From assembly GCF_006345805.1 (NCBI RefSeq), contig NC_042999.1, forward strand, positions 13,764,001-13,828,000: a DNA stretch of 64,000 nt. The letters run 5' to 3'. The stretch is from Octopus sinensis (Eukaryota). The notes under the pieces were generated by a model. It did not search any database. It had not been told where the DNA came from and saw only the letters and a program-made list of their open reading frames with translations. Both the position numbers and the translations under genes were made by a program. Below, one piece after another: positions 1 to 64,000 of the stretch; the stretch's first letter is position 1, and every line of letters starts with the position of its first letter.

Positions 1-512
1 TAATTGTGATCAACTTAACATAAAATTCTGTTATTTACCTTGAGAGCATCTCTCATAAGGACTTGTGGTGCATAAAGGCACTCGCTTTTATATCACTGAC
101 AGATGAGAATTGTATGCTACAGCCACCAAAACTGCCGGGGTCACGTGATTTCACCCTGCTGTGGGTTCCTCAGAGACAGACATCCAGCAGTGCAATAACA
201 GCTGAATCTCCTGCCAACAACATATAGAATCTCAGTGTCTATGCAGGCACCTGTTTTTCTATTGTTCATAATCTATGTCAATTACAGGTTACTGTTCTTT
301 ATTTTATCAACCTCAGAAGGATAAAAGTAAAGTCAAACAGCATAGAATTTGAATTCAGCGCATAGGAGTGTAAGGATGATAATTCATTAAAACTTAATTA
401 TTTTTCATGTAACAAACCCATCAAGAAGCTTTTAGATTACAACAACATGAAGTTTTACATAAATAACTGTAAATTATTTCTGTAAATTATTCCTGTATTT
501 AGTTAGCAATAT

Positions 513-770
513 CATCATCATGCCGGTGGCACGTAAAAAGCACCATCCGATCGTGGCCATTGCCAGCCTCCACTGGTTCCTGTGCCGGTGGCACGAAAAA
601 AGCACCCACTACACTCACGGAGTGGTTGGTATTAGGAAGGGCATCCAGCTGTAGAAACACTGCCAGATCAGACTGGAGCCTGGCGAAGCCTCCTGGCTTC
701 CCAGACCTCAGTCGTACTGTCCAACCCATGCTAGCATGGAAAACAGACGTTAAACGATGATGATGATGAA
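513..770 (+). mobile_element. SINE-C ((GAT)n tail) with a 43-48-bp target duplication
   Basis: AAAAGCACCCACTACACTC...GGAAGGGCATCCAGCTGTAGAAAC...GACGTTAAACGATGATG. Confidence 0.85.
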
Positions 771-850
771 CTTTAAATTATTTCTGTAAATCATTCCTGT
801 ATTTAGTTAGCAATATGTTTGATGTAAATTCGTGTGTTGAAACAAATACT

Positions 851-1241
851 ATGTCTAGGGAGGGTCACTATGCTAATAAAAATGAAAAACACATGCACTG
901 GTTCAGTACCACTTCTTTATTTAACCAACAAATTATCCAATGGTTTGTTTAATATATTGACTGAACAATGAATCAGTTGTTAGTTTTCTAACAACTTATT
1001 GATTGTCAGAGTCCTTTTGTTGCTATTCACAAACTTGAAGAGTGAGGATATGTCATTGATGAGGTTGTGAATAACGGCAAAAGGACTGACAGAGAAAACC
1101 AAAAACCGATTGATTAATACAATCAACACATTAAACAAACCATTGGATAATTAGTTGGTAAAATAAAGAAGTGGGATTGAACCTGTGTGTGTGTGAGTTT
1201 ATTTACTTTTTTATTGGCATAACGACCCTCCCTAAACACAA
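851..1241. mobile_element. Diverged fold-back/MITE-like element
   Basis: About 180-bp imperfect inverted arms (851-1032 / 1065-1241), e.g. CCACTTCTTTATTTAACCAAC versus GTTGGTAAAATAAAGAAGTGG. Confidence 0.6.
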
Positions 1242-1458
1242 GATGTAAATTTAACACTTTTGGTGCAATATTTCTTTTGAAATACACTATTTTTGTTTCA
1301 GTTGATCTTGAAAACAATGAATTTATCAAAATAACCTGGTTGTTATTAAGTTACATTCATACTCCACAAACATCAATATACAACCACAATAGAAGAAACA
1401 CACATTCAACAAACCTAGAACTACTTGGTTTGGAAACAAACCGCTGAAGCCCGAAACC

Positions 1459-1715
1459 ATCATCATCATCGTTTAACGTCTGTTTTCCATGCTAGCATGG
1501 GTTGAACAGTTCAACTGGAGTCTGGGAAGCCAGGAGGCTACACCAGGCTCCAGTCTGATCTGGCAGTGTTTCTACAGCTGGATGCCCTTCCTAACACCAA
1601 CCACTCCATAAGTGTAGTGGGTGCTTTTTATGTGCCACCAGCACAGGGGCTAGATGAGGCTGGCAATGGCCACAATCGGTTGGTGCTTTTTATGTGCCAC
1701 CGGCACGGAAGCCAT
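1459..1715 (-). mobile_element. SINE-C
   Basis: Same consensus, reverse strand. Confidence 0.85.
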
Positions 1716-2599
1716 TTACCAAGATGTGTACCAAACATTGGAGCCTGCACTTTTATTTTTAACCAATATTTCAAATGTAACAATAACTGTAGAAATCTTA
1801 CGTTTTCTAAAAGAATTTCAAAATTCTAGTTACCTTTTCTTTTCAAATTAACAAAACAATGTCCACACGACATGAAAGTAATTAAAAAGAGCTATATTTC
1901 ATTCGTGAAAAAACTACTTTTTTCCTTATGTATATTTTAAATTTTTGTTTCAAATGTTTTAAAAATAAAAAAAAAACAACATAAGTTTGCTAATATTTAA
2001 ATTCAAACACATGATAATGTATCAAAGAGAATATTTTTAATTTTAATTTATTCTTTATGTATTTTTAAAAATTTGTTTCATACATGATAATAGTTTCATA
2101 TGATAATATCTAAAGAATAAATTTTAGTGACTTTCACACTGAAATATTAATTTTCTCCATTGTTTAATCTAAATAACATTTTTCAATTTCCTTTAGCAAG
2201 CTTGTGTTAATTATTTAAAAAAAGACTTAAAGTGTAATTTTCAAGCATTCATTTTATTTTTTAGAAATAGCAGAAAATGGTGTATATATAATGTCTGCTA
2301 TTAGAATCACATATAAAATATAGAAATCAAGTAGGAGTATCTCACAGTCTGGGAAATTATTTAAACTGCAGAATCATTCTCTTAAGTTCACAGGTTCAAA
2401 GAGCTACTATTGAAGTGGATAATAAACAAATGATCATTTGGACAGAACGCCACTCTATTACATCAGCCAATAAGGAAGCCTCAGCATAGTCATTTGCTAT
2501 GCTAGACAGAACAGTCAAATCTCTTTCAAATCACACAACCATTTTCAAGAAAAGACAGACACATCAAAGGTTCACTTGATCGGGGTTGACTGAGCTTAA

Positions 2600-2820
2600 C
2601 CCTTTCATTACCATCCCGGCTGAAACCAGCTCTGGCACTGAGTATAAATGTCTTGTTTTCATAAGTTTTGAATTAAAATCTTCCACCAAACCTTAGTCAA
2701 CAATTTATGTTCCTAACACTAGCTTAATGATAACTAAGTTATTTTACTAAATTCTTTGTTACATTTAAAGTAATTGAAAGAAACACAAAACATCTCAAAA
2801 TAAATACAGTAACGAAAGGG
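2600..2820. mobile_element. piggyBac-like MITE
   Basis: TTAA|CCCTTTCATTAC ... GTAACGAAAGGG|TTAA. Confidence 0.8.
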
Positions 2821-3019
2821 TTAAACAACAACAACAACTAGTATATTGTCTGTAGCTTTCACATATGTGTCCCTACTTATTCCTGGGCACATGGGTGAAC
2901 TGTGGCATTATTTTAAATGTACATGAGTAGTTTTCAGATATGTAATAAAATGTCTCTAAAATGATGTTGAAAATTCAGGTGTGCAATAAATTTCTAGAAA
3001 TGTCTTTTTGTAAAGAACC

Positions 3020-3365
3020 TTGGGCAAGCATATTCTACTACAACTTCAAGCCAACCAAAGCCTTGTGAGTGGAAGAGTGGATTTGGTAGGCAAAAACTGA
3101 AAGAAGCCCATCATATACATGTATGTGTGTGTGTGTGTGCGTATTTATGTGTGTGTCTTTGTGTCTAAGTTTGTCACCCACCATCGCTTGACAACTGATG
3201 TTGGTGTCTTTACATCCCCATAACTTAGTGGTTTGGCAAAAGAGATTCATAGAATAAGTACTACGCTTATAAAGAATAAGTCTTGGGGTTGATTTCTTAA
3301 ACTAAAACCCTTTAAGGCAGTGCTCCAGCATGGACACAGTGAAATAACAAACAAGTAAAAGAATA
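3020..3365 (+). mobile_element. SINE-B (tRNA head, CORE-like domain; resembles the octopus OR families), 5'-truncated
   Basis: CCTTGGGCAAG...CCAAAGCCTTGTGAGTGG...AGAATAAGTACTA...GCTCCAGCATGG. Confidence 0.75.
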
Positions 3366-3451
3366 AAAGAATATATATATATATATATTTATACCAAATG
3401 TTTGCCACTGAGGAACCCAAAACAGGGTGAAATCATGCAACCTGGCAGTTC

Positions 3452-3570
<119 letters not shown>

Positions 3571-3816
3571 GGTGCGACTGTGTTTGTGCGGCAAGAGGCT
3601 TACTTCCCAACCACATAATTCCAGGTTCAGACCCACTGCATATAGTACCACCAAAAAAAAAAAAAAGCATGTTGCATGTGGGTTGGTGTTAGGAAGGATA
3701 TCTGGCTGTAGAAACCATTACAAACTAGACAGTGGAACATGATGCAGACCTCGGCCCTGTCAGATCCTGTCAAGCCAGCCAACATGTCAGCATAGAACAT
3801 GGATGTTAAATGGGGA

Positions 3817-3853
<37 letters not shown>

Positions 3854-3884
3854 AACAAACAAACATACACAGACACACAGTGCT

Positions 3885-4060
3885 GGTGCTATGTGAAAAG
3901 TACCAAGTCCACTCTGTAAAGTGGTTGGTATTAGGAAGGGCATCCAGCTGTAAAAACCATGCCAGAACGGTGGGGTTGATGCAGTTCTCCAGCTTGTCAC
4001 CTCCTGTCAAACTGGCCTACCAATGCCAGCATGGAAAATGGACATTAAATGATGATGGTC
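3885..4060 (+). mobile_element. SINE-C, diverged
   Basis: GGTTGGTATTAGGAAGGGCATCCAGCTGT ... ATGATGATG. Confidence 0.7.
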
Positions 4061-4144
4061 AAATACATATACACACACATATATATATATATAACGTAAT
4101 ACATAAATGCAAGTGATGGTGAACACAAAAAGTAATCAGTACAG

Positions 4145-4525
4145 GAATGCGTGTGCGGTAAGTAGCTTGCTTACCAACCACATGGTTCCGGGTTCAGTCC
4201 CATTGCATGGCACCTTGGGCAAGTGTTTTCTACTATAGCCTCAGGGCGACCAAAGCATTGTGAGTGGATTTGGTAGACGGAAACTGAAAGAAGCCCATTG
4301 TATATATATATGTGTGTGCATAAGTTCATGTGTCTGTGTTTGCCCCCCAACATCGCTTGACAACCGATGCTGGTGTGTTTACGTCCACGTAACTTAGCAG
4401 TTTGGCAAAAGAGACCGATAGAATAAGTACTAGGCTTCCAAAGAATAAGTCCTGGGGTCGATTTGCTCGACTAAAGGTGGTGCTCCAGCATGGCCACAGT
4501 CAAATGACCGAAATGAGCAAATGAG
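4145..4525 (+). mobile_element. SINE-B, full length
   Basis: GGTAAGTAGCTTGCTTACCAACCACATGGTTCCGGGTTCAGTCCC head through the 3' consensus. Confidence 0.9.
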
Positions 4526-5281
4526 AGTAATGAGTAATACTAGAGGGTAAAGTATATAAAATTCTTCATTAATTAAATATCGGTTAGTCCCCATATAACT
4601 GGTGGGGTAGGGGCAATATACTCATGGTACCACCAAGAGAGCCAAGATTTTGGATGGGGTAACAACAAGAATTTGAATAAAGAACTACAGTCATAACACG
4701 CACGCACGTACACACGTACACACACTAAGTTGCTCAGTATTTCATTATTTACATCATCTGGTTTCCTTCCCTTAAAACTATGTCAAGTTGTCTGACATTT
4801 AGTTATATCATGCTACAAAGATCATTTCCCGTTTATCTCAACACTACAACTTCAGTCACACTGCAACTAAAATCTTTTTATGAATGACCAGTCATTTTCT
4901 AGCCATTAACTTATTCTTCTTCTTATTATTATAATTATTATTAGAAGTTTTGGGTGTTTTTCACCCTCCCCCTTCAAAACCATAAGAGTATTTATTATCA
5001 CTTGGTTGAAACTTTGAAAAACGTTTTACATAAAGAATAAGTCCTTCATTCTTCTTATTATTATGATTATTATTATTATTATTATTATTAATTTCTTCAT
5101 TTTTACACAGTGATGACCTTGTTAACACTGGCTCATTTAAATGACTCCCTGTCAAGTTATGTATCTCCAGATAGACAGTACTTTCCTCAGTTCTTTCCAC
5201 AGGGGTTAAGACAATTACATCGGCTTAACCCCTTCCCTGCAAATTTCAGGCCTTGTGCCTTTAGTAGAAAGGATTATTAAA

Positions 5282-5500
5282 GGCAGGGAGCTGGCAGAAT
5301 CGTTAGCACACCAGGTGAAATGCTTAGCGGTGTTTCGCCCATCACTACATTCTGAGTTCGAATTCCACCAAGGTCGACTTTGCCTTATCCTTTTAGGGTC
5401 AGTAAATTAAGTACCACTGAAACACTGGGGTCGATGTAATTAACTAGTCTCCTCCCCCCCAAATTTCAGGCATTGTGCCTATAGTAGAAAGTATTATTAT
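5282..5500 (+). mobile_element. SINE-A (tRNA-like head; central GTCGACTTTGCCTTTCATCCTTTCGGGGTCGATAAA domain resembling Meta/MESC)
   Basis: GAGCTGGCAGAATCGTTAGCAC...GAGTTCGAATTCC head. Confidence 0.85.
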
Positions 5501-5511
5501 TATTACTATTT

Positions 5512-5908
5512 TTTCCTCTTTCTTCAAATTTTCTTCCTTTTCTCGCTGAGTGTTTTCGGTACACCTAGGGCAGAGAAGCTCATTGTATGCATTCCCAGAT
5601 TACACACACAAATTCACAGATAAAATATGTATTTAAAAATTAATAAATAAATAAATTCTTGAATAGATGTTGTTTTCGCACTGATAATGTTCTTCTCAGT
5701 ATATGAGCCGTTCCACTTAACACGACTTTTGCACTTCCTTTAGGGATGGTAAGCCTGGTATCATTTTCAAATAGGTTTCAGGACCTTTTTTTATCATTCC
5801 TAGAGCTCCTACAATCATTGGTACCGTAGCCGCCTTGAGATGCCACATTTTTTCAATTTCTATTAGCAAGTCTTTATATTTACTGATCTTGTCAAATTCT
5901 TTGGCCGC
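5512..5908 (-). mobile_element. R4/Dong-like 3' fragment (third subfamily)
   Basis: Minus: AAKEFDKISKYKDLLIEIEKMWHLKAATVPMIVGALG; (TAA)n on both sides. Confidence 0.8.
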
Positions 5909-5941
<33 letters not shown>

Positions 5942-6099
5942 TGTCTTCATTTGCACAGTGATGATCATGTTAACACTGGCTCATTTAAATGACTCCCTGT
6001 CAAGTTATGTATCCTCAGATAGACAGTGCTTTCCACAGGGTTTAAGTCGATGCAGTCAATTTAACCCCTTCCATGCCCCAAATTTCAGACCTTGTGCCA

Positions 6100-6429
6100 A
6101 CTGCCTTGCGTGCCGGTGGCACGTAAAAGGCACCATTCGAACGTGATCATTACCAGCATCACCTTACTGGCACCTGTGCCGGTGGCATGTGTAAAAAGAT
6201 TCAAGCGAGGTTGTTGCCAGTACCACCTGACTGGCCCCCGTGCCGGTGGCACATAAAAAGCACCCACTATACTCTCAGAGTGGTTGGCATTAGGAAGGGC
6301 ATCCAACTGTAGAAACTCTGCCAGATCAAGATTGGAGCCTGGTGCGGCCGTCTGGTTCGCCAGCCCTCAGTCAAAATCGTCCAACCCATGCCAGCATGGA
6401 AAGCAGACGTTAAACGATGATGATGATGA

Positions 6430-6430
<1 letters not shown>
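6100..6430 (+). mobile_element. SINE-C
   Basis: Consensus match with (GAT)n tail. Confidence 0.85.
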
Positions 6431-6460
<30 letters not shown>

Positions 6461-7180
6461 TTGGCAGAATTCTTTGAGTATTGGAGAAAGTACTTAATAT
6501 ACTTAAAACTATTCAACCAGGAATCTTAACATTTTGAATACAAAACCTGCAAGTGGAAGCTTTGCTTTTATCTTTCTAAATCAATAAAATAAAGTATAAC
6601 TCAGATACTGGGGCCAATGGTATCAACCAACCATTCCCCTTAAATCAGATACCATTATAATTATTCTTCTGGTTCATGGTTTTCTTCTTTTTTATATTTT
6701 CTCGCTGTTTTATGTCTAATTTTTAATGTTAAAGATGAAAAGATTTCGTTCATTTGGTCAATAACATCTTGTAGCAGTGACTCGAATAAATTTTCTTTTC
6801 ATTTTATAGTTGAATGTCAATACTTCCATTAACGATGTATTTATGAAATTAAAATATTAAGTAGGTTTCTCAGACAAAGAGACGTACAGACAGACAAGAA
6901 AGCAAGTAGAGTTGTGAACCTTGCCCGTTGGTGTTAGAACAACAAAAATAACTGAAGTGGAAGTAACAGTTGAAACTATGACTAAATGGTAAAAAGTCAA
7001 TAGTTCGGCACCGCCCTCCTTGTCATCATCTTTCTCTAGAAAGATCTAATTTTTTTCTCTGTACAGAAAACTGTTCAGTTTTAGACTCAAGATAATTAAG
7101 AAAAATAATTAATGAGTTCACTAATAACTGTCTAAAATTTTGGTACAAGGCCAGCAATTTAAGGTAGGAGGGTGGGTTTA

Positions 7181-7475
7181 GTTGCTACCTAGCTCAAATA
7201 CCAGGAAACCCCAAAATGGCAGAAATTCAAAAGATAGTGCTCATGGGAACTGCTCATATCCTACATAAAATACTATGTTATCTCAAGTTTTAAAACAAAC
7301 ACAATTTTCTTATGGTTTCTTAAACATTCTCTAGAACAATACTATGTGCAAAACCAAATATATGGCACCCTAGGCATAACACCAACATGAACTTCTAACA
7401 TGTTGTCTCTTGAGGTCTCTGGGTGAGACTTGGAGCCAATTTGTACAAATGTAAAGCAAAAGTCAAACATAAAAT
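7181..7475 (+). mobile_element. R4/Dong-like extreme 3' end (same subfamily as the 56901 copy)
   Basis: CCAAAATGGCAGAAATTCAAAAGATAGT...GGAACTGCTCATATCCTA matches 57507-57561; followed by (TAA)n. Confidence 0.8.
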
Positions 7476-7509
7476 GATAATAATAATAATAATAATAATA
7501 ATAATAGTG

Positions 7510-7948
7510 GTTTCAGATTTTGCCACAGGGGCAGCAGTTTTGGGGGATGGAATGAGTTGATTACATCAACCCCAATCTTCAACTGGTACTTAATTTATCA
7601 ACCTTGAAAGAATAAAACGCTAAGTTGAACTCGGTAGAATTTGAATTCAGAATGTAAAAGCAGACGAAATACTGCAAAGCATTTCACCTGGCATGCTAAT
7701 GATTCTTCCAGCTCACCTCCTTAATAATGATGATAATAATTCTTTCTACTGGAAGCACAAGGCCTCAAATTTGGGGGAAGACATTAAGTCAATTACAACG
7801 ACCCCAGTGCATAACTGATACTTAATCAACCTTGAAAGGATGAAAGGCAAAGTTGACCTCGGAGGAATTTGAACTCAGAACGTAAGGATGGACGAAATGC
7901 CATTAAGCATTTTGTCCAGCGTGCTAACAATTCTGCCAGTTTGCTGCC

Positions 7949-7950
<2 letters not shown>
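7510..7950 (-). mobile_element. Two SINE-A copies
   Basis: Consensus match at 7510-7720 and 7735-7950. Confidence 0.8.
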
Positions 7951-7994
<44 letters not shown>

Positions 7995-8000
7995 TACTAC

Positions 8001-8560
8001 AAAATGAAATCCCATGATAAGCAGTACAGGCACCATCCGGAGGATGTAGTAAATGGCGAGGGTGTCACTATCCTTTTGAACTTCCCAATACAAACAGACA
8101 GAAAAATTGTCTCTAATTGACCAGACATTGTGATCAAGGACTACAACAGAGGAACTTGTCTGTTAATAGATATGTCTGTCCCACAAGATCAAAATGTCTC
8201 AAGAAAGGAATACATAAGGCTTTCTCATTATAAAGATCTGCAAATTGAAATCATAAAAATATGGCAGCTAAGTACTACGATAATACCAGTAGTAATTGGT
8301 GCGTTGGGAATGATAAAGAAGTGAGCTGAGAAGTATATTAAGCAACCCCCTTGTAACTCCAATCTCTGTGAACTACAAGAGATAGCCTTGATGGGTACAG
8401 CCCATATACTATGGAAAGCACTCTCCATTTAAAATGGAATAAACGCAGTGATAATTTTAACATGCATGGCAAAACAAAAGTGCTCTTGCTATTCTTGGTC
8501 TCCAGAGGATGCCCGGTACTAAGGCAGCTGAAATAAAGTTATTATGAAAAGAAACCATAA
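8001..8560 (+). mobile_element. R4/Dong-like endonuclease 3' fragment (different subfamily)
   Basis: PDIVIKDYNRGTCLLIDMSVPQD...KYKDL-like...IIPVVIGALG; embedded in (TAA)n. Confidence 0.8.
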
Positions 8561-8564
8561 ATAA

Positions 8565-8632
8565 TGATAATAATAACAACAATAATAATAATAATAATAA
8601 TAATGATAATAATAATAATAATAATAATAATG

Positions 8633-8668
<36 letters not shown>
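8565..8668. repeat. (AAT)n microsatellite
   Basis: Direct reading. Confidence 0.98.
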
Positions 8669-9100
8669 GTTTCAAATTTTTCACAAGGCAAGCAGTTTTT
8701 GAAGTGGGGAGGGTGAAGTCAATCACTTCAATCCCCAGTTCTTGACCGGTACTTATTTAATCAACCCTGAAACAGAGTGTTTGGGGTAAATTTAATAATT
8801 GTTTGCTCCCTCTTTCCTAGAATAGCTTGATATACTTGTGAACGGTCAACAGGATTAGAGAGCATAATGACTAAAGCTGTAGTCAAGAAAATGTTAGCTA
8901 ACATGGAAGCCTGGAAGCCATCTGAATATTAGGAAAAAAGCTACCTTTGTCGTGATGCTTCATGCCAGGTATCAAAATGAGGACACCATGACACCATGCT
9001 TAATGCTTTGTGAACACTGTAAAAGCTGGAAGATATGAGATGGACGGCTAGCTACAAAAGACTATGATGCAGGAAAGTTCTGACTGTATCTGCATGCCAG

Positions 9101-9497
9101 CGAGCTGGCAGAATCGTTAGCACGCCGGGCGAAATGCTTAGCTATGTTCTGAGTTCAAATTCCGCCGAGGTCGACTTTGCCTTTCATCCTTTCAGGGTCG
9201 ATAAATTAAGTACCAGTTACACTCTGGGGTCGATATAATCAACTTAATCCGTGTGTCTGTCCTTGTTTGTCCCCTTTGTGTTTAGCCCCTTGTGGGTAGT
9301 AAAGAAATAGGTATTTCATCTGCCGTTACGTTCTGAGTTCAAATTCCGCTGAGGTCGACTTTGCCTTTCATCCTTTCAGGGTCGATAAATTAAGTACCAG
9401 TTACGCACTGGGGTCGATATAATTGACTTAATCCGTGTGTCTGTCCTTGTTTGTCCCCTCTGTGTTTAGCCCCTTGTGGGTAGTAAAGAAATAGGTA
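9101..9497 (+). mobile_element. SINE-A dimer with a 15-bp TSD
   Basis: 184-bp internal repeat; GTATCTGCATGCCAG flanks. Confidence 0.9.
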
Positions 9498-9556
9498 TCT
9501 GCATGCCAGAATTCATGCCACACTTTGAACAGAGCCTTAGACTTGATTCACACAGT

Positions 9557-9938
9557 TATGTGAAGCTGCTGGAGACTGTGGTTAAACCCTGGCAGGAGAG
9601 AGTTGCTGCTAGAAGGCCATATGTGTGACCGTAGGATTCCTCTCCCTGAAATACCTCTAGAAAGAGTCAGAAGTGGTTGTCAGAGAATTTCTACAACTTC
9701 ACCAGCCCCATCTTCTGGCCCCCTAATTCCCCTGATTGTAATCCTATAGATTGTAATCCTATGTGTAGGGTGTAATTGAGAAAGATATCATCTGCTTTGC
9801 CTGCAACAGCAATGCTGAGCTGGTGGCCAAGATCAAGGTGTTCAGGGACCTTCTCAGGGACACAGTGAAGAATGTATATGACAAGTCCAGAGCCTTCTTG
9901 AGGCCCTGGTGAAAGCTGAGGGAAGCTACTCTGAGTAA
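9557..9938 (+). pseudogene. Tc1/mariner DDD/E transposase C-terminal pseudo-fragment
   Basis: YVKLLETVVKPW...PYV*P*DSSP*NTSRKSQKWLSENF...FWPPNSPDCNPID...KAEGSYSE*. Confidence 0.85.
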
Positions 9939-10400
9939 ACCGCTATCTCCAAGCCATAATCTACTTGATATTTTTTTATTTAAAAATAATTTTATCTGGA
10001 TAAACTGTCAAGTTTAGCCTGAACACTGTGTGTGTGTGGGGGGGTACATTTCTCTAGACATCACATGATGGTTGCAAATGAGCATCCTTGTAATACAAAA
10101 GAAGTTGTTCTTTTCCGGTCTTCTGTAACAATGTCTCGCCATGGAAAAAATATTACATTACTTGAAAACAGGTGAGGGTTGGCAACAGGAAGGGCATTCA
10201 GCCAAAGAAAATTTGCTTCAACAAATTCCATCTGACTCCAGTAAGCATGGAAAAATAGACATTAAACAATGCTGATGTCTAGAACTTGGACCAAATGATA
10301 TAAGAGAGCAAAGTATATGTTAAAACCTGGGGAAAAAAATACAAAGAGGATTTGGGAAATTTTACATAAATTCATTTATAGAATCAAGGCGGGTATATAC

Positions 10401-10562
10401 CTTTTCATCTTTTACATCAAAGGGCTCATCTTTTCCACTGAACTTGTTGACTGTCTGTGCAACTCCGATCACTTCACCATCTCGGTCTTTAATCGGCATG
10501 CTGAGAATGCTGTGTGTCTTGTAGCCAGTTTTTTGATCAATCTCGTAATTAAAGCGAGGATC
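10401..10562 (-). CDS. Internal exon of a GAF-domain cyclic nucleotide phosphodiesterase (PDE5/PDE6/PDE11 family), C-terminal part of GAF-A
   Basis: Minus strand reads ...ttccattacttccAG|GATCCTCGC...GATGAAAAG|GTatat. It is 162 nt, 54 aa: [54 protein letters not shown], matching the DPRFN..ID..TGYKT..IL.MPI...G..IGVAQ..NK...F...DEK GAF motif. The paralog cannot be decided from one exon. Confidence 0.93.
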
Positions 10563-10984
10563 CTGGAAGTAATGGAAAGCAAGACAAATAAATAAAAGTT
10601 GCAATTCTTCAAAATCTATGTAGTTCTTCAAATTTTTTGAGAAGAAAACCAATTAAAATATGCAGTGTTACAAACATTGAAAGAATTTATAATTAAAAAA
10701 ACATTCTTAGCTAACTACAGGTCACAAAACAAACAAAATAAAGTTGAAGCCAACAAAATAGACTTGAGCCATTTATAAAATGTCACAAACAAATATAAAA
10801 TTGGTTTATTTCATGCTATCTTCTTTTCTCAGTCAGAAATTTGTCATTATTTCAATCACCAGTTACTTGCTTAAGGATGAAACTATGAACTTAATTATAG
10901 TTTTCTAGTAAAGTATTTTGATATTAACTGCATGTGTTGCTGTATAAAGTACAGCATATGATCTTCCCAAAAGTGGATAAAAGA

Positions 10985-11292
10985 TAAATGTTGCCCTTTT
11001 CAAGCCTAGCTAGGCTCATGGGCCTGGTTTTCTGGTTTCTGTGGCGTATGTATTCCTCCCCAGCTGGACGGTATGCCAGTCCTTCACAGCGTTACTCAAG
11101 AAACAGGAAGAGAGAGTGAGAGAAAGTTGTGGCGAAAGAGTACAACAGGGGTCACCACCCCGCTTGCCAGAGCCTCGTGGAGCTTTTAGGTGTTTTCACT
11201 CAATAAGCACACACAATGCCTGGTTTGGGTATCGAAACGGCGATCCTGTGACCGCGAGTCCGCTGCCCTAACCACTGGGCCATTGCGCCTCC
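10985..11292 (-). mobile_element. SINE-E with a tRNA-like head
   Basis: Minus: GGAGGCGCAATGGCCCAGTGGTTAGGGCAGCGGACTCGCGGTC...GTTTCGAT (A and B boxes). Confidence 0.8.
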
Positions 11293-11679
11293 CCTAAAAG
11301 TAGAACCCAAGAAAAATTCACTATTTTGCTGGGGTTTTTTTTTTTATTCCATTAACAATTTGGAAGGCGCTGTCCCTATAAAGTTAAATAGAAAAGGTAA
11401 GTAGACGAATTAAGTAGAAAAATGCAAAATTCACAACAACAATAAAAATCCTTTCTACTATAAGCACAAGGCCTGAAATAATTTTGGCAGAAGGAGCAAG
11501 CCAATTGCATCACCTGCAGGGATCAATTGCATCAATTAGTCCTTATAGACCTTCAGTGGAATTTGAATTCAGACAAGGACTGAGATGCCTGGCATCTTGC
11601 CACACTCAAAAATACCCATACTCTGTAGCAGAAGTATTAAGAGCAATCCTTTGGGTGGTGTAAAGCCCTCATGGTGATT

Positions 11680-11900
11680 CCACATAAAAGAGCTCAACTG
11701 GTGCCACATAAAAGCACCCATGCAGCAACATGTAAAAGCACCCAGCGACTGTAAAGTAGTTGGTACTAGGAAGGGCATTCAGGCATAGAAAGCATACCAA
11801 ATCAGATGGAGTCTGGTGCAGCTTTCCAGCTTGTCATCTATGGTCAAACCATCCAACCCATCATAACATGGACAATGGATGTTAAATGATGATGATGATG
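11680..11900 (+). mobile_element. SINE-C, diverged
   Basis: Consensus match. Confidence 0.7.
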
Positions 11901-11924
11901 AATGTAGTGAGAGAAGAATATAAG

Positions 11925-12318
11925 CACAGGCATAGCTGTAAGTAGGGAGATGTTTGCTGCCCAACTACATGTTTCTGGGTTCAGTCCCACAGCATAGTAC
12001 CTTGGGCAAGTATGTTATACTATAGCCTTGGGATAACAAAAGCCTTGTGAGTGGATATGGCAAAAGGAAACTGAAATAAGCCTGTCATGTGTGCATGTGC
12101 ACGGCCCCCACACACCACTTGACAATCAAAGTTGGTTCGTTTATGTTTCTGTAACTTAGCAGTTAAGCAAAAAGGATTGATAAAATAAGTTCCAGACTTC
12201 CCCCAAAAAAAAAGAAAGAAAAGAAGTACTAAAGTCATTTCATTTAACTAAAATTTCCTCAAGATGGTGCCCCAGCAGGCCCACATTCTAATGACTGAAG
12301 CAAGAAAAAGATAAATGC
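11925..12318 (+). mobile_element. SINE-B, diverged
   Basis: Consensus match. Confidence 0.7.
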
Positions 12319-12453
12319 CATGAAGCATTTTATCCAGCATTTTAATGATTCTGCCAACATGATGGTAATAATTCTTTTGAATTTTTGGCCAGCAGCTTTG
12401 AGGGGAGCAGACAATTTGATAACATCAACCCCAATTTTTTACTTTTATTGTAT

Positions 12454-12729
12454 GATCCTGAGGTTGAGAGTTCAATTCCCAGATCAGGCTGCGTGTTGTG
12501 TTCTTGAGCAAGACACTTTATTTCACATTGCATCAGTTCACTCAGCTGTAGAAATAAGTTGCAACATCACTGGTTCCAAGTTGTATTGGCCCCTTTGCCC
12601 TTCCCTTGGACAATATCTATGGCATGGAGAGAGGAAGCTGGTATGCATGAGCGACTGCCGGTCTTCCATAAACAACCTTGCTGGACTTGCACCTAAGAAC
12701 GGAATTTTCTAGGTGCAATCCCATAGTCA
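12454..12729 (+). mobile_element. SINE-D, 5'-truncated, with an 88-bp flanking duplication
   Basis: TTGTGTTCTTGAGCAAGACACTTTATTTCAC...CCATAAACAACCTTGC; matches the 22950 copy. Confidence 0.85.
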
Positions 12730-13429
12730 TAATAATTCTTTTGAATTTTTGGCCAGCAGCTTTGAGGGGAGCAGACAAATTGATAGCATCAACCCCAATT
12801 TTTGACTTTTATTGTATTTTATAACCCCAAAGAAGATAAAAGGCAAAGTGGACCACATCAGAAATTGAACTCAGAATGTAAAGAAACAGAAATGGTTTCT
12901 GATTTAGGTTTGAGACCAGCAATTTTTATTAGAAGAGAGGTTAGTCAATTACATCAACCCCAGTACTTGACTGATGCTTTATCAACCCCAAAAGGATAAA
13001 AAGCAAACTTGACCTGGGTAGGATTTGAACTCAGAAATATAAAGAAGCAGAAAGAATGCTGAAATACATTTCCCCGAGTGCTCTCACGACATTTTAAAGA
13101 TCCAAACACAAAGCATAATTTATAACAAAAATCAATATATTGTATTTTTCAAGGCAAAGTATAATTTAGTTTGACATGACCATTTTTTTAGGGGCCCTAT
13201 ATGACACTGGCACTTCGTTATTTTGTTATTGGCATCAAGATTAAATACTAAAAATTTGATTGATCTGTCTTAATGGCACTAAGATTAAAATCAATATGGC
13301 TATTACCATGACTCTCATTATCATCATCATCATCATAGTCATAATCATCATTGTTATTAATCAGTATCTTAAAGTCTTTCATTTAATCAGAGATTACAAC
13401 TTGACAATATCTAACATTTGTCAAAGGTG

Positions 13430-13568
13430 TGGAAGTGGTTGTGAGGTAAGAAGTTCGCTTCCCAACCACATGGCTCCAAGTTCAGTCCGGCTGTGTGGCA
13501 CCTTGGGTAAGTGTCTTCAACCCGAAGCCGTGTGAGTGATTTGGTAGACGAAAACTGAAAGAAGCCCA

Positions 13569-13604
<36 letters not shown>

Positions 13605-14035
13605 CTTTATTGCCCACAAGGGATAAACACAGAGGGGACAGACAAAGGGATTAAGTCGATTACATCGACCCCAGTGCGTAACTGGTACTTTATTTATCGA
13701 CCCCGAAAGGATGAAAGGCAAAGTCAACCTCGGCGGAATTTGAACTCAGAACATAGCGGCAGACGAAATACTGCTAAGCATTTCGCCCGGCGTGCTAACG
13801 TTTCTGCCAGCTAAACGCCTTATATATATATATACACATGTGTGTGTGTCCCCTATCACCACTTATTGGCATGTTTTCATAGCCATAACTTAGCAGTTTG
13901 GCATACGAGACAAATAAATTTCCAGGCTTAATCAAAGTAAGTACTGGGATTGATTTCTTCAACTAAAATTCTTCAAGCAGTGCCCTGGCATGGCCGTAGT
14001 CTAATGACTGAAACAAGTAAAAGATAAAAGATTTA
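13430..14035 (+). mobile_element. SINE-B interrupted by SINE-A (13602-13818, minus) in its internal (TA)n
   Basis: Both SINE-B halves and the nested SINE-A are recognisable. Confidence 0.8.
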
Positions 14036-14064
14036 AAAGTAATAATAAAAACAATAATAATAAT

Positions 14065-14501
14065 AACCCTTTCTACTAAAGGCACAAGGCCTGAAATTTG
14101 GGGGGGGAAGGGGACTAGTTGATTACATCAACCCCAGTGTTTCACTGGTACTTATTTCATTTACCTTGAAAGGATGAAAAGCAAAGTTGACCTTGGCAGA
14201 ATTTGAACTCGGAACATAGCGATGGATGAAATACTGCTAAGTATTTTGTCCAGCGTGCTAACAATTCTGCCAGCTTGCTGATAATAATCATCTTTTCTAC
14301 TATAGGCACAAGGCCTGAAATTGTTTATTTTTGGGTGGGAGCTAGTTGATTACATCGACCCCAGTGCGTAACTGGTACTTATTTAATTGGCCCCGAAAGG
14401 ATGAAAGGTAAAGTCGACCTCAGTGGAATTTGAGCTCAGAATGAAAAGCTAGACAATGTGTCACTAAGCATTTTGGCTGGCATGCTAAAGATTCTGCCAG
14501 C

Positions 14502-14502
<1 letters not shown>
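14065..14502 (-). mobile_element. Two SINE-A copies
   Basis: Consensus match. Confidence 0.8.
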
Positions 14503-14540
<38 letters not shown>

Positions 14541-14734
14541 AAAAATGAAAAGCAAAAGGAAATTGTCCTGAAGGATTCTAAGAACGGTAAACCTTTTAGG
14601 CGCAACAAGAAAGGCCAAATACATAAAGCTGCTTGGCCAGGTGTGGTTGTGTGGTAAAGAAGTTTACTTCACAACCACATGGTTTCAGGTTCAATTCCAC
14701 TGTACTGCACCTTGAGCAAGTGTTTTCTACAATA

Positions 14735-15165
14735 GGTGTAGGAGTGGCTGTATGGTAAGTAGCTTGCTTACGAACCACATGGTTCCGGGTTCAGTCCCAC
14801 GGTGTGGCACCTTGGACAAGCGTCTTCTACTATAGTCTCGGGCCGACCAAAGCCTTGTGAGTGGATTTGGTAGATGGAAAAGTAAAGAAGCCCATCCTGT
14901 ACAAACAGAGTGTTTGGGATATATTTAGCCCTTAAAAGAAGCCCATCGTGTATATGTGTATATGTATATGTATGTATGTGTCTGTGTGTGTGTGTGTGTG
15001 TGTGTGTATGTTTGTGTGTCTACGTCCTTGTAACTTTGCAGTTTGGCAAAAGAGACTGATAGAATAAGTACTAGGCTTACAAAGAATAAGTCCTAGGGTC
15101 GATTTGCTCGACTAAAGGTGGTGCTCCAGTATGGCCACGGTCAAATGACTGAAACAAGTAAAACA
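14735..15165 (+). mobile_element. SINE-B with a 38-bp internal insertion
   Basis: Consensus match. Confidence 0.85.
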
Positions 15166-15249
15166 GTGATAGTCTCAGGCCTACCAAAACCTTGCGGGTG
15201 AATTTGGTGACCACAAACTGTAAAAAGCTTGTCATATCAATATCATTAT

Positions 15250-15470
15250 CATCATTGGCATCATCATCATCATCATTTAATGTCCATCTTCCATACTGGC
15301 ATGTGTTGGACAATTTGATAGGATCCAGTGAGCCACAGGGCTGTATCAAACTCCATTGTCAGATTCAGAATGGTTTCCAAGGCTAGATGCCTTTCCTAGT
15401 ACCAACCACTTTACAGGTTATACAGGGAGCTTTTCTTCATGCCATTAGCCCTAGTTAGGTTGCCAAGTAA
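15250..15470 (-). mobile_element. SINE-C, diverged
   Basis: Consensus match. Confidence 0.7.
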
Positions 15471-15720
15471 CTTGCAAGACGTGCATGTGCACGCGTGCGG
15501 TGTGTGTGTTCATACGTATGTACATATGTATGTGTATGGTTTGTGGCTCTTTGTCGTAACTTGGCATGCTGGAAGAAAACGAGTATCATTGTCATATATT
15601 AGGTGTCTTATTTTCCATTTTCCATGGAAACATGTCCAGTTATTTTCTGACTATTTCTAAACAGGAGACATTCAGCATTACTTCATTTCAGGAATATATA
15701 TATATTTATATATATATATA

Positions 15721-15933
15721 CTTTATTTAAAGCAGCAGAAAATTCAACAAAACCTGTTACTCTGAGTTTCCCGTTGCCGTTCATCAGCAAAAACTGTCCG
15801 ATGAATGGCAACGGGAAACTCAGAGTAACAGGTTTTGTTGAATTTTCTGCTGCTTTAAATAAAGCATATTACTCTACCACTGGTATTTGAGAACTCTTTT
15901 TTCCACCTTGTTTCACATTTATGTGTTTACTCC

Positions 15934-15936
<3 letters not shown>
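15721..15936 (+). mobile_element. Penelope-like fold-back remnant
   Basis: About 65-bp inverted arms (15721-15785 / 15800-15864) plus an unpaired 3' extension, flanked by (TA)n; contains a hammerhead motif. Confidence 0.65.
15788..15837 (+). ncRNA. Minimal hammerhead ribozyme of a second family (U4C mutant); mirror copy on minus strand at 15754-15791
   Basis: CAAAAACTGT-CcGATGA-ATGGCAACGG-GAAAC-TCAGA-GTA-ACAGGTTTTG; stem I 9/10 bp. The minus copy has an intact CTGATGA but has lost stem I. Confidence 0.7.
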
Positions 15937-15981
<45 letters not shown>

Positions 15982-16046
15982 AAAAATGAAGTTTGAAAAT
16001 GCTGCTATATTAGACAAATTTTTAATTTTTATATATACATTATTTA

Positions 16047-16089
16047 TTTAACATGTTTCGGTTCTTGAAATGACGAACCTTATCAAAAA
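16047..16089 (-). ncRNA. Degenerate minimal hammerhead
   Basis: Minus: TTT-tTGATaA-GGTTC(10 nt)GAACC-GAAAC-AT-GTT-AAA; perfect 5-bp stem II, palindrome AACATGTT, two core substitutions. Confidence 0.45.
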
Positions 16090-16771
16090 AAATTATATAT
16101 AAAAAAGATAGTTCATGCTATCAAATATAAAAAATTCATATATATATATATATATATATATATACCAAACTATCTAAAAAATGTCAAAAGAATTGATCGG
16201 CTGTTGCTATATAAATTATTACGCATCTCTGAAGAAGCAAGGATGAGGAACAAAAAACTGAGAATACTCATTACACACGTGCATAGGATAGATAAATGCT
16301 TCTTTTTTTTCTTTTTCTTTTTTTTTTTTTGGTAGTCAGATATTTGGGAATATTTTTTGACATGATAGAAACTTCTGACACCAAACCAGTCCATCACATA
16401 ATTTTTTTTCTGTGCAATTATCATAGAACTAATGTCAAAATTTTCATTCCAAATGATTAAGGAATGTGCCGTTACAATGCCATCCTTTATATTTTTGGTT
16501 CAGCTAAATAACTACTTTGGAATCAAAAGGACTTTTATACAAACTTCTTTTTGACTAGTCACATGTTTGCTTCTCGTAAAGAGAGGAAAAATATATACAT
16601 TGTTAATTGCATTAAGTGGTATATTATTGGTTCTTAGCAACATCAATAATATCTCAATAAATGTTTGCTTATAGGATTTGAACGAAAAAAAACGTGACAA
16701 AAGTACATACGAGGTTGCATCTGGCACTCTACCATCTCTGCTGTTGCTACCACTATCACTGCCATTATCCG

Positions 16772-17150
16772 TTTCTTTACTACCCACAAGGGGCTAAACA
16801 TAGAGAGGACAAACGGATTAAATCGATTATATCAACCCCAGTGCGTAACTGGTACTTAATTTATTGACCCCAAAAGGATGAAAGGCAAAGTCGACCTTGG
16901 CGGAATTTGAACTCAGGACGTAATGACAGGCGAAATACCACTAAGCATAGTGGGGACAAACAAGGACGGACAAAGGGATTAAGTCGATTACATTGACCCC
17001 AGTGCATAACTGGTACTTAATTTGTTGACCCCGAAAGGATGAAAGGCAAAGTCGACCTTGGCGGAATTTGAACTCAGAACGTAGCGGTAGACAAAATACT
17101 GCTAAGCATTTCGTCCGGCATGCTAATGTTTCTGCCAGTTTGCCACCTTA
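16772..17150 (-). mobile_element. SINE-A dimer-like
   Basis: Two central domains in tandem. Confidence 0.85.
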
Positions 17151-17592
17151 CCTTTTCTCATCTAAATCTCTGCTTGCTTCATGCCTTCAGAGGTATGAAA
17201 AATTACAAACCTCTTACTTGAAAAACAGGTAAGGGTTAGCAACAGAAAGGGCATCCAGCTGTAAAAAAAACAATGCCTTCAAAATAGAGAGCTGTTACCT
17301 CTGCTGCAGTGAGACCATTCTCTCAATGGACGAAGAGAAGTTTGTTTAATGCTTGTGTACGATGTACAATGTACAAAGTGCAATATTGCATGGTAACAAA
17401 ACAAAGGCAGAGGATGTACAGGATTTGTCAAGGTTTGAATGAAATGAGATGAGCAATATCCGAGTATGAAATGAGAATGTGTACAAACAGAGCACATCTC
17501 TACAGAGTAAAAGACTGGTTGTGATGATAGTGGTTGTTGTGATGGTGGAATGCTAGACTAGATGCTGTTTAGCATGTAGTTTTCGTGTGGTA

Positions 17593-18638
17593 AGTAGCTT
17601 GCTAACCAACCACATGGTTCCAGATTCAGACCCACTACATGGCTCCTACCGGCTTGTAGCTTGCTAACCAACCACATGGTTCCAGATTCAGTCCCACTAC
17701 ATGGCTCCTACCGGCTTGTAGCTTGCTAACCAACCACATGGTTCCAGATTCAGTCCCACTACATGGCTCCTACCGGCTTGTTGTAGCTTGCTAACCAACC
17801 ACATGGTTCCAGATTCAGTCCCACTACATGGCTCCTACCGGCTTGTAGCTTGCTAACCAACCACATGGTCCAGATTCAGTCCCACTACATGGCTCTACCG
17901 GCTTGTAGCTTGCTAACCAACCACATGGTTCCAGATTCAGTCCCACTACATGGCTCCTACGGCTTGTAGCTTGCTAACCAACCACATGGTTCCAGATTCA
18001 GTCCCACTACTGGCTCCTACCGGCTTGTAGCTTGCTACCAACCACATGGTTCCAGATTCAGTCCCACTACTGGCTCCTACCGGCTTGTAGCTTGCTAACC
18101 AACCACATGGTTCCAGATTCAGTCCCACTACATGGCTCCTACCGGTTTGTAGCTTGCTAACCAACCACATGGTTCCAGATTCAGTCCACTACATGGCTCC
18201 TACCGGCTTGTAGCTTGCTAACCAACCACATGGTTCCAGATTCAGTCCCACTACATGGCTCCTACCGGCTTGTAGCTTGCTAACCAACCCATGGTTCCAG
18301 ATTCAGTCCCACTACATGGCTCCTACCGGCTTGTAGCTTGCTAACCAACCACATGGTTCAGATTCAGTCCCACTACATGGCTCCTACCGGCTTGTAGCTT
18401 GCTAACCAACCACATGGTTCCAGATTCAGTCCCACTACATGGCTCCTACCGGCTTGTAGCTTGCTAACCAACCACATGGTTCCAGATTCAGTCCCACTAC
18501 ATGGCTCCTACCGGCTTGTAGCTTGCTAACCAACCACATGGTTCCAGATTCAGTCCCACTACATGGCTCCTACCGGCTTGTAGCTTGCTAACCAACCACA
18601 TGGTTCCAGATTCAGTCCCACTACATGGCTCCTACCAG
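17593..18638 (+). repeat. 62-bp tandem array (about 17 copies) derived from the SINE-B tRNA-like head
   Basis: Unit GTAGCTTGCTAACCAACCACATGGTTCCAGATTCAGTCCCACTACATGGCTCCTACCGGCTT. Confidence 0.95.
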
Positions 18639-18864
18639 CTTCACAACATACCTAATCAAGGGACATAACTCCTAACCAAATCCCCTGGCCCGTTTTTTTG
18701 TTTCACCACTTTTTTCGCAACAGCCGCCATATTCCCTTCCATATCGGCTACCTCTGAGTGTAATTATGTAATTGGATTGTTACCTAACACTCAAATGTAT
18801 TTTTGCATGAAACCAATTGGTAAGACCAACCATGAGGGACACTTAATACTATAAAATTCAGTTA

Positions 18865-19130
18865 ATCATCATCATCATCATCACTTAATGTCTGCTTTCC
18901 ATGCTAGCATAGGTTGGACGGTTCAACTGGGGACTGGTTCAACTGGCACCAGGCCCAGTCTGATCTGGTAGTGTTTCTACAGTTGGATGCCCTTCCTAAT
19001 GCCAACCACTCCGTGAGTGTAGTGGGTGCTTTTTACGTGTCACTGGCACATGTGTCACTGGCACATGTGCCAGATGAGGCTGGCAAACGGCCACGATCAG
19101 ATGGTGCTTTTTACATGCCACCGGCACGAA
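18865..19130 (-). mobile_element. SINE-C
   Basis: Consensus match. Confidence 0.85.
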
Positions 19131-19186
19131 GATATATATATATATATAAGAGACAGGATCTCCATAAAGTAATTAATTGTCAGTTT

Positions 19187-19500
19187 AATGTGAATTATTT
19201 AGTATAGCAATTTTTAGTACAATATTAATAATAATGTCATTTTAATGTGCATTCTTTAATGTATATTATTTAGTATAGAAATTTTTAGTACAATATTAAT
19301 AATAATGTCGTTTTAATGTGCATTCTTTAATGTATATTATTTAGTATAGAAATTTTTAGTACAATATTAATAATAATGTCGTCTTAATGTGAATTATTTA
19401 CTATAGAAATTTTTAGTACAATATTAATAATAATGCCGTTTTAATGTGTATTCTTTAATGTATATTGTTTATTACAGAAATTTTTAGTACAATGTTAATA
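19187..19500 (+). repeat. AT-rich tandem repeat of about 71 bp within an element with short inverted ends
   Basis: TTTTTAGTACAATATTAATAATAATG repeated; AGACAGGATCTCCATAAAGTAATT at about 19150 is inverted at about 19555-19578. Confidence 0.8.
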
Positions 19501-19744
19501 CTAATATATTTAATTTTATATTTTATTATAGATAATATCTTTCATTATTAATTGAATTACTTTATGGAGGTTCTGTCTCTTAATTCTATATATATTTAAT
19601 ATATCGTGAAATTTGATTTAGTATTGCTAAATTGAGTTTGTTTTCCCCTGTTGCCTTGGAATTTTATATTCCCTGATGATGATGATATATATATATATAC
19701 AAAATTTAGAGGATTGACCACTAAAAAAAATGGACAGCCTATAT

Positions 19745-20062
19745 GCTAGATATCACGTGATCACGTGACCGATCAGGCTTTCAGATGTTGCTACACATTG
19801 CTGGTCACAATGCGCTTTGCATTGTTTTAGCCTTCAAATGAAGCCACCCTGCTGGCTAAGCGAACAGGCCAACTGAAGAAAGAGTGAGAGAAAGTTGCAC
19901 CGAAAGAGTACAGCAGGGATCGCCACCACCCCCTGCCGAAGCCTCATGGAGCTTTAGGTGTTTTCGCTCAATAAACACTCACAATGCCCGGTGTGTGAAT
20001 CGAAACCGCGATCCTACAACCGCGAGTCTACTGGCCTAACCACCGGGCCATTGCACCTCCAT
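19745..20062 (-). mobile_element. SINE-E variant
   Basis: Same head and body as the 10985 copy, different 3' part. Confidence 0.8.
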
Positions 20063-20191
20063 CTATGCTAGATATAGACGTCAAAATAGCCATTTTCCAC
20101 AAAGAATGTGTTCTCAAGAAAAAATTCAGCAAAAAACCAAAGTGTAAAAATGTAAAATTTAATTTTAAATTTTATATATATATATATATAC

Positions 20192-20405
20192 TCTTTACTC
20201 TTTTACTTGTTTCAGTCATTTGACTGCGGCCATGCTGGAGCACCGCCTTTAGTCGAGCATATCGACCCTGGGACTTATTCTATGTAAGCCCAGTACTTAT
20301 TCTATCAATCTCTTTTTGCCGAACCGCTAAGTGACGGGGACATAAACACACCAGCATTGTTTGTCAAGCGATGGTGGGGGGACAAACACAGACACACAAA
20401 CATAT

Positions 20406-20438
<33 letters not shown>

Positions 20439-20609
20439 CATATATACGACAGGCTTCTTTCAGTTTCCGTCTACCAAATCCACTCACAAGGCATTGGTCG
20501 GCCCGAGGCTATAGTAGAAGACACTTGCCCAAGATGCCACGCAGTCGGACTGAACCCGGAACCATGTGGTTGCTAAGCAAGCTACTTACCACACAGCCAC
20601 TCCTGCGCC
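20192..20609 (-). mobile_element. SINE-B, full length
   Basis: Consensus match. Confidence 0.9.
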
Positions 20610-21049
20610 TATATATATATATATTCTAACTCATGCTACCATAGAAAAAGGGACATAAAACAAATGAACATATACCTAAGCTTCTACTAAAGTTACTTTC
20701 AATAAAGTAAATTGGTGTGTAGAACTAAAACACAGTTACATTTCGGAGTAAATTGGAAAGAACTGGTTAATTCTTTTGGAATGTAGAGACAACAAACTGC
20801 AGGTGAATATTGCATTAGATTTTCCATAGATCATCTTAAAAGATTCATTTGCAGAACAGACTTCTGTCACCAGATTAATGAGGATTCCAAGATTACTAAT
20901 CAATATGGCTGAAAACAAAATCTTATAACAGTTGCATTTGCTGTTTAGCACCGAGCCCTGATTGAAATAACCAAAGATCAAAAGCATTCCAACAATGACC
21001 ATCTGGTCCTACTCTGGAGCATTGTTTCTCTTTAACTAAATTACCTTAT

Positions 21050-21260
21050 GTTAGCGCGCTGGGCGAAATGCTTAGCTGTATTTCGTCTGTCGTTACATTT
21101 TGAGTTCAAATTCCACCGAGGTCGACTTTGCCTTTCATCCTTTCGGGGTCGATAAATAAAGTACCAGTTTCACACTGGGGTCGATGTAATCAACTTAATC
21201 CCTTTGTCTGTCCTTGTTTGTCCCCTCTGTTTTTAGCCCCTTGTGGGTAGTAAAGAAATA
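21050..21260 (+). mobile_element. SINE-A
   Basis: Consensus match. Confidence 0.85.
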
Positions 21261-21793
21261 TATATTACCTTACAGCCACCTCTCTTTCTCAAGATGTCAG
21301 GGAAAAATTTGAAAGAGATCTGGCTACTATTTCTAGCAGATGAAGCAACCACATAGGAGTAGAAGCTTCTTCGTTGGCACATCCAACAGTAAATGTGAAA
21401 TGCAAACCATCTGAAAATAACTGTTTTTTTAATAAGAACATGTTGATAACATTTTCTTTTTAAGTAGGTCAGCTAATTAAACACAGTTTAAATTTATCTT
21501 CGTCTCTTACATAAAAACAGAACTTCAAATTTAGAAGAGAAAGAGAGGAGAGAAAAAAGTATTTAGAAACTCTAGTGAGAGCAGAAGGTCTTCAGAGAAG
21601 ACACTCCTGCACATGCAAGTGTTTTGACCCTTAAATCCTTACATTCAAAGGGGATCAGGTTGCATCCAGATCATGACTCTTGGGTCACCTCCTGTCACAT
21701 ATTCTGTGCTACTGTCTGCATTGCAACCCTCCTGGGTGGTTAAGATACTCCTGAACCAAGGTACTTTGTGGTTGCAACCAGTTCAGTCTAAGA

Positions 21794-22211
21794 TACCTAT
21801 TTCTTTACTACCCACAAGGGGCTAAACACAGGGTGACAAACAAAGACATACAAAAGGATTAAGTCGATTACATCAACCCCAGTGCATAACTGGTACTTAT
21901 TTATTCGACCCCGAAAGGATGAAAAGCAAAGTCGACCTCAGCGGTATTTGAACTCAGAATGTAACAGCAGACAAAATACCTATTTCTTTACTACCCACAA
22001 GGGGCTAAACAAGAGGGGACAAACAAAGACATACAAACGGATTAAGTCGATTACATCAACCCCAGTGCGTAACTGGTACTTATTTATTCGACCTCGAAAG
22101 GATGAAAGGCAAAGTCGACCTCGGCGGAATTTGAACTCAGAACGTAACGGCAGACGAAATACGGCTACGCATTTCGCCCGGCGTGCTAACATTTCTGCCA
22201 GCTCACCGCCT
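21794..22211 (-). mobile_element. SINE-A dimer with a 16-bp TSD
   Basis: 183-bp period; TTCAGTCTAAGATACC flanks. Confidence 0.9.
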
Positions 22212-22949
22212 TCAGTCTAAGATACCATTTGATTGTAGAGTAAATTAAGCCTTATGTAATTTACTGGCACTCCTCTTTGACCTGATCCACCTGGAACTCT
22301 TAGCTGCTTCTGCCATTACCTTAAGTATGGTATTTAGTGACGGAGAAGAGGCAGGCCTGGAGTGGAGAGAGAGAGCGTTTTGCTAACGAGATCACAAATG
22401 GCAACAAAAGGACTTTGACAAACTGACAGATTAATTAACTGAATGAATAAATGAATAATCAAACAATGGATCAATTAATTGGGTTAAATGGTTAACTAAT
22501 TGCTAATTGACACATAAAAAAAATGAAGTGAAACAGAATTTCTGTGCAGGCATGCGTATGTTTATAGGCATAATAAAACCTCCCAAGATACACCATAAAA
22601 CAGCTGAACTCTTGGTTAGTGTATGAAATGTGTTGACACATGGCAAAGCAGGAGAGGCAGTAGTAGTAACAGAAATGACAGCAAGTATAAACAGCTTGTT
22701 TGTCAGTGAGTTGCTAAAATGTATTGGTGAGAGAACTAAATGGTCTTTTCTTGAATGCAGTCTAGAGCGAATGTCTGTGTATAAACAACAGCTGCTCTGT
22801 CTTTATATGTGAGCAAGTTCTACTACAGTAAAGGACTTAAGCTTTGCAGATCAGCAGCTTATGAAGAGTGAAGTATATCCTGATTCTGAAGAGGAACCCG
22901 AGACTGTGTGATGCAGTGTTAGGAATGTTACACATGTGAAGGTGCATGG

Positions 22950-23280
22950 CTCAGTATTTAGAGCAGCAAGCTTATGATCCTGAGGTTGAGAGTCCGATTC
23001 CCAGATCAGGCTGTGTGTTGTGTTCTTGAGCAAGACACTTTATTTCACATTGCACCAGTTCTCTCAGCTGTAGAAATGAGTTGCAACATCACTGGTGGTA
23101 AGTTGTATCGGCCTTTGTCCTTCCCTTGGATAACATTGATGGCATGGAGATGGGAGGCCAGTATATGCATGAGCGACTGCTGGTCTTCCATAAACAACCT
23201 TGCTGGACTTGCGCCTCACAACGGAACTTTCTAGGTGCAACCCCATAATCCTTCATGACTGAAGTGGGGTCTTAAACTTT
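22950..23280 (+). mobile_element. SINE-D
   Basis: Matches the 12454 copy; another 3' fragment at 23900-24022. Confidence 0.85.
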
Positions 23281-23344
23281 ACTTTTTATACATGTCAGAG
23301 CAACAAAAGATTAAGAGGATTAGCTATTTGTTGACCTCAAGCAC

Positions 23345-23501
23345 CAGTGTGGCTGTGTGGTTAAGAAACTTGCTTTGCAACCTCATAGCTTTGGGTTCAG
23401 TCCCTCTGTGCAGCACCTTGGCAAGTGTTTTCTACAACAGCCCCAGGCTGATCAATGCTTTATGAGTAAATGTGATGCACAGAAACTGTGTAGACGCCCA
23501 C

Positions 23502-23571
<70 letters not shown>

Positions 23572-23885
23572 AAACCCCTCTGTCACAAATATATCATATA
23601 TAGGTGCAGGTGTAGTTGTGTGGTAAGAAGTTTGCTTCCCAACTGTATGGTTCCTGGTTCAGTCCCACTGTGCAGCACCTCTGGCAAGTGTTTTGTACTA
23701 TAGCCTCAGGTCAACCAAAGCTTTGTAAATGAACTTGGTAGCTGGAAACTGGAAGAAGCCCATCGTGCGTGTGTGTGTGCATATCTTTGAGTCTGTCCTC
23801 CCCACTGGTATGTTCAGCAAAAGAGACCAATAGAATAAGTACCAGGCTTTACAAAAACATAAATACCGCGGTTGATTCATTCAAC
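23345..23885 (+). mobile_element. Two diverged SINE-B copies separated by (GT)n
   Basis: Heads at about 23345 and 23605. Confidence 0.7.
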
Positions 23886-25222
23886 AAAAATTGTTATAGG
23901 GAGACTGGCATGCATGGGTGACTACCGGTCTTCCATAAACAACCTTGCCCAGATTTGTGCCTCGGAAGGGAACTTTCTAGGTGCAATTCCATGATCATTC
24001 ATGACTGAAAGTGGAGTCTTTACTTTTTACACATGTCAGGTCAACAAAAGATTAAGAGGATTAGCTAATCATGCCCCACTCCCTTTATGTCAAGGCGGTG
24101 CCCCAGCATGACCACAGTTCAAAGACTGAAACAAGTAAAAGAGAAAGATATACATGACAGCCTTCTTTCAGTTTCTACCACCCAAATCTATTCACAAGTC
24201 TTTGGTAAACCCTAGGCTAAAGAAGAACATATTGTCCAAGGTACCACACAGTGTGACTGAATCTTGATTTGGCAGAGTTTCTACAACTGGATGCCCTTCC
24301 TAACACCAACCACTCCAAGAGTGTAGTGGGTGCTTTTACGTGCCATCGGCACGGGGGGCCAGTAATGAATATGCACACATACACAAACTGGCACTCTGTT
24401 GGTCATGATGAAGAGAATTCCAATTGATCTGATCAATGGAACAGCCAGCTCATGAAATTAACATGCAAGCGGCTGAGAGCTCCACAAACACAAGTACCCT
24501 TAACATAGTTCTCAGGGGGATTCAGCATGACACAGAATGTGACAAGATTGGCCCTTTGAAATACAGGTACAATTCATTTTTCACCACCTGAATGGACTGG
24601 AGCAACATGTAAAAAGTGTCTTGCTCAATAACAGAACATGCTGCTGCGAATTGAACTTATGACCTTACAATTGTGAGCCAAATGCCCTAAACAACCATAA
24701 AAGAAGAACACATTGCGAGAGAAGAACACATTGTCCAAGGTGCCAAACAATTTGACTGAACCCAAGACCACATGATTGGGAATCAAGCTATATAACCACA
24801 CAGCCATACCTGCACCTTTAGTGATTGAAGACGAAACACTGCACTTGAAAACTGAAATAGAGTCACAAGTAGAACTTGGCAACGAAGATACATTGCCGTC
24901 TCGATTGTTTAATTATTATACAATATAATTAATTGGCTCTTTACAAATTATGATATAACATAATTGGCTCTCAACAAATGATAAGATAAATTCAATTGAA
25001 ACATAACTACACTTCAATTATTAACATTTAGTCCACTGAAGATAACTTTCAACAAGTTCTGATGAATATTTAGGATGGTTTGGTGAAATGAAGCGCAGAG
25101 AATAAAGTGTGATGTAAAATAATTAACCAAAAAAAAAAAAAAGGTGATTAAAGGCTCTTTCCAAGCTATAGGATCACAATATCAGTTTCCTGGATCTGTA
25201 GTGTATATATTCCACTATTGGA

Positions 25223-25620
25223 AGGTGGCAAGTAGGCAGAAACATTAGCATGCTTGGCGAAATGCTTAGCGGTATTTCATCTGCCATTACGTTCTGAGTT
25301 CAAATTCCGCTGAGGTTGACTTTGCCTTTCATCCTTTCGGGGTCAATAAATTATGTACCAGTTGCGTACTGGGGTCAATCTAATCGACTTGATCCATTTG
25401 TCTGTCCTTGTTTGTCCTCTCTGTGTTTAGCCCCTTGTGGGTAGTAAAGAAATAGGTATTTCATCTGGCTTTACGTTCTGAGTTCAAATTCCACTGAGAT
25501 CAACTTCGCCTTTTATCCTTTTGGGGTCAATAAATTAAGTACTAGTTGTGTACTGAGGTTAATCTAATCGACTGGCCCCCTTCCCCAAAATTTCAGGCCT
25601 TGTACCTAGAGTAGAAAAAA
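25223..25620 (+). mobile_element. SINE-A dimer with an 18-bp TSD
   Basis: ATATATTCCACTATTGGA at 25205-25222 and 25621-25638. Confidence 0.9.
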
Positions 25621-25844
25621 ATATATTCCACTATTGGATGAGATGCCAGTTTGTTGTAGGATTATTAATTTATGACAGCTGAGTGGACTGAGCCAATGTG
25701 AAATAAACAAAAACATAAAACATCACCTGGTCCAGGAATTGAAATCACCATTTTATGATCATGAATGCAACACCCTAACCACTAAGCCACACACATACAC
25801 CACATCAATTAACAACCATTTTCCATACTAGCATATATATATAC

Positions 25845-26021
25845 TCTTTTACTTGTTTCAGTCATCTGAATGCAACCATGCCGGAGCACTGCCTTTAGAC
25901 TTATTCTTTGGAAGCCTAGTATTTATTATATCAGGCTCTTTTGCCGAACTGCTAAGTTACAGGGACATAAACACACCAGCATCGGTTGTCAAGCAATGTT
26001 TGGGGAGGACAAACACAGACA

Positions 26022-26072
<51 letters not shown>

Positions 26073-26218
26073 TTATATACATATACACGACAGGCTTCTT
26101 TTAGTTTCCATCTATCAAATCCACTCACAAGGCTTTGGTCAGCCCGACGCAGTGGACTGAACCCGGAACCATGTGGTTGATAAGCAAGCTACTTACCACA
26201 CAGCCACTCCTGCGCCTA
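25845..26218 (-). mobile_element. SINE-B with an internal deletion
   Basis: Consensus match. Confidence 0.85.
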
Positions 26219-26742
26219 CATATATCATCATGATCATCATCGTTTAGCGATGATATATATATATATATCATCAATTTGAACTGTTATCTCATCAGCTTGG
26301 ACTTCTTAATTGATTTGTATGTATTTATGCGATTACTTAACCGACTTTGATTTGGGCACAAAATTACACTATTATATGTATATATCTGTTTTTGTATGTT
26401 ATGTGTTTGCATGCTTGTAATGGCTTATATATGACCCCTGTGTTTAGATATGTGTCGGCTTTGATGAGGAGTATTATTGAACTTGGAACTTGTCTCTTTC
26501 AAATTAATAACATATATATATATATATATATATATATACTACAAAATTAGAAAATGGAGAAACATACTTAAATCAATGAAACATCAACCATCAGATGATA
26601 CCCAATCAATACTTTATTACACCATTACATAACAGTAAAGGCATTATACAAAGCAGTATATTGGATATATGTTATCCCATGGTGGGTTGAATTTTCAACC
26701 CCTATCTCATTTTATATATATATATATATGTGTGTGTATGTA

Positions 26743-27113
26743 TATAGGAAAAATAGAAGTTGAAAATGCACCGAGAATATTTTTTATTAATATACTTGAA
26801 GCTTTAACCGGTTTCACAGTTTACACTGATTTTCAAAAGGTTTAAATTGAAAGACGTGGCTCATGTTACAGCTGTCTTGCTTCTGAAGTTTGCCTGGTTT
26901 TTATAGGGAGGCAAACATCAAACACTAGTCAGAAGCAAGATAGCTGCGACATAAGCCATGTCTTTCTATTTGAACCCTCTGAAAATCAGTGTAAACTGTG
27001 AAACCGGTTAAAGCTTCAAATATATTAATGAAAAATATTTTAACTATTCTCAGTGCCTCTTCAATTTATATTTTTTATATACTTCTACCAGTGTGGAATA
27101 AAATAACTGTTTT
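26743..27113 (+). mobile_element. Penelope-like fold-back remnant
   Basis: Inverted arms about 26743-26887 / 26919-27081, about 32-nt tail, flanked by (TA)n. Confidence 0.55.
26975..27013 (+). ncRNA. Degenerate minimal hammerhead (fourth family)
   Basis: CCCT-CTGAAaA-T CAG TGTAAA CTG T-GAAAC-CG-GTT-AAAG; palindromic ACCGGT stem III, G8A change. Confidence 0.45.
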
Positions 27114-27124
27114 ATATATATATA

Positions 27125-27567
27125 TCAAAATAAGCAACAAGGATATCCAGAGGTAATGCAGTACGATAGTTTCATGCAACTTCATTTAATTGAACAATGC
27201 AATCATTACATCAATTTAAAATGTAAAGCAATCTTCAGATACACAAAGACATAGAATTTAATTAAATTAGAACGGATAGACACATTAATATAATTATACC
27301 TAAAATCTCCAAGAAGTTAAGGAGATACACAAAGAACATGCTGCCTCACTCCAGTTTAGAAGAATCTGTAAAAATGTATATCTTGAAAATTCAGTAACTT
27401 CTAACCTGGAGTGAGGCAGCATGTTCTTTGTCTATCTCCTTAACTTCTTGGAGATTTTAGGTAAAATTATACTAATGTGTCCATCTGTTCTAATTTAATT
27501 AAATTCTATGTTTTTGTGCAGCTGAAGATTGCTCTACATTTTAAATTGATGTAATGATAGCATTGTT
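27125..27567 (-). mobile_element. Penelope-like fold-back remnant
   Basis: Inverted arms 27193-27362 / 27398-27567 with an unpaired extension at 27125-27192 next to (TA)n. Confidence 0.55.
27157..27243 (-). ncRNA. Type-I hammerhead-like motif with long stem II (third family)
   Basis: Minus: tgtat-CTGAAGA-[long imperfect stem II]-GAAAC-TATC-GTA-CTGCA. The opposite arm retains TGCAG-CTGAAGA (27517-27528), which would complete a 5-bp stem I. Confidence 0.6.
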
Positions 27568-28274
27568 ACAACCAGCAAACACATGAAGACAAGGAAGAAG
27601 AGGTGATGAGTATTAAACAAAGACAAAAGCTTTCAAAGAAATAGTCTCCTAAGACAGCATGTTCAATAAAACTACCTAGGTGGACATTTACGATAAAAAA
27701 TTTAAATGAAATATTTAAAGCAATTTCAAAAAGAAATTTTATATTCCATGGTATATAAGACCCTTTTTTTTTCTTTTTTTCTGAAACAAAATCACCCCAG
27801 GTCTTATATACCAAGTTACACCTTTAGCAAGTTAATTTTGTTCTTGATACACACTTTTTCCTGAAATTAGGGTACTTCTAATATACTCTTTGTGTCTTTT
27901 ATGTCATCAAATACAGAATATATTTCATGGTTCTCTATAGAATTCCAGCTATCTTACTGTTTCAAAATAATTGTGGAATTTTCATGGGTACTGCTAGATG
28001 TGATTAATAGCAGTAGCAGCAGAATTGCTTAATAGCATTTCCAAAAATGAGGTCTTTTAGGATTTGCTTGTGCCAGATTCCAAGAATAACAATGTTAAGC
28101 ATCCCAGAGTAATAGCTGATGTTCATGCTTTTTCTTCTTTTTTCTCACAATAGCAAAAGAAAGAATTACAATTAAAAGATGTCAACCATATTGACCAACA
28201 GGCCTCCAAGAAAGCCTCCACAAAGTCACCTGATCTGCTAGAAATAACAACCAAATACACTTAAATTATATCCT

Positions 28275-28670
28275 AGGAGTGGCTGTGTGGTAAGTAGCTT
28301 GCTAACCAACCACATGGTTCCGGGTTCAGGCCCACTGCGTGGCACCTTGGGCAAGTGTCTTCTACTATAGCCTCGGGCCGACCAATGCCTTGTGAGTGGA
28401 TTTGGTAGACGGAAACTGAAAGAAGCCTGTCGTATATATGTATATATAAATGTGTGTGTGTATGTGTTTGTGTGTCTGTGTTTGTCCCCCTAGCATTGCT
28501 TGACAACCGATGCTGGTGTGTTTACGTCCCCGTCACTTAACGGTTCAGCAAAAGAGACCGATAGAATAAGTAGTGGGCTTACAAAGAATAAGTCCCGGGG
28601 TCGATTTGCTCAACTAAAAGGCGGTGCTCCAGCATGGCTGCAGTCAAATGACTGAAACAAGTAAAAGAGT
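28275..28670 (+). mobile_element. SINE-B, full length
   Basis: Consensus match. Confidence 0.9.
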
Positions 28671-28884
28671 ATAATCTTAATTAAGGAAAGGACACAATGG
28701 AAAATGTAAATCTTTGAGGAATCCTTAACCCTTTTGATTCCAACCCATCTGAGACTACCCCTGGTTCTATTCTATAAATTTCCCAAGCATGGCTGCCGTG
28801 ATATAAGTTTCCCAAACCATGTGATTGCAAAGATCACTTTGTAACGACATGATTTTAGGTTCAGTCTCACTGCAAAGTACCTAC

Positions 28885-29388
28885 AGTAGAAGACACTTAC
28901 GCAAGGTGCCACACAGTGGGACTGAACCCAGAACCATGTAGTTCATAAGCAAGCTACTTACCACACAGCCACTCCTATGCCTATCTCTTTCTCTTTTCTC
29001 TTTACATGTTTCAGTCATTTGACTGCGGCCATGCTGGAGCACTGCCTTTAGTCGAGCAAATTGACCCTGGGATTTATTCTTTGTAAGCCCAGTACTTATT
29101 CTATCGGTCTGTTTTGCCGAACTGCTAAGTGATGGGGACGTAAACACACCAGCATCGGTTGTCAAGTAATGCTAGGGGGACAAACACATACATACATATA
29201 CATATATATATATACATATAAACGATGAGCTTCTTTCAGTTTCCGTCTACCAAATCCACTCACAAGGTATTGGTCAGCCCGGGGCTATAGCAGAAGACAC
29301 TTGTCCATGATGCCACGCAGTGGGACTGAATCCGGAGCCATGTAGTTCGTAAGCAAACTACTTACCACACAGCCACTCCTACGCCTAT
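28885..29388 (-). mobile_element. SINE-B full copy plus an extra head
   Basis: Consensus match. Confidence 0.85.
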
Positions 29389-29804
29389 CTTAACATCTGT
29401 GCCATAAATCTTACTGAACTGCTTTGTTTATTGCTAACATATGTGTGACAACCTAAATACTGTAATAAAAAGAAAGAACACAGATGACTGAGTTGATAAA
29501 ATAGCAACAGGCTTGTTTTTCTATTATTTGTCCTCGATGTTGAGTTTTGTTGAGGGCCAAAACCTTTCGCTCTGAATGGTTAAGTGTACTTAGCTGACAG
29601 TTATCATTGTTGCGTTTGTTACAGTTTAGTTCCAATTCAGACGCTGTCAGGTAGAACCATGATGAATAAGCATTCCAGCCATGACCACCCTACCTTGGTC
29701 TTCAGTTACAGTAGTTTAGAACAAACAGCATTATCCAACGTGCACCTGTTTGCTTTGCTTTTTTTTTGGGGGGGGGGACTGTTTGTTTCTTGTTTCTTTT
29801 TAAT

Positions 29805-30372
29805 CCTTCAGCATTTAAAGCCGCTATATCCGGCCGAAATACTCGTTTTATTGTCCAAGCTGGCATGATCAAGCCTTTCACACCTACCCTACAATGTCAT
29901 TATAAACATAAACAGCCATACCATCAAAACCTCGAAGCTATGAGATGGTCCATGATTCATCATCATCATCATTTAACGTGTGCTTTCCATACTAGCATGG
30001 GTTGGACAATTTGACTGAGGGCTGGTGAACCAGATGGCTGTGCCAGGCTCCAATCTGATCTGGCAGAGTTTCTACAGCTGGATGCTCTTCATAACGCCAA
30101 CCACTCCGAGAGTGTAGAGGGTGCTTTTACATGCCACTGGCATGAAGGCCAGTCTGGCGGTACTGGTAATGGCCACGCTCGAAATGGGGTTTTTTTACGT
30201 GCCACCTGCAAAAGAGTCAGTCCAGAAGCACTGGCAACGACCTTGCTCGAATGTTTTGTTCACGTGCCACCGGCACAAGTGCCAGTAAGGCGACACTGGT
30301 AAGGTAAGGCAACCAAGATAATGTGAATAAATATACATTACATTTGACAGAGCAAACTGAATGCTGACAGTT
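29805..30372. mobile_element. Diverged piggyBac-like MITE interrupted by SINE-C
   Basis: TTAATCCTTCAGCATT start; halves resemble 38549-38764. Confidence 0.45.
29958..30300 (-). mobile_element. SINE-C
   Basis: Consensus match. Confidence 0.85.
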
Positions 30373-30687
30373 GAAAAATGTGAGGGAATGATTTGAAGGA
30401 GATTTAGCTGCTATTCTTAGCAGGACACAGTTCAATACTGTAGACAATAATAGTGTTATGGTATTCATCATCATCATTCCTTGGAGATTACTATCTCAAG
30501 TCATATGACTAACAGGACTAGTTACCTGATTTCTATGGTGCATAATCAACTGAGATCACAACTGCATCCTGAATGGGACACAAGTTTATTACAGGGTTAC
30601 CCATTTACAGCTGGGGGTGGGCTGGAGAAATGTGAAATTAAGTGTTTTACTAAATACACTACACCAGCTGGTCAGGAATTGAAACCA

Positions 30688-30880
30688 TGATCATCATAGT
30701 CATCATTTAATGTTTGTTTTCCATGCTGGCATGGCTTGACAGGAGGTAGTAAAGCCAAAGGCCACACCAGGTTCATAATCCGTTTTGGCTTCATTTCTAT
30801 GGCTAGATGCCCTTCGTAATGCCAACCACATTACAGAGTGTACTAGGTGTCTTTTACTTGGTGCTTTTTACATGGCACCA
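30688..30880 (-). mobile_element. SINE-C 3' part, continuing into the 26-bp array
   Basis: Consensus match. Confidence 0.75.
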
Positions 30881-31562
30881 GCTCCAGTGCTTTTTACATG
30901 GCACCAGCTTCACTGCTTTTTACATGGCACCAGCTCCAGTGCTTTTTACATGGCACCAGCCCCAGTGCATTTTACATAGCACCAGCGCCAGTGTTTTTAC
31001 ATGGCACCAGCACCAGTGCTTTTTACATGGCACCAGCACCAGTGCATTTTACATGGCACCAGCACCAGTGCTTTTTACATGGCACCAGCACCAGTGCATT
31101 TCACATGGCACCAGCACCAGTGCTTTTTACATGGCACCAGCACCAGTGCTTTTTACATGGCACCAGCACCAGTGCTTTTTACATGGCACCAGCACCAGTG
31201 CTTTTTACATGGCACCAGCACCAGTGCTTTTTACATGGCACCAGCACCAGTGCTTTTTGCATGGCACCAGCACCAGTGCATTTTACATGGCACCAGCACC
31301 AGTGCTTTTTACATGGCACCAGCACCAGCGCTTTCTACATGGCACCAGCGCTTTTTACATGGCACCAGTGCCAGTGCTTTTTACATGGCACCAGTGCCAG
31401 TGCTTTTTACATGGCACCAGCGCTTTTTACATGGCACCAGTGCCAATGCATTTTACATAGCTCCAGCGCTTTTCCCATGGCACCAGCACTAGTGCTTTTT
31501 ATGTGGCACCAGCACCAGTGCTTTTCCCATGGCACCAGCACTTTTTATGTGGCACCAGCATG
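30875..31562 (+). repeat. 26-bp minisatellite (about 26 copies) derived from SINE-C
   Basis: Unit GCTTTTTACATGGCACCAGCACCAGT, continuous with the adjacent SINE-C. Confidence 0.95.
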
Positions 31563-32164
31563 GTAAGAGCAATGCCCTAACTACTAGGCTACATGCCTTC
31601 ACAAGCTCAATACTTGACAGCCCCAGCGTTATAGCATTCATGATTCCTGTTTTAGCTCACAATATCAGGTTCAATTTCTCATGAGGAATGCTAAATGCAA
31701 AACATCGGTAACTTATACAGGGGAGACTTATCTCACATCTGCTTAATACTACAGATTAGTACCAGGAATCCATGGATTAGTGCCAGGCTTATTGATCTCT
31801 GTGCTTCTGCGAAGCACCAACTTAGTCTAAGCGTCTAATCAAAGAAACCACACGAACCTTATCAGCAACCATACACAAACCTAGATTGAAAGTAATTTAC
31901 CAGTAAAGAGTTAAGGTACTGAAAAAGATTAGAAGGAAATATTATTTGTATTTTATGATTAAGCATATACATTTTTTCCACTTTAGTGAGTGCAAAAATG
32001 CAATAATGTTAATAGAAATTACTCAGGTGTACTAGATAAACTGGAGTAACGAATAGTATGAGCTGTCTTGGATATCTCTCACTGGGTTGAATAGATAAAT
32101 TCCAGTTACTTGACATAATTAGTGCTTGAAGGGAAGCCAGTAATAGCATTAATAGCTAACGTGT

Positions 32165-32565
32165 GAGGCTGGTTGAAAAGAACTTAAGACAAACTGCTAT
32201 GTGTATAAGCTATAAAGATGTACTCTTTCTAGAATATGAAAGGTGGGTTTCGTGGGGTAAGTTCTGGATCTTGAAATACACTGCCTTTTTTTTTTGGAAA
32301 TTAATCTTTAAAATAATATAAAATTTAGTGAAATAATTTTGTTGCTATAGAGCCAGTGTTTGAAAAGAAGGTTGGTTGAAAAGAACTTTAGACAAACTGC
32401 TATCTGTATAGGAAATAAACATGTACTCTTTCTAGTATATGAAAGGTGGGTTTCATGAGGTATGTTCTAAATCTTGAAATACACTAGATTTTTTTTAAAA
32501 TTAATCTTTAAAATAATATAAAATTTAGTGAAATAATTTTGTTGCTATTGAGTCAGTGTTTGAAA
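32165..32565 (+). repeat. Diverged tandem duplication of about 200 bp
   Basis: GGTTGAAAAGAACTT.AGACAAACTGCTAT ... CAGTGTTTGAAA occurs twice. Confidence 0.85.
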
Positions 32566-32846
32566 CCACAAACTAACATGAAATTTTGATGGGAAGTTTT
32601 ACTTCAAATCAGGTGGGGCTAAGATGTGTGCTTCTCAACCACATGGTTCCGGGTTCAGTTCCACTGCTTGGCACCTTGGACAAGTTTTTTCTGCTATAGC
32701 TTCAGCCTTGTCAGTGAATGTGGTAGACAGAAACTACATGGAAGGCCCATCACATATGTGAATGCACGTGTGTGTGTGTATTGGTTTGTTTATTGCTGAT
32801 GTGTTAGCAATTCAGCAATACGGACCAATAGAATATGTACAAGGCA

Positions 32847-33150
32847 TAACATCATCACCATCGTTTAACGTCTGCTTTCCATGCTGGCATGGGTTGGACA
32901 GTTTGACCGAGGACCCTCAAGCCAGGAGGCTGCACTAGGTTTCAGTCTGATCTGGCAAGGTTTCTACAGCTGGATGCCTTTCCTAATGCCAACCACTCAA
33001 AGAGAGTAGTGGGTGATTTTTACATGCCACTTGCATGGGGGCCAGTCAGGTGGCACTGGCATCAACCACGCTGGAATTTCCGATGCAAGTGCTGCCTGAC
33101 TGGTCCCCGTGCCAGTGGCATGTAAAAAGCACCCACTACTCTCAGAGTGA
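32847..33150 (-). mobile_element. SINE-C with an inverted 5' duplication
   Basis: 33002-33063 is inverted at 33083-33143. Confidence 0.8.
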
Positions 33151-33304
33151 AAGCACAAATCTTGGGGTTTATCCATTACACTAAAAACCCTTCAACATGA
33201 TGCTCCACCAGAGTCACAGTCTAGTGACTGACACACAAAAAAAGATAACAGACAAGAAAAGGACCTTATTAGGCGGAATATTAACTGTTTTGTTACCATA
33301 TAGG

Positions 33305-33710
33305 CATTGGAGTGGCTGTGTGGTAAGCAGCTTGCTTACAAACCACATGGTTCCAGGTTCAGTCCCACTGCGTGGCACCTTGGGCAAGTGTCTTCTACTA
33401 TAGCCTCGGGCCGACCAAAGCCTTGTGAATGGATTTGGTAGATAGAAACTGAAAGAAGCCCGTTGTATATATGCATATATATGTGTGTGTGTGTGTGTGT
33501 GTTTGTGTGTTTGTGTTTGTCCCTCCAACATCGCTAGTCAGCCGATGCTAGTGTCTTTACATCCCCGTAACTTAGCGGTTCGGCAGAAGAGACTGATAGA
33601 ATAAGTACTAGGCTTACAAAGAATAAGTTCTGGGGTTGATTTGCTCGAATAAAGGTGGTGCTCCAGCATGGCCACAGTCAAATGAATGAAACAAGTAAAA
33701 GAGTAAAAGA
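33305..33710 (+). mobile_element. SINE-B, full length
   Basis: Consensus match. Confidence 0.9.
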
Positions 33711-34034
33711 TAGAGATTTCTACTGAAATACAGTTTTTGTTTCAGTTAATTTTGGAGAAGAATTAATCAAATAAAATTGGCTCCAAATTTTGGCACAAAG
33801 CCAGCAAGTTGAGGGGTGGGGGTAAAGTCAAATGCATTGACCCCAGTGATTAATTGGTAATTAATCAAATAAAATTGACATTTAGCATTGTCGAGAAAGA
33901 ACATAAATCAACGTGAAAGGCTGATTGTAAATGGTATCTTAGATCACTTTAAACCAAAAAGTCTGTCCGCAAAACCAGAAGTAGTTTCAGGTGGGTTGAT
34001 ATCAAAAGGGTTTTAACCAATGTTTTCAGATGGT

Positions 34035-34370
34035 TCCAGTTTCAGTTCCACTGTGTGGCACCTTGGGCAGGTGTCTTTTACTAAAGCCTCAGGCTAACCA
34101 AAGCCTTGTGAGTGGATTTGGTAGACTGAAACTGAAAGAAGCCTGTTGTATACACATAAGTGTGTGTGTGTGTGTTTGTCTCCCACCACCACTTCATAAC
34201 CAGTGTTGACATGTTTATGTCCCCGTAACTTAGTGGTTTGGCAAAAGAGACCAATAAAATAAGTACCATGCTATATATAATAAAATAAGTTGATTCATTC
34301 GAATAAAATCTTTCAAGATGGAGCCCCAGCATGGCCACAGTCTAGTGACTGAAACAAGTAAAAGAATAAA
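34035..34370 (+). mobile_element. SINE-B; its 3' part and downstream flank are near-identical to 40085-40390
   Basis: Consensus match; shared flank GAATATTATTATGAATTTTTCCAAC.GAACC. Confidence 0.8.
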
Positions 34371-34439
34371 AGAATATTATTATGAATTTTTCCAACCGAA
34401 CCAGAAGACCCTATTTTCAGTTGCACAATAGTGAAAATA

Positions 34440-34660
34440 TTCTTTTCTACTCTAGGCACAAGGCCCGAAATTTTGGGGGAGGGGTGGGGGCAGTCAATTA
34501 GATCGACTCCAGTACGCAACTGGTACCTAATTTACTGACCCCGAAAGGATGAAAGGCAAAGTCAACCTTGGTGGAATTTGAACTCAGAACGTAAAGACAG
34601 ACGAAATACCACTAAGCATTTCACCCAGCATGCTAACGTTTCTGCCAGCTCTCTGCCTTA
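34440..34660 (-). mobile_element. SINE-A
   Basis: Consensus match. Confidence 0.85.
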
Positions 34661-34751
34661 CAATAGCGAAAATATTGATAAAAATGACTTCCAGAGACAC
34701 ATAGTCATTGATTATCAGGAACACACTGTGGTTGATTGTATATATATATAT

Positions 34752-34965
34752 ATATAACTAATATAGAGACGAACCACCATTCCACAACTCAGTCAATGAA
34801 GAACCCATCCGAAACCATGCTGTAAGACATATATCATACAAAATACTTATCTAAAATAATTTTAGATTAGTATTTTGTATGGTATATGTCTTACAGCATG
34901 GTTTTGGACTGGTTCTTTGTTGACTGAGTTGTAAAATGATGGTTCGTCTCTATATTAGTTATATA
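34752..34965. repeat. Near-perfect palindrome with about 105-bp arms and a 1-nt loop
   Basis: 34752-34857 is the reverse complement of 34859-34965 with few mismatches; preceded by (TA)n. Confidence 0.85.
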
Positions 34966-34967
34966 CA

Positions 34968-35477
34968 TCTATATATATAAAACTCTAGTTGTGTGAGTGT
35001 CTGTCCCCTTCGATTTAGATTCCTAACTCCTCCCACATTTTGTGGTGCAGTTTAACCAAATTCGGGTATCTTATAGTCGTGATTCATATCGAGCCCGTCT
35101 GGCTATTAGCGCGCGTCAACGATGAGTCTACGATTTTAAAAATAATTTAACATCATTTTTTATTCCATTTTAATGCATAATTTTTCGTTTATCAATGGCG
35201 GCGGAGTTGCCGTCCACGCTCACAGCTGCACCTGTTTGCTTCTCCCCCTTCCCTCCCTCGTGAAGCTGTGGGGAAGGGAGTGTAAAGAAATCAACGTCGT
35301 AATGCGTTGTCAAGGAGACCAGCGTTCTTTTAGAACAACGACTTCATGGCTTGAAGACACCAAAACAGAAATGGCTAAGAAAGCCCGAATTGGCATCTAT
35401 AAGGGAAGTAACTCTCTAAAAATGCTTATATAGTTATTTCCCTTACAAACCCGAGCAACGCCGGGCGATACTGCTAG
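34968..35477 (+). mobile_element. Non-autonomous Helitron
   Basis: A|TCTATATATATAAA ... CCCGAGCAACGCCGGG hairpin ... CTAG|T; AT target, no TSD. Confidence 0.85.
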
Positions 35478-35573
35478 TATATTATATATTACAAAATTCA
35501 GTCTAATATTATACTGAATTTTACCTGTAAGGTTGGAATAATAATTTATTCCCAAATATTTTATATATATATA

Positions 35574-36100
35574 GTGACGTATATTTGCCATTTGAATATG
35601 GCTAACCCCTAAGGGTGGATGCTACTGTAGTTTGTAGCCCCAGGAAGACACCTCCTCCAGCTGGCTGGGGTTAGCCATATTCAAATGGCAAATATACGTC
35701 ACGATGTGTTACCGCTACTGTTTATAACTCGCTCTGAGATTTATCATTGTTTGATTTCACTTTTTCAATATCAGTGTCAATCGATACTGGAAAAAGTATA
35801 TGTATTTGTGAGGGAAACTGACTTCTTGTCAACAACTATGATTGTCACACGCCGATGATAGGTCAATACCTTGAAACTCGAGTTTGTGTGTATCATAAGT
35901 TGAAGACGGGAAGGATGACTTCCCTTCACAAATACTGATAGGGCACAGAAAGTGTGTCTATAGCCAGCTGGAGGAGGTGTCTTCCTGGGGCTACAAACTA
36001 CAGTAGCATCAACCCTTAGGGGTTAGCCATACTCAAATGGCAAATATACATCATGATGTGTTACCGCTACTGTTTATAACTCGCTCTGAGATTTATCATT
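35574..36100 (+). mobile_element. Second copy of the 352-bp hammerhead-bearing element
   Basis: Antisense arm 35574-35666 and sense part 35667-36100 (GGGGTTAGCC recurs at 35667 and 36019). Same start, same 3' end and same 46-nt tail as the 40692 copy; flanked by (TA)n. Confidence 0.75.
35846..35890 (+). ncRNA. Decayed copy of the same hammerhead ribozyme
   Basis: CACACG-CcGATGA-tAGGT caat ACCTT-GAAAC-TCGA-GTt-tGTGTG; U4C core change and GUU triplet. Confidence 0.75.
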
Positions 36101-36188
36101 ATATATATATATATATATATATATATAGATAGAGATAGATAGATATAGATATATATATATATAGAGAGATAGATAGATATAGATATAG

Positions 36189-36227
<39 letters not shown>

Positions 36228-36290
36228 TATAGATATATATCATCATCATCATCATTTAACGTCCGCTTTCCATGCTAGCATGGGTTGGAC

Positions 36291-36322
<32 letters not shown>

Positions 36323-36339
36323 ATATATTATATATATAT

Positions 36340-36374
<35 letters not shown>

Positions 36375-36482
36375 GTAGATAGATAGATAGATAGATAGAT
36401 AGATATATATATATATAGAGAGAGAGATATATATATATAGAGAGAGAGAGAGATAGATAGATATATATATATATATATAGAG

Positions 36483-36535
<53 letters not shown>

Positions 36536-36570
36536 TACACACACACACATATATATATACATGTATATAT
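36101..36570. repeat. Compound (TA)n/(GA)n/(GATA)n microsatellite with a short SINE-C tail inside
   Basis: Direct reading. Confidence 0.95.
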
Positions 36571-36869
36571 ATTCTATTGGGATGACAACATTAAGCATTG
36601 ATGTGCGTAAATACAAATTTGTTACCAGTTTGAATACACTTGAAGTTTATTCAAACTTATAAGAAAGCCATTTGCTGTATTTTGTCATGGAGAAAATTTC
36701 ACCCCATAGACAAATAAGGTGTAAATACAGTCAGCTGAGTGCACCACCTATCCCAACTCTTATACAAAACATTTCTTGCTGTATATGTTCTGTTCTAACA
36801 TTTATTCTACTTTTGTTAAGGAATACTTCCTCCTTCTTTTGTTCCCATTTACAAAGGGTAAAAAGGAAC

Positions 36870-37353
36870 AAATGGAATCGAAATCAAATTCAATGACTGG
36901 CATATGTGCTAGTGGAGCACTAAGAGCACCATCCGAGTGTGATCACTGCCAGAGCAGCTAACTGGCTTCCATGCCAGTGGCATGTAAAAAGCACCATTCG
37001 AGCATGATCATTATCAGCGTCGCCTTACTGGCACTTGTGCCAGTGGAACATGAAAAAACATTCAAGCGAGGTCGTTGCCAGTGCCACTGGACGGCTCCTG
37101 TGCTGGTGGCACGTAAAACACACCATTTGAGCATGGCCATTGCCAAAACCGCCTATTTGGCCCTCGTGCCGGTGGCACATAAAAGCACCCATTATACTCT
37201 CGGAGTGGTTGGCTTTAGGAAGGGCATCAAGCTGTAGAAACTCTGCCAGATCAAGATTGGAGCCTGGTGCAGCCATCTGGTTCACCAGCCCTCGGTCAAA
37301 TCGTCCAACCCATGCTAGCATAGAAAGCGGACGTTAAACGATGATGATGGTGA
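36870..37353 (+). mobile_element. SINE-C, long copy
   Basis: Consensus match with (GAT)n tail. Confidence 0.85.
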
Positions 37354-37546
37354 TATTTTCTGGTCTAACATTTATTCTACTTCTGTTAAAGAATACTTCT
37401 TCCCTGTTCATGTCTTTCTAACTTACAAAGGGTAAAAAGGAACGTTAATAGCATTAGCTATTTTCTCATAACATTGCTGTTGAAATACAATTGTCTTTGT
37501 TTCAATTAATTTTTGAAATAATGAAAAATTTAGTAAAATAATTTAA

Positions 37547-37763
37547 CCCTTCTGAAACCAACTTGCCTTAGACCGCCACTGGTTCTGTAACACAAAGTTG
37601 CTGTTTTAAGGTGTTCTAAATCAAAATGGTTCATCAAAATTTCAGACAATTTTTGTTCCAAAATTGAGTTTAATAATGACAAAGCTATTTCACCAAATTC
37701 TTTGTTATTTTAACAATTGAAATGAAGACAATGTATTTCAACAGCAATATGGTAACAAAAGGG
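37547..37763. mobile_element. piggyBac-like MITE
   Basis: TTAA|CCCTTCTGAAACCA ... TGGTAACAAAAGGG|TTAA. Confidence 0.75.
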
Positions 37764-37894
37764 TTAATAATTATTAAGCTGGTGCTTAGAATGTAAAACT
37801 TTCCATGAAAACTTCATGTTAATTTAATTTAGATCACTTCAGCTTGTATCATAGAACTAGGGATTGTTTCAAGTGGGTGGATTGATATAATAAT

Positions 37895-38270
37895 AATAAT
37901 AATAATGAAATTATTGTGTACAGTGCTCAGGTGCACCACAACTTGTCAAAAGTGCATATAAAGCATATGCAGTAATGTACAAATGTCTGGAAAGTGAACA
38001 GTGTACGAGTCAGATACATGCTTGCGTGTGTATGGAGGGGAGAAAATCAGGTGTAGTGTTGGTGAATCTCAGAAAGCATGGAAGTTTTGAAGGATGCAGT
38101 GCTCTGACAACTAACAACTGATGCCAGCAGTTTGTTCCATGCTTCAGCAACTCTTAGCATGAAAAAATCTTTCCAAAATTCATGGGAGCTGTGCTGTTTT
38201 CTGACTTTGTAAACATATCCACGGGTGTTAGACAGGTGGAGTTTGAAAAGGTGCTCAGAGTTATTTAGCT
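37895..38270 (-). mobile_element. CR1-type LINE 3' end
   Basis: Reverse complement resembles the 44925 copy; (TTA)n tail. Confidence 0.8.
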
Positions 38271-38304
38271 TCTTTATACATTATTACCTGTCCCAGGGCA
38301 CCAA

Positions 38305-38540
38305 GTGAACAATGTATGAGTCAGATACATGCTTGCGTGTGTATGGAGTGGAGAAAATCAGGTGTAGTGTTGGCAAGCTCAGGAAGCATGGAAGTTTCGA
38401 AGGATGCAGTGCTCCGACAACTAACAACTGATGCCGGCAGTCTGTTCCATGCTTCAGCAACTCTTAGCGTGAAAAAGTCTTTCCGAAAGTCATGGGAGCT
38501 ATGCTGTTTTCTGACTTTGTAAACATGTCCATAAAAGGGC
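38305..38540 (-). mobile_element. CR1-type LINE 3' fragment, tandem second copy
   Basis: GHVYKVRKQHSSHDFRKDFFTLRVAEAWNRLP. Confidence 0.8.
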
Positions 38541-38548
38541 AAAATCCT

Positions 38549-38764
38549 TATTATTCAAACCAACTATATCAGATCCAAATATTCTGCCTGTTTTATGGTC
38601 AAAATGACCAGGTCAAACCTCTCCCACCTACCCTATAATGTCATTCTAAAGAATATACATTCACATCATTGAAATCTCTAAACTACAAAATAATGTACAA
38701 CAGATTCAAAACAATGTGAATAAATTGTTACATTTGACAAAGTAATTTGAATGCTAAAAGGTTA
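38549..38764. mobile_element. Diverged piggyBac-like MITE (second family)
   Basis: Ends ...GAATGCTAAAAGGTTAA; internal CCTACCCTA.AATGTCATT shared with the 29805 copy. Confidence 0.5.
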
Positions 38765-39007
38765 AACACATCAGTAAAGGTCTTATAAAGACTATGGACA
38801 AAGCCTCTTCCTCCAGTTCCCAATCCATTTAGCATGGAAAAACAGACATTAATGTGAGTGAGTGAAGAGGTTATTGTTATCACTTCACCTGTCAACAAAT
38901 CGCTTGTTTTACACCTTCATAAATATGTGAAAGTAGAGGTTACGGACAGACAGGTGACCAGCTGTAAAATAATGACTCAATGAGATATATATATATATAT
39001 ATATATA

Positions 39008-39985
39008 CTAGCATTAAAGACCCCTCGTTGCCGGGTCATAGTGCTAGTGCATGTATATGTGTATATATATGTGTACATATTACATGTACATCTATATATA
39101 TACATCTACACATAAAATACAAAATACAAAGTTATATCTTGATATCGCTAGTGATAACAATACTCAAAATATATAACAGACTGGAACTGTTAGCCCATCT
39201 CTTGCAATTTCGATCAATTGTATCTTGTCCTCCCTCTTGTATAGAAGTGTGGCTACAATCCAGCCTACCTTTACTTCGCAGAGGGGGGGGTATTTTCAAT
39301 TCTTTTCCGGGACGTCCTACATCCCAGGTAAAAATAAAATATTTCCACTTTGCATGTTCGAGTCGAGTACTCCCTTGCATACTCCGTTGACTCGAACCTT
39401 GCTTCTATTGTGGCGAATTTACCGCCTCTGATTAGATATCTTTCATAGTCGCACCAAGACACTTCTCGAAGGTGCTTTCCTCCATGTGTTCAAATCTTCT
39501 TTTTTCTCTACATTCTATACTTTATAGACAATAGTCTTTTCTTTAATTTAATTTTTTATTATCCATCTGGACTATTCCATTTCTGCACGCTAATTTTATT
39601 TTTAATTTATTCCCATTCATGCGAAACCACTTATTCAAGGTCAAATCATTGATGCAATTTTATACCAATTGCTATTTTTACTTTTATTATGTTACTTTAG
39701 TTTGATTTTAATTATTACTTACTACATATAATTCAATTGTTATTATTATTTTTATTGTTAAAATGAAAGTATCTGACATAAAATAGAGAAACGTTTTTGT
39801 TTCACTTTTAACACGTAATACTGAAATAGTGGAGAAGATATGATATTGCTATGGGCTCGCCCTAGGCAAAAAGTTGAACTAAGTAAGGCATGTGTAAAAT
39901 TTGAATGAAATTTGTTGAGTAGTTCTCAAGTTTTAGGGAAACACACAGACAGACAGACACACATTCTCAGTTTTATATATATATC
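39008..39985 (-). mobile_element. Non-autonomous Helitron
   Basis: Minus: ATATATATAAAACTGAGAATGTGTGTCTGTC ... GACCCGGCAACGAGGGGTC hairpin ... CTAG|T. Confidence 0.75.
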
Positions 39986-40437
39986 ATCATCATCATCATA
40001 TATATATATATATATAAGGTATAAATTAGAGGTATTAAGCCTTCAAAGGGATAGAAGTATCCAGAGGCACTACAGGTATTTACCTCAGTGTGTGTGTGTG
40101 TATTTGTCTCCCACAACCACTTGATAACCAGTGTTGACATGTTTATGTCCCCGTAACTTAGTGGTTCGGCAAAAGAGACCAATAAAATAAGTACCATGCT
40201 ATAATAAAATAAGTACTGGGGTTGATTCATTCGAATAAAATCTTTCAAGATGGAGCCCCAGCATGGCCACAGTCTAGAGACTGAAACAAGTAAAAGAATA
40301 AAAGAATATTATTATGAATTTTTCCAACTGAACCCGAAAACCCTATTTTCAGTAGCACAATAGTGAAAAAATTCTTTTCTATTCTAGGCAGCAGATAATT
40401 GAAAAAGGTAAACCGTAAGTTAATGTATATATAGGCA

Positions 40438-40576
40438 ATAAGAAAATGAAGGAAAAACAACAAATAGAAGTGTGTCTTTGGTGCTAAAAAGCCATTATTT
40501 AATTAGCTAACTAATTAAATGGCTTTTTAGTACCAAAGACACACTTCTATTTGTTGTTTTATTTCCATTTTCTTAT
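40438..40576. repeat. Inverted repeat with about 68-bp arms and a 4-nt loop
   Basis: ATAAGAAAATG...TTTAATTAG ctaa CTAATTAAAT...CATTTTCTTAT. Confidence 0.8.
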
Positions 40577-40616
40577 CATATATATATATTTATATTTACC
40601 AGAGTAAACACATAAA

Positions 40617-40691
<75 letters not shown>

Positions 40692-40695
<4 letters not shown>

Positions 40696-41267
40696 CACAT
40701 ATTTGCCATTTGAATATGGCTAACCCCTAAGGGTGGATGCTACTGTAGTTTGTAGCCCCAGGAAGATATCTCCTCCAGCTGGCTATAGACACACTATCTG
40801 TGTCCTTTCAGTATTTGTGAAGGGGAGTCATCCTCCCCGTCTTCAACTCATGATACACACGGACCCGAGTTTCAAGGTGTTTACCTTTCATCAGCGTGTG
40901 ACAATCATGGTTGTTGACGAGAAGTCAGCTCCCTTCACAAATACATATACTTTTTCCAGTGACGATTGACAGTGATATTGAAAAAGTGAAATCAAACAAT
41001 GATAAATCTCAGAGCGAGTTATAAACAGTAGCGGTAACACATCGTGACGCATATTTGCCATTTGAATACGGCTAACCCCTAAGGGTGGATGCTCACAAAT
41101 ACTGAGAGGACAGAGATAGTGTGTCTATAGCCAGCTGGAGGAGATATCTTCCTGGGGCTACAAACTACAGTAGCATCCACCCTTAGGGGTTAGCCATATT
41201 CAAATGGCAAATATGCGTCACGATGTGTTACCGCTACTGTTTATAACTCGCTCTGAGTTTTATCATT
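40692..41267. mobile_element. Penelope-like pLTR / retrozyme-like non-autonomous element with a 352-bp monomer
   Basis: Antisense arm 40692-41093 (about 1.15 monomer; GTGAC.CATATTTGCC recurs at 40692 and 41044), sense arm 41093-41267, 46-nt unpaired tail, flanked by (TA)n. Confidence 0.75.
40856..40900 (-). ncRNA. Minimal type-I hammerhead ribozyme with intact core
   Basis: Minus strand: CACACG-CTGATGA-AAGGT AAAC ACCTT-GAAAC-TCGG-GTC-CGTGTG. Stem I 6 bp, stem II 5 bp, near-palindromic short stem III, GUC cleavage triplet (predicted cut between 40862 and 40861). Confidence 0.88.
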
Positions 41268-41629
41268 ATATATATATATATATATTTTATATATAGAGGG
41301 CATTATTATACATAGATGCCACACGCTAAGAGGGACAAAAAGTCATTTCTACAAAAAATTTTACTAATCCCACCGAATGCAATCTTTCAAAGCAAGACAT
41401 TTAAAAAATATATAGACTTGTATCACCTGTGATTAATATGTTCAATAAGAAAGAATTATTTTCGAAATTTTTCTCTTATGAGGTTTTTCACGCTATCTAC
41501 CTGATAATTTCTTATTAAGATTCCTTATTAAGAAGTTGTCCTTAATTGCTAAATATATATATATATTATATATATATATATGTATATATATATGTATGTA
41601 TATATGTATATATAATATATATATTATAG

Positions 41630-42035
41630 GCATAGGAATGGCTGTGTGGTAAGTATCTTGCTTACCAATCACATGGTTCCGGGTTCATTCCCATTGAGTG
41701 GCACCTTGGGCAAGTGTCTTCTACTATAGCCTCAGGCCAACCAAAAGCCTTGTGAGTGGATTTGGTAGACGGAAACTGAAAGAAGCTCATTGTATATAAG
41801 TATATATATATGTACGTGTGTGTATATATTTGTGTGTCTGTGTTTGTCCCCCCAACATCGCTTGACAACCGATGCTGGTGTGTTTACATCCCCGTAACTT
41901 AGCGGTTCGGCAAAAGAAGACCGATAGAATAAGTACTAGGCTTACAAAGAATAAGTCCTGGGGTCGATTTGCTCGACTAAAGGCGTTGCTCCAGCATGGC
42001 CACAGTCAAATGACTGAAACAAGTAAAAGAATAAA
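41630..42035 (+). mobile_element. SINE-B, full length
   Basis: Consensus match. Confidence 0.9.
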
Positions 42036-42662
42036 AGAAAAAAAAATATAAAAGATAGAAGATAATATCACCTAAACCATGCTGGCATGGAAAAAATGGA
42101 CGTAAAACCTGACAAACAAATGAAGAACATAGTTGATTCTACAGTGACATAAACTAGATGTAATATTTTACATGATTCTTACAGCTTCTGCAAGTAAAGT
42201 GGTATTTTGTTCTCTTAATTCTTCAATTTCAGAGAGTCAAGTACAATACTTGAACTCCAATTTAGTAATGATTTTTCTTTTGCTTCTTTTCTTGTCTTTT
42301 TTTTCTTTTGTTGTTCTTGGTTCTTTTTGTTCTATTTATTCATTTATTTGTTTATCTATTTATTTATTTTGCCTATTAGTTTCATACTCAAAACATGTAT
42401 GGCACTGGCATTTCAGCTGGAAGGGTACTAAATTGCTTCATGAAAAAAAATTAAAAAATAAAATTATGAAATATTCAGTGCTTAGAGCAAGTTCTTTCTT
42501 TAGTCACATATATTTTCTGCCGCTTTCTCTCTCTCTCTCTGGTATTTGAAACATTATAATGAGCATAAAAATTTAGCCAGAATCTAAGGTTAAAATTATC
42601 AACTCAAGACAAGGTTTAACGCAGAATGTTGGACACTTAATATATAAAAATATTCAGTAAAC

Positions 42663-42824
42663 ATAGGAGTGGCTGTGTGGTAAGTAGCTTGCTTACGAAC
42701 CACATGGTTCCGGGTTCAGTCCCACTGCGTGGCACCTTGGGCAAGTGTCTTCTACTATAGCCTCGGGCCAAACAAAGCCTTGTGAGTGGATTTGGTAGAC
42801 AGAAACTGAAAGAAGCCCATCATA

Positions 42825-42879
<55 letters not shown>

Positions 42880-43015
42880 ATGTATATATATGTATGTGTG
42901 TGTATATCGTTGTGTATCTGTGTTTGTCCCCAACATTGCTTCACAACCGATGCTGGTGTGTTTATACATCCCTGTAACTTAGCGATTCAGCAAAAGAGAC
43001 CGATAGAATAAGTAC
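42663..43015 (+). mobile_element. SINE-B, 3'-truncated
   Basis: Consensus match. Confidence 0.85.
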
Positions 43016-43219
43016 ACACACTCCTCAGCCACAAGGCCCTACATCTGCATGTATACACATTCGTGACCCATGCTTGCATATGCATTAAAAACAATTATTA
43101 TGACTCAAAGGTGAAGCAGTGACTAACAGAATCAGGACAGACAAAATATTCTGCACCATTTCATTATATCATGTCCTACTATGTTCTGACTGCCATTTGA
43201 ATAATTAACTATCATTTTA

Positions 43220-43425
43220 AGGCGGTAAGCTGGCAGAAACATTAGCACGCTGGACGAAATGCTTAGCAGTATTTCACCCATCACTACGTTCAGTCTTCAA
43301 ATTACGCTGAGGTCAACTTTGCTTTTCATCCTTTCAAGGTTGATAAATTAAGTACCAGTAAAACACTGGGGTTGATGTAATCAACTAGTCACCTCCCCAA
43401 CAATTTCAGACCTTGTGGTGGCCTT
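43220..43425 (+). mobile_element. SINE-A
   Basis: Consensus match. Confidence 0.8.
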
Positions 43426-44254
43426 ATAGCAATATCAAGAAGCATTATTTTTAAGGTTAAAACAACACAATGTAGAAGCTGAAAGGGGTACTATATAGTA
43501 CTTCATTCCAATAAAGTACCCCCTTTTCAATATTCCCCCAAACCCTCCCACATTCAGTGTTTGATACTGTCAAGTTTGATTTAGCTTTCAGTAGTCCATG
43601 GTTGATAAAATAATGACTAATCGTATGCTGAAACCAATTTAATCGATTGTGCCCCACTTCTACAAGTTTTTGGCAATGTGCCCATTTAAGGAAACACTAA
43701 ATTTCAATTTAGAAAATAAATTTTGTTCACTATGTCATTATATAAATATAATGTTGTTAGAGGTGTAGTGAGAGATGAGCATCTTGTGTGCTGTCATTCA
43801 TAATGTCACATTTTCAAATAAATAAAATAGATTATTAATATTCAAGTGAAGAGGGGAATATATAGAATGAAATAATGTGACATATGCCAAAGATATATAC
43901 ATACGCACATACTGATTATATATACATATATACACACACACACCTATATTCACAAATAGAAAAATTAAAAGTAAATCTGCAACTTAACATGAATTACTTC
44001 CTATCTCAAGGAGGTCTATCTCATTTACTTATATGACTAACTCTTTACAGAGGAACAACAACTGTGATAGGACATGAGGCAACAGATTAATGATAAAGTT
44101 ACCAGATTACACAGTCATAAGTTAAAGTGCTTTCACCCAGCTAAAGGAACTCAAATTTGCATCTCAGACTATTTGAAAATACTTTACAAGCAAAATTCAT
44201 AAATAAGGGCTTAGAAATGTGCATAAAATACAAACTATTTATTATATATTTTTT

Positions 44255-44830
44255 TACTACTCACAAGGGGACAAAAAGAGGGGACAAACAAGGACAGACA
44301 AATGGATTAAGTCGATTACATCGACCCCAGTGCGTAACTGGTACTTAATTTATTGACCCCGAAAGGAGGAAAGGCAAAGTCGACCTCGGCGGAATTTGAA
44401 CTCAGAACGTAACGGTAGATGAAATCCCTATTTCTTTACTACCCACAAGGGCTAAACACAGAGAGGACAAACAAGGACAGACAAATGGATTAAGTCGATT
44501 ACATCGACCCCAGTGCGTAACTGGTACTTAATTTATTGACCCTGAAAAGAGGAAAGGCAAAGTCGACCTCGGCAGAATTTGAACTCAGAACGTAACGGTA
44601 GATGAAATCCCTATTTCTTTACTACCCACAAGGGCTAAACACAGAGAGGACAAACAAGGACAGACAAATGGATTAAGTCGATTACATCGACCCCAGTGCG
44701 TAACTGGTACTTAATTTATTGACCCCGAAAGGATGAAAGGCAAAGTCGACCTCGGCGGAATTTGAACTCAGAACGTAACGGCAGACAAAATACGGCTACG
44801 CATTTCGCCCGGCATGCTAACGATTCTGAC
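44255..44830 (-). mobile_element. SINE-A trimer
   Basis: 183-bp period, three units. Confidence 0.9.
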
Positions 44831-44924
44831 AATTTATTATAAATACTATTTATTAGACTATTTATTATAAAAACAAATGCCCTAGAAATAAGCAAATATA
44901 TCTAACCTTCAGATAAATAACTAA

Positions 44925-45290
44925 ATACATTTGTTTTGCTGTAAGCTCCAGCGTCTGGCGATGGACTTGGTAAACACCCACAAAGTTATCAACCACCTCA
45001 CCAACAACAACACTGAACACCTTTTTGATCTCCATGTGTCCAACACACGTGGACATGCCTACAAGGTCAGAAAACAACACAGCTCCCATGACTTTCGGAA
45101 ACATTTTTTCACGCTCAGAGTTGCTGAAGCATGGAACAAACTACCTGCGTCAGTTGTTGACTGCCATGACACTGCATCCTTTAAGGCCCTCATGCTTTCC
45201 GAAATCCGCCGAAACTACACCTGATTATACATACACTTTAGATGAGTTGTAGTGCATCTGAGCACTGTACACAATTATTATTATTATATT
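44925..45290 (+). mobile_element. CR1-type LINE 3' end
   Basis: TRGHAYKVRKQHSSHDFRKHFFTLRVAEAWNKLP; (ATT)n tail. Confidence 0.85.
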
Positions 45291-45469
45291 TGTTGTTTCT
45301 TTTCTTCAATTTCTGCAATTTCAACCAATCAATTACGTCCATTGAGGTAAAAAACATTCTGTGCCGTATGAACATGTCCCTCGTTTAAGAAACAGATTGG
45401 GTTTATTTACATTTGTGAAGAAAAAAAAGATACCCTTCCCCCCACCCCTTAGACTAACCTAAAACCCTT

Positions 45470-45572
45470 TAAGGCCCTCATGCTTTCCGAAATCCGCCGA
45501 AACTACACCTGATTATACATACACTTTAGATGAGTTGTAGTGCACCTGAGCACTGTACAATGTTTTATTATT
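45470..45572 (+). mobile_element. Short duplicate of the CR1 3' end
   Basis: Near-identical to 45180-45280. Confidence 0.8.
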
Positions 45573-47405
45573 GCTCAATGCAGAGTTGAAGATTTTGGCC
45601 AAGGTGCTAGCCAAGAGATTGGCGCTCGTCGTGGACAAGCTGGTCGGCGGGACGCAGACATGCGCCGTGCCGACCAGGTCGATACACGACAACCTCCATC
45701 TCATGCGCTACATCATAGAGAGGGTGGGTAACGACGCTGGCGCGGGTGGGGCTTTGATCAACTTGGATCAGAGTAAAGCCTTCGATAGGGTCGACCATCG
45801 GTACCTGGCAGCTGTCCTCAAGGCAGCCGGCTTCGGTCCAGTCTTCCGCGGGTGGATCGCTGCTTTATACAGCAACATCTGCTCGGTGATACGGGTGAAC
45901 GGTCACCTTTCGGAACCGTTCGACATCCTTGGCGGACCGAACGCGAGATGTCGAACGGTTCCGAAAGGTGACCGTTCACCCGTATCACCGAGGTGGATAA
46001 GAACTGGGAAGAGGTGACGAGCAGGGTGGCACGTCTCACCCAGAAATGGGCCGAGAGGAAGCTGTCCCTGAAAGGTCGAGCGGAGGTGGCGAATGCGTAC
46101 ATCGCATCCGTCATCTATTACCGCTTGACCGTCGTCCCTTGTCCCGACCGCTGGTTGGCCAAGCTGGTACGCCTGCTCTTCGACTTTTTGTGGAAGGGTC
46201 AGGTGCCACTGGTCAGGCGATCCATCTGCTGTCAACGACCGCTGAACGGAGGCCTTGGAATGCCGTGGTTGCTGTTGCGCAGACATGCGCTCAGGCTGCG
46301 GCATCTCAAGCGCTCCTAGACGGTGAACAGGTGTGGTCGTCTTTTGTCAGACGCGATTTTCCGCAGCTCGTCTCTTTGACGGAGCTGCAGACCTGGATCA
46401 AACGTAGACCGAGAAAGGGCGCTTGGCATCTCGAGTGCCATCAAGCCTCTCCGCCCTCCACCAGGCGGGCAATGCGGTCGGTTACAGCTCCACTCTAGCG
46501 TTCTATAGAGGGTTAGTGGAGGAAAAATGCGACGACGTTCTCGGGAAAACTCTAGGCGTTGAAGACGACGAACTGAGCGGTCTGTTCGGGAGGACTTTCG
46601 GGCGGGGCCGATGGATAATTTCCAGAGGTCTCTCGCCTGGCAGTGCTACCGAGGGGCTCTGCCTGTTCGAGATAAACTCTACCGGCATGGAAGTGCCGTC
46701 AGCCGGGCCTGCCCGAGGTGTTGCCAGGACGACGAAACCGTTCTGCACGCACTCGTCCAGTGCCCGAGTATTGCTGAAATATGGGTTTATGTCGAACAGC
46801 TACTGTCACGTGTAGGACGGATCCGACTATCGGCCGAATCCATAGTGAAGATTGCCCCGCCGACCTCCTTTAACAAGGAGGGCGAGGCCGTTTTCTTGTG
46901 CCTTGTGGCTGTGGCGAAAGAAGTTGTGTGGTGGACTCGTTTGAAAGGGCTAAAGTCAGACACTTTCCTCTTTGGTCAAGGCCTCATCAACTTTTTCAAG
47001 TTTCACTTGAAAAGAAAGATGAGGTTAGAGAGGAAAGTGCTGTCTGATAGCAAGTTTTATGAAAGGTGGGTGAATTGTGCGAGACTGGCCTGTATAAATG
47101 GACCAGTTCTCAGGTTTCGCCTGTGATTTCAAAGAAAAAGGTAATGTAAAAGGAGAAGAAAGGGGACTCTCTACACCCCCTTTTTTTTGACCAGACTCCC
47201 GTTGGCTTTTGTAGGGTTTTTTCCACCAGGAACCTTTCGAGACGTCTCCCCCTTTTGGGAGTTTTTCATTGTTGAATTTTATAAGTTGTTATAAAGATTT
47301 TTACTCAATGTTTTTCAAAAAACGGCAAAACCCTTTGTAACCTTTCGTCCTGTCTTGTCCCTTTATGTAATCATGCGTGTCAGCCCTTGTGGCCAATAAA
47401 AAAGA
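45573..47405 (+). mobile_element. 5'-truncated Tx1/L1-type non-LTR retrotransposon (RT fragment, CCHC zinc knuckle, 3' UTR); pseudogenised
   Basis: ORFs give KILAKVLAKRL...LDQSKAFDRVDH...VIRVNGHLS, NWEEV..RV, and CPRC...ETVLHALVQC. It has several frameshifts and lacks the RT core; it ends with AATAAA followed by (TTA)n. Confidence 0.9.
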
Positions 47406-47409
47406 ATTG

Positions 47410-47440
<31 letters not shown>

Positions 47441-47986
47441 GTAAATGTTTTAATAAACATTTGAAGAATACAGGTGAGCAGTTAGGTAAAATATATAAGG
47501 TGACATCAATAAATAAGGCATTCCTTCGATATAAGTCGACAAAATCAAAACATTTCACTTCGGGTATTTCTGTGGAAGCAAATGACAGTTGCCAAAACGA
47601 GAGAATGAAAGGAGGGTCTTTTTCCTTGTTTATTTGAAAAACAAAAGAATTGATATTTATGGAATGATCATGACATTTCATAAATATTCTTCAGATGAAG
47701 CAAAGGTGAAACATGAATGAAGTTGGTTAAAATGGTTGAGACAAAATAAAAGAATGCTAAATGGTCATACACACCAGAGTGACATTAACACTGATGGATT
47801 TGCTACTGTTTATAATGCATTTAATATGATAAGCTTTTATCTACGTGATATAAAACTACTAGTGAACTGTATTCAGATCTGTTAATTACGAGATGAAATA
47901 AGAATATGAAATATTTTGTGAATGGAATAACAGAAGCTCTAATACATAAACACATCAGAAGATACATCTATCCTTCGGCAGACTTA

Positions 47987-48708
47987 CCATATTTTAACTG
48001 GTATAAGGAACCCTTTTTTTGTCAAAAATTATGTTAAAAAATGGGAGTTTCTTATATAATCCCTTACAAAACTTTTTTTCCAAATTTTAAGCGCCAAAAA
48101 TTAGGGGGTTCCTTACACACGTTAAAATACGGTAAAATGGGAGTTTCTTATATAATCCTTTACAAAACTTTTTTTCCAAATTTTAAGCTCCAAAAATTAG
48201 GGGGTTCCTTGCACACGTTAAAATACGTTAAAATGGGAGTTTCTTACATAATCCCATACAAAACTTTTTTTCCAAATTTTAAGCTCCAAAAATTAGGGGG
48301 CTCCTTACACATGTTAAAATACGGTAAAATGGGAGTTTCTTATATAATCCCTTACAAAACTTTTTTTCCAAATTTTAAGCTCCAAAAATTAGGGGACTCC
48401 TTACACATGTTAAAATACGGTAAAATGGGAGTTTCTTATATAATCCCTTACAAAACTTTTTTTCCAAATTTTAAGCTCCAAAAATTAGGGGGTTCCTTAC
48501 ACACGTTAAAATACAGTAAAATGGGAGTTTCTTATATAATCCTTTACAAAACTTTTTTTCCAAATTTTAAGCTCCAAAAATTAGGGAGTTCCTTACACAC
48601 GTTAAAATACAGTAAAATGGGAGTTTCTTATATAATCCCTTACAAAACTTTTTTTCCGAATTTTAAGCTCCAAAAATTAGGGGGTTCCTTACACACGTTA
48701 AAATACGG
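47987..48708. mobile_element. Tc2/pogo-like MITE with its right end amplified seven times
   Basis: TA|CCATATTTTAACTGGTATAAGGAACCC ... GGGTTCCTTACACACGTTAAAATACGG|TA. Confidence 0.7.
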
Positions 48709-48712
48709 TAAA
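48041..48712 (+). repeat. 96-bp tandem repeat, 7 copies
   Basis: ATGGGAGTTTCTTA recurs at 48041, 48137, ... 48617. Confidence 0.95.
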
Positions 48713-49011
48713 TTCAGTCAACCCAACCCCATCCAATATATTCTAACTTCATTGAGTTGTGCTGACAGCCAACACTCCCTCTCCCCTCTGAGCCATCTCT
48801 ACTACCACCCTAACATACTCTCCCCTATCTCATCAGCCATGTCTTCATATGCTATAGCTAAACACTCAGTCTCCCCCTGATCACCCCTACATATTCCTGT
48901 TCGCTTCCCAGCATGATCCTGTTCCTTCCACCCTCCCACCAATTCTGGTCCTTCTGACATGAGCGTTCTTTCTTTAAACCCTTTTCCAATCACTTGTGCA
49001 AATATACACAC

Positions 49012-49380
49012 CGTCGTATATATGTTTACATGTATGTGTGTGTGTATGTTTGTGTGTCTGTGTTTGTCCCCACCAACATCACTTGACAACCGATGTGGGT
49101 GTGTTTACGTCCCTGTAACTTAGCAGTTCAGCAAAAGAGACCGATAGAATAAGTAGTAGGCTTACAAAGAATAAGTACTGGGGGCGATTTGCTCGACTAA
49201 AAGGCGGTGCTCTAGCATGGCCACAGTCAAATGACTGAAACAAGTAAAAGAGAGAGTAAAAGAGTATGCACACACAAAGAATAAGTCCTAGGGTCGATTT
49301 GCTCGACTAAAGGCGGTGCTCCAGCATGGCCACAGTCAAATGACTGAAACAAGTAAAAGAGAGAGTAAAAGAGTATGCAC
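49012..49380 (+). mobile_element. SINE-B 3' half with a duplicated tail
   Basis: CAAAGAATAAGT...GAGTATGCACAC occurs twice. Confidence 0.85.
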
Positions 49381-50199
49381 ACACACACACACACACAAGA
49401 AAGAGAGAGAGAGAGAGAGAGAGATCAAGCATATGGCAATGATGGCGGCAAACAGGAGAGCATTCAAGAATCCTGACAACACATTGGAACAACACCAATG
49501 AAGACTCCACCGTCATAGGAGACAGAAAGGGGATAATGTCAGGGGGCAAACGGATCCCCTTTCTTCGTCTTTCATGCAAAAGCTATTCAGCTCCGGAGAC
49601 TGATCAATATTACAATGCTCCTATTTATAACAATTCAAAACCAGGAAAAGTGGACTATTGAGTACAGGTGTATTTACAATGGACAGAGCACCAGTAAGAA
49701 GATACGAAACATCGATTAACTCTTCAGTTAGTAGTCTCGCGCTCCACTCCACAACAGTGAAGCAGCTGCAACTCTTCAACGATACATATACTCTTAAATA
49801 TATAAGTCAACATGTTCGAATAATGGTTTTCTTCTTCTTCTTTTTATCGTCTTCAGTAAGACGTATCACCTGTTTTTTTTTTTGGGAATCAATATGAAAT
49901 TCAATAAATGTGTACGTGTGAATGTATGCACGTGCACGTATGCACAACAACAGATGCTTATTTATACAGCAATATGTATCAATGTGAACATGTATGCACC
50001 TTGTTTCTGCTTGCAAAATATTGATTGCGAAACATCGCTGAGAAAAGATTTGAAGTCAAAAATGGTGAAGTAGTTTCCTTTTCACATAAGTCGATCTCAA
50101 GCTGCTTGGCATTATAAGGACCTTCTTGAGACTGCCCTTTCGCTGAAAATCTATCAGGTTATTCTGTTGTGTCTGAGGAGAGTCATTTTCTTTTTGTGC

Positions 50200-50508
50200 C
50201 TTACGATATAACACACTCATGGCCAATGCCAGCGCCGCCTCGACTGGCTTCCGTGCCGGTGGCACGTACAAAGCACCAATCCGATCGTGGACGTTGCCAG
50301 CTTCGCTTGGCACCTGTGCCAGTGGCACGTAAAAAGCACCCACTACACTCATGGAGTGGTTGGCGTTAGGAAGGGCATCCAGCTGTAGAAACACTGCCAG
50401 ATCAGACTAGAGCCTGGTGCAGTCTTCTGGCTTCCCAGATCCCCGGTCGAACCGTCCAACCCATGCTAGCATTGAGAACAGATGTTAAACGATGATGATG
50501 ATGATGAC
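50200..50508 (+). mobile_element. SINE-C
   Basis: Consensus match. Confidence 0.85.
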
Positions 50509-50934
50509 TCACCGGTAAAATTTCCCCCCTTTTTTTTATTATTTTTATTTTCCTAGAATTTTTGTTGTGTCTTGCAACCTTTTCAATAGCTGAGTGTATT
50601 ATAAGGCACAAAAAGAAAATGACTCTCCCCAGACACAACAGAATATGCTTCAACACACGAACTCACATAAAGAATCTTGCAAACCAAATCCCAAAACGAA
50701 ATGTATCAGGTTATTTCAAGTTGATTTGTAATTCATATTCAAGCAGAAATGCAACATTTCAGCCTTTTCTCACAAGAAAAACTCGTTAAATCTTGGAAAA
50801 TATGGAGAAACTAGAATTCCAGGCTTACTTCTGTCCTTTGATCAAAGATTGAACTCATCATCATTTGATGTCAATTTTCCATGCTGGTATGGGTTGGAGG
50901 GTTCCAAAGAAGACTGCACCAAACTACAAAATCA

Positions 50935-51168
50935 GCGGCGAGCTGGCAGAAACGTTAGCATGCCGGGCAAAATGCGTAGCCGTATTTCATCTGCTGTTAC
51001 GTTCTGAGTTCAAATTCTGCTGAGATCAACTTTGCCTTTCATCCTTTCGGGCTCGATAAATTAAGTATCAGTTACGCACTGGCGTCAATGTAATCAACTT
51101 AATCTGTTTGTCTGTCCTTGTTTGTCCCATCTGTGTTTAGCCCCTTGTTGGTAGTAAAGAAATAGGTA
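50935..51168 (+). mobile_element. SINE-A
   Basis: Consensus match. Confidence 0.85.
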
Positions 51169-52041
51169 TGGTTTCTCTGACTGGATGCCGTTCCAAATAT
51201 CAGCAACTTTGCAGAGAGTACTAGGTGCATTTTACATGACCCCCAACGCTAGAGAGGTCACCAGGTAACTTGCAAAACTAAACTCCACCTCACCTGAAGA
51301 GGAGAAGTATTATGAGAGGTGCTGCAAGAGGTGCCAAGTGATGAGAGACTAAAGTATGCTAGGGGAACAAGAACAGATATCTTGCTCAAGGGATGATATA
51401 TGATTACCTTAGTTGAAAAAATATAAAGATGGTGGTGAAGATATGTCAGTGCATGCCCTCGAGTTACAGGAAAATGAATATAAATTATATGGGCAGGTAA
51501 ATAAGTTCATATGAATATGAAAGGAGAGTGGGAAATGGTAAATGGATAGAGATGGGGAAACGGAAATGCATTAGACTCTGGACTAATTTCGACAATATTC
51601 AAATCAATTCAGTAGGAAGATCAGTTAACAGTCAAAATGTCTTCATATGCAGGCATTGATAATAAAACATCGTTTTTTTTTGGGGGGGGGGGGAGAAAGA
51701 TAAGTGAAATATAGACATGCAATGTCAGCACAGTATGTTTATAACATTTATCAATAACAAATAACGGTATTGATTTCAACACATGGTTTCAACTCAAAAT
51801 AATTGTAAAACAAATTCAAAATTGAATAATGGAACATGTATTTGTTTTGCAACATTCTTGTTGTGGAATGGTGTGTTGAAACATATATTGTTATATTAGG
51901 GGATGATCATCTTTTTGCCAATTAAACACATGCACTATTTATTTGATCTCCCCTGTAGCTCTATTATTATTATTATTATTATTATTATCATTATTATTAT
52001 TATAGAAAAATAAACTATAAATAATAGTTTCTACTACAGGC

Positions 52042-52074
<33 letters not shown>

Positions 52075-52510
52075 CCTTTCTACTATAGGCACAAGGCCTG
52101 GAATTTTGGGGGAGGGGATCAGTCAATTACATCAACTCCAGTGTTTCACTGGTACTTAATTTATCGACCCGAAAGGATGAAAGGCAAAGCTGACCTCAGC
52201 GGAATTTGAACTCAGAATGTAGCGATGGGTGAAATACCACAAGCATTTCATCCATTGCGCTAACAGTTCTGCCAACTCAATGCCTTAATAATAATAATGA
52301 TAATGATAGTAATCCTTTCTACTATAGGCACAAGGCCTGAAATTGGGGGGGGGGTCAATTAGATCAATCGCAGTACACAACTGGTATTTAATTTATCGAC
52401 TCTGAAAGGATGAAAAGCAGTCAACCTCAGAGGAACTTGAACTCTGAACGTAAAGACAGACGAAATACCGCTAAGCATTTCACCCAGCATGCTAACGATT
52501 CTGCCAGCTT
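52075..52510 (-). mobile_element. Two SINE-A copies
   Basis: Consensus match. Confidence 0.8.
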
Positions 52511-52854
52511 TAACAATAATAATAACAATAATAATAAAGTGTAGATCAACTAAACAGTGTGTGTGTGCTTAATTAGCAAAAGACAACCATCCCCAAGTAT
52601 AATGATAATATAATAATTTCGGTAAATTAAGAGGTTAATTATTTCACGGTGCAGCCAGAAGATAACTAAGGATAGGCCTTCATATGATTGAGGATGGTTT
52701 TCACTTTGAATACTTGAATTCCTAGTGTGTTGTCATGCTCTGCTAGTGTTGCATAACTTTTGTGGTATTTGGTTCATTGACATTTCTATGTACTTTACGA
52801 CTGATGTTATGTAGCTTATGAAGATTCCATCTTTTACCTTTTCCAGTCATTAGA

Positions 52855-53215
52855 ATGCTTACCAACCACATGGTTCAGGGTTCAGTCCCACTGCGTGGCA
52901 ACTTGGGCAAGTGTCTTCTACAAAAGCTTCAGCTCGACCAAAGCCTTGTGAGTGGATTTGGTAGATGGAATCTGAAAAGAAGCTCGTCGTATATATGTAT
53001 ATGCGTGTGTTTGTGTGTCTGTGTCTGTCCCCCCAACATCACTTGACAACCGATGCTGGTGTATTTACATCCCCGTAACTTAGCGGTTCGACAAAAGAGA
53101 CCGATAGAATAAGCACTAGGCTTACCAAGAATAAGTCCTGGGGTCGATTTGCTCGACTAAAGGCAGTGCTCCAACATGGCCGCAGTCAAATGACTGAAAC
53201 AAGTAAAAGAGAGTA
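52855..53215 (+). mobile_element. SINE-B
   Basis: Consensus match. Confidence 0.85.
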
Positions 53216-53279
53216 GAAGAAAGTCGAAAGAATCAACCCGTGTCTTTTACATTTTCTTTTAAAGCCTGTTACTTTTTCT

Positions 53280-53525
53280 ATCAGTACCTTTTGCCAAACT
53301 GCTAAGTTATAGAAACATAAACACACTAACGCCAGCTATCAAGCAGTGGTGGGGGAACAAACACAGAGGTATATATGTGACAAGCCTCTTTCAGTTTCCA
53401 TCTCACAAGGTTTTCGTCAGCCTAAAGCTAAAGTAAAAGACATTTGCCTAAGGTGCCCTGCAGTGGAACTGAACCCAGAAACATGTGGTTGGGAAGCAAA
53501 CGTATCACACAGCCACGCTTACACC
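53280..53525 (-). mobile_element. SINE-B, diverged
   Basis: Consensus match. Confidence 0.65.
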
Positions 53526-53644
53526 TCATGTTCATTTTCAAAATTTTTATATTGAGATTTTAAACATTTTAATCTTTGGTAATTTTCTATTAAATGATTT
53601 AACAAGTTACACAATCAATAACTATTATTTCTGGCCAGCCTCCC

Positions 53645-53850
53645 CTGGCCCCTGTGCCAGTGGCATGTAAAAAGCACCCACTACACTCACAGAGTGGTTG
53701 GTGTTAGGAAGGGCATCCAGCCGTAGGAACTCTGCCAGATCAGACTGGAGCCTTGTGCAGCCTTCTGGCTTTCCAGACCCCAGTTGAACCGTCCAACCCA
53801 AGCTAGCATGGAAAAACGGACGTTAAACGATGATGATGTAGATGATGACA
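53645..53850 (+). mobile_element. SINE-C
   Basis: Consensus match. Confidence 0.85.
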
Positions 53851-54404
53851 TGTGTGTCTTTGTGTTTGTGTTTGTTCCTCATCATCACTTAACAAATGGT
53901 TTTGGTTTGTTTACATCCCTGTAACTTAGCGGTTCAGCAAAACCCCACCGAAAAAAGTATTTAGTTCTGGGGTTGATTCATTTGACTAAAATTCTTCAAG
54001 GAGGTGCCCCAGTATGGCTATAGTTGATTGACTGATGATGATGATGAATAGGCATTTTAAGTGTAGAAACTCAGATTCTTTCCTGTCCTGGTAGTATAGC
54101 ATAGGCATGGCCATATGGTTAAGATGCTCACATCGCAACCATGTGGTTTTGAGTTCAGTCCCACTATACAGCACTTTTTATCTCCTTCAGCCATGTATTT
54201 TCTATACAGCAAGACACTTGTGCTTGTACCTCTGTAATACTTCAGCTTTTCACCACCTGGCGTAAAGACACCCATCTCCACCTTCCCTTTTCAAATACAC
54301 CTCTCTTGGTAGAAAGGGCTTTTTTCCACATTTTGTTCCTGTTCTTTTTCTGTCTTGCAAGTTCACATGGCAAGCTCAATAGTGCTAGTCACACGAAGGA
54401 AAAA

Positions 54405-54597
54405 AAACAAGCACCCAGCATATTCTATAAAGTGGTTGGCATCAAGAAGGGTATCTAGTTGTAGAAACCATGCGGAAAATAGACAATTAGAACTCAAAGC
54501 AGTTCTGCAGCTTGCCAGATTCTGTCAAACCATCCAACCCAATATCAGTATGGAAAGTGAACATGAAATAAGGACGATAATGATGATGATGATGACA
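54405..54597 (+). mobile_element. SINE-C, diverged
   Basis: Consensus match. Confidence 0.65.
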
Positions 54598-54902
54598 ATT
54601 TATTACATTGTATTAGGTACTTTTTTTTCATAGCACCAACATTAATGAGGTTACCATGAAGTTTGTAAGACCAAAATTTCCTTTGACTGAATGGAGTTAC
54701 AGTAGAGAGGGATAGAATGAGTACAAGGGTAAGAAAAGAAAAAAAAAAAGTACCGGGGTTGATTCATTTGACTAAGAAACACTTCAGGACAGTGCTCCAG
54801 CATGGCCACAGTCTAATGACTGAAACAAGTAAAAGACCGAGGCTAAAAGACAACCAAATAAACACAGCTTCAACCGATTCTCCAAAATATAAGACGGGCA
54901 TC

Positions 54903-55197
54903 CTGGCGTTAGGAAGGGCATCTGGTGTTAGGAAGGGCATCTGGCGTTAGGAAGGGCATCTGGCGTTAGGAAGGGCATCTGGCGTTAGGGAGGGCATCTG
55001 GCGTTAGGAAGGGCATCTGGCGTTAGGAAGGGCATCTGGCGTTAGGAAGGGCATCCAGCTGTAGAAACTCTGCCAGATCAAGATTGGAGCCTGGTGCAGC
55101 CATCTGGTTCACCAGACCTCAGTCAAAATCGTCCAACCCATGCTAGCATGGAAAGCAGACGTTAAACGATGACGACGATGATGATCATGATGATGAA
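54903..55197 (+). mobile_element. SINE-C with an internal 19-bp array
   Basis: Consensus match. Confidence 0.85.
54905..55055 (+). repeat. 19-bp tandem repeat (about 8 copies) inside SINE-C
   Basis: Unit GGCGTTAGGAAGGGCATCT. Confidence 0.95.
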
Positions 55198-55808
55198 TGT
55201 GCTTACCTAAGAGATTAACACACATCAGTCAAAGAATTCCTGATCAACAGAAAATGAAAGTGGGTGGATATAAATGGGGAGAGGGGGGTAGGGTGGAGGT
55301 GAGAATGGAATATGGAATGTTACAAAATATGAAGAGAAAAACCAACAAAAAGAAACAAAAAAAAACAAAAGCGAATTACATCTATCTTATTATTCACATT
55401 TCATTAAGTTTCTACATGACAGCAATATTAAAATGCATGAAAAAATTTTTACCTAATGAATTCGTTACATTACTTCTTTCTAAGCAATCTCCTTAACAAT
55501 GCTGGCAACTGTTGTCAAGTATGAAATGATATGATACGATATGATGTATGTTATAGCTTGATATATATATATATATCCCACTCCATATCATGCATGGATG
55601 ATGTCAGAGGTGGAGACAGTGGGTGGAGGAGGAGGTGGTGGTGGGAGAAGAGGTGCGGATGGTGGTGGTGGTGGTGGTGGTTGGTTCTTTGTGTTTGCAG
55701 ATGAAGATAGAATGGAAGAAACGTCACAGACACAGAAAAGAAAAAAAAAATGTAGGTTATCAAATAAAATAAATAAAATACATGTAGTTATCTAAAGTAA
55801 ATATCATA

Positions 55809-55950
55809 TTGGCTGGCTGGTTGGTCGGTTGGTTGGTTGGTCGGTTGGTTGGTTGGTCGGTTGGTCGGTTGGTTGGTTGGTTGGTTGGTTGGTTGGTTGG
55901 TCGGTTGGTTGGTTGGTTGGTCGGTTGGTTGGTTGGTCGGTCGGTGGGCT
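55809..55950. repeat. (GGTT)n/(GGTC) tetranucleotide microsatellite
   Basis: Direct reading. Confidence 0.95.
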
Positions 55951-56039
55951 GGCTAGTGAAATGTTTGTTTCCATTAATTTTCTTTTTTTAATTAGCTTTT
56001 GTTTTTAATTCATGTTTACACTGGCTTGTGTGCATGTGG

Positions 56040-56060
56040 ATATATGTGAGTGTGTATGTG

Positions 56061-56091
<31 letters not shown>

Positions 56092-56144
56092 GTGTGTGTA
56101 TGTGTGTGTGTATGTATGTATGTATGTATGTGTGTGTGTATGTG

Positions 56145-56175
<31 letters not shown>

Positions 56176-56345
56176 TATATATATATATATATATATGTGT
56201 GTGTATGTATGTATGTATGTATGTATGTGTGTGTGTATGTGTGTGTGTATGTACATGAGTGTATGTATGTGAGTATATACATATGTGTGTGTTTGTGTGT
56301 GTGTGCATATACATATATGTGTGTGTGTGTGTGTGTGTATAATAT
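56040..56345. repeat. Compound (TA)/(TG)/(TATG) microsatellite
   Basis: Direct reading. Confidence 0.95.
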
Positions 56346-56900
56346 ATAGGCACAGGTATAGCTGTGTTGTAAAGAAGTTTGCTACCCAACAACATGCTTT
56401 CTTCTTTTGGGTTCAATCCTACTGCATGGCACCTTGGGCAAGTATCTTCAACTACAATACTTCAGGCCAACCAAAGCCTTGTGAGAGTATTTGATAGATG
56501 GAAACCAAAAGAAACCCATTGCATACATACATACAGACGGATAGACAGGTAGGTAGATAGATAGATAGGCTTAGTGATTATATATAAGAAATTACACCAT
56601 GGACTACAGTGGCTTACAGCTGTTTCTGCTATAGGATGCAATGCACTCGTTAATAATTTCTTACTGCCTTGTTACTTATTTAATTTCTTATTACTGCTCT
56701 CTACTCAACTGATGCTTTGTTCTAAAATGTATGTATAGAGTTCTAACACCAGGTTATTAATATTGCAATGTGTCAGCCTCGGCAAAATTTGAACTCAGAA
56801 CATATACACAGGCAAAATACTAGTAAGCATCTTGCCCAGCATTCTAATGATTCTGCTGGCCCAGTGCCTAAAAATAATAATAATAATAATAATAATAATA

Positions 56901-57775
56901 GCCCTGACCCATCAATGGCTAATGGCCTCTGGCTTAAAATCTGAAACAGAGGGGTTTATCATAGTAGCTCAAGATCAATGCCTACCAACATATTAAAGAT
57001 CGGCAGTAGCCCAACGTGTCGTGTATGCCAGCAACAAAATGAAACCAATGATCATGTGGTCTCCAAGTGCAGTCTTCTAGCGCCTACAGAGTATCTCAAC
57101 AGGCATGATAGAGCTGCACAATATATTCACTGGGTAATCTGCAAAAACCTGGATTTGCCCCATGAAAAAAACTGGTGGGAACACAAACCACCCCCAGTGC
57201 TTGAAAATGACCACATCTCACTCCTCTGGAACTTCACCATTCAAACTGACAAAAAGATAGATGCAAATAGGCCAGACATCATAATGAAAGACTTCAGACA
57301 AAGAACATGCCTCCTCATTGATATGACTGTCCCAATCGATATAAAAGTATCTGTCAAGACCTAAAAAACTGAGCAAATATAAAGATCTTGAAATAGAAAT
57401 CAGCAAAATGTGGAACCTGAAGACTAAAACAATACCTGTTGTCATAGGTACCCTGGGAATGATAGCAAAAGGGGCTGATTGCTACCTAACTCAGATGCCA
57501 GGAAGCCCAAAAATGGCAGAAATTCAAAAGATAGTACTCATGGGAACTGCTCATATCCTACGCAAAATACTTTCTATGTAATCTCAAGGTTTAAAACAAA
57601 CATTTAAAAAAAAAATTTTTTTTTTTTTTTAGACATCCACCAGTACAACACAAAAAACAACCAAATATATGGCACACTAGGCATAACAACAACGTGAACT
57701 TCCAACCTGTTGTCTCTTGAGGTCTCCAGGTGAGACTTGGAGCCAACTTGTATAAATATAAAGCAAAAGTCAAAC

Positions 57776-57780
<5 letters not shown>
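56901..57780 (+). mobile_element. R4/Dong-like non-LTR element 3' part (CCHC plus restriction-like endonuclease)
   Basis: CRVCQQQNETNDHVVSKC...RHD...LWNFTIQTD...NRPDII.KD...LID..VP; flanked by (TAA)n on both sides. Confidence 0.88.
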
Positions 57781-57822
<42 letters not shown>

Positions 57823-58669
57823 GTACCAGACAGTGGCTCTCATGGCTTCTGATCTTAACTGATCGGAAGTGTTATCATGTACATTGTTTTGTCTTGGTAT
57901 AAAAGATGGGCTACAGCAAACATTCTGCTCAATACCACAGATTTGTCAGTTGTTTGATCTTAACCAGTAGACCATGTCCTTTACTGGCTAATAATATGCA
58001 CATCTCTGATCACAAGCAGAAGTAGTGGGGGAGCATCATATCCGTGTGTTGAAAGGAATTCTTAGAGGCTTGGATAATTCACCTTTGGAAACATGGGTGT
58101 TTCATTCAACATCCTTAAAAATTCCTTATTCAAGGACCAAGGACCTTTTGAGTGGGATGGGTTACTCGAAAATTCTAACTGGGCCCCACCTGCAAGGTCA
58201 TGTGCTGTTTATCTTGATATGAGATCACCATGTTGTGCACATATGGTTGTGATGCATGTGCCTGGTGTACCTTTATCAGGCAGGTAGTCATGATGGGTAT
58301 ACTGGGCTTCATATGTTTTACCCCAGTGTCACTTTGATGGCATGCACTGCTCTCTCACTCAATAATAATAATAATAAATGTAAATTATTATTTTTGCTAT
58401 TATTACTCTGCATGTATTGAACCTCAAAGTTACTGAGCACAGAGAGGACTTAATATAAACAATACAGGCTTTAAGAGCAGTGTAAACATAAACACTGGTA
58501 TGTAAACAGACATATGCATATATTATATATGCATGCATGCATGCGTGTGTGTGTATTTACTTATGCTGTTATTCTTTTACAGTGTTTCAGTTGTTAGATT
58601 GTGGCCATGCTGGAGCAACATCTTTGTAGAGTTTACTCAAACAAATTGAAAGCAGGACTTAATTTTATA

Positions 58670-59078
58670 CTCTTTACTCTCTTTTACTTGTTTTAGTCAT
58701 TTGATTGCAGCCATGCTGGAGCACCGGCTTTAGTCGAGCAAATCGACACCAGGACTTATTCTTCGTAAGCCTAGTACTTATTCTATCGGCCACTTTTGCT
58801 GAACCGCTAAGTAACGGGGACGTAAACACACCACCATCGGCTGTCAAGGGATGTTGGTGGGGACAAACACAGACACACAAACATACACACATACATATAT
58901 ATACATATACATGACGTGCTTCTTTCAGTTTCCGTCTACCAAATCCACTCACAAGGCTTTGGTCGGCTCGAGGCTATAGTAAAAGACACTTGCCCACGGT
59001 GCCACACAGTGGGACTGAACCCGGAACCATGTGGTTGGTAAGCAAGCTACTTACCACACAGCCACTCCTGCGCCTATA
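58670..59078 (-). mobile_element. SINE-B, full length
   Basis: Consensus match. Confidence 0.9.
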
Positions 59079-59389
59079 TGTCCGATTACTATTTGCATTG
59101 GCCTCTTTTTCACTGAATTGCCAAGTTACAGGGATGTAACCAAACCAACACTGGTTGTCAAATGGAGTGGGGGGGGGACTAACAAGCTTAAACACACACA
59201 CACCATCATCATCATCATAATTTAACATCAGTTTTTAATGCTGGCATAGGTTAAATTGTTTGACAGGTTTTAGCAAGCAACAGAGCTGCATGAAGCTCCA
59301 GAGTCAGCTTTAACGTGGTTTCTATGGTTGGACGCCTTTCCTAATGCCAACCACTTCATAGTGTATACTTGGTGTTTTTTGTCTTCTTC

Positions 59390-60215
59390 ATTACCTCCAC
59401 CTTAGCGAAGGCAGAGGTTTTGTTTTCAGCCGTGTTTGTTTGACCATGGACAAGATATCTCAAGAACCACTGGATGGATTCGGTTGAAACTTGCAAGGAT
59501 GTTTGGCCTCATGACTGGCACAAACTGATTAAATATTGGGATCAATCCAGTACCGGACAAGGATTCTGGATTATTTTTCTGGTTTTTTTACTTACCGTAA
59601 ATCCTTGAGTATAGTCAGCCCTTCAGTATAATACGCAGGGGATTTTTAGTGGGCTGCACTTCTTTAAAACTTAAACATTGTATATAATACGCACCCCTTC
59701 TCTAACTTGAGTCAAGGAGGTCTATATAACGTCCTTGGTTTGTAAAAATGTATATGGTAACGTCCTTTATTATTATTGCATATATAACATAATGCAATCG
59801 TGTAGCATTTTTGTGCATTTTGTTTGCAGAAAATAAAGAAATAACAGTAATAACGTTTAATAAATGTTGCTAACTGCAAGTTATGGATGATTTAAGGTAT
59901 TTTCGTGCCTGACATCACAAAATGCAACTGAATAAACATTGCCAGACAGCAAATAGAGACTTGGACATTGCTTAGAAAATAATTTTCATTTCTAACCTCG
60001 TATATAGGGATTTTGATCTTTAAATTTTGGGAAAAAGATGAGGATTATACTCGAAGATTTACAGTAATTTTTGAGAGCGGTTGGATTCATTTTTAGTATT
60101 CTCATTTGTGAGAGCAGTGAAGTTTATTTCAGATATTCTCATTTTAAAAATCACCTCTGGCTAATAATTGAGAGGACGTTGGTGTTTCCTTGGTGGAGGT
60201 TTGTGCTCTTGTTTG
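59390..60215 (+). mobile_element. Non-autonomous Helentron-associated (HINE/DINE-like) element
   Basis: ATTACCTCCACC...GGCAGAGGTTTTG start and CCTTGGTGGAGGTTTGTGCTCT end (short inverted sub-termini). Confidence 0.55.
59595..60064. mobile_element. Tc2/pogo-like MITE nested in a Helentron-like element
   Basis: TA|CCGTAAATCCTTGAGTATAGTC ... GATTATACTCGAAGATTTACAG|TA. Confidence 0.7.
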
Positions 60216-60319
60216 TTTTGTCTTTGTGCCACAGATACTATGGAGGTAATTTGCAAAATAGGAAAAGAACTAGAAAGGAAAAAAAAACCCCACTTGATAA
60301 GTATATACTCTTTAAATCT

Positions 60320-60560
60320 TTTAATTGTTTCAGTCATTTGAGAGTGGCCATGCTGGAGCACTGCCTCATAGGGTTTTAGTCAAAATAATCGACCCCAGGA
60401 CTTATTCTTTGTAAGCCTAGTACTTATTCTATCAGTCTTTTTTGCTGGACCACTAAATTACAGGGGACATAAATACCAACACTGGTTGTGAAGCGGTGAT
60501 AGTGGGGGACAAACACAGACACACACACACACACACATGTACAACAGGCTTCTTATTTCT
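60320..60560 (-). mobile_element. SINE-B 3' half; SINE-A inserted at 60562-60786
   Basis: Consensus match; remainder of SINE-B at about 60795-60830. Confidence 0.75.
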
Positions 60561-60933
60561 TTACTGCCCACAAGAGGCTACACAAAAAGGGGACAAACAA
60601 GGACAGATAAACGAATTAAGTCAATTATATTGACCCCAGTGTGTAACTGGTACTTATTTAAATGACCCTGAAAGGATGAAAGGCAAAGTCGACCTCGGTG
60701 GAATTTGAACTCAGAACAAAGTGGGAGACGAAATACTGCTAAGCATTTCGCCCGACATGCTAGCGTTTCTGCCAGCTCACCACCTTTTAATGTACAACAG
60801 GCTTCTTTCAGTTTCTTTCTACCAAATCCACTTGTCCATCTTCCATGCATGCATGGCCAACCAGGTAGAAGACTACCCCAGGCTACTGTGTCTGTTTTGG
60901 CGGGATTTCTATGGCTGGATGCCCTTCCTAACA

Positions 60934-60968
<35 letters not shown>

Positions 60969-62366
60969 CACAATGGGCTTTCACACACCGTTTATCAACA
61001 AAAGGGGTCCTCAACCATTTTTTATCTATGGGCCCCTTCGATTACTATTTTATTCTTGTGGACTTTCAAAGTCATTCGACATTTGAAAACTAGTTTTATA
61101 GAAACTTCTTTCAAAATTCCTATTTTGTTTTTCACCTGTTAACTTGTGTAGGTTGAACAAAGTAAAATGTTAAATAAAGAAACCTAGCTGTTTCTTGCAA
61201 TACACACCACTACATACATCAAAAATATATTATTTATGATGACATTACCTCCTTGATTTGAAAGGAAGAAAATCATACATTCTTTGAATTCAAAAGGTTT
61301 GTTGAATCTATTCATATGAATCTATTCATATGAATCTATTTACACATCTATTACATTGGACAGATGCTGTGTTGCCAGAAGAAAAAATTGTCATAACAAA
61401 GAACACTTTGTTTTATATATAATTTTACTTGCGTCTAATGAGTCCTCATTACCCCCAAGAATTTAATTTTTACCCCACTTGAGGTAATTAACCCCGGTTC
61501 GCCGAACCCTTGGCTGAAGGCATCAGTTAAGCTCAATCCGGACCCCAATGCGAGACTATAAAAACACGACGACAAGACCGAACTTTCGACCTCCAAAAAT
61601 TTCAATATGGGGTAATTTACCCAGGGTCACCAACCCCTGATCTAAAACAAAATTTTTTTCAGGGGCCCTTAAAATATTACTGCGGATCCCCAATTTACAT
61701 TTTTGTTGCATGGCCCCCCACCAAAATCTTATATGGACCCTCAGGGTCTATACGGACCCTATAAGACTGACTCAAAAAACATTGATTGGCCCATGGTTAT
61801 AGCATAAGACACTTCTACAAAATGCAGTACAGTGGTATCGAGCCTGAAACCTGAGAGTTACAAGACACGCTTCTTAACCCCCACAGCCACAGCCACATCT
61901 AAATCTCAGATGTGTTTTCTCTCACTTCTTACTTACACACACACACACATACACACAGTAACAGGCATTTACGCATTCTGCATAGTACACACATGACTGT
62001 ATGCATTATACAGTTTATATCCCATATAATTATACTTATTATATTCAGGTACCGAATGACTAACACCTATATTTCCACAGCATCCACTGCTCTCTGACAT
62101 ATTGCCTCCAGGAAAGAAAGACATAATTGGGAGCTTTAATGTTATTTTCCGAGCACACATCATTTCTTCACACCTTTTCAATTACAATAACGATATCATG
62201 TGCACACACACACACCCATGTATATATTTATTTATATATTCATTTACTACATATATATATATTTATTTATGTGTAAATTTACTCTACATGAATCTATAAA
62301 TATACATTTACATATGTATTTACTTTATACTAACTTCTAAATGCATATTTGTTTACGTATATTTAC

Positions 62367-62367
<1 letters not shown>

Positions 62368-62398
<31 letters not shown>

Positions 62399-62520
62399 TG
62401 TATGCATGTATGCATGTATGTATCTATGCATGCATGTATCTATGTATGTATGCATGCATGCATGCATGCATGATGTATGTATGTATGTATGTATGTATGT
62501 ATGTATGTATGTATGTATGT
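62368..62520. repeat. (TATG)n/(CATG)n microsatellite
   Basis: Direct reading. Confidence 0.95.
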
Positions 62521-62745
62521 GGGTGTATTTGTGTATTTACTATTTATGTGTAAGTGTATTTAATGTGTGCATGTGTGTACACTTACTATGTGTGGTGTGT
62601 GTGTGTGTGAGAGAGAGAGTGCATTTATTGTGTGTATGTGTAGATATCCTATAAACATAGATATATATATACATATAGTTATATGTACATTTACTGTGTG
62701 TGTGTATATATATATATACATGTATATATAAATGTGTATATATAC

Positions 62746-63012
62746 ATCATCATCATCATCATCATCATCGTTTAACGTCCGCTTTCCGCGCTAGCACGGG
62801 TTGGACGGTTTGACCGGGTCTGGGAAGCCAGGGGCCGCACCAGGCTCCAGTCTGAATCTGGCAGAGTTTCTACGGCTGGATGCCCTTCCTAACGCCAACC
62901 ACTCCGTGAGTGGATTGGGTGCTTTTTACGTGCCACCTGCACAGGGGCCGGAGGGTCCGGCATCGTCACGATCGGTTCGAGCATTTTAACGTGTCAGCGG
63001 CACGGGGGCAAC
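62746..63012 (-). mobile_element. SINE-C, little diverged (retains CpGs)
   Basis: Consensus match. Confidence 0.85.
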
Positions 63013-64000
63013 GAGGTCCGGGGTACTTTGGGGATCGGGGTACTTTGGGGATCCAGGGTACTTTGGGGATCCGGGGTACTTAGAATGGGTAGGGGGTATG
63101 TGGAATTGCTGCAGAAAGCAGCCCGGGTCTTTGTAGTCACAGCATTTATCGTCACTGAGTAACGTAATTAGGTAGAGGAAAGAAATACAGATATTCTAGA
63201 GTTGAGTTGGGGAGGGGGGGGTCCAGTTGAGGCGGGTAATATAGGGGAGCAACCAGTGGGGAAGGTTGGGGTAAGGAGGAACGATGGCAGGAAGGGGTTG
63301 GTGAAGGTTCCTAAGAAATAAAAACGTAGGATATTGAAATAAAAACGTAGGATATTACGAGGCGGGAGGGTACTAAAGGGGATGGTCGGAATGAGGCAGT
63401 GTCAGGAGGAAGCGTAAGATCGGTGGGCAGTTGATGAGCTATGGCGCTAGCAGCTTCTCTTTTCACAGTGAAAGCATATGAGGAGAAGGGGAGGGAGTAG
63501 GGCGTACCCGGTGTAGATGAGTAAGGCGTATCCGGTGTAGATGGTGAGAACAGGGTATACTGGTATTGGTGGTGGGGGGTGAGAACAGTGTTCACCGGTA
63601 TTGGTGGTGGTGGTGGTGAGAACAGAGTTCACCGGTATTGGTGGTGGTGGTGGTGAGAACAGAGTTCACCGGTATTGGTGGTGGGGGGCGGGTGCACTGC
63701 CAATGGCGGAAAGATGGGAAGAGATGGGATTACGGCTTGAGGTAGCCTAAGGTTAAATTTTGTAGAGAGAGAGATAGGAAAGATAAATCAAGTTATGGCG
63801 AAGGCTTGAAAGTAGCCTAAAAGGTTAAATTTTCGTAACAATGTATGAATAAACGTAGTAACAACGAATAAAAATAGTAAGATAAATTTTTAAGAACTTG
63901 CTGCGGGCATCGATCGAGAGTTGAAATTGAAGAAGAAAGTAAGTTGAATTGGGAATTTAAATTGCAGAATCGTAATGGTAATGGCGATTTATATATATTT

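What the first reader, a model, noticed from the sequence alone, without database searches (positions are those of the whole stretch)
40811..40944. Intact hammerhead ribozyme capping a long rod-like stem, in the sense orientation of the host PDE gene
Seen: the minus strand 40900->40856 reads CACACG CTGATGA AAGGT-AAAC-ACCTT GAAAC TCGG GTC CGTGTG. All conserved core nucleotides are present, with a 6-bp stem I, 5-bp stem II and GUC triplet. Stem I extends outward through CATGAT/ATCATG, CAAC/GTTG, CTCGTC/GACGGG and a perfect 14-bp GTATTTGTGAAGGG/CCCTTCACAAATAC, giving a rod of about 134 nt. Established: minimal type-I hammerheads with short near-palindromic stem III occur in Penelope-like elements and metazoan retrozymes, and often cleave best as dimers. 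Inference: the PDE exon is also on the minus strand. If this region is within its upstream intron, the pre-mRNA carries a potential self-cleaving site.
Basis: partly seen in the sequence, partly recalled or inferred. Interest (0 to 1): 0.85.

Follow-up and report, generated by a model that had tools for sequence, protein, structure and literature searches.

The report
Hammerhead ribozyme in an octopus retroelement
The hammerhead ribozyme motif is really there, but it belongs to a 352-base non-coding mobile element of a known kind (a Penelope-type "retrozyme") that landed in a very long intron of the octopus PDE11 gene; nothing shows that the gene uses it.

Summary
Window 40900->40856 (minus strand) has every conserved hammerhead core base in type I order. 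Helix I has 6 bp, helix II 5 bp, helix III 2 bp plus a UCGG loop, and the GUC cleavage site lies at 40862|40861. Rfam Hammerhead_1 aligns end to end (22.1 bits, below its cut-off of 34). A descriptor scan expects 0.003 such motifs per 64 kb.

The motif sits in a 352-nt, 42.6% GC unit without an ORF (41043..40692). That unit is part of a 576-bp composite: (TA)n, an inverted 5'-truncated copy, a direct 5'-truncated copy, the full unit, then (TA)n. A second, independent and older insertion lies at 35574-36100 on the other strand, with a dead ribozyme (U4->C). The four outer ends of the two insertions fall at only two positions 46 nt apart. This is the "tail" signature reported as unique to Penelope-like elements.

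The only coding exon in the window (10392-10568, minus) encodes aa 254-312 of Octopus PDE11. No upstream exon lies in the next 53 kb, so the ribozyme is intronic and in sense.

Verdict: a new member of a known kind, namely a metazoan retrozyme or non-autonomous Penelope derivative. A role in regulating the host gene is possible but unsupported. Cleavage activity was not tested.

The parts
40856..40900 (-). Type I hammerhead ribozyme motif. Helix I 40900-40895 / 40861-40856; CUGAUGA 40894-40888; helix II plus AAAC loop 40887-40874; GAAA 40873-40870; helix III plus UCGG loop 40870-40863; C17 = 40862; predicted cleavage between 40862 and 40861.
   Evidence: Read directly. Rfam RF00163 matches 1-45/45, 22.1 bits. 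It is the only descriptor hit in the window, against 0.003 expected.
40811..40944 (-). 134-nt rod: helix I extended outward by four further helices, ending in a 14-bp perfect stem.
   Evidence: MFE -62.4 kcal/mol, z = -8.2. With the core forced open the same rod forms at -56.1 kcal/mol.
40692..41043 (-). Full 352-nt repeat unit (GATGTGTTACC ... GGCAAATATGTGTCAC), 42.6% GC, no ORF with homologues. It contains the rod and the hammerhead.
   Evidence: Delimited from the direct-repeat junction shared by copies A and B. The circular monomer folds at -118.5 kcal/mol with 62.5% of bases paired, z = -6.3. A six-frame protein search found nothing.
40998..41043 (-). 46-nt 'tail' segment (GATGTG...TTTATCATT), here internal at the junction between the direct partial copy and the full unit.
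   Evidence: It is present at one outer end only of each insertion, and the other outer end stops exactly at GTCAC. This matches the Penelope-specific tail between two reverse-transcription start sites (PMC11167929, PMC8557442).
41044..41091 (-). Direct 5'-truncated copy of the unit body (CATCCACCC...GTCAC). Together with the tail it forms a pseudo-LTR-like partial tandem.
   Evidence: Alignment A2 and self-BLAST.
41092..41267 (+). Inverted 5'-truncated copy (176 nt, truncated inside the 3' arm of the rod). It carries the tail at its outer end (41222-41267).
   Evidence: It differs from the unit's 3' part at 3-4 of about 130 positions.
40618..40691 (.). (TA)37 microsatellite flanking the tail-less end. 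A shorter (TA)n lies at 41267-41284 on the other side. This is the insertion target.
35574..36100 (+). Copy B: an independent composite insertion of the same family, in the opposite orientation. Inverted arm 35574-35666, direct partial copy from 35667, 352-nt unit 35703-36054, tail 36055-36100. The rod is 35802-35935 and the dead hammerhead is 35846-35890 (CCGAUGA, U.U at 10.1-11.1, GUU).
   Evidence: It has different inner truncation points and subfamily-diagnostic differences shared by all its arms.
10392..10568 (-). The only host-gene exon in the window: the GAF-A domain exon of PDE11, aa 254-312 of XP_036356755.1 (Octopus sinensis).
   Evidence: Pfam GAF E = 1.6e-5. tblastn gives 56/59 identical residues.

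Best explanation
This is one dispersed copy of a short (352-nt), non-coding, hammerhead-bearing retroelement. It is of the 'non-LTR retrozyme' / non-autonomous Penelope-like class.

How it got here (inferred): it was copied into a (TA)n microsatellite by Penelope-type target-primed reverse transcription. The template RNA was longer than one unit, either multimeric or circular. The insertion lies inside an intron of at least 53 kb in the Octopus PDE11 gene, on the sense strand.

What the hammerhead does (inferred from the family): it belongs to the element's own life cycle. [quoted passage not shown] Those RNAs are then circularised by a host RNA ligase and reverse transcribed. Helix I is prolonged into a rod that forms one arm of the highly self-paired monomer.

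At this locus the ribozyme is a passenger. If it is active it would cut the PDE11 pre-mRNA intron at 40862|40861, about 30 kb before the next acceptor site is transcribed.

Shown here: the motif, the unit, the insertion architecture, the second copy, and the host exon and strand.
Inferred: intronic position, Penelope mobilisation and the life cycle.
Not tested: catalysis and expression.
For: - Motif: all core bases and three helices in type I order. Chance expectation is 0.003 per window.
- Unit: 352 nt, 42.6% GC, no ORF homologues, strongly self-paired. Published metazoan retrozymes are RNAs of about 170-400 nt, under 45% GC, with mussel repeats of 350-390 bp (PMC7229834).
- Architecture: (TA)n, inverted 5'-truncated copy, direct 5'-truncated copy, full unit, (TA)n, in both copies A and B. 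This is the arrangement described for Penelope-like insertions (PMC8557442).
- Termini: the four outer ends of A and B stop at only two positions 46 nt apart (GTCAC| or TTTATCATT|), with one of each per insertion. This is the 'tail' signature that reflects two reverse-transcription start sites and is described as unique to Penelope-like elements (PMC11167929).
- Independent events: A and B differ in inner truncation points and in diagnostic bases shared by all arms of each copy. The unit-to-unit junction is identical in both, so the template exceeded one unit.
- Age: arms differ by about 2.5% in A and 4-4.5% in B. B's ribozyme core is mutated, so there is no sign of selection in situ.
- Host: the exon is PDE11 aa 254-312 on the minus strand, no other PDE11 exon is in the window, and the O. 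sinensis gene spans 293 kb.
- Octopus genomes carry Penelope families (PMC13282606).
Against: - The Rfam gathering score is not reached (22.1 vs 34 bits).
- A10.1-U11.1 replaces the usual G-C at the foot of helix II.
- The competent fold is 6.3 kcal/mol above an alternative that pairs CUGA with UCGG.
- Only two copies could be examined. No octopus genome or repeat library was available, so copy number, tandem arrays, family consensus and homology to an autonomous Penelope pLTR are all untested.
- The locus holds 1.27 units with a single hammerhead, not a tandem array.
- No Penelope RT/GIY-YIG ORF is in the window.
- R4/Dong-type LINEs, which I recall from memory target TA-rich repeats, are abundant in Octopus (PMC13282606). 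They could be an alternative mobiliser.
- No expression or cleavage data exist.
Confidence: 0.8

Rival explanations
1. Domesticated intronic ribozyme. The hammerhead has been co-opted to cut the PDE11 pre-mRNA co-transcriptionally and tune its splicing or isoform output. The models are the amniote intronic hammerheads (RECK, CTCL, DTNB) and the CPEB3 HDV-like ribozyme.
For: The motif is intact and lies in sense inside the intron. It sits 30.3 kb upstream of the acceptor, so even a slow ribozyme would cut before the acceptor is transcribed. An isoform (X3) starts at an ATG in the downstream exon. There is precedent in PMC6155905 and PMC10919898.
Against: The insertion is young, with arms about 2.5% apart. 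It has full transposon anatomy, and a sister copy in the same intron is antisense and decayed. Given that divergence, an intact 45-nt motif is expected by chance in roughly half of such copies (my estimate). About 44% of Xenopus retrozyme copies overlap introns (10.64898/2026.07.22.740005). Intron cleavage by a hammerhead did not impair splicing in the exon-tethering experiments (PMC2995048, citing Dye 2006). Conservation at the orthologous site could not be tested.
Confidence: 0.04
2. A MITE or foldback DNA transposon with long terminal inverted repeats that targets TA and merely carries a hammerhead-like sequence.
For: Inverted repeats of about 130-175 bp flank the centre, and both copies sit in (TA)n.
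Against: The two ends are not equivalent: one carries the 46-nt tail and the other stops at GTCAC, and the sides are swapped between A and B. There is an additional direct partial copy. The inner junctions differ between A and B by 49 nt. None of this is expected of cut-and-paste copies with fixed termini. All of it is described for Penelope-like insertions.
Confidence: 0.06
3. A SINE-like element mobilised by a (TA)n-targeting LINE (R4/Dong type) rather than by a Penelope-like element. The inverted arm would arise by a twin-priming-like event.
For: Dong-R4 is the largest active LINE group reported in O. vulgaris (PMC13282606). The flanks are (TA)n. LINE remnants are nearby.
Against: The inverted and direct arms both start from the element's 3' end, not from adjacent template segments as in twin priming. 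Two alternative 3' termini 46 nt apart are the Penelope signature (PMC11167929). Hammerheads are linked with Penelope-like elements, not LINEs (PMC4209133).
Confidence: 0.08
4. The motif is correct in sequence but catalytically poor or dead as a monomer. The reasons would be the A-U at 10.1-11.1, the 2-bp helix III, the competing CUGA/UCGG pairing and the lack of recognisable loop-loop contacts. On this reading it is only a relic.
For: The score is below the Rfam threshold. The competent fold is disfavoured by 6.3 kcal/mol. Axolotl hammerheads with a weak foot of helix II cleave only 22% in one hour as monomers (PMC7229834). Minimal Penelope hammerheads cleave poorly in vitro (PMC4209133).
Against: Invertebrate retrozyme hammerheads, which carry this helix III type, cleave efficiently: the coral example has kobs of about 0.8 per min (PMC7229834). 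The helix III strands ACUCGGGU can form an 8-bp intermolecular helix (-10.3 kcal/mol), which permits dimeric activity in trans.
Confidence: 0.3

Closest known systems
Metazoan non-LTR retrozymes (Cervera & de la Pena 2020, PMC7229834; Li et al. 2026 preprint, 10.64898/2026.07.22.740005)
   Same: A canonical type I hammerhead with helix I of 6 bp, helix II of 4-5 bp and a 2-bp helix III closed by a tetraloop. The unit is 352 nt (mussel repeats are 350-390 bp), GC is below 45%, there is no ORF, and the monomer is highly self-paired. It co-exists with Penelope elements in the host genome. Dispersed monomer copies, many in introns, are reported for Xenopus.
   Different: This locus has 1.27 units and one ribozyme, not a tandem array. 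The foot of helix II is A-U. circRNA expression is unknown. No cephalopod family was found described in the searched literature.
Penelope-like elements and their pLTR hammerheads (PMC4209133, PMC8557442, PMC11167929)
   Same: A partial tandem (pseudo-LTR), an inverted 5'-truncated copy at the 5' side, a tail at one end only with two alternative termini, microsatellite (TA)n targets, and a hammerhead in the repeated non-coding part.
   Different: There is no RT/GIY-YIG ORF, so the element is non-autonomous. The hammerhead is canonical and has a helix III, whereas most metazoan Penelope hammerheads are minimal and lack it. The tail is 46 nt against the usual 30-40 bp.
Schistosoma Sm-alpha, newt satellite 2 and cave-cricket hammerheads (seed of Rfam RF00163)
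   Same: The same type I topology and the same length: 45 model positions align without a gap.
   Different: The sequences of helices I and II and of the loops differ. The score of 22.1 bits is below the family cut-off of 34.
Conserved intronic ribozymes of amniotes (HH9/HH10 in RECK, CTCL, DTNB; CPEB3 HDV-like ribozyme; PMC6155905, PMC10919898)
   Same: A self-cleaving motif in sense orientation inside a long intron of a protein-coding gene. Those hammerheads are thought to derive from retroelements.
   Different: Those are single, deeply conserved motifs without surviving transposon anatomy. This one is a young insertion with intact transposon structure and a decayed sister copy.

Membership tests
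Hammerhead ribozyme, type I (Rfam RF00163) | Conserved core: C3 U4 G5 A6 N7 G8 A9, G12 A13 A14, A15.1-U16.1, H17 | tested here: met
   CUGAUGA, GAAA, A-U and GUC are all present and are aligned to the model core.
Hammerhead ribozyme, type I (Rfam RF00163) | Three helices around the core, with helix I open-ended | tested here: met
   Helix I has 6 bp, helix II 5 bp, helix III 2 bp plus a tetraloop. There are no non-canonical pairs in the cmscan alignment.
Hammerhead ribozyme, type I (Rfam RF00163) | Score at or above the curated gathering threshold (34 bits) | tested here: not met
   22.1 bits, E = 0.001 in a 68-nt search. There was no hit in the whole-window or 551-nt searches. A control hammerhead in L002 also fails.
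Hammerhead ribozyme, type I (Rfam RF00163) | Loop 1 / loop 2 tertiary contacts and actual self-cleavage | not testable with these tools
   This needs in vitro transcription and cleavage mapping. The internal loop UGU/U in helix I and the AAAC loop 2 are merely present.
Metazoan non-LTR retrozyme | Short non-coding unit (about 170-400 nt), GC below 45%, carrying a canonical type I hammerhead | tested here: met
   352 nt and 42.6% GC. No homologue for any reading frame.
Metazoan non-LTR retrozyme | Head-to-tail tandem copies, each with a hammerhead | tested here: not met
   There are only 1.27 direct units and one hammerhead at each locus. The identical unit-to-unit junction in two independent insertions implies a template longer than one unit, but source arrays were not seen.
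Metazoan non-LTR retrozyme | Monomer RNA predicted to be highly self-paired | tested here: met
   Circular fold of -118.5 kcal/mol, 62.5% of bases paired, z = -6.3.
Metazoan non-LTR retrozyme | Expression as linear and circular unit-length RNA | not testable with these tools
   No transcriptome data are available here.
Penelope-like element insertion (mobilisation by the Penelope RT/EN) | Partial tandem (pseudo-LTR) plus an adjacent inverted 5'-truncated copy | tested here: met
   Both copies A and B show this, with different truncation points.
Penelope-like element insertion (mobilisation by the Penelope RT/EN) | Optional 'tail': outer termini at two discrete positions, with the tail at one end only | tested here: met
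   The four termini fall at GTCAC| (A unit, B inverted arm) or TTTATCATT| (A inverted arm, B unit), 46 nt apart. Only two insertions were available.
Penelope-like element insertion (mobilisation by the Penelope RT/EN) | Insertion bias for microsatellites | tested here: met
   Both copies are flanked on both sides by (TA)n.
Penelope-like element insertion (mobilisation by the Penelope RT/EN) | ORF with telomerase-like RT and GIY-YIG endonuclease | tested here: not met
   There is no ORF in the element. The element can therefore only be a non-autonomous derivative.
Penelope-like element insertion (mobilisation by the Penelope RT/EN) | Sequence homology of the unit to the pLTR of an autonomous Penelope family of the same genome | not testable with these tools
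   No octopus genome or Repbase/Dfam library is at hand. Scans of viral and metagenome collections found no copy.
Domesticated intronic hammerhead (HH9/HH10 type) | Sense orientation within an intron of a protein-coding gene | tested here: met
   The motif is on the same strand as the PDE11 exon. No exon for aa 1-253 lies in the 53 kb upstream of that exon. The intronic position is an inference from the RefSeq protein model.
Domesticated intronic hammerhead (HH9/HH10 type) | Conservation at the orthologous position across species | not testable with these tools
   The two related cephalopod loci fetched share only the exon and do not reach this far. The low divergence between arms argues for a recent insertion.

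The most novel reading that the evidence does not exclude
The sense-strand hammerhead is active in vivo and cuts the PDE11 pre-mRNA 30 kb before the acceptor of the GAF-A exon is transcribed. That would lower output of the full-length (two-GAF) isoforms relative to the N-terminally truncated isoform X3, whose ATG lies in that downstream exon. A young retrozyme insertion would then be acting as a lineage-specific modulator of a cyclic-nucleotide phosphodiesterase.

A second, more modest novel reading: these two insertions are direct architectural evidence (the tail signature) that canonical-hammerhead retrozymes are copied by the Penelope machinery.
Probability: 0.04. Interest if true: 0.6.

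Novelty: new member of a known kind. Interest (0 to 1): 0.3.

Why it matters
Hammerheads embedded in short non-autonomous retroelements are already known to be widespread in invertebrates, so another instance is ordinary. Three points give it modest value:

1. It documents such an element in an octopus. I found no paper describing hammerhead elements in cephalopods.
2. The two insertions show the Penelope-specific architecture (inverted copy, pseudo-LTR, two alternative termini) on a retrozyme-like unit with a canonical hammerhead. This supports, from insertion anatomy, the proposal that Penelope enzymes mobilise animal retrozymes. That proposal has so far been argued from co-occurrence and pLTR phylogeny.
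3. It is a natural case of a possibly active ribozyme in sense inside a very long intron, together with a predicted dsRNA stem of about 120 bp. It could be used to ask how tolerant long-intron genes are of such cargo.

Tried and rejected
- Rfam at gathering threshold on the whole window, and at E <= 10 on 551 nt: no hammerhead was reported. The hit appeared only when 68 nt were searched. The absence was a filter and threshold effect, not evidence against the motif.
- Looking for more copies:
  - Exact-pattern scans of viral contigs found nothing.
  - The element pattern found nothing in metagenome contigs.
  - The core pattern gave 49 metagenome hits, of which only L002 is a real hammerhead. 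L002 is a singleton with no tandem repeat.
  - A six-frame translation of the unit used as a protein query found nothing.
  - Two related cephalopod contigs fetched through the GAF exon share only that exon.
  - Sampling octopus DNA through LINE-ORF homologues returned only contigs of about 1 kb and one Argonauta protein, so I abandoned this route. The PDE11 gene range is too long for DNA retrieval.
- Covariation: with two sequences there is one compensatory pair (C-G to U-A), four one-sided changes that keep pairing and three broken pairs. This has no statistical weight and I did not use it.
- Pfam scan of repeat-masked minus-strand ORF segments across the whole window: only the single GAF exon was found. 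The PDE signature regex found nothing.
- MITE reading: rejected because of the asymmetric termini and the differing inner junctions.
- Twin-priming LINE reading: considered less likely because both arms start at the element's 3' end.
- Selection on the intact core: rejected as an argument. At about 1.25% divergence per arm, a 45-nt motif stays intact by chance in about half of copies.

Full report
**1. The observation**

Read on the minus strand, window 40900->40856 is CACACG-CUGAUGA-AAGGU-AAAC-ACCUU-GAAA-C-UCGG-G-U-C-CGUGUG. In hammerhead numbering this gives:
- C3-A9, G12-A14, the A15.1-U16.1 pair and C17, all conserved;
- a 6-bp helix I;
- a 5-bp helix II closed by AAAC;
- a 2-bp helix III closed by UCGG.

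Folding reproduces the outward extension of helix I into a 134-nt rod (40944..40811): -62.4 kcal/mol, z = -8.2.

Rfam reported nothing for the whole window or for a 551-nt stretch. When 68 nt were searched, Hammerhead_1 (RF00163) aligned over all 45 model positions without a gap or a non-canonical pair. The score was 22.1 bits, E = 0.001, below the curated 34 bits. A clearly genuine hammerhead that I recovered from a metagenome contig (L002) also stays below that threshold. The cut-off is therefore insensitive for this class.

A structural descriptor finds this single site in the window and one hit in 300 simulated 64-kb sequences. Of 49 metagenome matches to the bare core string, 48 have no helices. 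The motif is real and not a chance match.

There are two blemishes. The foot of helix II is A-U instead of the usual G-C. In the nearest-neighbour model, an alternative CUGA/UCGG pairing makes the MFE 6.3 kcal/mol more stable than the ribozyme-competent secondary structure.

**2. What surrounds it**

Self-comparison of the window shows that the motif is not free-standing. In ribozyme-sense reading the region is ordered as follows:
- (TA)n;
- an inverted, 5'-truncated copy (41267..41092, element sense on the plus strand);
- a direct, 5'-truncated copy (41091..41044);
- a 46-nt segment (41043..40998);
- the rest of a full unit ending at 40692;
- (TA)37.

The repeat unit is 352 nt (41043..40692) and 42.6% GC. 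No reading frame has a homologue. As a circular monomer the unit is strongly self-paired: -118.5 kcal/mol, 62.5% of bases paired, z = -6.3.

A second composite of the same family lies at 35574-36100 on the opposite strand. Its unit is also 352 nt. Its inverted and direct partial copies are truncated at different points (49 nt fewer at the inner junction). It carries base differences shared by all of its own arms but not by copy A. The two are therefore independent insertions from slightly different source copies. Yet the junction between the end of one unit and the start of the next (…GATTTATC|ATTGTTTG…) is identical in both. This means the template RNA was longer than one unit, either multimeric or circular.

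**3. Which machinery made it**

The four outer ends of the two insertions stop at only two positions.
- At …GTCAC: unit end of A, inverted arm of B.
- 46 nt further, at …TTTATCATT: inverted arm of A, unit end of B.

Each insertion has one end of each kind.

Craig et al. describe Penelope-like insertions as follows: a partial tandem forming a pseudo-LTR, an inverted 5'-truncated copy adjacent at the 5' side, a 30-40-bp tail often present at one end only, a bias for microsatellites such as (TA)n, and a hammerhead in the pseudo-LTR (PMC8557442). Frangieh et al. show that a Penelope enzyme starts reverse transcription at two adjacent internal sites. [quoted passage not shown]

The anatomy here matches point by point, except that there is no RT/endonuclease ORF. 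The hammerhead itself is not the minimal helix-III-less type typical of autonomous metazoan Penelope elements. It is the canonical type I form (6-bp helix I, helix II of about 4 bp, helix III of 1-2 bp with a small loop) described for metazoan retrozymes (PMC4209133; PMC7229834). Those are non-coding repeats with low GC, expressed as RNAs of about 170-400 nt (350-390 bp repeats in mussel) and proposed to be mobilised by Penelope elements. A 2026 preprint reaches the same conclusion from pLTR phylogeny (10.64898/2026.07.22.740005).

I therefore file the element as a retrozyme-type, non-autonomous Penelope derivative. The tandem-array criterion is not met at this locus, which holds 1.27 units and one ribozyme. 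Dispersed monomers are, however, reported as common derivatives.

**4. Age and selection**

Arms that were identical at insertion now differ by about 2.5% in copy A and 4-4.5% in copy B. Copy B's ribozyme has U4->C in the core, a U.U mismatch at 10.1-11.1, C17->U and further changes. Six to seven of the 15 rod differences between A and B fall inside the 45-nt motif.

There is thus no sign that the ribozyme is protected once inserted. Copy A's intactness is what one expects for roughly half of copies of that age (my estimate). With two sequences, the single compensatory pair has no weight.

**5. Host gene**

The only coding exon I could find on the minus strand is 10392-10568. Pfam assigns it to the GAF domain. 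An exhaustive HMMER search and a cluster look-up identify it as aa 254-312 of 'dual 3',5'-cyclic-AMP and -GMP phosphodiesterase 11' of Octopus sinensis, O. vulgaris and O. bimaculoides, with 56 of 59 residues identical. The window is therefore from an Octopus genome.

Sensitive tblastn with the full proteins finds no other PDE11 exon in the window. A Pfam scan of repeat-masked ORF segments agrees. The O. sinensis gene spans about 293 kb.

Residues 1-253 must be encoded upstream, so the intron preceding this exon is at least 53 kb long. It contains the hammerhead 30.3 kb upstream of the acceptor, on the transcribed strand. This is an inference from the protein model, not a transcript observation. 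Isoform X3 begins at an ATG inside this exon, so an unmapped alternative 5' exon may lie nearby.

**6. How it most likely works**

Within the family, and inferred from the literature, multimeric element transcripts are cut by the hammerhead into unit-length RNAs. A host ligase circularises them, and the Penelope enzyme reverse transcribes them into microsatellite targets.

At this locus the ribozyme is cargo in a pre-mRNA. If active, it would cleave long before the acceptor is made. Published work shows two outcomes. Splicing can survive hammerhead cleavage of an intron (exon tethering), whereas a fast ribozyme abolishes it (PMC2995048). An intronic HDV-like ribozyme does tune CPEB3 expression (PMC10919898). 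About 44% of Xenopus retrozyme copies overlap introns, with modest depletion relative to intergenic DNA.

The regulatory reading is therefore possible, but I rate it at a few per cent.

In trans it is conceivable, since ACUCGGGU can form an 8-bp helix with itself (-10.3 kcal/mol). Invertebrate retrozyme hammerheads, which have this helix III type, are reported to cleave efficiently.

**7. Limits**

I could not reach an octopus genome or a repeat library. All attempts to find further copies failed. Family size, consensus, covariation and the identity of the autonomous partner remain open. A LINE mobiliser and a poorly active ribozyme remain live alternatives. No step had to be referred.

Noticed in passing
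window 41221-41114 paired with 40692-40799 (minus-strand transcript): In the PDE11 pre-mRNA sense, the inverted arm and the unit's 3' part are predicted to form an uninterrupted 108-bp duplex, about 123 bp with small bulges. The whole 576-nt composite folds at -330 kcal/mol. A long intronic dsRNA of this kind is a typical ADAR or Dicer substrate, which is of interest in a cephalopod.
   Followed up: partly
window 40422-40590: A 169-bp near-perfect palindrome (86% self-complementary in BLAST) lies directly beside the (TA)n that received the insertion. It looks like a foldback or MITE-type element.
   Followed up: no
window 45571-47126 (+): A frameshifted LINE remnant with RVT_1 and zf-RVT domains. 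The closest named relative is a hypothetical protein of Argonauta hians. It is not a Penelope-type RT, and no autonomous partner for the hammerhead element is in the window.
   Followed up: partly
window-wide, e.g. 41611-42040, 40076-40390, 33299-33710, 28262-28674, 20194-20628: At least a dozen copies of a SINE-like repeat of about 400 bp occur in both orientations. 47% of the window matches another part of itself.
   Followed up: no
window 10392-10568 (-): The predicted PDE11 isoform X3 (XP_036356756.1, 596 aa) starts at an ATG inside this exon ([10 protein letters not shown]...). This implies an alternative promoter or 5' exon somewhere upstream, possibly within this window.
   Followed up: no
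window 17585-18633 and 48038-48877: Two minisatellites: a repeat of about 61 bp in roughly 17 copies, and a 96-bp repeat that reads as a 280-aa pseudo-ORF.
   Followed up: no
L002 6931-6965 (-), metagenome contig Ga0126336_10004877: A genuine type I hammerhead (GAGCAA CUGAUGA GGUUC-ACUGAA-GAACC GAAAC-UCGG-GUC UUGCUU). Its helix III and loop are identical to those of the octopus motif. It is a singleton on its contig and also scores below the Rfam gathering score.
   Followed up: partly
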